Notes: generated by a model from the sequence alone, not told the origin. 63,488 nt of DNA, filler included, from Rhabdomonas costata (GCA_019059605.1; 44 parts of 44 records of this genome joined end to end with filler, not necessarily neighbours in it); one strand, 5' to 3'. Shown: positions 1 through 63,488, numbered from the whole stretch's first letter. Numbers and translations: made by a program.

Positions 1-1346
1 GTGTTACACAGCGAGTCAGAGTGAACGTTTTGGAGGGACATGACGGATTGTTGCGCTGCAGGTTAGGAAGAAACGGGTGGTTGCACAAGGGAACTTTATT
101 GTCTCCGGATTGGGTGGTAGAACGCTGCTGTGCAAGACAGCACACAGTAATGCGAACGGCTGCACCACTTCTCACGGCGATCCGCAAAGAGGAAGGTCAA
201 ATGTCTTGATCGGCAAGGCGCCGTCCGGACAGATTGGACTGGAGCGAATGAGGGACCTCCCCCAATGAATTTGCGAGTTCCTTATAAATCTAGCGTAAAC
301 ACGGGTGTTGTTGGTGTTGTTGTTGTTGGTGTTGGTGTTGGTGTCGGGCAGAAGTAGCCAGATGTTTGTCATCGAACTCATTGAGCATTATAACTTCTGC
401 AATTATGACTTCTGCCTTGAAGACAAAATCACAGTGAACAAGTGGCTTCCGTGAGTGACAGCAACAATTCACATGGTAAAAAAGACAAAGAAACACAGGT
501 GTATCTGAGAAGAGTGCTGTAAAATCTAAAACACACAGCAACAGCCAACAACATGCGCTTCAAAGAGAAAATTCAGAATTCGAAGGCAACGTGGCCTGAA
601 ACCGGTCGAGAAGTGAATCGCTCTGCCCCGCTTCGTCTGTAGACCTGGGCAACCCAGCAGGCCTGGAGCAGCGCTTGGAGTACAACACGGCAAACACAAC
701 CTAACTGACGGACAACTGTCGCGCTGCAATGCGATCGCGGCGTTCACACACGGTCCGCCAATTATCGTGGGCCTAATCGGTAAATCGACCCCGCGATAAG
801 GTCGATCAGGAGAGTTACCCAACTCACACCAAGCGAGGCATACAAGAGACGCATACACGCAAGCAGAGCGTTCTCCAAGACGCCGCATGCTGGTGCACGC
901 GTCCACACACAGACACACACAGACACACCTCATCCTCTGGGTATGGCACAGAGCAGGACTTTTTTCAGGACGCACGGTCGCTGAGTGAGTGAGTGGAAGG
1001 CAGCCAAAAGTAGTCGAGGCAAATCCTGCAGCACTAGCACTAAACGCAAGACAGACACTGACACACGAAGTGGACTCCCGGGGAAAAGGGCCGTAATGCA
1101 GACCATTTCCCCACACGCCACAAACCGGCCGAAGGCAGGAATGTGCAGAGTCGTTTCGAAATCGAACACGAACGGCGAATGGCTCTAAGATGCACACAAA
1201 CATCAGCCAGGCCCATACACTGAGGGAAAGCAGACATAGAAGGCGAGCAGGCCTCACGCATGTGCACGAGGGGGGTCTGAGTTGATCGCTTCAGCGGAGT
1301 GGTGCAGGGTAGGGTGTGTGATGATATTTGGGCGGCAACACAAAAC

Positions 1347-1446
1347 NNNNNNNNNNNNNNNNNNNNNNNNNNNNNNNNNNNNNNNNNNNNTTAATTAATT
1401 AANNNNNNNNNNNNNNNNNNNNNNNNNNNNNNNNNNNNNNNNNNNN
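1347..1446. other. Artificial contig spacer (44 N + TTAATTAATTAA six-frame stop + 44 N); first of 43 identical spacers, last at 62044-62143
   Basis: The identical 100-bp block recurs every ~1445 bp. Contig lengths fall from ~1346 to ~1344 bp along the window, as expected for size-sorted concatenation. Confidence 0.98.
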
Positions 1447-1960
1447 TGTTGTGGGGACAGCGTCTCAGGGGAAGGGTCTCAAAGGGAATCGTCCAGATCT
1501 CAGTCCGTCCTGACTCCCTACCCGCTCCATAACCAATGTTGTTTCGTGTGACGATTCCCTTTGAGACCCTTCCCCTGAGACGCTGTCCCTTCAATAGCAG
1601 TGGTACCCGCGCATTGGTAGTGCTGTGATGCCGAGTGGCTTGCATCACACAAACACGAGAATGAAAGTGGAAGTATGCGGAGGCCTATCACGGGCGTGCT
1701 CTCCTAAAATCGTCGTGCACTGGCTCGGCCCAATCGTTCCATCACACACTTTTTGAAACCATTTTGGCGGTGCAAAAAGAACTCCTTTGCAAATCTAAGG
1801 AGCCGGTGTTCTTCTTATGCGATGTCTGTTGTGTGCTTCGCACGTTCGCACCATTTATTGTTGAGATGCTTTCAAGCCGTTCGCTAAATGTCATGTCAAT
1901 CTGTGAGAGGGTCTCAAAAAGGAGACCTCGAGTTTGGGTCCCGATGTCGTGTACAAATAG

Positions 1961-2704
1961 GGATGAGAAGACCTTCGGCTTTGGGGTGCTGGATCGGTTC
2001 CTGGAGTCCCTAATGTGCTTCACCCAAGTCTCGGCTGCACTGAGCGGTGCCAAGGTGGTGCTTTTCAACATCCAGCATGACACCCCGGAGAACCTGACCC
2101 GCCTCCACCACGCGCTGCAGAAGGAGCTGAAGAAGTCCGTGGTGTACAAGACCATGAAGCCGCACTACATCCGCCCCTTCAAGCTGGTTTGTGTACGCAC
2201 GTGTGTGTCTGTGTTGGGCGCACAGCGCGCTGTCTGTTGCCTGATTGACTGTTGGTAACCACTGTGAACTGACAGGCGCCGGGCGCACGGCTACACGGGT
2301 GCTCGAGAGGTGCGTTGGAGCCTACAATGCCGAGGGGAACAGGCTCACACACGTTCTGCATACCCTCCCTTCTGCCCCACGCGTCCCGGGCCTTTATCGC
2401 GCAGCTCCTTTGGAGGGTTTGTGTGTGTCTGGGTGGTGTTATGCGCGCGTTCGCGCACCTATTTTTATGATTCAGCCCTCAGAGCGGAAGTGCGAGCAGA
2501 AAATCATCACACATCCCCTCTCTCCACACACTCCCAACACTCCCAGACATGAAGCCTCTTTCGTGGGAAGGCATTGAGTCAAAGATCCCACTGCTTTGCG
2601 ATCTTTCGTGGGGCGCGCACAGGCCAAGGTGAACACCCTGGGTCAGGTAGAGCAGGCTCTCCAGGAGGAGGACTTCCTGCAATCATGGGTGGTTATCTTC
2701 GCCG
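1961..2704 (+). CDS. Partial multi-exon gene of unknown family; paralog of the gene at 39413-40118
   Basis: GC3-rich exon ~1961-2186 after TAG (DEKTFGFGVLDRFLESLMCF...HYIRPFKL). Exon 2623-2704 (AG|...|GTGTGT) encodes AKVNTLGQVEQALQEEDFLQSWVVIFA, 17/27 identical to exon 39413-39494. The middle exon is unresolved. Confidence 0.65.
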
Positions 2705-3043
2705 GTGTGTGAAGGGGCCAGCCTTCGAAAGTTTTGCTGCTCCCTTCTCGGAACACAGCATGCACGAGAAACCACACCCCCNNNNNNNNNNNNNNNNNNN
2801 NNNNNNNNNNNNNNNNNNNNNNNNNTTAATTAATTAANNNNNNNNNNNNNNNNNNNNNNNNNNNNNNNNNNNNNNNNNNNNTTTTTGGGGGCCAGGCGGT
2901 GTGTACTCCTCCCGACATTTTTGATCTGGGATTAGAGTTGAATTGTTAGATGCCAGAATTTGCTTTTGGGGTGCGCCTTGTGAAAGCGTTGAAAGGGTTT
3001 CTGCATGATCTTATTCCATGTGTGCATAAATGTGTTTGTCCAG

Positions 3044-4003
3044 GACAGCCGTAGCTGTTCCCAGGAAGACCGACGCGCCGAGCTTTGACTCCAGCACAGA
3101 AATCTCTCGCTCTGACCGCACTACCACTGCCGTGAGCTCCCGAACCTCCTCGATGGCTCCTGGAAGGACCACAAGCCCCCCAGCACCCCCACCAAAGCCT
3201 GGCCGCAGTGCCGTTCCCGCTAAGCGGGGCCTCCCGGTGTGCAGATGGGTCTGTGTGCGCTCATGCGATAGGTGCGCGCAATATTATCATCTGATTACTC
3301 GTCATCAGATTGAAGGATTGAAGGGATCCGCAGCCTCCATCATTGCTCGCATTCTCTTGTGCTGCCTTCTTTCGCCTCCCCTCTATTCTTACGGTGGTGC
3401 AAAGGCGGCATCGCACGTCGCAAGTTACTTGGTGGAGGGTGTTGGTGTGGGTGCGGGTGTTGGTGTTGGTGTTGGTGTTGGTGTTGGTGTTGGTGTTGGT
3501 GTTGGTGTTGGTGGGCAGCCAAGTCAAAGAAAAGAAGGCTTGTGATAGAATCTGCTCGCTAGGCCCCTCTTTGACGTATTGTACGTATTGGCTTGACATA
3601 CTGTTTGTTACGGGGTCAAACGCCGCATGGTTTCGGTACAATCGGCGCGGCGCTGGTCATTGCCGCTGTACCTGCACGTTTGCACCACGAATTTCCGGCA
3701 ATCTTCGCACCCTCAAAGATCGATAGATGTGTGGGACATTCCTTCTCACCCCCCACCCTCTCCCGCCGCTGGCCTCCTGCGTCAACTTGCCTTTGCTGTC
3801 CAAGTTGCCCTTGCGGTCCTCTCATCTCGCCTACAAAGGTTTCGTCCGTGTACCAGTTTCCCGACGACGACGACGAGCTCCGCTTTGACCGCACCCCATC
3901 CCCGCCTTCAAAGGTCCAGGTCTCCAGCAATGCCTCAGGAGCACCTGTGAGGGTCGCGAGCCCGGCACCCCCCGCGAGCTTGGCTTCTCCTTCGAAGCCG
4001 GCG
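3044..4003 (+). CDS. Partial gene, Ser/Pro-rich low-complexity protein (exons 3044-3236, 3839-4003)
   Basis: Both exons are bounded by AG and GTGTG and are phase-compatible (SPPAPPPKPGR...; VSSVYQFPDDDDELRF...). Confidence 0.5.
3440..3513. repeat. (GGTGTT)n hexamer microsatellite
   Basis: Directly visible; a related GTT/GGTGTT tract lies at ~305-345. Confidence 0.9.
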
Positions 4004-5773
4004 GTGTGTGCTGTGTGGCTTTCTGGTGTGATGCAATGACTTTCCTGCTGCTGCCGTTGCACATGGCGACTGAGCGGGATCACAGACGTGATCGTCGCAA
4101 CGAGTGCTTGATCTCAGACGCGGAAACAAAAACCTGTCCGATGTAATTTATGGACCATTTCTCTGTGCTCAATGACTTGTTTGTTTTTGTTTGTTTTTGT
4201 TTGTTTGAAGAATCTGAGAGATTCTATNNNNNNNNNNNNNNNNNNNNNNNNNNNNNNNNNNNNNNNNNNNNTTAATTAATTAANNNNNNNNNNNNNNNNN
4301 NNNNNNNNNNNNNNNNNNNNNNNNNNNGTGGTGGGTGTGTTTGGGGTGTGGGGTTCCCACATAACTGTCATATATGCTCTTTCCCTGAACATTTGTTTGA
4401 TTTGCAGGGAAAACGTACGGGCGCACGTACGGGTATTTGGCTCAGAATGCGGTTTTTGCTCCGAAATTTTTTTTATTTTGCTATTAAATCTCCTTTTTCC
4501 CCTGAAGACATTTTGCGGTCGCTATTCACACTATTTGCGAGCAGCATTCGCCACCGCGTGAAAGAAAATGGGGTGGGAGTGGCAAAGGAACCACCAGGAA
4601 ATGACAAAAAAATTAACCAAAGTTTGTATATGAAAGACTACATGCCTCCATTATTAGGTTCCATGCACTCATTGTCACATTCGAGATTTGCCCCCTCCGT
4701 GACCTACAGCTCGCCCCCCCTTCCGTTGTTTTGGTGGAGCCTTTGCCTCCCGTTGGGTGTGTCTGTCGGCAGTGTTCGTGGGGGAATTCTATCTGTCCAC
4801 ATCACCCAGTCGCTGGCCCACACTTTCATGCCCGCGCTGTTCCACTGTGCTACACTCTGACACCACCTTCCCCCTTTTATGAGTTTGGTTTCTTCATTGT
4901 GAAACCCCGTGGTTTGGTTTCTTTTTCCACTGTGAAACCTACCAATGGTTGCGTTCATCCCAGCCACGTTGCAACCCCCCTTTGTGTGCCCCACTAGAGT
5001 TCTCGCCCGTGTTTTTTCACGAGGGAACCCCCCTCTCTCATCGTGCCTGTGCTTAGACGTCAGTCCATCCTGCACCGATGACCTGGCGCACCCTCCGTTC
5101 CCTTCTCGCGTGTGTTCATTCACGTTTTGTTTTTGTACAGCTCTGCACTGTGTTGATAAACCGTGGGTTTGTGCGTCTCAGGTACCTACCCTTCTTTACC
5201 CTCTTCATGATTGGCATCCCTTCTTTGCCTTCAGCGTCCACTTCTACTTCTCCGAAAGCTCCAAGTCCTTCCATTCACCACAACCCTTCGTACCCTTTGA
5301 TTATAATGTTGAGAACTCTTGTGAATTTTGTGTGACTCTCTCTCACCTCGTCGCCCTGTCCCGGCTGCAGACTCCTGCTTTCCTTCAGTTTTCCCTGTGG
5401 AGCAGATGGCGTGGCTGGCACAGATGCTAGAAAGAATGGTTAGAGTGCGTGTTTCTTTGTCTTCCACTGAACCAGAAGCTGTGCGAAAGAAGCACTGCGG
5501 TTTGATTACCCTTTGTGTTTCTCAGTTCTTCAGCCCATTTGAAAGGACACACGCAGATCAATTCGTTTCAAAGAAAGCTCTTTCACGGCTCCATCGTTCC
5601 ACAGCGTTGTTGCATTCTCAGCGTATTTCTTGCTTGATTTTCTTTGTAGCCTGCTAATTCGTGCCCAAAAAACNNNNNNNNNNNNNNNNNNNNNNNNNNN
5701 NNNNNNNNNNNNNNNNNTTAATTAATTAANNNNNNNNNNNNNNNNNNNNNNNNNNNNNNNNNNNNNNNNNNNN

Positions 5774-7119
5774 TTGTGGGTGGGAAGAGATTGATGCCCT
5801 CCCCGCCGCAGGGCTACTCCCTGGGAGCGACGGAGGAGGGCATCAATCTCTTCCCATCCCCCTGCCTCCTGAAGCACCAGCAGAGCCCGGACCTGGCCCT
5901 CTTGGTACAAGAGCTGCCTGACCTCTGCGGAGGGGGACTTGATCCTAAGCAGCGCTGCCAGGCCCACCGCGAAGTTCTCGGGGGGTACAGCGCCGACAGA
6001 GTCCCCAAAGGAGTTGAAGGCGAAAAAAACGGACTCTGCCCGAGCCAGGCGCTCGTCCTTCACCAGGAGGGAGCGCTGGTAAAGCTCACTGCTTAGGAGC
6101 TCCTGCTGACCTTCGATACGGGCGCGGGCGTCCCTCTCCGCGTTGCTGAGGAGGAGAATATGCAGGTGAAGCGCAGACCTCTGCTGCGCCACTCTCAGGT
6201 CCATCAAATCCCTCCATGCGTCCAGCTGGTCCTGTACCACGGCATTCCGCTCATCTCGCTCAGAGTCCAATATGAAATTGAGCTTCGGATTGCGGCTCAG
6301 CCTGCGTTTGTCGTCGGCGGGCAGCGCAGAGGGCGAGTCCTGCATCCCTGGAATCACCGGGCAGGCCCCATAGAGCTGGAGCCGGGCAGCCTCCTCTTCC
6401 TTCACGATGAGAGCTCGGGCATCCCGCTCGGTGTTACGGACCCGAAGAGCAAGCACATGAAGAAGGAACTTGCGTTGAGTCGTGATGTAGGCAAGAAGCT
6501 CACTGTATGCAGTAATCTGAAGCTCCACGAGAGCTCTTCGCTCATCTCTTTCGGCATTCAGCAACTCGCTTAGCTTGCGCCGCAGATCACTGTTGGTAAG
6601 TGGAACGGTGAGGTACTGCGCCATTTTGGGGGCATTGTCCTTGTGGTCAGTGGTTTGTTCCTGGAGACTGGAACGCTCAGAAGGGGCAGCCGGTCGATCC
6701 TGAAAAAGATGATAACTGGGGTCTGTTGAAACATCGGGGCGGCGAGTCGCAGCACCGGTTAGATCTAGCATTTCCCCTTGCACAATCGCAGGTCGCCCAA
6801 CCTCCTGTATCTTGGGCCCCATAGCATTTCCTCGAACAGAAATATCACGGTTCTCAATGCCCGCGGACATGGATGTGCCAGGATCCGGCATCCCTTTCTG
6901 CAAACTGCCAGTTCTCTCACGAATTTGAAGGCGACAAGAATCCTGCTCCTTTTCAATCTGCACTCGGGCTTCCCTTTCCCGATGGTAAATACGCAAGGTG
7001 CCAAGCTGAAATATGAACTTCTTTTGGGCATTGTTATAGGCTGACAACTCACCCCAACCAGCAACTTGAGCCTTCACGATGGCAGAACGGCCACGTCCCT
7101 CCGCATCCAAAACCACCAC
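5774..7119 (-). CDS. Internal part of a large alpha-helical repeat protein (E-x-x-x-R-x-x-hydrophobic...W/Y-x-x-L repeats)
   Basis: The whole contig is one open frame (~448 codons) with recurring units such as LNAERDERRALVELQITAYSELL, LDSERDERNAVVQDQLDAWRDL and NTERDARALI/NAERDARARI, at a period of ~100 aa. Confidence 0.8.
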
Positions 7120-8685
7120 NNNNNNNNNNNNNNNNNNNNNNNNNNNNNNNNNNNNNNNNNNNNTTAATTAATTAANNNNNNNNNNNNNNNNNNNNNNNNN
7201 NNNNNNNNNNNNNNNNNNNGGTTTGGGGGCATCATCTCCGCCGCGGGGCACGCAAACCAGTCGTGGCTGAGCAGCACCTGGCAGCTCCCCCGGCCCGAGG
7301 GCTCGCCCTGGAAGCACACCTCCAGGAAGGCCCGGCCAGTGGGGCTGGCATGCGTCGGGATCTGGGGGTGCCTGCCACCTGGACGCACGATACAGTGGAG
7401 GTGAGATTAAAATTGCGATTGAGAGGCGAGATTGCTGCATTCAGGACAATTATTCATCAGCTATTCAGCATCAGAGCGGAAACTGTATCGAATCATTTGC
7501 TTTTCATCTTTCGAATTCTCTGGAAGGAGAAAATTCACCGGGGGTGGAGCGCACCTTGGCCGATGTAATACATCGCTTGGATGCCGTTGTGGAATTGCAC
7601 CTCCGACCACGGAAGTTGACCTGAACAAAGGAAAGTTGTGCCAACGTTCGTAAAAGGATAGGTGGCGCAAGTGGCGGTCGGTGGCCAAAGGTACCGGTGG
7701 CGTTGCGTGGACATTTTCGATGAAAACTCGTCATCAGTTGATGCAAAACAAGTCTTGCAATATTGACAAGGGGTGTGGAGTGCAGACTTGGAAGCTGGGC
7801 AGGAGCACGCGTTTGCACCCCCACCCCCACCCCATGCGCTGAAACCAACAGCAGCGACAGAATAACGTCCCACAAAAAGGAAAGCTGAAAACGCTTGCCC
7901 CAACCGAAATGGAGGGACGGTGGCACGGTGGCAAGAGGTCGTAAACGTTTATAGCGGTTAAGCAGCCCTTCCAATCCTTATCCCCATCCCTATCCTAAGC
8001 ACCCCTTTCCCCTCAAGCAGACACACACACCGGTGTACATCTCCACAATCGTACACCCTACGCACCACACGTCGCTGCCCACGCTGTACTCTTGCTTGTT
8101 GATCACTTCAGGGGCCCTAAACACAAGGGAAAAAACCCATTCTCAGTCAAGTGTCCACTCCACGGAACAACAGTGCGACTTTTTGCTGAGCAATGCGCAT
8201 GTTCCGTGAAGAACACCCTCCCCCTCGAATTATAAAATTATGATCTCAGCACCAATGGCGTTGAAGCAAGCCGGCGGACAAGCAGAATTGCTTCAATTCC
8301 AGACACTAGTGTGGGGAGGAATTCACATTTCTAGTCTTGCAAGCGACGGCATATGACGAAGGTCGGGAGTGCCGTCTACAAGCAGGAACCAATATGGAAA
8401 AAACCGCAGCTGCAGCTGTCAAAAGGGCCAAAACGTCAACGGTCCGCGGTGAAGCGGGCGCAGGGTGCAAAAGAGGAGAGTCAGTACATCCACAGAGTTG
8501 TCCCCTTCAGGTTGAAGCCAGTGGTAGTGGTCGTGGACTCCTTGCTGGTGACAAACTTGGAGCAGNNNNNNNNNNNNNNNNNNNNNNNNNNNNNNNNNNN
8601 NNNNNNNNNTTAATTAATTAANNNNNNNNNNNNNNNNNNNNNNNNNNNNNNNNNNNNNNNNNNNNTTGGTTGTTTGTGTAAATTT

Positions 8686-10001
8686 CCTCACTTGTTTCTG
8701 TGTTGTGGTTCGAGTGTCTGTCGTCTCACCTGGCGGCATCTACCCGTGTCCCCCAGGGATGGACTAGTCATTTCTGGCGAGGACTCAAGGGAACCTGTTC
8801 TGTTCGCACCCCACAGATTCGTGGAATTGCTTTTGTCGGGTTCTGTGTGGAGGCATCCCAGGAAAAAGACAATCCCTTTCAGAAAAAACGAGAGAGAAAT
8901 AATGGCTCGTTAAATGGATCTAAAACGAGAAGGATCGGCCACGCAGGAGGCCTGCTGTACTGGCAAAAAGACCCCAGGCCTGTTTCGGCTTGGCCTTGAA
9001 GCACTCCATCTGTCGTCCACGGGGACCGCGAGCTCTGCTGCTCCCAACGGAGGTACTCTTGCCACAACGCCCTGTAACGCCCTGTGACTCGAGTCATCAG
9101 AGGTTGGGGTGCAGGGCGGTGTACCCTAGAGGTTCTTGGTCTCTTGGTCAAACAAAGGAAATGGGTGCTTCTGGAAGCCCCCCCCCCCGGATGCACAAAA
9201 AGCGGAATTTGTTGTATTCAAAATGTTGTGCACCTTTCTTTTGCTTCACGTTTTTCTTGCTTCACTTTCTACAAAATTGAACCCTTCGCTCTTCCAGGGA
9301 CAGATTTGCAGCCTGAGATACTCTTTTTTTCGTAACGGTTTGTCCATTTCATGATCACCTTAATCAGCTCAAGCTGCTGCTGGGTGAAAGAATGTGATTA
9401 TCTGACAATGAAACAGTGAGTACACTCAGCAATGAGCAAGCCGAGAAAGAGCGCCAAAAACTCAACGAAAAAATTACAATAAAAACAAAAAATTACTGTT
9501 AAAACAAAAAACACAATTCCTTCACGGCTAATGCAGTTGCTCTTTAGGCACACGCAAAGATTAGGAAGTAATAGCTTTCGTCTAAATTTGAATACCGTAT
9601 TTGGTTGTTCGTACTTTCTGCCACCAGACCGCCCCCAGGAGTACTGTGCCGTAAGGGAATTGCCCTTTTCCTTCTCCAGGGCGTGGTATTAACAGACCAA
9701 GAACCTCTAGCCGACAAAAGCAATTCCCACGATTCTGTGGGGTGCAAACAGAACAGGTTCCCTTGATTCCGCGTTCGCTGCAACCACCAAGGCTTTCCAT
9801 TTAGCAGCTTGGTTGCCCAGGCGACATGGCCCTTGATAGCGGCCCAGTGGAGAGCAGTGTATTTTTATTCGTTCACAGCGTCGAGTTCGGCGTGAAATCC
9901 ACAGCAAAAATCTCAAGAGTCCATCCCTGGGGGACACGGGTAGATGCCGCCAGGTGAGACGACAGACACTCGAACCACAACACAGAAACAAACAAGTGAG
10001 G
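8686..10001. repeat. Diverged inverted-repeat pair spanning the contig (possible fold-back / non-autonomous DNA element)
   Basis: Three collinear inverted blocks: 8686-8765/9918-10001, ~8787-8839/9711-9766 (with mismatches) and ~9127-9142/9694-9710. Confidence 0.7.
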
Positions 10002-10648
10002 ACCAAAACCCNNNNNNNNNNNNNNNNNNNNNNNNNNNNNNNNNNNNNNNNNNNNTTAATTAATTAANNNNNNNNNNNNNNNNNNNNNNNNNNNNNNNNN
10101 NNNNNNNNNNNGGGGGGGTTTCAACTGCGACCTGGACTTGAATATATACATTTTCAACGATCGGAGAGAGGTATATATTCAAGTCCAGGTCGCAGTTGAA
10201 ACCCACACTCATTGGAGAAAGGCCAAATTACCCCAGAAGGTTGGACCTTGCTTCTGCGTTAACACATTCTCAGCTCTCCCGCCCGTTCTTTTTTGGAGCT
10301 TTTCTAAAATTTGATTGCTGACGCTGTTCGTAACCTTACAATTCATCTCTTCATCTCTTCATTTGCAAACGCCTGGAAAGATTACCGTTGCTAGGCGGAT
10401 CAAAAAGCTCGCTGATGAGCCGCTACCAAGTCGATGACGGTCAGGTAAGGGAAAGAGACCTCAATCAAGACCCAAGTGGGATGACATTGATGGAATTCAC
10501 TTCCGGTGAGGTATGGATGCGGTATTCACAGTAATCTTCTCCCGATATCCGCAGCCGTTCATTGAATGATGCCGTCTGGTTTGTTATGCATTCGGTCCAG
10601 GGCGGTTAGGTGAACAAGCCAAAGAGAAAAGATCAGGCCGGGCCACAC

Positions 10649-10850
10649 CTCCTGAAGGAGCTGCACATCCAGGCCCTGCGGTTGCGGTAGGTCATGCCGA
10701 TTCGGAACAGGTACTCCGTTTCGTAACTCCGGAGGAAGTTCTCGTGGCGCAGGGAGTTGCCGAAGATCACCAGCGAACGCGTGCGGTACAGCATCACCAG
10801 AGGAAACCCCACCACCATTGGCGCGGACAGCGCCAAAAAGATCGGAGAGA
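10649..10850 (-). CDS. Internal exon of a membrane protein of unknown function
   Basis: Polypyrimidine tract + CAG acceptor, GTGTGG donor, high GC3; SPIFLALSAPMVVGFPLVMLYRTR...HENFLRSYETEYLFRIG...SSFRR. Confidence 0.6.
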
Positions 10851-11620
10851 CTGCGGAAAAGAAAAAGAGGCCGGGGGCGGCGTTCATCGCTTGTTGCCGT
10901 TTTCCTTCTCTTCCCTGCCACACTACTTTCTTTCGCTTTCTCTCTATCTCTTCCTGTCCTATGTAAATTTTTTTATTTACGCGGCTGTCACTGTTCCTTG
11001 TGTGCCCTTATTCGCCCTGTGGTCCCTGCCGTTGCCTGGCTCCGTTGCTCAACCATTCCTCTTTTGTTAGCGATCTTTGTGTCTGTGCCACCAGAACTGT
11101 TGCGACGAAGTGCCGTGAAGTGCCGTACAGTGTTTGTCCATTGTATTTTTTTCTGAAACGCTTGCTGATGTGTGATTCATCCAACAAGCCAACAGGAAAA
11201 TCAACTGAATGTCCATGGTCGCACATTTTCGAATTGAATGGGGGCCAGGGACCCCGATAGCGTGCCATGGGAACCAGTGCAGGAGGCTACCCCGTGACCC
11301 GGTCGACTGGGCATATTCTTATATGCTCCCAACGGTCGTTAGCATTGTTCCCCAAGTTTCAGAAGAATAACGCACCACACAGTTGCGGGGTTTGGTGAAA
11401 GCGAAGGACAAGCCATCCGTTCCCCAGAATTTGCGGACGAGAAAATTTTGACCTGTGNNNNNNNNNNNNNNNNNNNNNNNNNNNNNNNNNNNNNNNNNNN
11501 NTTAATTAATTAANNNNNNNNNNNNNNNNNNNNNNNNNNNNNNNNNNNNNNNNNNNNGTGATGAAAAGAGCATCGGTAAATAGCAAGCTAAAAGGAGCTG
11601 CCCTCCCAGCCCGGTAAAAC

Positions 11621-11893
11621 CTGAGGTGCAGGACGAACTATACCACGCCCAGCCCGAAGTGCACGTTCCCGAAGACGGGCCAGTCGACGTCCCAGTCTTG
11701 CAAGCAGAGGAAGACCCGCACCACCCACAGCTGCTCGCCGCCGTGCACGAAGAGCACGAGGTGAGGCTTGCGCACGGGTCCGTGGTGGAAGTGCAGCAGT
11801 CCGACTGGCTGCAGGTCGCCGAGGCGCACACCACGGCGGAGCCCTTCGAGGTGTAGCCCGAGGGGCAGGTGTAGGCTCCGCAGGTCGGGTTAG
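11621..11893 (-). CDS. Exon of a Cys-rich extracellular protein with a PSI (plexin-semaphorin-integrin) domain
   Basis: DPCASLTSCSSCTAASSCGWCGSSSACKTG...CTSGWAWYSSSC fits the PSI pattern (C-x4-C-x2-C...CGWC...C...W...C); AG/GT borders. Confidence 0.8.
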
Positions 11894-12116
11894 CTTTTTT
11901 TTGGGGAAGAAAAGGCAACGGGGAAAAGAAAGACAGGTAGAAAAGGTCTACTGCAGAGACAACCCAGAACGACACGACCAAAACCCTCAGGATGAACATA
12001 ACGCTGAAGGGGTCCGCCATCCCCCCGCCCCGCACATAAGAAATGAAAGAAAAAGGCAAAAAGAGAAAAGGCTGGTCCCAGGTTCTACTTCTCGTTCCTT
12101 CAGCTTATTTGGTGAC

Positions 12117-12899
12117 CTATGGAAAGGCCGCAGCGAAAGAAGCCGTCTCGGAATTCAGGCTTACGGTAAAAGACATTAGAAGGGTGCCACCCTTATGTGC
12201 TGAGAGAGAAAGTGATCGAGAGAGAGAGAGTGTGTGTGTGTGTTGGGCGCATTGCGCGCTGGCTGTTGCCTGGTTGACTGGTCGCTTGGTTGTTGGTTGT
12301 TGGTGACCACTGTGGACTGACGGGCGCATGCGCTGTTGGCCAGAAGTGCTCGCGAGAGGTGCCCTGGGAAAACGGAACCGGCTCACCGCAGAACGTTCCA
12401 CATCTGGTAACCTCCCTTCTGCCCCAGGGGTCCCGGGCCATTGTCGCGCAGCTGCTCTTTTCCAGCGGCTACCTGCATGGCTCCATTGCTGCTCAGGTCT
12501 CTGCGACTCCACACTCCTTCCTTGGGGGGCTGGGGCCTTTTCCCGTGGGAACGACCCTTGGAGCTTCCCTTTCGGATGGGTGAACGGGCAGTACCGGTAT
12601 CTACAGGCGTAGCCGTGCCAGCAGATCACTCTATCGTTGCGTTGCGGGCTATTCCTGCCCTCTTCCGCTGAACCTCCTGTACCTCGAGGCTGCCTCACTG
12701 ACTCATTGCCCTGGTGCGTCTGCGAATTCTTTGGCTTCCCGTTGGCCCTAGCAAAGGGCTTTGATTTCTTGCGATGCTCGATGGTACGCGTGTACCTCTG
12801 CGCACTGGATCCGTCTCTGCGCGGGTTCGGTCTAGGTACTCCTCCTCGGGTGCACAAAGGGACACCGTTGGAACTTGCATGATATCCCGTGCCACACAA
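12117..12899 (-). mobile_element. Basic ORF with a CCCH zinc finger; possible retroelement ORF1/gag remnant
   Basis: CWHGYACRYRYCPFTH (C-x5-C-x4-C-x3-H) in an Arg/Gln-rich 260-codon frame lacking the host exon codon bias. The element call is inference. Confidence 0.3.
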
Positions 12900-13197
12900 C
12901 CCAACNNNNNNNNNNNNNNNNNNNNNNNNNNNNNNNNNNNNNNNNNNNNTTAATTAATTAANNNNNNNNNNNNNNNNNNNNNNNNNNNNNNNNNNNNNNN
13001 NNNNNGGAATGACTCAGCAGTGGCATTGCAGCGTTGGTTTGCTGTGGCGCAACCAGTTTTAAAAAAACGACTGAGCGTGTTGACTGCTGCATTCCTTTTC
13101 CTGGAATTTTTGGCTCTTTGCTGGCACCATTTGTGCCATGGCTGTCAGCTATCCGCACCTCCTGTGACAACCGCATTTTTCTCCTTGTCCCCCGCAG

Positions 13198-13695
13198 CGG
13201 ACCACCACTCCAGGGCACTGGGCTGAGGGGATGAAGGTCCTCATCCCGTGCTGGGAGGCCCTCCGGAGCCAGAGGTGCAACGTGGTGCCTGGGATGCGGC
13301 CCTACTGCGGGCGGGTCGGGGTGATCTCCGGTATCCACCCACTGGCCTGCCGCGTCACCTTCCCGAATGGCGACTGTTGGGGCTACGACAAGGACAGGCT
13401 GCTGATCCCTCCGGAGGGGTACGAGGAGCCCAGCGAAGAAAGCCCTGCGAAGAAAAGGCGAGGTCCAGGGCTCCCCCCGGGCACCAAGGTCAGGGTGGGG
13501 CCTGGAGAAATCCTTGTGAAGGAGCTGTTGGGGAGTCCACTGGAGCCCATCCAGCGCCTGCCGTACGCCGGGAAGGAGGGCGCGATGGAGGTCTTCGATC
13601 CATCGGACGAGACTTACCGGGTGGGGTTCCCGGACGGCTCCACGGAGTGGTTCACGCGGGGGTGCCTGACCGTTTTGGATCCGGATCCAGCGAAA
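13198..13695 (+). CDS. Exon with two tandem Mind-bomb-type SH3-like repeats
   Basis: Acceptor ...CCCGCAG. Repeats GMKVLI...GMRPYCGRVGVI...RVTFPNGDCWGY..L and GTKVRV...VKELL...PYAGKEGAMEVFD...YRVGFPDGSTEWFTRGCL. Confidence 0.65.
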
Positions 13696-14855
13696 GTGGT
13701 TGTGTTTTGGTTGGGTTTCGTTGTTAATGTGTGGGTCATTGTGTGTAGCTAGGGTTTCGGGAGTTTGTCGAAATTGTTGCAGGACAATCTTAAGCGTTTG
13801 CAGGAGTTAAGGTAAGCTTTTTGGTGTTCGGCGTGTGTGCAGGGCTGCGGCACATTCTGCCGGATTGAGGAGGTGAAAGGGTTCGGGCTTTTGGTGGTAG
13901 TCTATTAAAGGGCCCGATGGCCTTTTTTCGGCTGAAACAGTGCCAGACGATTCCTGTGTGCTCAAGCAGTTGTTGAGTTTCAGATGAGACCACGCAGTGA
14001 GTTTCGCCTCTGTACGTGAGTCTTTTTCACAGGGCGACTGGAAAGTCACTACACGCTCAAAAAAAAAGTCGCTGGGGCAGCAGTTCCTTAGAAAATAGAA
14101 AGGGGGATGGCGGTGATGGGTGCGATGGGGTGGGGGCACAACAGTTGCAAAGCTGCAAAGCAATTCGAACCTTGACCCTAGGAGTACCATTTAGAATGCA
14201 AGTCAGAAGGCATGGCCTCAAAGACCGGGTTCCACGTGTACGCAGCAACACACCAGCGCGAACAAGTGCCGCACCGGCAAAGCACCAAAGCCAAAACCCG
14301 GACACGGCCAACAAGGAATCGCCACAGGGCGGAAGGGTGGACCCACACACCNNNNNNNNNNNNNNNNNNNNNNNNNNNNNNNNNNNNNNNNNNNNTTAAT
14401 TAATTAANNNNNNNNNNNNNNNNNNNNNNNNNNNNNNNNNNNNNNNNNNNNGGGGGGTGGGTGGAGTGGACGACCTTTTTCTGGGAGTCCTCTGCCTTCT
14501 GCGGCTATGCTGCGTACTTGGCGCGTTATTGTGTGTTTACATGAGAAAGATTGACCCATGGGCACGGTTCCTGTCACGGAGCGATGAGAGCTGAACAATG
14601 TGCTGGACAGAGGGATGAAAACCGAGCAACGAATCCGCCAAGGCTAATAAACAACAGATGTCGAAGGGCAAACAAAGAATCGAGAAGCTGCCTTGGCAGG
14701 GATGCGGGGCAAACCAAGCCACAAATATCTGTGCGCAAGAAGGATCCACACGTGTACTCCAACGCTGGTGCCCCCCCCCCTTTTTTTTTTGAAAAGACGC
14801 TGAAGCTGTCCGCGAAAGACTGTGGTTGCGGGGTCATAGCAAAGTGTCGTTGCAC

Positions 14856-15627
14856 CTCAGAAAGACGGGGAACTGCCCGTATGGGATCATCAGCCCCGAG
14901 AACAGCATCCACGTCAGCCCCGCCGCAATGCCCGCGATATGCGCTGTCTGAGTGTCCGGCAGCAGCACCGCAACCGTCACGCGCCACGAGACCATGGCCA
15001 GGGTGTGAAGAAAGCTTGTGGTCAACCAAAACACGACAGAGCTCATGCGGCAATCCAGCCCAACCTGAGCGCGCGTAATACACACATGAATCCCCAGGGT
15101 GCTGTTGGGTTGTTGTGTCGGACCTCTGGCATTTCGATCTTATTTTTGCTTGTGCAGCTGCATATCCGCGAGAGCTGGTTGGTGCGTCACAAGGCCAACA
15201 ATGGCCATGCCGCTGACCAGCGTCACCGCCCGAACGCCATGATCGCGGTTCTTGCGGGGTATGTGTGTTGGCCGCATAGGGCGCTGTTTCAGCATACACG
15301 TTGTGTTGGCCACAGGTGTTCGCGAGAGGTGACTTAGGAGCAAACGGTGTTGTGGGTACTGCTTCACCGCCGAACGATTGCCTCACTTCTGCCCCACGAT
15401 GTGGCATGTGTGCGCGCGTGAGTGTTGGGGGAGGGGGGGCATCTCGCATACCATCCAGTACCAGATTAGCACGAAGAGCACGCTGTTGACGATCAGGTAC
15501 GGTACCTCCACGGCAATCTGCACCAACCCGTACCAGGGGGCGGCGTACATCCGGGCGGCGCGCTCTCGGTAGAACACGGGCCGCTCCGTTGTCATCACAA
15601 AAAGAGCCCCACCAGCGTTCAGAAAGC
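14856..15627 (-). CDS. ABCG/PDR-family ABC transporter, ABC2 membrane domain (exons 15452-15627, 14856-15064)
   Basis: ERPVFYRERAARMYAAPWY...VEVPY...IWYWM|VGL...MLFSGLMIP; a GTATGC...CAG intron joins the exons in frame. Confidence 0.9.
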
Positions 15628-15947
15628 CTGCGCCATGAAAGAAGTGGAATGAAGGTTTAAAAGTCATAACAAAAGGCCAATGACGAGAAGTGTTACAATG
15701 TCTGGGGGTTGTCAGAAAGGAAGACTAGTCTATCGCCGAGAGCAGAAGAATACACAGACGCACACGACCACATGCGAGCCAATAAATAACACACACANNN
15801 NNNNNNNNNNNNNNNNNNNNNNNNNNNNNNNNNNNNNNNNNTTAATTAATTAANNNNNNNNNNNNNNNNNNNNNNNNNNNNNNNNNNNNNNNNNNNNGTT
15901 TGTTGTTTTAATATATAATGTTTAACAGGATCATGCGAACCAGCCAC

Positions 15948-16109
15948 CATCCTTTCCAGGGTGAGCTCCTTCTTCTTTTTGCCCTTTTGTCCAGTAGCCA
16001 TTAGCTTGAAAATGGAGTGCAGCTTCAGGATCTCAGCTGCGCTGAGGTTGTTGCTGTGCTGCAAGGAAGTCAGCTTGGACTTCTTGAGGGTGCTCTGGGA
16101 TGCACCCAT
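15948..16109 (-). CDS. First exon of an N-myristoylated calcineurin-B/NCS-like EF-hand protein
   Basis: MGASQS myristoylation motif followed by LSAAEILKLHSIFKLM; GT donor at 15947. Confidence 0.65.
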
Positions 16110-16799
16110 TTTGGTTCAGCGTCCCACCCGACCACGTTGCTGTCGAAAGCTTTCCAACGCGGACACGCAGTATGGAAAGTAGTTGAAAGAGAGATCGATC
16201 GGAGACACAACAAGGAGAAAAAGCCGGCCAAAGGGGGGGGGGGCGTCCAAGTTGAGTTCCTTTGAGAGCCAGACAAAAAACCGTGAGCAGATGGACAACA
16301 TGTGGTATAATCATGAAAATAACAAGCCGTTACACCAGGTACGTTCCCGCCACAGCCGACAACTTCGGCAGCATGGGGGGCTGGGCTGCCAGCCGACGCC
16401 CTCAAGCTAAAGCTGTTTTGCTTGCTGAAGCCCAGCAACGAACACCTGTACTAAAAGTGATTCTTTTTTGGATGGGGGGGAGTGACGGGTCAGTCATTCA
16501 AACACCTTTTACCGAATCAATCAACCCGTGCTCGCGTTTACAGACCCATATCACACCCCATCCCTGTCTCCTTTGACCAGCAGAAGAACGGCTCTGAACT
16601 TTCCCTCCAGAGTCGACCCTCAACTGCAGGATGGAAAGGCTCATCAACCCAACACGGGTGGGAGTATTCCCACCATCGGCAGCATCCTCTTGTTAACTCA
16701 GTGACTCAGTAAAGGAGGTGCAAAAGAAATGCTTTTTTCTGGGCAACGTCGCCCACTGACTGACGCCAAGCTCGAAAACCGAAACCATAAGCCCACGCG

Positions 16800-17090
16800 A
16801 GAAATTCACACGGTTGGTGATGTGAGGCCTCTTGCCTATGCCGACACCCGAGACATGGCTGCACATCTACGGGTGATGACTGATGATGCCATGACTACGC
16901 GTATCCCGTGATGTCACCCTTACCCACCATGCACCTACCTTGAGATGCTGAGGCCTTGAGGCCGCTGACTAAATACACCCAAACCACGCAAACACAGGCA
17001 AGCCCATACCTATCTAACCACCTGATGAAAACCTGCCATTCGGAGCCTCGGTAGGATAATAATTCTTTCAAGTATATGCAGTTGCATTTG
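16800..17090 (+). mobile_element. Possible decayed non-LTR retrotransposon reverse-transcriptase fragment
   Basis: Degenerate motifs in the expected order across frames (LAYADT, LNTPK, FKYMQL) resemble LAYADD, GL-N--K and FKYLG; many stops. Confidence 0.3.
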
Positions 17091-17505
17091 CTGGTGTACT
17101 TCAATCAAAGAAAGCACCCTTTCAACTTTTCCAAGACTACAAACACTCACCGTCCTTGAAATCCTCACAAAAGCGAACAGAGTCTTCAGAATATGTGCAG
17201 AAATGCAAGTGAACTGGGACCAAAGAAAAGTGATTCCACCACAAANNNNNNNNNNNNNNNNNNNNNNNNNNNNNNNNNNNNNNNNNNNNTTAATTAATTA
17301 ANNNNNNNNNNNNNNNNNNNNNNNNNNNNNNNNNNNNNNNNNNNNCTTGTGGTTACATGAAAAACAATACCCTCCCCTGCTCTACCCCGAAATCGAGGAG
17401 CGCAACGGGTATCGATCTTCTTTTCACCTCTGGAAAAGTATGAACAGGTATTCCTCTTCTGCACATTTCTTTTGTTCTCTGAGTCGCACAAAAAAACACC
17501 CACAG

Positions 17506-17994
17506 GCTTCTGTTCGACAAGGCCACCATGACCTTCATCAACATCGGGGAGAGGTGCAATGTCGCCGGAAGCATCAAGTTCCGCAAACTGATCAAGGACA
17601 ACAAGTTTGAGGAGGCCATGCAGATCGCCAAAGACCAAGTCTCTTGCCCCCCTCCTCCCCATTTTTGAAAAGCCTCGTTAGAATGCGAATTCATCTGCTT
17701 CCGTGTGAATGTCCGTGCCCTGTTCTTCTCACTGTGCAAACGAGCGCGGGGACCGGATGCTGTGTCCCCCAGCTCAGGGGATGCCCCTCCGCGGCTGTCG
17801 CCCAACCCGATCAATGATCAATGAAGTAGTTTCATTTCGGCTTCTCCAAAAGCAAAAACAAAAACAAAAAAACGTCAATAGGTCGAGAACGGGGCCCAGG
17901 TGCTGGATTTGAATTTCGATGATGGGCTCCTGGACGGCCCGGCGTGCATGACGAAGTTCTGCAACCTCCTGGCCTCGGACCCGGACATCTGCCG
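17506..17994 (+). CDS. metH: Cobalamin-dependent methionine synthase, pterin-binding domain (exons 17506-17638, 17882-17994)
   Basis: [71 protein letters not shown]; the GT-AG intron is in phase. Confidence 0.95.
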
Positions 17995-20675
17995 GTGTGC
18001 CAGTGCCCTTTTCTTTTTTGCATCACCTCATTTTTTCCCCTACAGTACATCACGACATAACAGATAATCAAAAAGAAAAAAGAAATGGTGTGCAAATTTT
18101 GCACCAAAAAATTCCATTCCTCGTACCGAATTCGACGCGGCTTTAGCACTTGTCAGGTCAACGTGTCCACAGCGATAGAATAGCGCAGGCACCATTTTAT
18201 TACTCTGCTGCTGACGATGGCAATCATGAACCCAAGCGCTCCAAGGCATGGGCTCGTTTGCAGGTCTCCCTCCAAACGGGTTTTCAGTCGGTTCGCAAAA
18301 GTTCCTAAGATGTTGAGGTTACATCCGCAAAACTCAGCAGAACGTTTGCGATGAATTTCAACCTGGAGTCGTCAAGCCCAGTAACAATGCCATTGTCATA
18401 GAGATTGAAAGGTCCAGTGATGCACCCCGCCTTTTTTGTGTCATTGTACAAAACGAGAAATTTAGCTAAAAGTTCAGTCTTACGTGCCAGATTTTGGCCT
18501 GCGCTTGCCATGAGGGTAGGTTTTGGTATACAGTGGCGCATAAATCTGCCGAAAAATGTTCTGAGTTTACTGTGTAACATACCTTACATTACTGAAGTGA
18601 AGGGAAGAGAAAATTTGTCCTTGTGTAGCTTCACCTCCCCGTCCTCCCCCGTTCCCCGTTCCCCTGTTTTCTCCTTTGTGAGGGGGGGGGGNNNNNNNNN
18701 NNNNNNNNNNNNNNNNNNNNNNNNNNNNNNNNNNNTTAATTAATTAANNNNNNNNNNNNNNNNNNNNNNNNNNNNNNNNNNNNNNNNNNNNTTGTTGGAG
18801 TAGGGTGGTTTTTAATACCGCTGGCGGGCTTCGGCGTGGGCTATTGGATAGATTTAACAATCGAGATCTTTTGAAAAACGTCTCCGCTTCTACAACAAAA
18901 TTCGTGGTTGAGCCAATCGGTTGCGACTAGATTGTTTGTCTGTGTCTTCTTTCCCCGGTATTTCAGCCTCAAAGGGCAAAAGACGGCCGCCGTCTGGAAA
19001 GAAGTGTGTTCTTCCGTCACCACGTTAAGATTGATTGATTGTCTATGGTGCCTATGTTTATGTAGGTGTTAGTATCCAGGTTAGGGGGCAATTTTGTGTT
19101 CACAGGGTCTCAGAGCCCAAGTCCTCTCGGCGCTGAAGTTCTGGTATGCGCACGTAGACATGTGCTGAGCAGACAGTTTCTTGCTTGCTTTTCTTTTTTG
19201 CTCCCTGTCTTAGGACTTGCGACGGCCATGCTATTAGCGGACTTGCGGTTTGGACTGAATTGAATATTGTTGGACTGAATTGAATATTTTACGCGACCTT
19301 TGGCTGCACGTCATTTTGATGCGTGATGTGGGTTTGCTTGTGCTCCAAACTCCTTCTTCCTTTGGTGAGGAGCTAAGGATGAGACTGGGAATCGATTTCA
19401 CCCGTAAATTACCAGTCGTGGTAATTCACACGTAAATTACCAGTAAAGATTCCAGGCCCAAATTTGGTCCAACCGATTCATCTTGATCTTGAACTGAACT
19501 TTTGCTGCTTTGTTCTCGGGAACCCAACCCCCTCTTTGCAACATTTCTCAATGCTCATGTAAAAACCAGTGCAATGGAAAGGCCAATTTCGGCTTTAAAC
19601 CTTTACAGCGCACTTAGCAGGGGGTCGCAGATCTCCTTCATTCCTGGCCTCATTCCTTATGGCGTGAGCTAAAGCGGTCGCGAAACGTTCCGGAAACTGG
19701 TGCTGGACCAGACTGTGTGTCAAGCGGCAGAACAGCACAAACGTATTGTGGTTTTGTGGTTAGTTTGTGGAACGTGCGTCACTTGCCGCCGCGGGCGAGC
19801 CCCTTATGACCCAAACTCGTCCGGAAGAAGAACAGCACCGCCACAAAAGGCAGTCCAAACCCTTCCATCATCCCCCCCGATTCCCTGGGGAAGCGCCCCT
19901 TTGCCCGCTGATTTGGTTTCAGGTGCGGCCGCCGAATCTCCCCTGCTATCTTTGCGCTTTGCCTTTTTTTGGCCCGTTCGGTTGGCGCCCACCCGGGTAC
20001 ATGCCCCCGAGCGCAAATGAAAGGGAGGGGGAAGGAGAGGGAGGGAGTGAAACGGACCTGCCCTCGAGTGGCACCCCTGCGTTTGCCACCGACACTTTGC
20101 CGGCTCGACTTTTCTTCCGCAACGTGGGCGCTTTCGCNNNNNNNNNNNNNNNNNNNNNNNNNNNNNNNNNNNNNNNNNNNNTTAATTAATTAANNNNNNN
20201 NNNNNNNNNNNNNNNNNNNNNNNNNNNNNNNNNNNNNTTTTGGGGGGGGCCTGAGCGTTTCCCGTGCCCTTGGCAATGCGGAGGCTAAGCGGGACCCCTG
20301 GCTGCCCCTCTCCCAGCAGCGGGTCTGCGCCTTGCCTGACGTGAGCCAGCACACGCTGCGGCCGGAGAACTGCTTATTTTGTTTTTTAGTCCTTTTTGTT
20401 TGTGTGTCAGTATGTGCATTCCCAATGAATCGGATGCTTCTCTCAGTTGCACCTTTTGAGGACTTGGATGGGTCAATGAGTTCATTAAAGGCTTTTAACA
20501 TCCTCACCGGGAGTACCCAAAGGGATGCCCCCGATGCGCGAACCATATCCTGGGCAAACTTCAGGTGGGAATCCTGCAATCCTTGGGCTTGGCATCGGGG
20601 AAAAGAAGGCAAGGGATGTTGAAATTCGAGCTTGTTGGGAGAGGGAATGTGCTTTTTTGTGTGGGACATACGTAG

Positions 20676-21575
20676 GTCTCGGGGAACCGGGTGGACGGGG
20701 GCCTGAGCGTTTCCCGTGCCCTTGGCAATGCGGAGGCTAAGCGGGACCCCTGGCTGCCCCTCTCCCAGCAGCGGGTCTGCGCCTTGCCTGACGTGAGCCA
20801 GCACACGCTGCGGCCTGGGGACTGCCTTGTGCTTGCCTGCGATGGGCTCTTTACGGCATGTTAGTTTCAAGCAAACCCTGACTTGCCCCCCCCGCCCACG
20901 GCAATTTTTGAACCTGTGGTCGTGATGGCGGCGTAGGGTACGAATCATCAGGGTCTGGGTTTTTGAAGGAAGGTCAACCGGCTTGCATATCTGCCAGGTG
21001 TAATAAGCTTCTCTCTTCTTTTCAGGAGAAAAGCTTCGGAATCCATGGTAACGCAGAAAGAATTTGGGGACGCTGCTGGAGTTAGGGTATCCCAGCGGAA
21101 GTTTTGCAGGGGCTGACCCAAGATCTCTGGCAAGTTTTTGGAACGTACTCTAGAAATGTGCAGGCTGGTGGAGACCATTACACCCACACAATGAGAAAAA
21201 TGGAAGCCTCCTGTGTGAAGCCTCCTGTGGCTGCTGTTTTATCAGGGGAATAGTAGTGATGACACCGTGATGCAGAAACTGCAGCAGAGCTATATTTGCA
21301 AGGTCTGCGGCGTCGAGTCAATCCTCTTTCTCTAATCCCTCCTGCATTTTACCATTTTCCGCATGAACCATGACTTGAGTCAACACTCACCCTTGATTCC
21401 TGATTCATTCAGCATTCATTACTGTCAACCCAAAGCTTTGTAGTTTATGCTGGTGTTCAGTGTGTGAATGCCCTCCCGCTAATCTTCCAATGTTGCCCGT
21501 TTGCATCACTGCCTGCAGAATGGCAACCCTTCCTCAGAGGGCTTGCTGGATGCCTTGCGCGGAGTGCTTGCCGAC
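20676..21575 (+). CDS. PP2C/PPM-family protein phosphatase (exons 20676-20855, 21246-21302, 21519-contig end)
   Basis: RVDGGLSVSRALGN...QRVCALPDV...DCLVLACDGLF. The downstream exons join in frame if the first intron uses a GC donor (GCATGT). Confidence 0.85.
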
Positions 21576-22632
21576 CAAAACCCNNNNNNNNNNNNNNNNN
21601 NNNNNNNNNNNNNNNNNNNNNNNNNNNTTAATTAATTAANNNNNNNNNNNNNNNNNNNNNNNNNNNNNNNNNNNNNNNNNNNNTTTTTTGGTTCAGGGAC
21701 AGTTTCGCTCGAAGCGGAAGCACCGTGAGTTCGGCTGCAAGATTAGTTGGATGACCGCGCGCTGCGGGTCTTCTTCTGTTGCACGACAAGGGAGCGATGC
21801 AAACGTCCCAGAAATCTCGGGCCGAGTGGGTGCGGGAGGCGAAAGCCCCATGCAACTTCTTGGGTCACTCCGAAACTTCTTACCTGTCCTCAGAGATAAA
21901 AAGGTAGCTAAAGACACAGGAAAACACAAACACGCAAATGGGGGAAATGCGGTTATCAAATGCGACCGATTTCGCAGCAGTCGTCCTGGCTGCAGCCGAG
22001 GGCTAGGCACGCTGAGGCACGAAATGGGCGGTAGGCGTAGCCCTCGGCGCAGCTGACCTTCAGGCACGGGAAGGTCGGGTTTGCTGCGAAGGAGCATTAG
22101 GGAGGAAACAGGTTTCCTTTTCTTACACGGGCAACTACAAAGAAAAAGCAGAAGGACAGCAAAGCTTCGGCGCCAAACAGATGAATGAAATGAAATGATT
22201 AAACTCAGCAATGAGGGGAGCATGCAGAGGGAGTGACAGGGAACAAGGCAGAGAGAAGAAAGGAAGCAGAGGAGAGGGGTCAACAGCCGACTGACATCAA
22301 AACCGAAAAATCCCGATTGGGTTTCACTACCTCCCAATCAAAACAAACTTTGACCAAAGCGCAAAAACAGCGGCAGATGATGCGAGGCAAAGGGATCCAA
22401 TCCAACACAAATGCGCGTGAGAGCCCCAAAGCGCTTGAGAGCAAACATGAAGAGCAGAGTACGCCATGTCCCTTGCGAACTCAAGCCTGACTTATTAGCA
22501 CCCCAACGTCGAGAAACCGTCGCTATAAACCAAACGTAGCACACCGTAGCGATCTTACTCCCACAAAAAACATCACTCTCCATCACAAGCCCTCGTATGA
22601 AAGTCACGGTGGGGGGCAGCAGCCGTACCCAC

Positions 22633-22935
22633 GAGGCTGTATTCCGAAGCAGGATTATCATCGTCGTCGTCAGCGGAGCCGCCTCCCGTGGTCACCAGGT
22701 TGGCGCCCAGCCGGCCCACCCCGAAGAAGGGAAGAGGGCTGGGCATCATCCCAGGGAAGGCTGCCCACTGCACCCCATCCGCGGAGACGCGGCACGACAC
22801 TTCTTCCGAGGAGTCCCCGCCGCTGAAGCTCCACAGCAGCCCTCCGAGGGAGGCCAACCCGAAGCTCCGCAGGAACGGGTCCAGCCCCGCGGTGAGAATT
22901 GGGCTCCATCGAATCCCATCGCCGCTGCTGTACAC
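22633..22935 (-). CDS. Exon of a Kelch/Asp-box-like beta-propeller protein
   Basis: Two S-x-DG-x-x-W motifs (VYSSGDGIRW, VSADGVQW), each followed by a hydrophobic strand ending in GG; pyrimidine-rich CAG acceptor. Confidence 0.6.
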
Positions 22936-23191
22936 CTGAGGGAAGCAGGAAACAAAAGCGGGTGGTGAAGATAGGGAGAAAAAGCAGACACGGCGGCGGG
23001 AATAGAGCAGGAAATGGTCACTAGGCCTANNNNNNNNNNNNNNNNNNNNNNNNNNNNNNNNNNNNNNNNNNNNTTAATTAATTAANNNNNNNNNNNNNNN
23101 NNNNNNNNNNNNNNNNNNNNNNNNNNNNNGGTGTGTGTTGTACTTTAATTGCTGATTGCAGGAGCCCCCTTGTACTCTTGGTTTCTTTCAG

Positions 23192-23374
23192 GTGGACATT
23201 AAGCTCAACGGCAACCGTGCAGTTTCTGGGGTGCTGCGAGGGTTCGACCAGTTTATGAACATCGTGCTGGATGAAACTGTGGAGGAAACCTCTGCTGGAG
23301 AGAAGAATGAGCTAGGGATGGTGGTCATCCGCGGCAACAGTGTCCTCAATGTAGAAGTGCTGAGCGCTGCGTAG
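23192..23374 (+). CDS. SNRPG: Small nuclear ribonucleoprotein SmG, last exon
   Basis: VDIKLNGNRAVSGVLRGFDQFMNIVLDE...LGMVVIRGNSV gives the Sm1 and Sm2 motifs of SmG; TTTCAG acceptor and TAG stop. Confidence 0.93.
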   Translation: MDIKLNGNRAVSGVLRGFDQFMNIVLDETVEETSAGEKNELGMVVIRGNSVLNVEVLSAA

Positions 23375-24575
23375 CTATGGTTCCTGACATTCATTGACTG
23401 TCCATGGCGACCCCAGTGGTGGCGCTTGGGCTGCCCCTAAATGAACCTCCTCCTTTGCTATTGTTGAAATTCGTGGAATGATTTCATTTACACTAATGTA
23501 TACTTCCCATTTCGATGATCTTTTGAAAAGATCAGTCCAGAAGTATGTTAGAGCCCTTTGGAACATTTGAACATTTGAAATTGAGGCCACCACTGGCAAA
23601 TTTCTTGTGGTTTTCGTGTTCTAACGCACACAAACCGAAAATTCCACTATTCGCCGCCATATTGCCGGCCTTTTCCGTTCGGCAACTCGCCTTACAAGCT
23701 AGTAGCGCATTCACTAAGCACTTTTCGTGGGCCCCAAACCCACTAATTTCTATCATTATCGGGGACCATCAGGTGTAAGAAGGCAGGGCCGCGGGCCTAA
23801 GTAGGGTTAAGTATTCTGGGTTCCTGGGTTGCCTTCGGCGGCCTCTGTTTTAGGGCGTGTACCTCCGCATAACTGGCGCAGATACCACAAAGGATGGGTC
23901 CGAGCGGAGCGAAGAAGCGGTAGGGATGCCCGGTAGGTAGCCATCCCTCAACAGCAAAATCTCCCTCTGGGTTTTGTCTTCGCTTTATGTCGGCGCAGGC
24001 GTCTGGAATTCAGGGTGACTTCAGGGTACTGCCTTGAACCCTGGAATTCAGGGTGGTATTTGGGCCAGGAGTCCGGGGCTGTTTTTGGGTAGGGCACTCT
24101 GGTCCGAGGCGTGGTGTGGGGAGGGTTGGATGACGCCTGATGCCCGTATTAGGGGCAAAGGGTCTTTGTGGTTGGGGTTCTGCGTGTTTCGCAAGGAGGT
24201 GTGCATTTCTACAATTTCCAACCAAAAAAAAAACAGGAGGCAGTTTAATGGGCTCAGGGACACTTTTCTGCTGTCTCGAAAACGCGGGCACGGAACGCCA
24301 TTCCTATCCTCTTAGGCACTCCGCGGCTCTTGCCTGTGTTTCTGCGCGGCATCTCAATGTAAAAACACAATTATGGGCGCAAAGAAACCGAAGTTAAATT
24401 AAAAAGCAACCATTTTTTTAAATTTAGAGACTAATTTCTTTTAACCCCAACCACAAAGACCACACCCTTTGCCCCNNNNNNNNNNNNNNNNNNNNNNNNN
24501 NNNNNNNNNNNNNNNNNNNTTAATTAATTAANNNNNNNNNNNNNNNNNNNNNNNNNNNNNNNNNNNNNNNNNNNN

Positions 24576-25890
24576 TGAGTCAGGGCAGCTCCGAGGACTG
24601 GGAGGACGTTCTACTTGAGCTTTCGACGAGCCAGCCGCATGTCGGGGGATCACATCCTGAGCTTCACCCGTGGAAGCTGAGCGAGCAGCCTCCACCTGTC
24701 GCCAACCAAGCGCGGCCTATGATGATGAAGATGAAGTATCCGGCACTGCGCGGTGGAATTATGGCGAACCATTTCGAGTCTGGAGCGGTTGATTCCATGA
24801 GCTATGCAGGTTCGCCTGCTTTGGTGCTTTTCGAGGTGGTTACATTTGTTTACATACTTTTCTTTTACTTTGGAAGGGATGTCGTGGGGAGTGGGGAGCA
24901 TGCTGGTTTTGATTCAATCAAACAATCACCCGACGATAATTTCCAGCCACACTTCGGGGGGACAAAAAAGAAAGTGGGAAGAATGGACGATCAAACCGAC
25001 TGTCCACTCCCTAGGGGTGGAGTTTCGCGAAAAAAGAAAGAAACCCCATCCATGCCCGTCCCCCGTCCTTCTCTGCCCTTTCCAAGATCATCCAGCTGCT
25101 CAACCCAAAGTTCACTCCTTTCACCTCACTTACACTTACTGCCTTATGGTCGTTACCGTCTTTCCAGCTCAACAACGGTACACTCAAACCCATTTCCTGG
25201 CTGCATACCACCTCAATTGACTTATGCAATTCCGTTGTTGCAAAATGCTAGTGTTTTACAAAGAGCGGTCACGCCCACGGTTTTTTCAGGTTCAGGTTCA
25301 GGTTCAGTTTGATGATGTGTCTTGCTGAATCGTAAGGCTTCTTCTGTGTTGACGGGTTTCCCCACTCCGAATAAATTCTAATCCATTGAATGATTCGAGA
25401 AGCTTGCTTTGGAGGCTCCACTTCGAAACCAGATCCCCTCCCCTACATACTCCACCTAACGCCTTCCTTGGCTGCGATTGGATTCCCGGGGCACGCTGTA
25501 TAGCGCTCAGGCGTTTACCCAGACCGTACCGCCGACCGAACTTTGCACAAAAATGATTTGATGCCCCGGAAAAAACAGGTTAAAAATTCATGGCAAGCTC
25601 ACTTTCCCTCAGTAACTGTTGCCAACACTGCTACGAACCTTGCACCCTTCGACATCGGACTTGCGCGTAGGCAAGCTCAATTCATGGCTCGCTCAATCCC
25701 GGAGCTAGCGTGGGGGCTACTCGTGTTCGAAACCAGACCCCGACCTGCTTTTCGCACATGCTCCGCCCCCCGTTTGCCAATCTTCAATTGAAAACCTACG
25801 AGGTCGGGAAGCTCAATTTTCCAAGTTCCGGGTTTTTCGGGTTCGTTTGCAGCAGAAGAGGCCCCTGTTCCGGCGCCATCGGTGCCGCCG
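24576..25890 (+). CDS. DUF4139/DUF4140-family protein fragment (exon to 24809; next exon from 25853)
   Basis: SQGSSEDWEDVLLELSTSQPHVGGSHPELHPWKL matches the Q-x-x-x-EDW-x-x-V-x-L-x-LST-x-x-P...P-x-L-x-PW motif; phase-1 join to AEEAPVPAP. Confidence 0.75.
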
Positions 25891-27650
25891 GAACAGGGGC
25901 CTCTTCTGCTGCAAACCAACCNNNNNNNNNNNNNNNNNNNNNNNNNNNNNNNNNNNNNNNNNNNNTTAATTAATTAANNNNNNNNNNNNNNNNNNNNNNN
26001 NNNNNNNNNNNNNNNNNNNNNGTGGTGTGGGTGTCGGAATGTCAGCCGCGGCGGTGGAGCCCTCGAAGAGCACGGTGTGCTTCTGTTTTTTTTTTTGACA
26101 TCCCGTTCCATGCAGTTGTCAAAGGTGAACTCAGCGGGCTCTATCTTTCTTTGGAGTCGCTTGACCGAACCTCTTTGCAATTACCGTCTTAACATCTTTT
26201 ATAAGATCGACCAGAAATGCATGTCTTTTGGATCGCGCAATCACCTTGCTGCGTATGTTTTCAACGTTTATGTTTTTTAATGTTTATGTTCACTTGATAT
26301 TCCATATTTATGCCTTCTTTCTCTGCGGCACATCCACCTCATGAAGTTGCATTGCTTGCGCTTTTAGCAGTTTTGCTCGCTGCACGCTTGACACTTGTTG
26401 AACCTCTTTCGAAGGGCTCTGGGCGAATCGTGCAGAATACCTGCTATTGGGAAGAATGCTTGTGAGTGTAGCTTTTACTTTATCTCGATTTCTTTTGATA
26501 TTCTTCGTAGTTTCGAACTTTTGGGCTGAGAACTGAGATGTAATTTTATGACTGATTTCATGACGAAGGTCGCATCGCCGTTGGCATCATAGTGCTACTT
26601 TACTTTACTTTCTTAGGTGACGCCATGGCGGTGGATGGGTGCAATAATTCGGCGCGTCTTTTTGTGGTGCCGTGGCCACAGCTGTGGATGCTCGAGCACG
26701 GGCCACCACCCGCGGGGAGAGGTCCGCGGTTGCTCGTTGCTACCATTCCTGAACTAAGCTTTTTGCTGCCGCCGAGATCTTTTTTCGTACTTGCAAAAAT
26801 GTTATGTGATAGGGATTGTGGGTTAGGGCCTGCCTTTGAATTGGAGTGCGCTAGGGACGAGGGGAGCGTTTGGACAGGGGAGTTATCGTCCGGACGATTG
26901 CTGCGATGTACATTTAAATGGATTACTGAATATTACAATGGTTTTTGTTCGTTGGGTCGCGATGGTTGGTGTTGCGTGAAAAAGTAACGCTGCTCTGCTA
27001 CAGGCACGTGTGCAGGCGTGTTGGTGTAAAACTGTTCCCCTTGAAGTGGTGGAGGAAAACTGTAAAATTCACTAGTGTTATAATGGGTCTCCAGGTTCGA
27101 TCCGGCTGCCGTCTCTAGCAGCGGCAACGGTGGTGGGAGAGGCGGCACATGCAAACGCGGTTTTTGTTGCATCGTCCTTACGCGTTTTTCGTCCTTACGC
27201 GTTTTTCGTGGGTCAGTCGCATGCATTCCTTCTTTGACTCAGAGACAGGTGTTTTTGTTTGTTCGCGTTTGAGTATGTGTGTGCGATGAAAAAAGTCGGA
27301 AAAGAAAACACTAATACCCGTTAAGCAGAGCATTGAGGAAAAGGAAATTTGCCCCAAAAAANNNNNNNNNNNNNNNNNNNNNNNNNNNNNNNNNNNNNNN
27401 NNNNNTTAATTAATTAANNNNNNNNNNNNNNNNNNNNNNNNNNNNNNNNNNNNNNNNNNNNTGTGTTGTTGCTTTTATGAAGAAATGTCTAATTTTTGTG
27501 TCACCTCAAAAAGTCAGTACTTCTTACTTTAGAGATGACGCAGCAGACATCTACATTGCAAAAATTTGGATCAACATGAAGTTTGTGTAGTGATTCCGAC
27601 CATTCGGGACGGCACCAACCCCCGTCCCACACGCAAAAGAGGAAGAATAC

Positions 27651-27790
27651 CCACAAGGGGAAGGACAGGAACAGGCACAGCGCCGCGGCGGCTCCAAACT
27701 CGAAGAACAGGGTGGTGCCCAGGTTGTTCCAGCTGGGCCACGCCAGGCGGTACAGAGGGTGTGGTGAGTTGAGGAAACAGAAGGGGTGCG
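27651..27790 (-). CDS. Internal exon of an unknown membrane protein
   Basis: CAG/GTATTC borders, very high GC3; LYRLAWPSWNNLGTTLFFEFGAAAALCLFLSFPLW. Confidence 0.45.
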
Positions 27791-29276
27791 CTGCGCCAAC
27801 ATCACTTCCCCCGAAAGACTTTCCGAGATACCATGTCTGAGGAGACTATGACAACACCCCGCGCGAGCGAAGAGCAAGAACTGGAGAACAATTGAAAACG
27901 AAGGAAACAATGAGTCGAGCAAATCAGAGGCTCAGAATGGCACTCCAGAATCAGAAAGCCATTCGGCAAAATTACAGAATCGTGGCAGAAGAGGGGCTGA
28001 ACCGCCTCCAGACGGCATCTACAAAATCAAGCCACGACGCGTCAAACCCGTACTCACATAAAACACTCTGTCCATAATCGCGTCAAGCAACAGCTTGGTC
28101 CGACGAATCCATAATCGCATCGCTTCTGAGCGAACAACCTTCCAGTTTTCAGAAACGGAACAGTACAGGAAGCAAGACCAATATACAGCTCGCACGCAGT
28201 GCAAGGGCGACGGGAGAGTGTGTCACGAAAGTCAAGACGTGAATAATGGGTCTTCTGCTCTGCTTCATTGCACACCGGAAGAGTCTTAGGCTTGCGGAAG
28301 TTGATGAACGCGGACTCATTTCGGGAGGTCTGAGCGTCGTCCTGCGGCGGGGCCGTCAGGCGCCTGAAGCTGCGCTGCATTGCTGGGGTAGACGGGATGG
28401 GAAGGAGGATGCGCTGGGAGAGGGTGGTGGGCACAGAACGCTTCTCAAGGGAGTCGCCCAACAAAATAACTTTCCAAGAGGGGAACCAAAAATGCTCCTC
28501 TGGGAAGAGAACTGTGTGGAAAGGAGGTCCATTGGGTGAGGAGGCAGAAGTTGTCAGACAATCAGAATTAGCGCTAAGCGTTTTCCAGAACGAAGAACGG
28601 CAGCGTGTACTTTGTTCGGGCGAACATTTTGAGTAAACCTTGCTTGGCGTCTTCCGGAAGGACCTAAACATTTCTCTCCAGTCAGCTTCACTCAGAATGC
28701 ATGCTACATCATCAGCTGCCTGCTACGGCTAGCCATTTTCCACTGGGTAAGCTCTTTCAGTACAGAACGGCAGAAATGTTAACAACCATATTCCCTGGTG
28801 TTCCTTNNNNNNNNNNNNNNNNNNNNNNNNNNNNNNNNNNNNNNNNNNNNTTAATTAATTAANNNNNNNNNNNNNNNNNNNNNNNNNNNNNNNNNNNNNN
28901 NNNNNNTGTGTGGTGTAAAAATGGAAAACAAGAAGAATTTCGGTGTGGAAACAGGGCACAGCCCAACGCAGAGGGTTCGATGTGGAAACCTGGGAAGAAG
29001 AGATCTGCAATTGGCTCTTTGTTTTCTCCGAATTTTCTTTAAATCGAACCCTCTGCGTTGGGCTGTGCCCTGTTTCCACACCGAAATTCTTCTTGTTTTC
29101 CATTTTTACGGCATACCCTATCTTCACATTTTTGCACACAAAATGGGCGGCTGACTTTCCATTTCCGTCGCTGGCTTACTGGTCTTGGTCCTACCTAGGC
29201 TGCCAAGTTGGTTGTCTGTCGGAAAGTCGCGCCAGCGACCCTTTGTCACCCCCAAACCTTTCTTTGTGCGTGCCAG

Positions 29277-30207
29277 GGCTGCTTCTGCTGGACGTCACCC
29301 CGCTGAGCCTCGGTGTGGAGACCGTGGGCGGGGTGATGCAGAACCTAATCGACCGCAACACCACCATCCCCGCGACCAAGAGCAGGATGTTCAGCACCAA
29401 CGCGGACAACCAGACCAGCGTGGAGATCAAGGTCTTCGAGGGTGAACGGCCTCTGGTCGCCCAGAACCGCCTCATGGGTGTCTGTCTCCGCCTCCCTATC
29501 GGCGATGGATTTGAAAGAGATGTGGCAAGAAGGGCACACGCTCTTCCATGAGTGTCCTGCTTCCTCCTCTGCTGTCCACTGAGGCGACAGTTCCCACTAA
29601 AAGCCAGAGGAGGACGCCGCGCTACATCCTTCTAGAAAGAATGCAATTGTTTTCGAACTTGATTTTATCTTGATTTTGAAGTGACACGGTTTTTTTGCCG
29701 CGAAATTGTTTGCAAACTGGGTTTCTGAATAGACCCTCCCTTTCTTTCCTTTGAGCTGTTAAAGTTACATCATAATTAGAGACGGAGGTTGGAGTTAGCT
29801 GAGGCAAATGCCGGATTTCCCGCAAATACTCAATTTGAACCCACGCTCGGCTGTGTTTTTTCTTCTGTTAGCGTTTGTGAGAAACCCCATAAAAAGAAGG
29901 TTGCTCACCTTGCGCGCTAAACACAGGTTTTGTCTTGAACATAGTGATAAACTGAGTTTTGGAACATGACAAGAAGATGAGTTATGGAGAGCGCAAAAAT
30001 CCACTGAAAGAGCACCCGGTTTTTTTTGCGGGGGGGGGGTATCAACAAGGCGGCTTGCGGGGCTGGTGCTTTTGTATTCGCTTTGCACCGCTGCCAGGAA
30101 CGTTCAAGCTGAACGACATTCCTCCCATGCCCCGAGCCAAGCCCCAAATTGAAGTCACATTCGACATTGATGCGAACGGCATCCTCAATGTCTCTGCAGA
30201 GGAAAAG
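29277..30207 (+). CDS. hsp70: HSP70 substrate-binding domain, HSP70.4-like (exons 29277-29477, 30098-30207)
   Basis: [20 protein letters not shown]...RNTTIP...[22 protein letters not shown]...[37 protein letters not shown]. Confidence 0.96.
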
Positions 30208-30351
30208 GTGTGTCCAAAAATGGCAACCATGTTCACGTGTCTTCGGACATGNNNNNNNNNNNNNNNNNNNNNNNNNNNNNNNNNNNNNNNNNNNNTTAAT
30301 TAATTAANNNNNNNNNNNNNNNNNNNNNNNNNNNNNNNNNNNNNNNNNNNN

Positions 30352-31697
30352 CGGAAAGGCTTTTGGCCCAACCCCACCCACCGTGTTGCCTTTTAGTAGT
30401 TAGGCTGTGTGCTGGACGAAGATGGTTTTTGGAGGAGTGCTGCCAGCAACGGTTGTCCATTTGTGGACCGGAATGTACGGTACCGAGCCGTGCAAACAAA
30501 AAGCTTCAAAGGCCAGTAGCAGTGTCGGAGTAGAAGGCGCAGGTCGTCTGAACGAAAGCTTGGAGTGAAAGAAAGGCGCCGTTTAACTCCTGGCACTGCA
30601 CTGTGGTCGACTTGTTGATTTATTTCTAAGGGCCGCCAGGACAACGATCGAGAAAACGGTATCCGGGCAGGGGGAATTGCCTGTCGACACCTGGCAAAAA
30701 AATTTGTCCCCATTTGGCATTTCCTTTCCTCCTTTTCGCCCACCAACTCTTCTCTCATTACCACTCCCTCTCATCCCCACGATGCATTGCCGAACTCCGA
30801 CGGCAATCTTAGGTACACACAGGCGTTATGTGTGCACAGTCTCAGAGATTTGCCCCAAGCTGTATTGTCTCGTAGTCCATTTCAATGCCAGTGGTTCCAG
30901 TGCATCCACCGTGATACCAACCCTATTCTTTCCCTCTTCGGTTTTGTGTTCCCGAACTCGAACTCGAACTTGCACACTCTAACATGCCGCCTCCTGAAAC
31001 ATTGCAGTCGGCAATACTGCTGTTCTATACCGGAAGGCACAAAAGGGTGGGTGAGGTGCAGCACAAAGTTTACAGCTTTCACAAACACAATAGGATAAAA
31101 ACTGCTCCGTCTGCCTCAAACATGTCACCTGAAACCCCCGCGGTTTCATGAATTGCAGAAGTCGGGGGTTGCTTCAGCGGAATTCAGTGAACAGAAACTA
31201 AGGCCCGCTGTTCTAACTAAGACCAAAACTGGTTTTGGATTGCAAAATTTCTCGGGCTCTCTTTCAGCGTTCTGAAGGACTAACATACCTGGTTGGGTAG
31301 TGACCGTGATCAAGCAGGCGGTCCTACTATCTGGCTGTTGCGACTTGCACTTCTTGCAACGGCTGGGTAGTGCTCATTCCTTCGGGGGTGAGCACACAGC
31401 TTAATTTTTGGTAGCGGTGGGAAGATGCGCTTGCGCGTCGACCCGCCTTTTTCTTCTTCCAACATTTTCCAATATTGAGCACGACCGTCCGGCTTTGGAC
31501 AGCAACCACAGGAATGAGGGAAGGAATGTCCATTTGTGGACCGGAAAGGCTTTTGGCCCAACCCCACCCACCGTGTTGCCTTTTAGTAGTTAGGCTGTGT
31601 GCTGGACGAAGATGGTTTTTGGAGGAGTGCTGCCAGCAACGGTTGTCCATTTGTGGACCGGAATGTACGGTACCGAGCCGTGCAAACAAAAAGCTTC
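30352..31697. repeat. 1190-bp repeat unit (tandem array or circle) carrying the U1 snRNA gene
   Basis: The first 156 bp of the contig (30352-30507) are identical to the last 156 bp (31542-31697). Confidence 0.85.
31282..31447 (+). ncRNA. U1: U1 spliceosomal snRNA (~166 nt)
   Basis: 5' ACATACCTG (31283-31291). SL1 31297-31327 with U1-70K-type loop GATCAAGCAG. SL2 31328-31369 with U1A-type loop CTTGCACTTC. SL3 31370-31395 with a UUCG tetraloop. Sm site AATTTTTGG at 31403-31411. SL4 31416-31447. Order, spacing and length all match U1. Confidence 0.93.
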
Positions 31698-33577
31698 NNN
31701 NNNNNNNNNNNNNNNNNNNNNNNNNNNNNNNNNNNNNNNNNTTAATTAATTAANNNNNNNNNNNNNNNNNNNNNNNNNNNNNNNNNNNNNNNNNNNNGGT
31801 GGTGGGTATCACACCGCGTCAAGACATGGAGCTACCCGGATGTCTTGGACGCGGTGTGATACCCAGCCCCCTCTGTTGCAGTTTTGTTGGTGTTCTGCGG
31901 GGACCACGGTCACGGTTAGTGGGGATGGATTGTCTCGGACAATACCTTTGCAATGAATAAGACTTCTTTTGGCCCCTGCATGCCCCACGTATCGAAGTAC
32001 TGAACCTTGACTAGGCTGGGTCCCTTAATGCTCCCCAGGCCGCATTCCCGCACCATTTGCGCATTTGGGATTTGCCAAATTGAATCATCCAAAGTGTTTA
32101 GCAAGTCCTTCTCATGACCCCTCCCCCAGTTGCCTGGCCCCGTTCGGAGTGGGTTTGTTTTATGCAAATGCGTTTGTGGGGTGCTGTCGTAAACCCTCCG
32201 CTGCGTGGGGCAAGAAGCGGCACAAAAGGGATACCAGAGAGCCGCCCTAGGGCACCACAACCGGCCGAGGGTGAAAGGTCAGAGAATTCTGACCCCAAGG
32301 ACCGGCCACGCAGCGTTTCGGGCCTGTTGTATATACAAAAGACCCCAGGCCTGCTTCGGCTTAGCCCTCTCCTCCCCTCGTACTTCTCGTTTGATTTCTA
32401 AACCAGCTGCTGTGATTCAACTTCTCGTGAAAACATGGCCTTGGTCTCGCTCTCGCGTTTTAGGTTGATTACCTAACCCTGCTGACGGTCGCGCTGACGC
32501 ACGACCTGGACCACATGGGGTAACTGCGCTGTCTTCTGTCTTTTTGCTTCACCACCTTGGAATGCAGGAAACGGGGAGCTTGGTAGACATACACAACTGT
32601 GCGTCTCGGGGCGTAACTCACCCTTGCCACCACTGATGCTCCTTGTCCTCCTCGCGGTGGTTGTGTTTATTCGGACTGGAGATTCATTGGTCGTTTTGAA
32701 ATGATCTGTGTGCGTTTATGCATCAAACTTAAGCAGGATTTTTTCGATTAATTTTCCGGGCCCTTTCGCTTCGCTGCCCCCTTTTGCAAAGGCTAAACAA
32801 CAGCTTCCACCTGAAGGCTGAGACTCCACTCGGCATGCTCTCCGCGGCCTCGGGCTCGCAGGTTTTTGCCAGTCTGCGCGTTCTTGATGCTGGCGCAAAC
32901 GGCTCTGCCGCTGAATCATCCATAAAATGCAATCATCGCTCACCGGGGTTCCTTGGTGCCCGTTGGTGCACAGTGGTTGCCCCATGCCCATGCTTCTCTC
33001 GAAAATCAGGATCCTACCTTCTTGAAAACATGTCACCTGTCTTCTCATATTATAGCGTTTCTTCGGGCTGGGACCGAAGCACTTTTCTGTCTCCTTTTCA
33101 TTCATAGTCATAGTGCACGAGCTCACTTTCACGTTCACTGCTTNNNNNNNNNNNNNNNNNNNNNNNNNNNNNNNNNNNNNNNNNNNNTTAATTAATTAAN
33201 NNNNNNNNNNNNNNNNNNNNNNNNNNNNNNNNNNNNNNNNNNNCATCACATCCGTTAAAGAGGAAAGGGGGTAAGTACATCGCCCGGTGGTGTGAGTGTG
33301 CGGTAACGCGGATAGTCACACATACAGAAAGCTCCGAGCTTTGCCTGAAGGACTGACTGACCGAGGGCCCTCAAGAAAATGCAATGCTGCAAGAGCTCAA
33401 TTGCCGCCACACAAAGGAAAAAGTGCCTCCAAAAGCCCGCCAAGCCTAAGGAAAGGCACACACATCGAAACAAAACTTAAAAAGGAAAGGCGATGCCAAC
33501 CCATCCCGAACAAAGCACAAATTAGAGAAAAAAACCGACAAGAAACATGTCATCACGACAGTCAAAGCGGAGCACAC

Positions 33578-34132
33578 CTCAAAGCCGTTCACTGTAACCA
33601 CAGCGCTGTCCACGTTGCTCAGCTCCAGCACAATGTTGGTCTGCGTCCATGCCACGTTCGACACCTCCAAAACCTTCCGCGCAACAACAACGCACTCCTC
33701 CTCCCCACTCATCGACACCCCGCTCTCCACGCACCCCGGAAGCTCAGACCCCTTCTCCGTCACAGCTCCCGACACGCGCCACTGCCGGTCGTCGTAGCCC
33801 GCCCGTGTGCTGGTCCCCAGCAGGGCCGACAGCGGGCAGCTGTGCGCAAGGCCCTCCTGCGCAGTGCACCACTTCCACGTCGGGTTGACCGGCGTGGTCC
33901 ACCGGTCCATCAGCGCCGTGCCGTTCATGTCCCACGCGGAGCCAACGAAAAGGTCCCCCTCAATTTCAACGGTGACGAAATGGTTGGCCTTCTTCCCGCA
34001 CATCAGTATGGAATTGTTGAGTTTGAAGTCGGTGACGTTGTAGAGCCCGGCCCCTCCACCGCCCAGGGTGAGGTGCTGCACCCCATTCACGTCATAGCGG
34101 CAGTAGACGTGGTTGTGGGCCCCAAATGTGAC
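33578..34132 (-). CDS. Calcineurin-like metallophosphoesterase C-terminus fused to a putative sugar-binding beta-sandwich domain (555-bp exon)
   Basis: FGAHNHVYCR...NGVQHLTLGGGGAGLY...HFVTVEIEG, then WKW...GYDDRQW...ARKVLEV...VDSAVVTVNGFE; CAG/GTGTGC borders, phase 0. Confidence 0.7.
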
Positions 34133-34689
34133 CTGCCGCAAGAGGAACCACAACCAGGTTTGTCTCTGATTTCTCACCTTCTTCTTGGCCACAAAGCAGT
34201 CGGCAGGATGTCCAACCGAAAGGTTCCGTTCTGTCGTCCCACTGTTGATTTGGTGTGTGGTCCCTCATAGGACCGCTTCTAGCACACTCGCTGCGCCCAT
34301 GCGCCCATGTTTTCTCTCTCGCTCCCACTAAAACCTGCTGCTAACAACCAGCACCATCACACCTTTCACTGGCATATCATTAACATGCGTAGCCGAGGAA
34401 TACTGCAGACACGCTGGATCATCTGCTAATTTTTCCGAGGAGTCACTGACCAGATTAGGAAACCTGTTAGCCTACGAAGGTCAGGGGTCCAGAAAAAGAA
34501 TCGAATGGATCGAAGGTTCCTGAGTCGGGCAATAAGTAAACGATATGCACAAGTGTCATCTGAGCTAAAGTTCTGCGGAACAACCAACCNNNNNNNNNNN
34601 NNNNNNNNNNNNNNNNNNNNNNNNNNNNNNNNNTTAATTAATTAANNNNNNNNNNNNNNNNNNNNNNNNNNNNNNNNNNNNNNNNNNNN

Positions 34690-35228
34690 GGGCGTGGTGC
34701 TGGCCTGCGCGGCCAGGAGCACAGGCTCCAAGCGGTGCTGCAGGGTGCGCGGGGACTCCCCCTGGGGCCAGGTGTAGTTGCACTCATCCTGTGACAACGA
34801 GAAAGAGAAAGAGAAAGAGATTGGAGCGAGCGAGCGAGAGAGAGAAGCACCCAAATGTCGGCACCCACAACCGGCCTGTCCGCAGCCGGGTTTGGTGGTG
34901 AAGAGCCTCATCCTACTCCAGTTTCAGTCCCCCCCCCCTCCTCATTCAACAGTGAGCCGTTGTTCTGAACCTGTCCTCTCTGCAGAGTCTCAATCGAATT
35001 GAATTGATTCAAACGATCTTTCACCAATCCTTCACCCTCCACTCCAGGCTCCCGCCCACACCTACACCCACGAACCACACGCAAAATACCCCCCGCACGG
35101 GCGTGTGCTCAACCAGAGGCCCAAATCTATCGCGGGCGCACTCCACAGGACACATACCTCGGTCATGCCTCGCCAGACGTCGGGAAGGTTGCGCTTGACC
35201 TGCGGGTAGGTCATCCCTGCGCACTCCC
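34690..35228 (-). CDS. 6-phosphofructo-2-kinase/fructose-2,6-bisphosphatase-like histidine-phosphatase domain (exons 35158-35228, 34690-34788)
   Basis: Spliced GECAGMTYPQVKRNLPDVWRGMTE|DECNYTWPQGESPRTLQHRLEPVLL matches the G-x-C-x-GMTY...P...Y-x-x-P-x-GES...RLEPV motif. Confidence 0.85.
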
Positions 35229-36134
35229 CTGCACGACCCGCGAGACAGATGCAATCGCACACTCTTGCCTCAAGCGCGCAAACTTCCAACCACAGTGGGC
35301 AATGGGCAATGCGGCCAATTTGGAGCTTTTCTCTCCTGCTGTCGATCCAACCGCAATCTCCACTCGTTATGTATTGAACTGCCCAGTTTTTATCAAACCA
35401 GATCGCTCATCAAATTACACGGGCCTGGCCCTTTATGCTGGCATACGCAACGCATTGCTCAGGTCATGCCAACAACAAAAGAACGGGAACAACGAAAGGC
35501 CGACCCTTCAGGTGCATACTCTGCGCGAAAACACATCAGATCTTGGCTTCAGTGATCTGACTAGTGCTAAGATCGCTCGCAAAAAAAACGACCATCGTCA
35601 ACCACTGGCATTGGTTCTGATCAAACATTTAATAACACAGCTTGCCCTCCTTTCCGTACAACATCACCGACCCCTCCTTCATTCAGCATCTGACAAATTG
35701 ACTTCTGATGCCACTTGCACTTGAATCGAAGGGAAAACGACAGTCACGGTGGTGGCATCACCCGTCCACCGGACACGAGAACAGCGGCGGGAGCGCCCCC
35801 CCTTTCCCACAACAACTCGCACAAGCAAAGCCGTAAACCCACAGACAGTTTATGTCTTCAGGTTTCTGTGGCTTTTAAATACTCATTATTCAATACAAAG
35901 CTTTTAAATAGATCTTCTGGCCTGCTGACGCAATCATGAATCTGCAAACCCATGCTGATTGAATGATGAGAGCTGTCAAAAAACGCAAGGGTCTTGCGCC
36001 TTGACGCATATGTGTAAAACACATCACACACCCCNNNNNNNNNNNNNNNNNNNNNNNNNNNNNNNNNNNNNNNNNNNNTTAATTAATTAANNNNNNNNNN
36101 NNNNNNNNNNNNNNNNNNNNNNNNNNNNNNNNNN

Positions 36135-36400
36135 GGTTGTGCACTGGGGTAGTTGACATGTCCTTGACTTCGTAATCCGCCTTTTTGTATGGTTGGGGGT
36201 GAGCATTCGGGTGTCGAGGGGGATGTAGCGGGGCGTACGCCGTTCTTTTCATGGCATTGGGATATCCTATCATGACACGGCCCTTGCCTGGCCACAATTA
36301 TATCCGCAAGAAATACATTATATAACGGGTGCGAAAGTCGAACGTCGCGAAGCAACGGGAGAAACGACCGCCACGATGGATGATGCTGGAGGATTCGACC
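36135..36400 (-). mobile_element. Possible decayed non-LTR retrotransposon fragment (region downstream of RT)
   Basis: ...SPSTPECSPPTIQKGGL resembles the P-x-ST...P...GGLG segment after non-LTR RT domains; frames are broken. Confidence 0.25.
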
Positions 36401-37912
36401 TTTTGTGAGGCGATCATTATGCTGAGGTCAAAGTAGGCAGACCTCCTTGCTAACCGAAAACGCTGCTTTGGGTTCGTGCACATTATATGCGAGCGTTGGA
36501 TAAGCTGTAGAGCGTCTACTAGGTGTTCGGGCACCTCCGATGCAAAAAGTCAAACTTTGTTATTCAACGACCGACAAACACGGATACAACTGTGCGGAAC
36601 CTCTTCGAGTTGCTTCACTTCCTCCCTTGTCTTCCTCTTGCCACGCCTGTGTGTCGGGGGGGGGGGGTGACCAGAGGAAAACACAGCGCTCACGTCGAGC
36701 CATGAATCCGCGGCTTGTGGGATCCCCACTGAGGTGTGTGTGCGCTTGTGTGTGCATGCGTTTGTTTTTATGTGTTGGAGCTCAGTTCGCTTTCGCTGGA
36801 ACGTTTCCATTCTCGAGGGGTTGGACTCGAGGGCCTATAAAGTTGGTTCTTCGGTGTGTGGTGCAGTCCCTGAATGGGCAGATGATCTGATAGCCTTGGC
36901 TGGTGTGTTTATCCGTTGCTGTTGTGTGGGAAGATGCTTCGTACTCTTGTGGTGTGGGTACAGGCGTTGATGTGGATGTGCAGGTTTCCGTGGTGTCAAG
37001 TGTGGCTTGGTCTTGCGATCTGCAATGCCGAAACTAAAATTGGAGCCAGCTTGGCCAAACATGATGAGCTGGAAGCCACAGATATATTCATCAGTCTCCA
37101 CCGCCACCACACTCCACACCGAGAAGCGTCACACACTGGTCTTCGAGGTCGAATCCCCACCCTGGCCCCCTTCTGGCGCTCGCTCGCCTGCTCTGTGGTT
37201 GCTCCACCATCAACAGAAAGGCTCATCCTGCCCGGGGTGCCGTGCCGCGGCGGCCGCGATTGCCGACCTGCAAGCCCAGGTGGAGGAGCTTAAGCTTCGC
37301 CTGGAAGGCGCCCAAAATCCATGAACTCTTTTGGGCTCCGCACCGAAACCCATATACACACATCCAGACATACGCACTCACTCCTCTCGCTCAGTGACCC
37401 CTCATCCTGGGAAGAAATCAGCGGAGTGCGTGGCCAAAAAAAAAACTCAAGACGACGGAGTATATCCTTCCAACAAACCNNNNNNNNNNNNNNNNNNNNN
37501 NNNNNNNNNNNNNNNNNNNNNNNTTAATTAATTAANNNNNNNNNNNNNNNNNNNNNNNNNNNNNNNNNNNNNNNNNNNNGGGGGTTGGTATCTAAGATGA
37601 TTGGGTTTGGGGGTATCGAAAGTTTCGAGAGAAAGAGCTGACCTGACTGTGTATAATTATTAGGCGCTCCATTTGTTTTCAGCGATTCTTTGTTTCCCTT
37701 CTGCGCGCGCCAGACAAGTGAAGGTACCGAAGTACCCAGGTACCGAAACTGCTCGCATTTGCGGCTACGTTGCCTCATGTGCACGTTAGTTTTCAAAGAA
37801 GAAGTTCCTCTTTGCGATTTCGGACCCGTACTTGGTGCGGAGACTTGGTATTAGGCTTCGAACGGTAACCGCCGCAAAAAAAAGGGCAGGCTGCGTTAAG
37901 GCGGGGGGTCAC

Positions 37913-38277
37913 CTCTGCGCCAGCGCGACGTTCAGCGTGTTGCAGACGCTGCAGTCCCAGTTGTACATCCGGGCGCTCACTCTGCACTTTGAGAGGGTGG
38001 TGCACGTAAATGCGGTCTCACTCTCGAAGCTGTAGGGTCCGCCCGCGGAGAGAACCTTGAGGCGGCGCCTCACATTGTGAGGTCGGCAGAACGCACTCTC
38101 CTCAGGCCCACACGACCGCAGAAGGGAAAGCGGGGAGGAGGAGGAGGAAGGGTCCTTCCCTTCCATCCACAGGTTGACAAGAGCCTCCCGGCCCTGGCCA
38201 AATTCTTCGGCAGAGAGTAGGCCTGCTGCAGCCAACGCACGAAGTTTTCCTACGAGGTCCGTAAACGTTTCAGACAT
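37913..38277 (-). CDS. First exon of a protein with a SHOCT-like helix pair, a C-x2-H...C-x5-C finger and a RanBP2-type zinc-finger start
   Basis: MSETFTDLVGKLRALAAAGLLSAEEF; FCRPHNVRRRL...FTCTTLSKC; NWDCSVCNTLN; GT donor at 37912. Confidence 0.65.
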
Positions 38278-39412
38278 CCTCAGATAACAACAAGGTGTGG
38301 AAAAGAGGTATGGGGAAGAGCAGGACGACAAAATAAAACCGTGCACTGCAAAATCCACCCCATCCCGAGCAAAAAAGAAATCGCGGAATACCGAAGGCCA
38401 AATATTTCTATGCTTACATTCCCCAAAAGGTAGCCGAAGCCATCTGTTGACCCTGCGAAGCTGGAAAGCAGTGAACATCCTTTGACAGGTACGTGTCTGA
38501 GTGAGCAAGTTCCGACAGCATCCAGGAGAGAGTCTTGTTTTTTTAATGCGAAAGAAAGGACGGCGGCTCATGGGGGGAGGGTTGAAGTATTCCTCAAGAA
38601 GGGAACATTAGATGAAAAATGCTTTTGCACACGCAACTTCGAAAATGGTGAAACGATCACGCGTTAATCCCAAGTCATCCCACGTGGTGGCTTCTGTTGA
38701 TTGAACGCCAACGTCCGCACAGCCAAACTCAGCCTGATGCCGCTAGGCCAATCCACGAAGCAGCATTCCCCGAAGTAGTGCCGCTCTTCTTTCTTCTCAA
38801 GCCCCCGCGAGAGTCCCGCTTAACTTCAGCCCTTCCTTCCACGCGTCCGAAGAAACTCGCCAGGGATAACTCTGAGCCGAGAGCGCAACAACTACCAGCA
38901 ATTCCAAGCATCACTCGCAAACCCNNNNNNNNNNNNNNNNNNNNNNNNNNNNNNNNNNNNNNNNNNNNTTAATTAATTAANNNNNNNNNNNNNNNNNNNN
39001 NNNNNNNNNNNNNNNNNNNNNNNNGGGTGTTTTGTCTCAACACAGGTGGCCCCCTGCCATCTAAATTCACCCACTGTGCGTTACCTGTGCCGATGTCAGT
39101 GATGCAACGGCCAATTCCTAATTTTCGGTGTATTTGTAAAGATTGGTGGAGGTCTACGGGCCTGCAGAAGAGGTGCAGAGAGCTATGCAATTGCTTCCGG
39201 GAGACAATCAAAATTTAAGAGCGCACCTCGTATCGTGTTGAGACTTGTCATTCAACCACTGATTCGGATAAATTCCGATGGAAGGACAAGAACGTTAACG
39301 CATAACGCATAACGCATAACGATTACTATTGTTTTCAAAGCGGAATTGGGATGAATTCCAGTAGCAACGGCTTTTTGGACTTTTGGCCATTTCGGTTTTA
39401 TTTTGCTTTCAG

Positions 39413-40118
39413 ACGAAAGCCAGCACACTTGGGGAAGTGGAGCGCTCGCTCAAGGAGACAGGCTTTTGGCAGTCCTGGGTGGTGATCTTTGCCGGTGTGC
39501 GCACTCTTTCTGAACGAGTCATGTTTTTCAGGCGATCACCTCGAAGCATAATGCGCTTAAGGACTTTACCCCGACCTTTACCTTTTTGGCAACTATTCCA
39601 GACTTTTAACAAATGGGCGATGTGTCTGTGTGTGCAACCGTCTTTGTGAGACAGATAGAACTTTCTCAATCATCATAAGTCTTAAGTCTCGCGAGTGTTC
39701 GAGACTCCAGGCAGCTTGTCCCCAACCAGGCACCTGGGCCCCCTTGTTCCACAGGGGAAGTCCTGGTTTGAATGGGGCCACAGTCGCCTCCATCCTAACG
39801 CCTAATCGAGACCAGGGTGTTAGACCGAGATATGGATTCGAGTCTGTTCGGTGTCTGACACTATCCGTACCAGTGTCACACCCAGCTCAGTGTGTGTGCA
39901 ACCGATGGAATGTGGGCTTGGTTTCAGACGAGGGCTGGGAGACTATCCCCACGCTTCACCGAGAGCTCCTTCACTTCCTGTGGCACCCGCATGCCAATTT
40001 GGAGACAAAGATGTATCCCACCATTGTGCTGGTCTGGGGGCACACCAGCCACGAGAAGCCCGCCAAAGGCCAAGTCCATTCCCTGCAAGAGCAGTACGAG
40101 TCGTACCTCTACGTCAAG
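39413..40118 (+). CDS. Partial gene of unknown family with a Walker-B-like VVIFADE motif (exons 39413-39494, 39928-40118)
   Basis: A phase-1 GT-AG intron joins ...WQSWVVIFA|DEGWETIPTLHRELLHFLWHP...PTIVLVWG...; paralogous exon at 2623-2704. Confidence 0.7.
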
Positions 40119-43100
40119 GTTTTCGCTCTTCCTTTATTCCTTCAGTTTTGTGACAACATGGGGCGGGATCTTCAAAAAAATGGGCACGGCGTTAATGGTA
40201 GATTTCGACCGAATGATGGCGGTGCGACGGATTTGTGCTAGTCTTTTTGTGTTCTCTGGATGTGTCGTGCAGAAAAAGCATTTGCGGCGATTTTAAACCC
40301 CCCTCCACTGCCAAACGCGTCTGCCCACCCTAAAAGCTCAACATGTCTCTTTATCTTCCAACACCAACNNNNNNNNNNNNNNNNNNNNNNNNNNNNNNNN
40401 NNNNNNNNNNNNTTAATTAATTAANNNNNNNNNNNNNNNNNNNNNNNNNNNNNNNNNNNNNNNNNNNNGGGGGTGTTGGGTGTATTTAGTGAGTCATTTA
40501 AACAGAACTGTACAGACTATGTTAAAACATGTCTTAGACATGTTGTTAACAAAAAAGATCATGTTTGTTGCAATTATTATTGTGATCAAACAACAAGCTG
40601 TCTAACAACAGCATTTCACAACTCTCCTCTTCAAAAGTGCCATTCTTGCTGTTTTTCTGAAAGCCAAGCCGTCAGAATACCAGATACCAAATTTCTGCCA
40701 CAGGACCACGCACAAGTACTTGAATGCTGCTGGGATTCGGTGTTGACAAAACCAGTCAGCAAGAGAGATTGTTCCGTCCTGTATTAAGGAACCAAGGGAT
40801 GTTGAAAAGTCATGTTGCACAAGCACAATCATGTGTCGTTCAAGAGAATCGACAAAGCTCGACAATCCCTCCGATTTTATGATTTTGAATTAATTAGAAT
40901 ATATCGGAGTTGTCACGAAAAAATATTGATGTGTTTCCATTTACGATGGCTGCTCGTCGAGGGAATGCTCCAGTCAACCCACTAGTGGTTCCTCGTCCTC
41001 GTGATTGTTCTGTAATTCGCGCTCTTAACAGAGCGCTTGCCTGCGATCGTAGAATGAGTGCTTCTGCAACACTGGTTCCTTCGGCGACGCAAAGTCGGCT
41101 TGCGGAGATTCAAGCAGCGAATGCCCTGGGAGCTCAGACGCTGCCTGCTCCTTTGATCACACCAAGTCTGTCGCCCCTATGGTGGACCCCTTAGACGGTC
41201 ACGGTGGCCTCCTGTATTGGGTGTGGGCGGCGGACCATTGCGGTGGACTGTATCCACCGCCAGAGCGATCAAAGCCCTCACGGCAAAGGATCTGTTTGAG
41301 AACGTAGACACGGCTCCGGCCGTCTTGGCGGCCATGTGTTCTCCCGTCCCTCCCCTCCACGAAGATTGCACGGCACGTCCCCTACTACTATCAACAGCAG
41401 AAATACAACCACTGAAGCAGCCATTGCACACGTCGAGGCAATTGGCACAAATCCCCTTGCCCCGCCGACGATGTGCAAAAGGCAATCGACTCCAGACAAG
41501 CCCCACGCCGGAAACCGAAGATCAGGAGAGGCCAATACGTGTCGCCTGCTACCACGCTCTCGAGATGCGTTACGCCATGGTTCCGCGGCCGCCCTGAGCT
41601 TTGGATGAACAGGGATGACCAGCCGCTCCGTGCAGGGAGTACTGCGGCTGCTTGTCCAGAGGGGCCCTCCGCCTCACCACCTCTCGACAGAGCTGGCCCG
41701 CCAGAGCCAAAGACAAGCAGCGGAGTGAATAAGAGGCGTGGAAAGTAGACCCAGATTCCAACTGGTGAATATTATGCTCTGCATATTTCCAACAGTTCCG
41801 GTCCACCACCACANNNNNNNNNNNNNNNNNNNNNNNNNNNNNNNNNNNNNNNNNNNNTTAATTAATTAANNNNNNNNNNNNNNNNNNNNNNNNNNNNNNN
41901 NNNNNNNNNNNNNCTTCAGAGCAAGCTGGGGTTCCCATCAAAGTTCGGGAGGCTCTTCGGGCCGAGTGCAAAAGTTCGGCCACTGAAAGAACGAAAAGAA
42001 GGAAACAAACCAATGAAGGGAAGAAAATATCATCGAGGCCGGAGGGCGGTATGGAGAAATTGCCGGACCCTCCACTGTAAGCGCCTTGTGTGCACCACAG
42101 TAATTTGAAACCGCAGCGAAGCGACAGGTGTGGGGCAGTCTGGTGCTCCTGACCTTTCCCCGCAAGGACACCCTCAACCCATTAAAGGGCTTAAAATCGC
42201 CTCCAGATCTCTGGGAGTTTGGGTTAACACCAAAGTGCAATTGTGTTTTTTTGGGGCGGCGGCCGTACGCATACAACACGCACACGCACACGCACGCGCA
42301 GACGCAGACGCAGACGCACAATTTGTGCATTTGACGTGGGTAAACCCTGGGGAAAGACTCGCGCTTCTCGTCCGGTCCCCACCCAGCGATGGGGCATGTG
42401 TCCATTGGGCCTCACCCCCTTCTCTGTCTCCACTCGCCTCGCTGCCTCACGTTGCTCTCCCCTGCCTCACAGGAGGCTCGTTTCTACCTCGGGACCTACG
42501 ACCGATGGTGCACACGGGGTCTTGCGAACCCCGACTGGCGCGTTTGGAGTACTCTTCCTCTGGGCCCAACCCTCCCTGCTCGGACACCCCGGTTGGCCTG
42601 CAGGTCCCCATAAAGACCTTGCGTAAAACCTGGGTCCTGCCTCTGTGTGCGGCGTTCTTTCTGTCAGTGTACTTCCCTTCACTTCCCAGCACTGCTTCCC
42701 ACCTGCTTGGACTGGTCGCCGTGGGTCGCTCCCTTCTCTCGTGGTCTCCTCTGCCCATTCCGGGCCCCACCTTCCCATCCCATTCTTCTCATGCTTTATC
42801 GCTTGGTTTTGGCATCCAACCCATTCTCGGCTTCACTTGCTACCACCCATTTCTGCTGCTCTCCTCTCTTCGCGACGCTGCGTCTTTGCTGCACACACAC
42901 ACAATTTGTACATGGCACAACTTCGTTGGTTCGTTCGGAGTTTTCCCCGGCGGGCTTCTGATCGATTCAGCCGCCTCTGGCGGCTGCTTTGGATGGAATG
43001 GCCACCCCTCCCTCTTCTCCTGGGCGGGGGTCCTTAGTAATCCTCCTCGTGCATTAGAATCGCTGTTGCATTAGTATTGATGGGCACCCAACCCTCTGCG

Positions 43101-46065
43101 GTTGCCCAGCTCTTCAGCTTTTGGAGTTTGGCCTCAATCGCTGACACCTTGTTCTTCTCGTCGTCCGTTGGCTTTCCGCTCTCCTCCTTGGGGCACCCAC
43201 TTGCCATCGGAATTTCGCTCATTCCGTGGCTTGGTGCCTTTCTTTGCTACCACACCCCNNNNNNNNNNNNNNNNNNNNNNNNNNNNNNNNNNNNNNNNNN
43301 NNTTAATTAATTAANNNNNNNNNNNNNNNNNNNNNNNNNNNNNNNNNNNNNNNNNNNNGGGGGGGGGGGGGATGCGAGCGAAAAGAAAAGGCCAAGCTTT
43401 TGGGCATGCCTCTCTCGGCAGTAGGCCTCGTCCTAAGCTGCTTGCAGCTTGTTAAAATCAGCGTGGTAATGGGAGCCCTACGGGTGAGAGTGACTCTGAC
43501 ATTACCCTGAAGCCGTTGAAGCCATTTTTTTGCGGTGAGTCGACCTCTTGTGCCGACGTCATGTCACTCCATGTCACCAACATCTCGCACGGGAGCAGCT
43601 CATCGTGATGGTGCAACCCTGCAAAATTCGAAATTCAAAAGAATCCAGTCAATACCTGATGGGCGATGAGCCATTTGGCACCCCTCTGCATAAAACCCTA
43701 CGTTGTGAAAGCCCAGCACAGAGCTGGAACGAGCGAACCTCATTACACACCTAACAACTGCGAGGTCAGGGTGAAACCCGCAGCGGCGAGGGGCTCGACA
43801 AGATGGCCCAGCTTACAATGCTCCCCGTATACCGAGACCACGTATGACGACAACAGCTCCGACAGGGTTTCCGGAACCCCTCCTGAAGAGAGTGCGCAGG
43901 TGGGAAAAGCGGAGGCCATAAATCAGGAATGAACTATGATCCGCAGGTTGGTTAATTCTATCGCTGCCTGTTGGCTAAAGGACGGGAAAGGCTGCACCCC
44001 AGCCCAATTTTGGTAGCCTCGAACCACAGAGAGGCAAAAGTTGACGCTAGCAGCACCGTAGCACTTCTAACATGGAACCAAGCGGTATCTGGAATCCAGA
44101 ACGTGTTCGGTGTTTACTAGCAGAAAGAGAGGTAGAAAAGGGGGATTAAATAACGAAACTGCAGTCACAGGCCAATGACTAAAAGCGCTGTCGGCTCATC
44201 GGATGCATAAGAGGGTGGGGGGTGGGGGATCATACGTGATAAAAGGGTAGTCATCCTGAGCTGCAACAATTCCAAGGTGAGCTCTCACACCACTTCCAAC
44301 CAAGGCAGCTGCAGGCAAAGCGGAGCAACTGCGGTCTCCACCACGAAAGAACTAGGGAGGCACCCCCGGTGACATATGGTCTCTACTGCAACAGCCCCCC
44401 TCACCGGAACAGTGAAAAGGGCGAAAATCAAAAAGATCGTGAGGACCGGTGGGCGAGAGATGGTAAAAAAAAATAAGAAGCAACAAAAAGGGAAAAAGAC
44501 CTGCAAGGGGGGGGGGAGAGGGAAGAAGCTCATCTTCCTGTTCCGTGAACGTAAGCCCGTAGGCATAAGCACGGGGTATCATGCCAACATAATCTTTTAA
44601 AGGCCTTTTTTCCTCACAGATCGGGCGATTTCAACCCTTCTGCCTTCCCTTCACGCCAGTGAGCACCTCTCATTTCCCGTCACCCCTGCCATTTGCTTTC
44701 ACGAACNNNNNNNNNNNNNNNNNNNNNNNNNNNNNNNNNNNNNNNNNNNNTTAATTAATTAANNNNNNNNNNNNNNNNNNNNNNNNNNNNNNNNNNNNNN
44801 NNNNNNTTTTTTTCTGAAAAAGATCGACCTAGTACAGTAAATTTTAAAATTCAGTGCTCGCTTGTGTCCTTGACCTGCATGCTTATTTATTTTTCTGCTT
44901 GCGATAGTCTTCGACATAATTGACCGCAACTTGCTGCAAAGAGATGCAGAAGAAAAATTCGAAGACGTTGCAGCGAGGTCTGGGGGGTCTTCCGGTGAGT
45001 GCAGAGCGTGAGGAACGAAAAGAGCTCCACTGACCTGCAAACTTCTGCCGTAGCGCCGTTACCAGTGTCGCTGGAGCTTGCGCTGATGGGTGCAATGGGC
45101 TGGTAACTGCGACATCCAGGGCAGCCGGGAAGCCAGATGAAGTGTTGGAAGTGCCCACAAGCCACGCTTGGAACAGGAAACCTCATACGCAGCCGCCACC
45201 GTAGTGAAACCTGCCAGTCTGAAGACCGCCACGGAGAAGCCGGATGCAGCGGCGACGGCGCAGTGAGCCAAGCTTGCCCCAGAGCACCCCTCGCGCAGGT
45301 CGCTGAGCCGCTGGGATGGTAGTGGAGAGAATGTCCACACTGAAGTTGTACTGCGCATCAGCCCAATTCTTCTGCTCGTACCAGCTTTCAAACTCGGGTT
45401 GAGCACCGACTTCTGCGCTCAAAGGCAGTCCCACCTCGAGAAACGGGCGTGCTGTTCCGACAGAGGTGCCCCGACCACACCATTCAGCTTCCTTGAAAGC
45501 CTCGTTTGGTCTGCTAGAGAGGTGCCTGTCGAACGAAAGGGTTCGAAGACGGGTCACACGGCAGACACGCAGGCAACTGCAAATGAAAGGCCCCAAACGA
45601 ATCCGCGAGCAGTGAAAGCCGTCTCAGCGCTTCGGATAGTAGTATTTTGCATCCAAATCAGCAAATTCATATAGGGCGAAATCGTGGACACCTGGTACAA
45701 ACGCCCCACATACCGATGGGACTATCCCCAGGACTAGCACCTTTTTTTGACACTCGACTATCATTATATTGATACGCAATTGCAGAAAATTTGGCACTCG
45801 CGCAAGTTGTCACAGACTTTGGCACTCCTTTTCATTTGCGAAGCAGGAATGTTTTCAGGGCGCCGAGCATTTTCTTGGTAAAGGTCACACTCGTGGGAGG
45901 CGTGGGACGCCTCGTAATCCGTGAAAACGTGTAAACTGTGCTTTCCATAGTTTTTCTTGAAAGACTATGACGCCAGTTCAAGCCCGCCACACCGCCGCAT
46001 TCTTTTCTCACTCGTTGCTGTCAATCCAGTCTTTCCATTCTTTCATATTTCATCTCTTCTCCAAG

Positions 46066-46146
46066 ATGGCTGCCAAGGTAGATCAGCGTGAGAGCAACAT
46101 GAACACCGACATGGAGAAAGAAATGGTGGAAGACGCACTGGAACAA
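46066..46146 (+). CDS. Dynein light chain (LC8 family), N-terminal fragment
   Basis: MAAKVDQRESNMNTDMEKEMVEDALEQ fits x-DM-x-x-EM-x-x-DA; truncated by the contig end. Confidence 0.6.
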
Positions 46147-46533
46147 CACCCNNNNNNNNNNNNNNNNNNNNNNNNNNNNNNNNNNNNNNNNNNNNTTAAT
46201 TAATTAANNNNNNNNNNNNNNNNNNNNNNNNNNNNNNNNNNNNNNNNNNNNTTGTGGGGGTCACCGCGCTTTGTAAACAACACCAATTACTCGATGAGGT
46301 ATTGCCCATGTCGTCATTCATTTTGCGCTCTTACTATGTTTGGCGTGTAAAAAGACATGAAGTGCTGTTGTTTCAAATATTCCAAGGAAACCGGAAATAT
46401 GGGTAACCTCTGCAGCGGAATCGATTCGCTGTATATGTCACGGGCTCGCGCAATGTCACGCCACCGTCTTGGGATGGAATTCCTTGGGGACTTGTGAGTT
46501 TCTTTGGTGCGCGGCAAAGTGCCACTTGCAAAG

Positions 46534-47569
46534 GTGGGTTTCCCTCGAGTTGGCGGTGGTGGGGTTGCGCAGGTACGTGATCCGAGTGAACCACTACGCC
46601 CAGCAGTACATGAATCCCCCTGTGGGGTGCACCGGGGTTCCCACTCAGATAGTCATGGCCAATGCACTAATCGCAGCCATGAATGCGGTACGCACGTCTG
46701 TTGGTTGTCTGCATGTGGTTTTTTGTTTGTTCTTTAAGACCGGTTTTGACGCTGTTTAAACTGACGGGTTAGCATGAAGCAACTGCCGTCATAAGGTTGG
46801 AGGTGGGGAGGGCAATTAGGAATGGAAAAGGAGGAAAGAGGTAATAGTTGGGTAGTAGCTGAGACGTTGTCCATGTACCAAACTGGGTGCTTGCATAGTG
46901 GATGAACGTGGTTGTGGTTGTGGTGTCAGTCATGGGATACAGCCTCCACCACGCTGTCTGTGCATGAGCGTGTCCACCATTATGTGTCCGACTAGGTCAT
47001 TATGGCAGCCAAGGGGTTCCTCCTGAAGACTGGGCTGGTGGGAATGGCCTACCTGAACCAGCCCTCCGACATCAACCTGATGGAGACCCTGGGGTCGTTC
47101 TTCTTTCCGATCATCTTCATCTTCCCCATCCCTTTCTTCTGCTACCACATCGTCTTCGAGAAGGAGTTCCGAATCCGCGAGCTGTGCAAGCTGAATGCGA
47201 TGAAGATGCGGCACTACTGGTGCCCTCTCCCTCACTCCCTTTCCCCATCAGACAAGGTTGGTTTATATGTGATCCGTGGCCATTAATTTGGTTCTTTCAG
47301 GTTCAGAACGTTCTGCGGCAAGGAAACCTTTCGAAGGCGATTTTGCTTCCTAGCCGAAGGATATTATTACGCACCAACATTTTTATTTAGAGAAATGATT
47401 TTTTAACGTAAACATATTTGACTACCACCTCATTTGTGTTCATGTCTTTTCCCCCACACGTTCTCGCTGACTTGGTCAAATTCCGTACAGGCTTGCCAAC
47501 GCCATCTATGACATTGTGATGTACCTGGGCATCTGCGTGGTCTTCTGGATTATCTTGCTCATCTTCAAG
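46534..47569 (+). CDS. ABCA-family ABC transporter membrane domain (exons 46534-46687, 46996-47219, 47491-47569)
   Basis: FFFPIIFIFPIPFFCYHIVFEKEFRIRELCKLNAMKMRHYW|LANAIYD; all GT-AG junctions are in phase. Confidence 0.85.
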
Positions 47570-48492
47570 GTTGGACGCGTGCACAATTGCTAGCGNNNNN
47601 NNNNNNNNNNNNNNNNNNNNNNNNNNNNNNNNNNNNNNNTTAATTAATTAANNNNNNNNNNNNNNNNNNNNNNNNNNNNNNNNNNNNNNNNNNNNTGTGG
47701 GTTTTAATGTTGACACCACCTACCATCTGCTTGCATTGTGGTTTTGTGGTTGCACTTGGTTTTCTTCTTTTCGCTTGCCCGCAGGATGGGGGAACAGGGT
47801 TTTTCATACCCTGAACGCCTTTCTTCTGGGAATGCAACGCTTCCACTTTTATGGATGGGACCTTCGACCCAGGTAACTTCGACAGTCCTCAGCCAATGAT
47901 TTTACTCTTGGGAGCGGTAAACTCACACCGACTCGCATTAAATGATCAGAGCGACTTTGTTACAATGATCGTTGAAATGGGGGCGTTCTCGCAATGATCC
48001 CCGAAATGTCCTAGCAGGTCTTCCAGCAAGCTGTTTTTGTGATTTAGCCTTGGTGGCGGTTGTCAAAAGGGTTACGAGATACCCACCTGTTTTCTGGTCG
48101 CATCCAGAGTTTATTTTTGCTGATATCTTTCCTTTCCCATGTGACCTGCTGAGGATCTCCACCTTCAGCTGAGCAAAGCCGTTGCGTAGACCTGAACCGA
48201 ATCGATGACTGCAGTCCTTCTTCTCGGTATGTGGTAATGTCGTGTCTGGTGCTTCTGGCCTTATGAACCACCAGGAAATACCATGAGAACCGAGAACCCG
48301 TGGTAGGGCATCTCATACACGCAAGTCCCAAGCCCAGGCAGCAGCGCTTGGGCATCACGGGCATCACGGGAGTTGCTTCAGGTGGCAGGCCCATTATCGG
48401 GCGCTCGAGGAGCCGGAGAAAGTTTGTAGTCTGGGAAAGTCAATGGAAACGTGGAAACCACTTTCCCTATTCCTTGGGAGGTCGCCGTCATA

Positions 48493-48940
48493 ATGTTATT
48501 ACGTCCGCTGCTGGCGCGCTGCAGGGCTGATCTTTGGGGGAGCGGTGCTGTACGCCCTTCGGCTGCTCTATGTATGCCGATGCCTTTTCTCCTTCTCACC
48601 GTCCCTTTTGAACCTCTCTCTTTTCTCTCCTTCTCTGTTGCAATGGATTGGGCGCATTGCATTGCGCTTGCCAGCGAATCCATGCCACTCCTCAGCATGA
48701 CACTTGCGATTCTATTTGAATACCTGTGCAACCTGGGCTATTGCACAAGAAGACAAATGCCTCGGGTCCGCTGCATCTGAATTCCTCACTGCACTACCCG
48801 AACAAGATGGTGCGCTTCTTCATGGAGGAAGCATGGCTGTGTCTCCGAACAGGTCAGCTGGGTCTCCTTGAGCCGCACCAAGCTGGCGGCCAGCTACGAC
48901 TACGTTATCGTGGGTGCGGGCTCCGCGGGCTGCGTCGTTG
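48493..48940 (+). CDS. GMC oxidoreductase (choline dehydrogenase-like) N-terminus (exon 48853-48940; probable first exon 48493-48549)
   Basis: YDYVIVGAGSAGCVV FAD-binding motif. Upstream MLLRPLLARCR resembles a mitochondrial presequence (less certain). Confidence 0.85.
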
Positions 48941-49161
48941 GTGTGTCGGACGGGGGCAGGTGCCCTGAGCACATCAGCTTCTTCTTCGGTTCGCCGCTTG
49001 TTAGCAAAAGATTTGTCAAAGATTATGCCCCACCACCCCCNNNNNNNNNNNNNNNNNNNNNNNNNNNNNNNNNNNNNNNNNNNNTTAATTAATTAANNNN
49101 NNNNNNNNNNNNNNNNNNNNNNNNNNNNNNNNNNNNNNNNTTTTGGGGGGGGGCTGCCCAG

Positions 49162-50197
49162 GTCCTGTGCTCACGGTACCCCATCTCCGTGATCGCGAAG
49201 GATTTCAACGATGCGTTCATGGAGTACGGCGGGGAGCGCGCTCACAAGCTGCTCGGGGAGACGAAGAACTCCGTGCTGGTGTGCAAGGTATTCGGGGTGT
49301 TCAACGCCCTCGTGAACAAGGGTATGAAGGGCCGGGACACCGTGATTAAGCAGATGGCTCCCTCGCACGCCAAGCTGGGCCTCATGGACTCGGACTGGGA
49401 TGCATTCAGCCGGGCCACCCTCTCCGTGATTGAGGTCTGGCTTTTCTCTTCTTTTCCCCTCTCTCCCGGCCAACTTCAAAGCAAACAGACAACAGCTGCT
49501 GCTGCTGCCACCGCCAGTTTTTTTCAGATACAGAAACTGTGGTTTTGCGACTATGCATAACCCTTTCCTTACCTTAGTGCAGGACACTTAATACATTTTT
49601 ATCTGTGCATTTCCTACTGCTTACGCATACTCTCTCACCCATTACTTGTGGCCGAATAGAAACGAAAAACCCCTTGCTTGCCTACCCTACTGTGATGTGG
49701 TGGACTTTGCTCTTTCAGCCTCATCCAAAACGAAAAATTTGTGGTAGAAATTAGTGTTGTATAATATCATTCTGCCGATGGCAGAGCTTTATCCTTCGTC
49801 GCGTGTTACATTATCTGTGCACTTTGTTCCTGTATCCCCTGGTTGGTTCTAGTTTTGGTCGTTTATGAACGTGATCAACCTTGAGACTTGTCGTTTGATT
49901 GTCCTTCTATGGTCCGCTGGAAACGGCGGAACTTTTGGTCGTGCTCGCACTGGACTGTATCCCTCATCGTTGCCTGATCTTGCTTACCTTCATTTCCCTT
50001 CTTCTTTGTTCTTCCAGAAGCGTCTTGCTCCGGAATGGGAGGATGCTCGTGAGCCCTGGACCACCGCCATCAACCTGCTGGTCTTCCGGATGCGCCAGGC
50101 GATCAACGAGCACCTCACCAGGCTCTCGCTGCGGGAGCTCTCTCTGCCAGCTTCCCTCTCCACGGCCTCCAGCGGCAACGACAAGGCATCGCCATAA
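49162..50197 (+). CDS. C-terminal globin domain (exons 49162-49434, 50018-50197)
   Basis: IKQMAPSHAKLGLMDSDWDAFSRATLSVIE|KRLAPEWEDAREPWTTAINLLVFRM fits the F-helix proximal His and the G and H helix pattern of 3/3 globins; ends at TAA. Confidence 0.75.
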
Positions 50198-52108
50198 GCT
50201 CCACAATTTCATACCCACCCTCGCGTTCGCGCGCGCTCACCGTGAGTGGCATTCAGTCCAGAAGTCAAACTGAAATGCGGAAAGTCCTTCTCCGTTTAAC
50301 ACACACACACACACATGTCCTTTGCTTGTGGGACGGTAAAGCGTTAAAGTTCCGTTTCTTGGAAGTATTTGTAACTGTTGTGAAAGACGATATTGCCACG
50401 GACACGTTTATTTGGAACCAAAGAGGCTATAACTCCTGGAATAACTAGATTTACAAACCACCTCTAATTTCGGTGTTTTTGGTTGNNNNNNNNNNNNNNN
50501 NNNNNNNNNNNNNNNNNNNNNNNNNNNNNTTAATTAATTAANNNNNNNNNNNNNNNNNNNNNNNNNNNNNNNNNNNNNNNNNNNNTTTTGTGGGGCTGCC
50601 ATCTCGGTCGTCTAGCAGTGGTTTCGTTTCAGGCTTGTGATACTTATTATGCTCCCGTTGCCTCGCCACGAGCGCCAACAGCCCATACTCGAAAAGCGGT
50701 AAAGCCAGAGCGAATGAAGCGAGAGAGGTGAGATTATCTTCCTTGAACCTGTGGACTGAGTCGGCAACTGTCAAGCTGGAAACAGGTTTACATGAAAAAG
50801 GAAATACTCTCAGGCAGGTGGTGTTTGGGCTCTACCCTTCATGGGTGCGAACACGATGCTGTCCCCGGCGCTTCCTTGTCAGCAATGAGTCCTCTATGAC
50901 TTTATCTACGCAGGCCGCTGAGCGTTTTCAGGGAGTCACTGTTCGTATTGCATTAGTGGGAACCGATTCGGCGTGTTTCCAGTGTCCATCTTTTTCCTTT
51001 TTTTTCTGTCACCTCCCCCCACGATTTCGTGATTTTTGGATTTTTTTTTTGCGACTGGACACAGAGACCGCCTTGCGCGGGTTTCCCCTCTTGCATACTT
51101 CGGATTCTAGAATTTTTTCATGCATTCTTGATCCAAGCTTGCGCAAGGTGCGACGACCCAAACGGGCTCTCAAGAAACCTCCGTTATAAGAAATTGTAAA
51201 GGCACAAGTGGACAAGCGGAAAATGTGAGCCGTTGCCGCGCCACCTCCAGACCCACCCCAACCACCACACAAAGCGCCTATGCAGGAGAATCGCCTATTA
51301 AACTCTCTGTGGCTGCGACGCAGAGGTTGTCCTTCATTGCGTGCGAGCCGCGCTCTCGCCCATATGCACGTTGGTAGCCACTGACAAGTTACTCATCACG
51401 GGCGATATAATCATGATTGGAGAGTGTCAGCACTAAACCAAGGAAGCCTCGAGAACACGGGGCGTCGCTCCGACGGCACCACCCTTGTTCTTCAGAGCGC
51501 AAGAGAGCACCGTATATGCCCAAAGACAGAAAAACAGAAAGGGTGATGCACCTGGGAAGGCGCAGCGATGAGTACCTCTTCAGCTCCGCTCCGGAGTCCG
51601 GCATACTCTGAAGGTGAGCGAAGTAAGACGAGGGACCTGGATATGACTCCCACCACCATTAGGGAAGAAGAAGAAGAACAAGATAACACACAAAAATGCA
51701 GGGCGCATACCGGTGCTGCCATCGTGTCGACAGAGGCCATTGATCCCGCAGAGCCGTGCGGTGAGACAATGGGCGAAGGCGAAGAAGAAAATAGGAAGCA
51801 AAAACTTCCTGTGAGGAGTTAAAAATGTAAAAATGGGTACGGTACAAGGGCAGAAACACCAAAAATTTGTTTAATCGATGCTCTTAATTCTTTTCTGACT
51901 GAAAAGACGATATATGAATCAAACAAACAANNNNNNNNNNNNNNNNNNNNNNNNNNNNNNNNNNNNNNNNNNNNTTAATTAATTAANNNNNNNNNNNNNN
52001 NNNNNNNNNNNNNNNNNNNNNNNNNNNNNNGGTGGTTTGTGAACGTGTGACTAAAACTCGAGCGCCACCGTAGCTGACTAATACAGATCCATTTGCTTGC
52101 TTTGCAAG

Positions 52109-52877
52109 TTAGCATCTTCGGTCATCATCGGAGGGGGGCCATGCCGCAGAAACCGCACTACCTGTCGTGTAGAAGCCTGTTGATCTCCTTCATTCGTGGC
52201 GGTGAACTGCATACATATCTCAAGAGTTCAGATCAACAGCGTTATATTCAGCTCAACTTCGTAAATCGAATCTGGAGTGTTCAGTTTAATTCATAACCTT
52301 CTTTTTCATCGCGTTTCTTGTTTAGATGGACGACAAGACGCTGTCTTTCGAAAGATGCTAACTTGCAAAGCAAGCAAATGGATCTGTATTAGTCAGCTAC
52401 GGTGGCGCTCGAGTTTTAGTCACACGTTCACAAAACACTCCAAAAGTTTACTTCTCCTTTGCCCTTTCACATATCCCCCGTCCTTGTGCGACGCCCAAAC
52501 ATCGCCCTGTCTCTACCTCCTTCCCCCTCACAGGTTCTGGCCCTGGAGCCGAGCTGCTTCGCCGAGCTGGAGCAGCAGCGCGCGGTGCGGGCCACCACTC
52601 CGGCCCGGACCTCCCCCCCACGGGTATCTATGGATGGCCGGCTCACACCCCACAGCGGGGGGCCTTCGTCCTCTGTGCGGCGCCGCAGCAGCACCCCAAT
52701 GATGGGGTGGGGGGGCAGCACCCCCACCCCAGCGGCAGCCCGATGTCCTCCAGGCTGCGCACCCGGCCCCCGGTCACCGGGGTGCTGTTGTTCTGCGGGA
52801 CCTGTGGGGTGGCCTCGGAGGGGATGTTCTGCGTTAACTGCGGGCTGCTGCTGTACCCCGTCCCTCCCGCTTCAGAG
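52109..52877 (+). CDS. Partial gene with a double zinc ribbon (exons 52109-52260, 52534-52877; 1-nt frameshift near 52727)
   Basis: FCGTCGVASEGMFCVNCGLLL. The upstream GC3-rich frame joins if one C is added to a homopolymer run. Confidence 0.55.
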
Positions 52878-53823
52878 GTGGGCAGCAAATATAAGTCTGC
52901 GTTTGTGTGTGAAGGGAGCATCATTTAGTTATCCGGAAGAACGTGTTTTTTAATTAAAACTTTCAGCTGCAGCTCTGTTTAACTGGCTCGGCCGACGGAG
53001 GAAGGGAAACAAACGCCCATACCGAGGTCGCAGACGTCGGAGAAGGAGAAATCAAACGGAAACACAAGAAGCGCCGTCTCGGAAAGACGAGAAGAGAGGG
53101 AGGAGTCACTCCCACCCTTTACATTGTGCCGCGCACCACATCTTTGATGTTTGATGAGCTGTGAGCGTCCCGAAACCACGAGTTAGAGGAATTAGTTTTT
53201 ATAGCCTTTTCTTGTTCCCAAAGCAGTCTATTTTGCCTCTTGCGAAGACGATGAGAAGGGTGAGCTTTCATTTCGAGTCCGAAAACGACACCTTCTCCAA
53301 CGCTTCCAATGCCCTCTCTCCCCCCATTTCCGCGCAGCACCACCTGTAAAAAAGATATCACCTGTCAAAAAAACANNNNNNNNNNNNNNNNNNNNNNNNN
53401 NNNNNNNNNNNNNNNNNNNTTAATTAATTAANNNNNNNNNNNNNNNNNNNNNNNNNNNNNNNNNNNNNNNNNNNNTGTGTTTGTTGTCCTTTGTCTGAAC
53501 CCCGTCTCCGCCCCCATCCCTAGTAGTCACCGCAACTGCAACTGCAACTGCAACATTCTCCCCTTCCCTACCACTTGAATGAGTGAAAAGTAGCACCACT
53601 AAAGGGGGAGGGAAGGGGAGAATGTTGCAGTTGCAGTTGCAGTTGCGGTGACTACTAGGGATGGGGGCGGAGACGGGGTTCAGACAAAGGACAAGAAACA
53701 TAAACAAATATCCCCATCCGGATTGTGGGACACTTCCTGAGCTAAAAGCTGAGACGATTGTCCAAAGGTCAAAGCTCTTTGGTGGTTGCTGCGGAAAAAC
53801 GGGATATTTGGTGTGACGCGCAC

Positions 53824-54642
53824 CTTGGTCATCTTTGGGTAGTTCACCGGGAAGTCCAGCTCAGTCTGGTAGTTGAAGTTTGAAGGATGAAACTCCTCCT
53901 TCCGAAAAGCGTCGGGGTCCACCTGAGGGGAGCAGAGGCCAGTCCGCGGCGCAGCCGGATCGCGGCTGGGGCGGGAACGTGACCTGGGCCTTTTACGACT
54001 TGACGACTTGACGGTCATTGCTTTAAAATTAACACATGCCCTTACATACAGTGGCTGCTAACGAATTTCCGAGCGCTGACTGTGGACGGTGTTCCAAAAA
54101 TCCGAACAATAATGTAATTTTTTAACGGAATAATAAAGTTTTTAGCATTGCAAAAATGGTTCTTGTCACGATGCAGGTCCCACCTCCTCAACCAAAACCC
54201 AAATTCCAGTAATTTTTCGCAGGGGATTTTGCAGATGACCTTGGTAACGCAGATTGGTGGAATGCCGTCCCTACGCGGTGTCCAAGATGCAACCGAAGTC
54301 AGAAATGCGCAAATGAACACTCGAGCCACGCCAGAGTCAAACCAGATGTTGAGGCACGGTCTCCGGGGCAGGCTTCAGTCCTGCAGCTAACCGATCGTCC
54401 TCCGTAAGAGTGGGCTTGAACCCTGGGGCCACTGTGGGCTGCAGCTTGGCAAGCCACTTCCGAGACCCCCGGCCCTCCTGCCCGCCGGGGGCCGCTGCAG
54501 AGACATCAGTGACAGCGAGTGCCTTGGGATCGGACGGAAGCTGCCCCTCGGGGGGCTTGGGCTTGGCGCGCAGAGCTTGGCGCTTGTGGCGCAACTCACG
54601 CTCCCACTCTTGCAGGCGATGTGCGGTACACTCGGAAGGATC
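53824..54642 (-). CDS. Partial gene of unknown function (exons 54392-54642 and 53824-53922; an intervening exon is needed for phase)
   Basis: CAG/GT-bounded GC3-rich segments (DPSECTAHRLQEWERELRHK...; VDPDAFRKEEFHPSNFNYQTELDFP). Confidence 0.5.
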
Positions 54643-57407
54643 CTGGCGGAACACGGCAGAGGGAAGGATGCCAAATCGACGCAGAACGCGAAATGGATGC
54701 AAGCAAACCCAACCGACGAGGGTTGCAAAGCGACAGCACCTCCAAACAGAAGGCACACAGTGCGCGCCACAATGTCCAGTGTTCAGAGTCCAGCGCAAGC
54801 AGCAACAGAACACAAACCACNNNNNNNNNNNNNNNNNNNNNNNNNNNNNNNNNNNNNNNNNNNNTTAATTAATTAANNNNNNNNNNNNNNNNNNNNNNNN
54901 NNNNNNNNNNNNNNNNNNNNGGTGTGTGGTACACAGCACCTCCACCGCCCAAACGACAAAAAGCGTGGATGGCAATTACGTTGCCACCGAACTACAAACA
55001 GATACACGTACAAGACATTCCCCTTTCTATCCCTCCCCAAACAGTCCGGTCCTAATTTAATACATACCACAAGGAGGCCATCTTGGGCCGCAGCACCGCC
55101 TTCCAGTGCAGCGGCTCGACCTGCTGAACGCACAGCTGGTCGACGCCCATTATATAAATGAATATTGGCAGATGGGTGGAGACGTTAATCCTACTGATTG
55201 TGATTTTTTCATAACATACATCTATTATTTCAACGACTAGCTATATGCAAAACAACATGAAAAGAGCGTGTTATTGTGAGGAACATTTGGGGACTGTTCA
55301 AAGATAGTCCTGGTTGTTTGCGTAGGTGGGTTCGTGGCTGCGGTGTTGTGGGAGATTTTATCACGCCTGAGGAAAACAATTTTTGTGCTGTACTTTGGCC
55401 TGATATGTGACATGTTATTGTGGCTGAAGGAAAATCAGAAGACTCGAGATGGCAGAGTGGTAAAGTTTAGTTGTTGTGCCATCGATTCGCTCATAATTAC
55501 AGCAGGTGGTTCCACAAATGCAGTATATTTCATGCAAGTTTGTTGGAGCCTTCATGCCAACATCAGGGTGGGAAGTTGGGTTGGAATGCGTCCTGGTGGA
55601 GTCATAACTTCCATCTTCTGGCGGTTCACGAGACGAACCTGGCGCGCTTATTTTTGGAAAGTGCTTCTTCGGCACTTTGCCTCCTGGTACAGGAGGTACA
55701 GCCAGCGTAATGATGACATTGCAAAAGCACTGACAACGTTTACCGAACCACCGTGTGCTGAAATCAAAGGCATTTTGAGAGCATGCTCTTCCTAAACCTT
55801 TTAAAGATTAAGTCAAAAAGCAAAAAAAAAAAGTAAAGTAAGTTTTCTGTTACTGGTGAACGTCCCCACCACTCACCAGAAATTTCCATTTGTCCCTTAA
55901 TCCAAAAGGCCTTTAAACCGCAACCGTAACCACGGTGGAGAACTTTAAACGAACTTATACCTTGTGCATATGCAGTGTGTGCGTATGTATGTGTGGGTGG
56001 TTCCAGCCAAGCATCTGTGATTGAGGATGCTCTGCGGCCCCCTTCAATGCTCGAACTCAACTGCATGCCGTGAGCAGGTCTGGAAACTTGGGAAAACATG
56101 CATTATGTGGGTTCATGGGGGACCATGCTTTTCTGGATTCCCATGTTTTCAGTGCGACCTCAATCATCACCAGTCCATTTGTGTGGAACAATGAATACAT
56201 TTCCAGATTGTCAACCATTTAGAGTTGCGTGATCGGAACACACACTGGCGATTTACACCCCACACNNNNNNNNNNNNNNNNNNNNNNNNNNNNNNNNNNN
56301 NNNNNNNNNTTAATTAATTAANNNNNNNNNNNNNNNNNNNNNNNNNNNNNNNNNNNNNNNNNNNNCGCAGGTTGCCGCAGCCGCTTCTCCGTTTTGCGAA
56401 GCTCCGCTTCTCTGCGTTCAGCCTTTTCCTGCTCTGGCGAGCGAAAACACACGTTTTGTCACAACCTCCTTGCCCCACTCACAGTGGTGCTGGCGCCCGC
56501 AAAAGGTGGAGGCACTTTGTTAAACATTCGCAAAAGCAGCAAAATTGCGTATTGAAAGGCTCAGTGGTGCTTTACTTACAATTGTTTTTCGGAGGTGGAG
56601 GTGGAGGTGGACGTTGAAACCATTGCGAATATCAACGTTGAAGTGGTCGAAAAGCTTGAAAATACGGCGCACGGCGTCTCCAACTGCGGAAAAGCGAAAA
56701 AAACCAAACAACGAAAACCAAAAGCACTCATGCGGTTGCGGAAACTGAACGGCAGGAACAAAACAACCTTCAGAACTGCTTTCCAAAACCCTTCGAAGTC
56801 TCTTCCGAAATGTTTCGACAAAGTCAAGGTTGCTTAGCAGAACAACGTGATTCTCCAGTGCAAGGCAAACGTGATTCGGAAGTCTCTGAAGCAGGGCTCT
56901 TGCCCGCTCTGTAAAAATACGCGATTTCCGCCTCTTGTTGCCGCTCTTCAAAATTTCCTCTTACTGCTTCCTCGAGTTCAGCGTCGCTGATGTTTTGCTG
57001 TGCTTTCCCTTTAGGCCGCGTGCGAGCGTAGGTTCCTTTGTTGTGTGGATGTGTTTCTCCTGCTCAGCAAGCTACTGCACAGCGCCACAGAATGCAACTT
57101 AATGAAACAGGCAGGTGAGGTTTCGAAAAACCATGGTAAGTGCGGGCAAACTTCGTTGTGGTGGTTGTGTTTGATCTCTCTGCAAAAGTGATGTCAGTGT
57201 GGTTTTTCGTATTTTTGTGGACAAATGGCGAATGAACGAGCACATGATCCGACACTGCGAATTAGTTGAGCGCAGGACTTGTGTGTTTATCTTGCGCTCA
57301 TTCAAATCACTCAATCAAACAAATAACACCTCTTGACATCCCCAAGAATAACTCAAAACTGAATAGGGGAGTTCGAAATACGTCAGAAATTACGCGTTTT
57401 TATTTGA

Positions 57408-57630
57408 ATGTCCCGAATCAGTTCTTTTGACGGACAGAGGAGGTCAGGGCAGCCATTAAGAAATGAACTTGGTAATTTAATTCCTATTGCTTTTATTAGT
57501 TGAAAGTAAAAAGTCAAGAAGATTCCTTTCGTTCTGCAATCTTGTGTTTCAGCCTCCTCGGTTCAAGTGCTGGCCAACATCTTGAAGTCCTCCCTTGGTC
57601 CCGTAGGAATGGACAAAATGCTTGTGGATG
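57408..57630 (+). CDS. T-complex protein 1 alpha (CCT1)-like chaperonin N-terminus (exons 57408-57471, 57553-57630)
   Basis: MSRISSFDGQRRSGQPLRNEL|ASSVQVLANILKSSLGPVGMDKMLVD; KSSLGPVG is the alpha-subunit signature. Confidence 0.85.
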
Positions 57631-59560
57631 GTACGCTTCCTTCCCGTACCTTTGAAGTGTTTGTTTTTCTTTGAGTCAAAGGTACGGGAAGGAAGCGTAC
57701 CACCCACCCNNNNNNNNNNNNNNNNNNNNNNNNNNNNNNNNNNNNNNNNNNNNTTAATTAATTAANNNNNNNNNNNNNNNNNNNNNNNNNNNNNNNNNNN
57801 NNNNNNNNNGGTTTTTTGTACAGGCCCTTTTCTTTTCTTCCCTTCCCTCGCCTTGATGAGGTTGTTTTTGTGCTGGACGCGGGATGTTTGGGTATTATTG
57901 GCATCCCCTCTGTGTGGGCATGCCCGATGATGGTCCTGAACTATGTTTTTCAGTCGAAAGTGTGTAAAATGAGTCGGCAGCAGGAGGAAGAGGTGCGGAA
58001 AAGGGGGAGGTTGGGAAAAGGAAGGCGTTAGTCTCGTTCTTTGTTGTTTGATGTACCTCACCTGCGTCTCTCTTACATCCTCAAATGCTCATGCACTTCG
58101 CGGTTTGTGTTTGGTTTTGGTTCCCTCTTTCTTCTCTGCTTCCTTGCTCGAACCCTGGTGATGGAATAATCAATTTAAAACCAAAACTTATTTTTAGAAA
58201 TTTTTTTTAAAGAAAAAAGTAACGCATTTTAGGGGTTCTTGAAAGAAATCGTCGACGGAAAACAAAATTCCTGGTTCCTTAAAGTTCCTTTCAATGACAG
58301 CAAAAGGTTTTCTAAACCCCCAAACCCCAAAGCGAGACACTTCAAAGTTCAATCCAACAAAAAAGTGCCTGGTGCACCTGCTTCGACAGGGGCTGGTGCA
58401 AACGAAATGCTACAGGGCTTTTGCCAACCCCTCAACCATCAACCCCTCAACATGGGTAACTTTTTTGCCCGTAAGAATTGTGCGCATGCACGGGAAAAGC
58501 CGGAAAAATGAACTATTCCGATTTTTGGTGGGGGGGAACAGAATATTTTTCTTTTCGGGAACTTGATTAGAGCAAGACCCTCAAATGCCTGCTTTTCGTG
58601 AAAAACTAGGGCTTTGTTAGGTTCTCCGTAGGGGTCCTCTGACAAAGGTCAAAAATGGGTTGGGTCCAAAAAAGCAACAAGCAAGAAGCAGCAACAAGGT
58701 CCCAGTCACGAAACCGGGGACCCTTGCCTCGGTTTTGTCGCTGCGGGCTGGTGTCACCCTGTGGGAAGAGGTTGACTCGCGTTAGGCTCTCGAAAGAGTG
58801 ATCAAGAAGGGCCGAAGCTTGGTTGTACACCGTTGCCCTGGTGAAGCGCAACTGAGAATCTGCAGTTCCTCTGGCTGGCTGCGGCAGGGCTTAGCCCCCT
58901 CTCCTTGTGACATTTAGCTGCCGGTTGCGGAGCTCAATTTACAACGTCTTGTTCTTGAAGAGCTTCCAGTTCAGCGCAAAGTTTACCAGACCCGCTGCTT
59001 CCATTTGAAACCCCCCTGCACTGAAACAGCCCAAGGCCTTCCACGACCGGTGTTGTCCCAATTTTTGAGCTGTGTGCTCCCGAAGAAATGTCTCTTGGGC
59101 CGATTTGCCCGTAAACGCCATTCGCTACCCTCGTAACGAAAACGACCGGCACGNNNNNNNNNNNNNNNNNNNNNNNNNNNNNNNNNNNNNNNNNNNNTTA
59201 ATTAATTAANNNNNNNNNNNNNNNNNNNNNNNNNNNNNNNNNNNNNNNNNNNNGTGGGGGTGGTGAACAATATTCTGGCGACTAAACGGCTCAATTACAG
59301 AAAATATGGAATTTTCAATCAGATAAAATTAGCCAGTAAGTCGCAGCTTGAAACTGCAACAGGTAAAATTCGCGTGTTCCAAAACTACATCCAGAACTAT
59401 TTAGTTGATTGCCAGTTAGTGGCTTGCAAAGTAACGCTGTTTGCTTGTGTGTCCGATAGTAATGTGATATGTACACTAAAGTAATTTGCACTTCTTATGC
59501 AGTTGCTTTTTGTAATACTCTAATTTAATACACAGCATTTATCACCTGAATAGCATATCC

Positions 59561-60598
59561 GGCACACCTCCAAAAGTGGAACACGGCTGTGAAAGGCCAG
59601 AAACAGACAACATCTAGTGTTATTCCAAGGTTACCACAGAGAGTTGGTGCGCTAAAGTTTCTTCGTGAGCGTAGAAGCCCAAGAGCACCTGAATTCGCTC
59701 AAAGACAGACCGGTTGGGATCCAAAACTGAGCTATTATGCCTCCACATGAACTCAGCGAGGAATAGTGGCTGAGTCTCCGTGCGAATGGATCATACAACG
59801 CATACAGTTCTTGAAACAGCCCCAATAGCCATTAATTGTGTTTGTGTGGACCTTCCCCATTGTCGTAACCGCCATTGTCATCCGCTGAACAGCTCTATAT
59901 TTACAAAACTGCCCGTCTCCGTGCTGAACGGAGTCGTTAAAATAACCCATGTCGTCCAGGTTGTGCCTTTATGCCTTAAGGCAATAGCTGAACACCGTGG
60001 TACCAATCGCTATGAACTGAGACACCAAATGTAGAACATCTGCATAAGAAGCAGGACCATTGCGCCTCCTGTAATCCACGGAGCGCCATTTCTTAAACGG
60101 CTTGAATACCACTAGCTTCTTTTTGCAATCAGTGGCGCCCCAAACATCCATTTTCACCGAGCTGTAGTGCCCGTGAAGACCTTTTCGTTTACGAACGCAC
60201 TCTGTTTCATCGACCTCCACCACACAGCCTGTACCCCCAAGGATTTTCACATATCCATCGCAGCATTTCTTGGTACACAGACGGAGCAGGTAGAACACCT
60301 TCGATACAGTTAAATTACTATCTCCAGAGATGGCCACAGCTGCAGAAAAATATGTTTGTGTTGCCCACAAATACACAATCAGCAACCAAGTAGCGAGTTG
60401 GATAGAGAAAGTCGTCAGCAGATTTCCCAACCGTACAGAAATCCAATTATGGCACTCATTGCACATCAACTGCTCTCTTCCTCTACGCTTTGACACAGCT
60501 AAACCACATCCACACTTTGTGCATGAAGAGAGAACGTCCAAAATGCCGTAAGACACCAAAAATGTAAGCAAAGCTAAATAGTCTCTACCCAAACCCCC
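59561..60598 (-). mobile_element. Defective Merlin (IS1016/IS1595-like) DNA transposon; transposase pseudogene ~59753-60592
   Basis: C-x2-C...C-x2-C finger, VVEVDETECVRKRKG...DVWG, GTTVFSYCLKA*...GY...VQH...VHTNTINGYWGCFK. In-frame stop at 59969-59971. GGCAC at 59561 is a candidate end. Confidence 0.85.
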
Positions 60599-60749
60599 NN
60601 NNNNNNNNNNNNNNNNNNNNNNNNNNNNNNNNNNNNNNNNNNTTAATTAATTAANNNNNNNNNNNNNNNNNNNNNNNNNNNNNNNNNNNNNNNNNNNNGG
60701 GGTTGTGGGGCTGATCGTTATTGTCATATATGTTGGTGATCATCCTTCC

Positions 60750-61150
60750 TGATGAACTCTCCGACACATCATAAATGGTTGCTGCCCCGCCTCAGCTACC
60801 CACTTTGGATGCTGCTAGAACCGCGGTTCGAGCTGGCTGGGGGAGGGGAGCAGCGGCAATCAGAATGCAGTGGCATGCATTGGTGCTCACCATACCACCT
60901 TTGAAGTGCCTAAAGTGATGACTTATCGCACAGTTAGCGTTTCCGTCACGTTGTGCGTGAATTGCTGCAAATCCAATGCCCCCCCCCTGCCCCCAGTTTT
61001 GGTGACTTGATTACATGTATTTGGTTCCCGTTGGGTGAATTTCTGGCAAGCAATCGCTGGAAGTCTGAGTCGTCACGGACGATTGCAGTTTTTTGGACAC
61101 CATCTGTGGTTCGAAATGGTGTCCAAAGCAGCAGCTTCCAATTGTCCATA
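60750..61150 (-). mobile_element. Possible decayed APE-endonuclease region of a non-LTR retrotransposon
   Basis: Across frames, WKLLLW...K...CLPEIH...GGGIGFAAI resembles the W-N, LQETH and GGVA motifs in order; many stops. Confidence 0.3.
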
Positions 61151-61804
61151 TGCTAATAAGGGCTACCTTCATCCACGACTCCGTCTCGCATTTGCACACG
61201 AACACCGACTCCTTTTATGGTTGCTTCATGTCGAGGAGAAATTGGATACAACCATAGGCTGTGACATTCGAACACATGTCCACATGCAAGGGGAGGGTTA
61301 TGCGTTGGGTTTTGATGGGTTGCACAGGCGTTGCAGTTCGTCCATCGGATGATTGACCTGCTGGGTGACCTTGCCTGCGAGTTTGCACCGAAGTTCACGC
61401 TGTGCCTGCTGGAGGTCCGTGGGTTTTGGTAGATACCTGTTGTTTGGAGCCCGGCTGCAGCGTCCCTGGCCTCCGGTTATGCTTCTGAAGCATTCCTGTT
61501 TGCTGCAGTTCAGTTTGTTACCATCACAGGGCAGGGCAAAGCAACATGGCGAAGCAGAGTCTTTGCATCAAGCTTGTACATGCGACATCCTTCTCAGTCG
61601 GATGGGTGGGATATTGTGTGATTAACAGACGATGCATCTAGCTAGAAAGCGGTGGCTCAGCCCAACCTTTTGGGAGTGCAACACCATTCTTGCCATCATC
61701 TATCGAAGGAGAGAAAGCCTTATGGCACTCAATGCACCCAGACCGTCGCCCCGCAGGCTCACCCACAGCCCGACAGCCGTGTTCGCTCCTTGCTTTAACC
61801 TCAG

Positions 61805-61946
61805 ATGGCGACGTCGGTGTCGGACGCCTCGAAGGCGGTGCGGGTGCCTGTGCAGCTGGTCCGCCGCTGCCGTGGCCGGGCTGTTCCCGGCCTCAGCGAG
61901 CTTTTCCTTCCCCTGGTGAAGAAAGTCTTTGATCTGACCCAGATCG
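61805..61946 (+). CDS. Putative exon of an unknown protein
   Basis: TCAG|ATG...|GTACCC borders, high GC3 (MATSVSDASKAVRVPVQLVRR...). Confidence 0.4.
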
Positions 61947-62439
61947 GTACCCGCACAATGGAATGCCTCGGTCGCCAAAAAGTCACAAAAGACTGAATTG
62001 ACCCCTCCTCTCTCCCCGTCATCCATCATGTTCCCACACACAANNNNNNNNNNNNNNNNNNNNNNNNNNNNNNNNNNNNNNNNNNNNTTAATTAATTAAN
62101 NNNNNNNNNNNNNNNNNNNNNNNNNNNNNNNNNNNNNNNNNNNTGTTGTTTGTGAACACACGTTGCGCTTTTGGGACACCAGCAAGGCATTGTTATTTTG
62201 TAAACTTTTACCTCAACAATAGCAAAGGGGGTACCGTCCGCCATGAGTTACGAACGAACGAATACGCCGTTTTATCTTCGGGGAGGGAAGCTCTTACGGG
62301 TGCTTGTTTTCAACGCGGATGGCAGCTGGGCCTTTTTTTTACGGGGGTTTGTGATCTTTTCAAAAACGATGCCGGAGATTTTTCACCGTTATTGTTGAAG
62401 CCCTCACCCCCCATTATCCACTGTGTGCTCTCTTTCCAG

Positions 62440-62520
62440 GAGGATGAGTTCACTCTCAGGGTGACCTCCCCTCGGTATGCCGACGATCTGGAGGTCACCT
62501 CGGCAACTAGTGAGCAGTGA
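62440..62520 (+). CDS. Putative terminal exon of an unknown protein
   Basis: Polypyrimidine + CAG acceptor; EDEFTLRVTSPRYADDLEVTSATSEQ*. Confidence 0.35.
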   Translation, partial: EDEFTLRVTSPRYADDLEVTSATSEQ

Positions 62521-63488
62521 GCTGTGTGTGTGTGTGTGTGGTCGGAAGGGACGGAGCCACGTTGGTGCCAGGGGTCATGCTACGCACCAGGGTCTCCCTT
62601 CCGGATGTGCTTCCTCCTTCTTTTTTTTTCGCTTTCCTTGTTTAGTGCCTGCTCCTTGTACTCCTTTTTTCCTTTGTTGTACCTTGCTTGCTCTGCCCTG
62701 TTGTTGTCTGTCTTTAGTTCTTTCTGGATGCTTCTTTGGTCCTGCGCTTCCATTTTTTTGTGGAGCGCTGAGCTGGCTGCAGCCTGGTTGTAGCCTTTTC
62801 ACGGCCTATGCGGGCATCCGCGCGTGTCGTAGCGCTGCTGTATCCTGCCTGCTTTTGTTCTTGCCATTTGTAGCCCGCTCGGGCTGAGCGTCACCTTCCA
62901 GTGTTTGGTGTAGCCTTCGTGGTAGAAGTCACTGCTCTTCCAGCTTGATTATGGTTGGCGCGGGATGCTTGGTTGGTTGAGAAATTTTTTACCTTTGGGA
63001 AAGTGAAACTTTTCCTGATGATATTGATGCCACTTCTACATATTTTTTCAGTTGAAGAGCTATCCAGGGGCATTATATTTTTGGGGAACACGCTTATTTG
63101 GATAACTGGGGTATGTGCGAAAGTTGTGCCCGATCTGATCTGGGCCATTTCTTATCAATAATTCTTTGGGGGGAGATTGGGGGGGGAGGTAAAATTTGAA
63201 CAATTTTCCTCTTTTCCTCTTTTTAATTTATATTGTTTCCTGTTGGCAAGTGTCCGCACGAAATCGAATCGGGATCAACTGTCTGTGAGTAAAATCATTC
63301 CCTGTAATCATTGGAAAGTACAGATTTTGCAGAACGAAAATGTCAAAAAAAAAAAAAGAAAGAAAGAAAAGAAAACATTGGTACTCTATTTGTAAATCTA
63401 TGGGAATAATTGCTTTCCTGTTGTTATTCTGGCAGTTAGAGTTATTTTATCCAAATAAACGTGTCTATGCCGATGTTTAAAACCACCC

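Follow-up and report, generated by a model that had tools for sequence, protein, structure and literature searches.

Few short RNA sequences in eukaryotes are as conserved as the 5' arm of U1, the part of the RNA that reads 5' splice sites, and a U1 gene that departs from it raises three questions: whether the departure is real, whether it fits the donors of the genome that carries it, and whether it belongs to that genome alone. Such a gene lies in the window that we analysed, the whole stretch of 63,488 bases from the euglenid Rhabdomonas costata, where a sequence-only reading had recognised a full four-stem U1 with an altered 5' splice-site reader and had proposed that this U1 and the donor consensus co-evolved here. 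In the U1 pairing register, position 8 stands opposite intron position +1 and position 5 opposite +4; human U1 has a pseudouridine at position 5. Fig. 10 of Soo et al. 2026 (PMC13326754) is consistent with the register that places position 5 against +4. The window is made of 44 separate contigs of 1335-1348 bp each, joined by 100-bp linkers (44 N, TTAATTAATTAA, 44 N), with the U1 gene on the contig at 30352-31697. Because the contigs are unlinked, the donors considered below are a sample of the genome and not neighbours of the U1 gene.

Searching the window with cmscan and Rfam 15 gave a match to the U1 family (RF00003) at 31281-31447 on the plus strand, scoring 81.8 bits against a gathering score of 69.5 (E = 1e-18), and this was the sole match at or above the gathering score across all 63,488 bases. 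The alignment spans model positions 1-166 of 166, a full-length match, and bears out the four-stem U1 that had been recognised by eye: stem-loops I-IV are present, together with a stem-loop I loop that we take to be the U1-70K-binding motif (GAUCAAGCAG), a stem-loop II loop that is presumably of the U1A type (CUUGCACUUC) and an Sm site (AAUUUUUGG). These align to GAUCAaGAAG, CAUUGCACUuc and AAUUUgUGg of the model, and the alignment places the Sm site between stem-loops III and IV. None of 200 shuffles of the 166-nt RNA folded equally well, and the predicted structure is a four-way junction followed by a 3' hairpin, with the minimum free energy fold, the centroid and the Rfam structure alignment agreeing on the hairpins. 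With all motifs and stems intact over a full-length match, the gene shows neither the degenerate motifs nor the truncated structure of a variant or pseudogene, and its 166 nt, four stem-loops and arm AACAUACCUGG set it apart from the kinetoplastid type of U1. The mature 5' end is predicted to be, probably, A31282 or A31283. Coordinates of the U1 gene, its parts and the donors are collected in Table 1.

At the 5' end of the gene, the window reads UAACAUACCUGG against AUACUUACCUGG in the model, and A31285 aligns to model position 5, normally U, confirming that the altered base is the one opposite intron +4. The arm keeps eight of the nine bases of canonical ACUUACCUG, the single change being that at position 5; with A there, the arm would be expected to prefer +4 U over +4 A. 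The degenerate pattern ACWTACCTG occurs once in the 63,488 bases, at 31283-31291 within the U1 gene. A more abundant canonical U1 had been named as evidence that would count against the altered reader, and a pattern search for ACTTACCTG found none anywhere in the 63.5-kb window.

Table 1. Features of the U1 repeat unit and donors fixed by homology, in positions of the window
Feature	Position	Strand	Basis
1,190-bp repeat unit, one U1 gene per unit	30352..31541	+	repeat search, 100% identity, spacing 1190
U1 spliceosomal snRNA gene	31281..31447	+	RF00003; MFE -78 kcal/mol, z = -4.95
Single-stranded 5' arm AACAUACCUG, 5' splice-site reader	31282..31291	+	alignment to Rfam consensus AUACUUACCUG; donor pairing table
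U1 position 5 (A), opposite intron +4	31285		
U1 position 6 (U), opposite intron +3	31286		
Stem-loop I	31297..31327	+	Rfam alignment, centroid structure
Stem-loop I loop GAUCAAGCAG	31308-31317	+	Rfam consensus loop GAUCAaGAAG
Stem-loop II	31328..31369	+	Rfam alignment, centroid structure
Stem-loop II loop CUUGCACUUC	31344-31353	+	consensus AUUGCAC
Stem-loop III, UUCG tetraloop at 31381-31384	31370..31395	+	Rfam alignment, centroid structure
Sm site AAUUUUUGG	31403..31411	+	aligned to model AAUUUgUGg
3' stem-loop IV	31416..31447	+	Rfam alignment, fold
20-nt motif TGTCCATTTGTGGACCGGAA with small hairpin	31527..31546	+	repeat search, 100% identical copies
Hsp70 intron, donor G|GTGTCT, acceptor CCAG|GA	29478..30097	+	tblastn of RCo014087
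Hsp70 donor AAG|GTGTGT	30208..30213	+	RCo014087 goes on ...AEEK|GTKK; genomic read-through diverges
ABC-transporter intron, donor ATG|GTATGC at 15451, acceptor CTCAG|GTT	15065..15451	-	Pfam ABC2_membrane profile continuity
ABC-transporter donor AG|GTGCAA, +4 = C, probable	14850..14855	-	P0188, P0189 and P0190 alignments stop at ...FPVFL(R)
Methionine-synthase intron, donor CAA|GTCTCT, acceptor AATAG|GTC	17639..17881	+	tblastn, 5 methionine synthases (P0121, P0128, P0129, P0140, P0144)
Methionine-synthase donor CG|GTGTGC	17995..18000	+	homologues go on ...DPD(I/V)xKVP; genomic read-through diverges after ...DPDIC
Protein-kinase exon donor within GGTGTGTGTC, register 8030 or 8028, +4 = T either way	8023..8030	-	Pfam Pkinase

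The contig that carries U1 is itself unusual, in that the 156 nt at its start (30352-30507) reappear without change as the 156 nt at its end (31542-31697), a prefix-suffix recurrence found in this contig only among the 44. A pattern of this kind is what an assembler leaves when it collapses a tandem array or a small circle, and the exact 1,190-bp repeat therefore indicates a collapsed, multi-copy and homogeneous U1 locus rather than a stray copy. For Euglena gracilis, unpublished results in Charette and Gray 2009 (PMC2784804) describe a single Southern band for U1 and clones without heterogeneity, which is compatible with either arrangement. Within the U1 repeat unit, no further Rfam family matched at E up to 1, and no tRNA was found in the window. 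Downstream of U1, the predicted fold is no more stable than those of shuffled sequence (z = 0.41), and a promoter and terminator scan of the U1 region used bacterial consensus sequences, which are not applicable to a euglenid. The 20-nt motif downstream of the gene has a second copy at 31644-31663 (30454-30473 in the repeat), the two copies lying 80 and 197 nt past the U1 3' end. A T5 run directly after the U1 3' end prompted the idea of transcription by Pol III; reasoning from the sequence alone, we put it aside, since another T5 run, the Sm site, lies within the gene.

As the U1 contig carries no protein marker of its own, its placement in the genome rests on the assembly that it shares with a contig encoding Hsp70. 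An Hsp70 exon on that contig (29279-29476) is 100% identical to EukProt RCo014087, a Rhabdomonas costata protein, and is 91% identical to Eutreptiella gymnastica, 88% identical to two E. gracilis entries and 73-77% identical to trypanosomes; RCo identifiers denote the R. costata proteins of Soukal et al. 2021 (PMC8219788). RCo014087 reads without mismatch over two exon junctions of this contig, running straight over the junction LMG|TFKL, with identity throughout the exons.

Further exons were sought by scanning all 408 open frames of at least 70 aa, together with 300 of the 347 GC3-rich frames of 35-69 aa, against Pfam. ABC2_membrane and HSP70 each matched two frames above the curated cut-offs, and LSM, DUF4139, Pkinase and PP2C were also found above them; another PP2C frame narrowly missed its cut-off, and the remaining matches were weak and below cut-off, including NAD-GH on the antisense strand of Hsp70. 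Two methionine-synthase exons were spotted by eye and then confirmed with homologues, a protein search for them returning no R. costata protein and only homologues at no more than 78% identity; a protein search with the first ABC-transporter exon returned no match. Few contigs carry recognisable genes, and the donor set comprises the seven donors that protein homology could fix; the DUF4139 and PP2C exons are left out of it, and the LSM exon, the last of its gene, contributes no donor. For the ABC transporter, residues 1185-1244 and 1244-1310 of homologue P0188 map to the two exons that flank the intron, and the further, probable donor at 14855 (minus strand) is the only GT where the homology ends, on a contig that holds no downstream exon. 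The methionine-synthase intron has an A-rich 3' end with no pyrimidine tract and a donor with C at +3, and the kinase donor follows a Pkinase match on the open frame 7993-8142 (minus strand; E = 2.2e-9).

Across these seven donors, +4 is T in six and C in one, +3 is G in five, A in one and C in one, and +5 is G in four, C in two and A in one, giving the consensus GTGTGT. The tally of 27 hand-inferred donors in the sequence-only reading (18 T, 6 C, 2 G and 1 A at +4) was not reproducible from the recognisable genes; of its four examples, three, GTGTGC at 17995, GTGTGT at 30208 and GTATGC at 15451, are among those fixed by homology. Its GUAUGU does not hold as the donor consensus, which is GUGUGU, with a G-U wobble at +3. 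Following GT, T stands at +4 at 1847 of 6776 sites in the window (27%), and the binomial P for at least six of seven donors with +4 T is 0.0022, for a sample of seven that is tiny. The T at +4 of the kinase donor, which sits within a GT run, cannot count as independent of that repeat; without this donor, the probability of at least five in six is 0.007. Two tests that used no annotation drew on candidates that are mostly GTs other than donors, and are weighed neither for nor against the preference: GT sites near the 3' ends of GC3-rich frames had T at +4 in 110 of 433 cases against the background of 1847 in 6776, and among GT sites with long upstream open frames no excess of +4 T was seen.

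Set against the arm, the six +4 T donors each form pairs at 7-8 of 11 positions; with U at position 5 they would reach 6-7 of 11. Complementarity remains well short of perfect, two of the donors having C at +5 (GTGTCT and GTCTCT). The remaining donor, GTGCAA (14855, minus strand), pairs with the arm by eye from -2 to +3 only. The claim that this U1 fits the donors holds for those verified here: the arm gains one pair at six of the seven donors, those with +4 T, and the seventh has C at this position. The window U1 has the A opposite +4 that lets GUGUG pair at all five positions with one G-U wobble. In the pairing that we propose, C8 and A7 would pair with +1 G and +2 U, U6 would pair with +3 A or wobble with +3 G, A5 would form a Watson-Crick pair with +4 U, and C4 would pair with +5 G. 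The change from U to A at position 5 would turn the canonical U-U mismatch at +4 into a base pair on the GU(G/A)UG donors that are typical of euglenids. Taken together, the locus is very probably a functional, multi-copy U1 gene of the euglenid R. costata or a very close relative, with A5 matching its +4 U donors. We infer that the gene is expressed and supplies the main U1, that selection acts on pairing at +4, and that E. gracilis shares A5.

This last point bears on whether the altered arm is new. From long-read transcripts on a draft genome, Gao et al. 2024 report 11,527 GT-AG introns of E. gracilis with the 5' consensus GTGTG, and describe all five of these bases as pairing with E. gracilis U1 with a single G-U wobble; their text credits the pairing idea to Canaday 2001 and Breckenridge 1999, who had few genes, and also cites a 2021 paper from the Milanowski group (PMC11170887). 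Five pairs with one wobble imply an A opposite +4 in E. gracilis U1, since a canonical U5 would face +4 U. Going by the wording of Gao et al. rather than by the U1 sequence itself, E. gracilis U1 almost certainly shares the A5 arm. The E. gracilis arm motif was not found in a U1 context in the full texts searched, where it matched only primers and siRNAs, and it was absent from the supplements of PMC11613528 and PMC11170887. The possible novelty that had been left unverified thus falls away, with pairing at +4 already reported for E. gracilis (PMC11170887), and what the window holds is a previously undescribed orthologue, from R. costata, of a U1 type already known in euglenids, its E. gracilis state being taken from text. 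The main text of the R. costata genome paper makes no mention of snRNA, and its Table S2 lists 11,418 putative introns by terminal dinucleotides only (PMC8219788).

With the published U1 of E. gracilis implied to have A5 too, we read it as an inherited euglenid feature and not as one specific to this genome. The donor preference extends further. Kinetoplastid cis-introns carry a highly conserved pentanucleotide, GTATG, alongside a U1 5' consensus of AACUCACCUGCA (PMC11613528), and the donors of three diplonemid species are (G)/GTATG (PMC12621601). As kinetoplastids and diplonemids also have GTATG, we read the donor preference as older than the U1 change, +4 U donors being probably ancestral to Euglenozoa. 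The proposal that U1 and donors co-evolved here accordingly needs a wider frame: the arm does fit the verified donors, but +4 T donors are reported for kinetoplastids, diplonemids and E. gracilis, so that the proposal was too local. A more specific history, in which Euglenida acquired the A5 arm as a shared derived trait once +4 U donors had become fixed in the euglenozoan ancestor, is one that we put forward tentatively, as possible but on balance doubtful.

Several rival readings accept or dispute parts of this account. Yeast uses GUAUGU donors with an unchanged U1, and A5 might likewise be real while +4 U is kept by later readers, chiefly the U6 ACAGAGA box, as an ancestral trait of Euglenozoa; the change in U1 would then be a tolerated or weakly beneficial follow-on and not one side of a reciprocal co-evolution. 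Such a history differs from our best explanation only in which partner drives the fit. It draws on the kinetoplastids, whose donors are GTATG although their U1 arm does not pair at +4 (PMC11613528), so that +4 pairing is not obligatory in the phylum, on the diplonemids with the same donors (PMC12621601), and on U6 A43 of the ACAGAGA box, which contacts +4 and whose lowered m6A favours +4 U (Soo et al. 2026, PMC13326754). The substitution nevertheless affects the single position of the arm where a Watson-Crick pair is thereby restored, leaving the rest of the arm unchanged, and the same state is implied in a second euglenid, E. gracilis (PMC11170887), and we consider it rather improbable that +4 U is kept by later readers instead of by pairing with U1.

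A different objection is that the present U1 is a minor variant or part of a pseudogene array, the working U1 being a canonical ACUUACCUG copy elsewhere in the genome. Our search covered 63.5 kb, and the 2021 R. costata assembly of Soukal et al. is said to come to roughly 100 Mb. Variant U1 genes do exist in other eukaryotes, for example in Sulcionema specki, for which two versions are described. Against this stand the intact motifs and four stems, a score over the Rfam gathering threshold and an exact repeat locus, as expected of a highly used snRNA gene. The variant base also fits both the verified donors and the report on E. gracilis, whose U1 clones are described as free of heterogeneity (PMC2784804). 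We therefore regard a minor variant or pseudogene array as very unlikely. That base 31285 is an assembly or amplification error, or that the contig comes from a contaminating eukaryote, is barely credible: amplified gDNA is named in the author contributions of Soukal et al. 2021 (PMC8219788) and the U1 contig is without a protein-coding marker, but an error that restored donor complementarity and also matched the implied E. gracilis state would be a coincidence, and a four-stem U1 with an A5 arm fits a euglenid and not a kinetoplastid, whose U1 has two hairpins.

If the A5 arm did arise in Euglenida after its donors had become fixed, euglenids would be an exceptional lineage, one where the substrates shifted first and the near-invariant arm of U1 then mutated to suit them. 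Lineages that shift their donors usually leave the arm alone, as yeast does. The same is described for Fritillaria (PMC13326754). Euglenid U1 and U6 may agree on +4 U, with A5 of U1 and the U6 ACAGAGA box both reading it by Watson-Crick pairing, and the usual conflict between a U1 that prefers +4 A and an unmethylated U6 that prefers +4 U would then be removed. Such agreement would predict weak or absent methylation of U6 A43 in euglenids, as well as a sharp distinction between the GUGUG of cis donors and the donor of SL RNA, which is GUAUA in E. gracilis.

On its own, the locus opens no new question: for E. gracilis the pairing was in print by 1999 and described genome-wide by 2024. Its contribution is a second, non-photosynthetic euglenid lineage with an A5 arm and evidence for a repeated U1 unit. 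Two euglenids with A5 would mean that the group as a whole inherited the change, which would then be no quirk of E. gracilis; combined with the GTATG donors in kinetoplastids and diplonemids, this would yield a testable order of events for the co-variation of U1 and donors. In practical terms, gene finders and splice-site scorers for euglenids should use a GUGUGU-type donor model.

Compared with known systems, the R. costata U1 shares with canonical U1 of the human and yeast type (RF00003, arm AUACUUACCUG) its four stem-loops, loop motifs, Sm site and all but one base of the nine-base core of the arm, differing in having A where canonical U1 has U at position 5. Its closest counterpart is E. 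gracilis U1 (Breckenridge et al. 1999; U57366.1 according to PMC11613528), likewise a conventional U1 of a euglenid with an implied A opposite +4. The two come from different species and orders, Rhabdomonas being a primary osmotroph, and whereas E. gracilis U1 is described as giving a single Southern band (PMC2784804), the R. costata gene lies in an exact repeat. Kinetoplastid U1 belongs to the same phylum, has an arm that also starts with AAC and is one base off the canonical sequence, and serves introns with +4 T; its change, however, is at position 6 (U to C) rather than 5 and gives no pairing with +4 U, its U1-70K motif is CAUCAAGAAA, and it is reduced to two hairpins where R. costata keeps the full cloverleaf (PMC11613528). 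Diplonemid U1s are also euglenozoan and form a cloverleaf, with 5' ends that the text of their description calls 'conserved'; of the two versions in the diplonemid Sulcionema specki, the C-rich alternative has a run of C in place of the arm. Outside the phylum, the tunicate Fritillaria borealis, in which most introns are non-GT/AG, presents the parallel case of a U1 facing a shifted donor repertoire, but there the U1 5' end is unchanged and a terminal m6A is proposed to help (PMC13326754), whereas in R. costata it is the arm itself that has changed.

The contig that carries the U1 snRNA gene begins and ends with the same sequence: 156 nt at 30352–30507 recur at 31542–31697 with 100% identity, the two copies being spaced 1,190 bp apart. 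Among the 44 contigs of the window, only this one shows such an end-to-start overlap. This terminal identity implies that the contig represents either a tandem array or a small circle, each unit of which holds one U1 gene.

Downstream of U1, we found a 20-nt motif, TGTCCATTTGTGGACCGGAA, whose copies are 117 nt apart and contain an internal hairpin (GTCCA/TGGAC); the second copy occupies the same place in the repeat as 30454–30473. The motif may serve as a signal for processing or termination. We also found that a 14-nt stretch of U1 (31391–31404), which runs from the 3' strand of stem III to the Sm site, is complementary at 13 of 14 nt to a second site 185 nt downstream (31590–31603), a match that, by rough estimate, could be due to chance.

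Features located in the window
Feature	Positions	Strand or location	Evidence
20-nt motif	31527–31546 and 31644–31663	downstream of U1	two perfect copies
Sm/LSm-family protein, last exon	23192–23371	+	Pfam LSM, E = 2.7e-19

The window as a whole consists of contigs of 1,335–1,348 bp each, strung together in an order apparently sorted by length; each linker between them is made up of TTAATTAATTAA with 44 N on either side (e.g., 1347–1446 and 31698–31797). Parts on either side of any linker are not physically linked. The Sm/LSm-family exon, preceded by the acceptor TTTCTTTCAG, is a gene fragment of a spliceosomal core protein that shares the window with U1 by happenstance. Elsewhere, a 448-codon open frame on the minus strand fills an entire contig (5776–7119); it has no Pfam match, ERDER/ERDAR-like motifs recur within it, and its product is probably a repetitive protein specific to the lineage. 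At 53519–53659, a long palindrome made of simple repeats, several models of miRNA precursors from plants and animals give sub-threshold matches on both strands, with scores of 33–54 bits against gathering scores of 76–90; we rejected these matches as spurious.

The methionine-synthase intron (17639–17881, plus strand) has GT–AG ends with a weak donor (GTCTCT), and its 3' end is rich in A and lacks a pyrimidine tract. On another contig, a PP2C phosphatase exon occurs twice, with 119 nt identical between 20245–20363 and 20697–20815, the former copy then turning into non-coding sequence; the doubling reflects either duplication at this locus or a chimera created during assembly. The intact exon (20676–20861, plus strand) ends in ...CDGLF, and GT is absent at the expected boundary, which possibly marks a nonconventional intron, a class known in euglenids.
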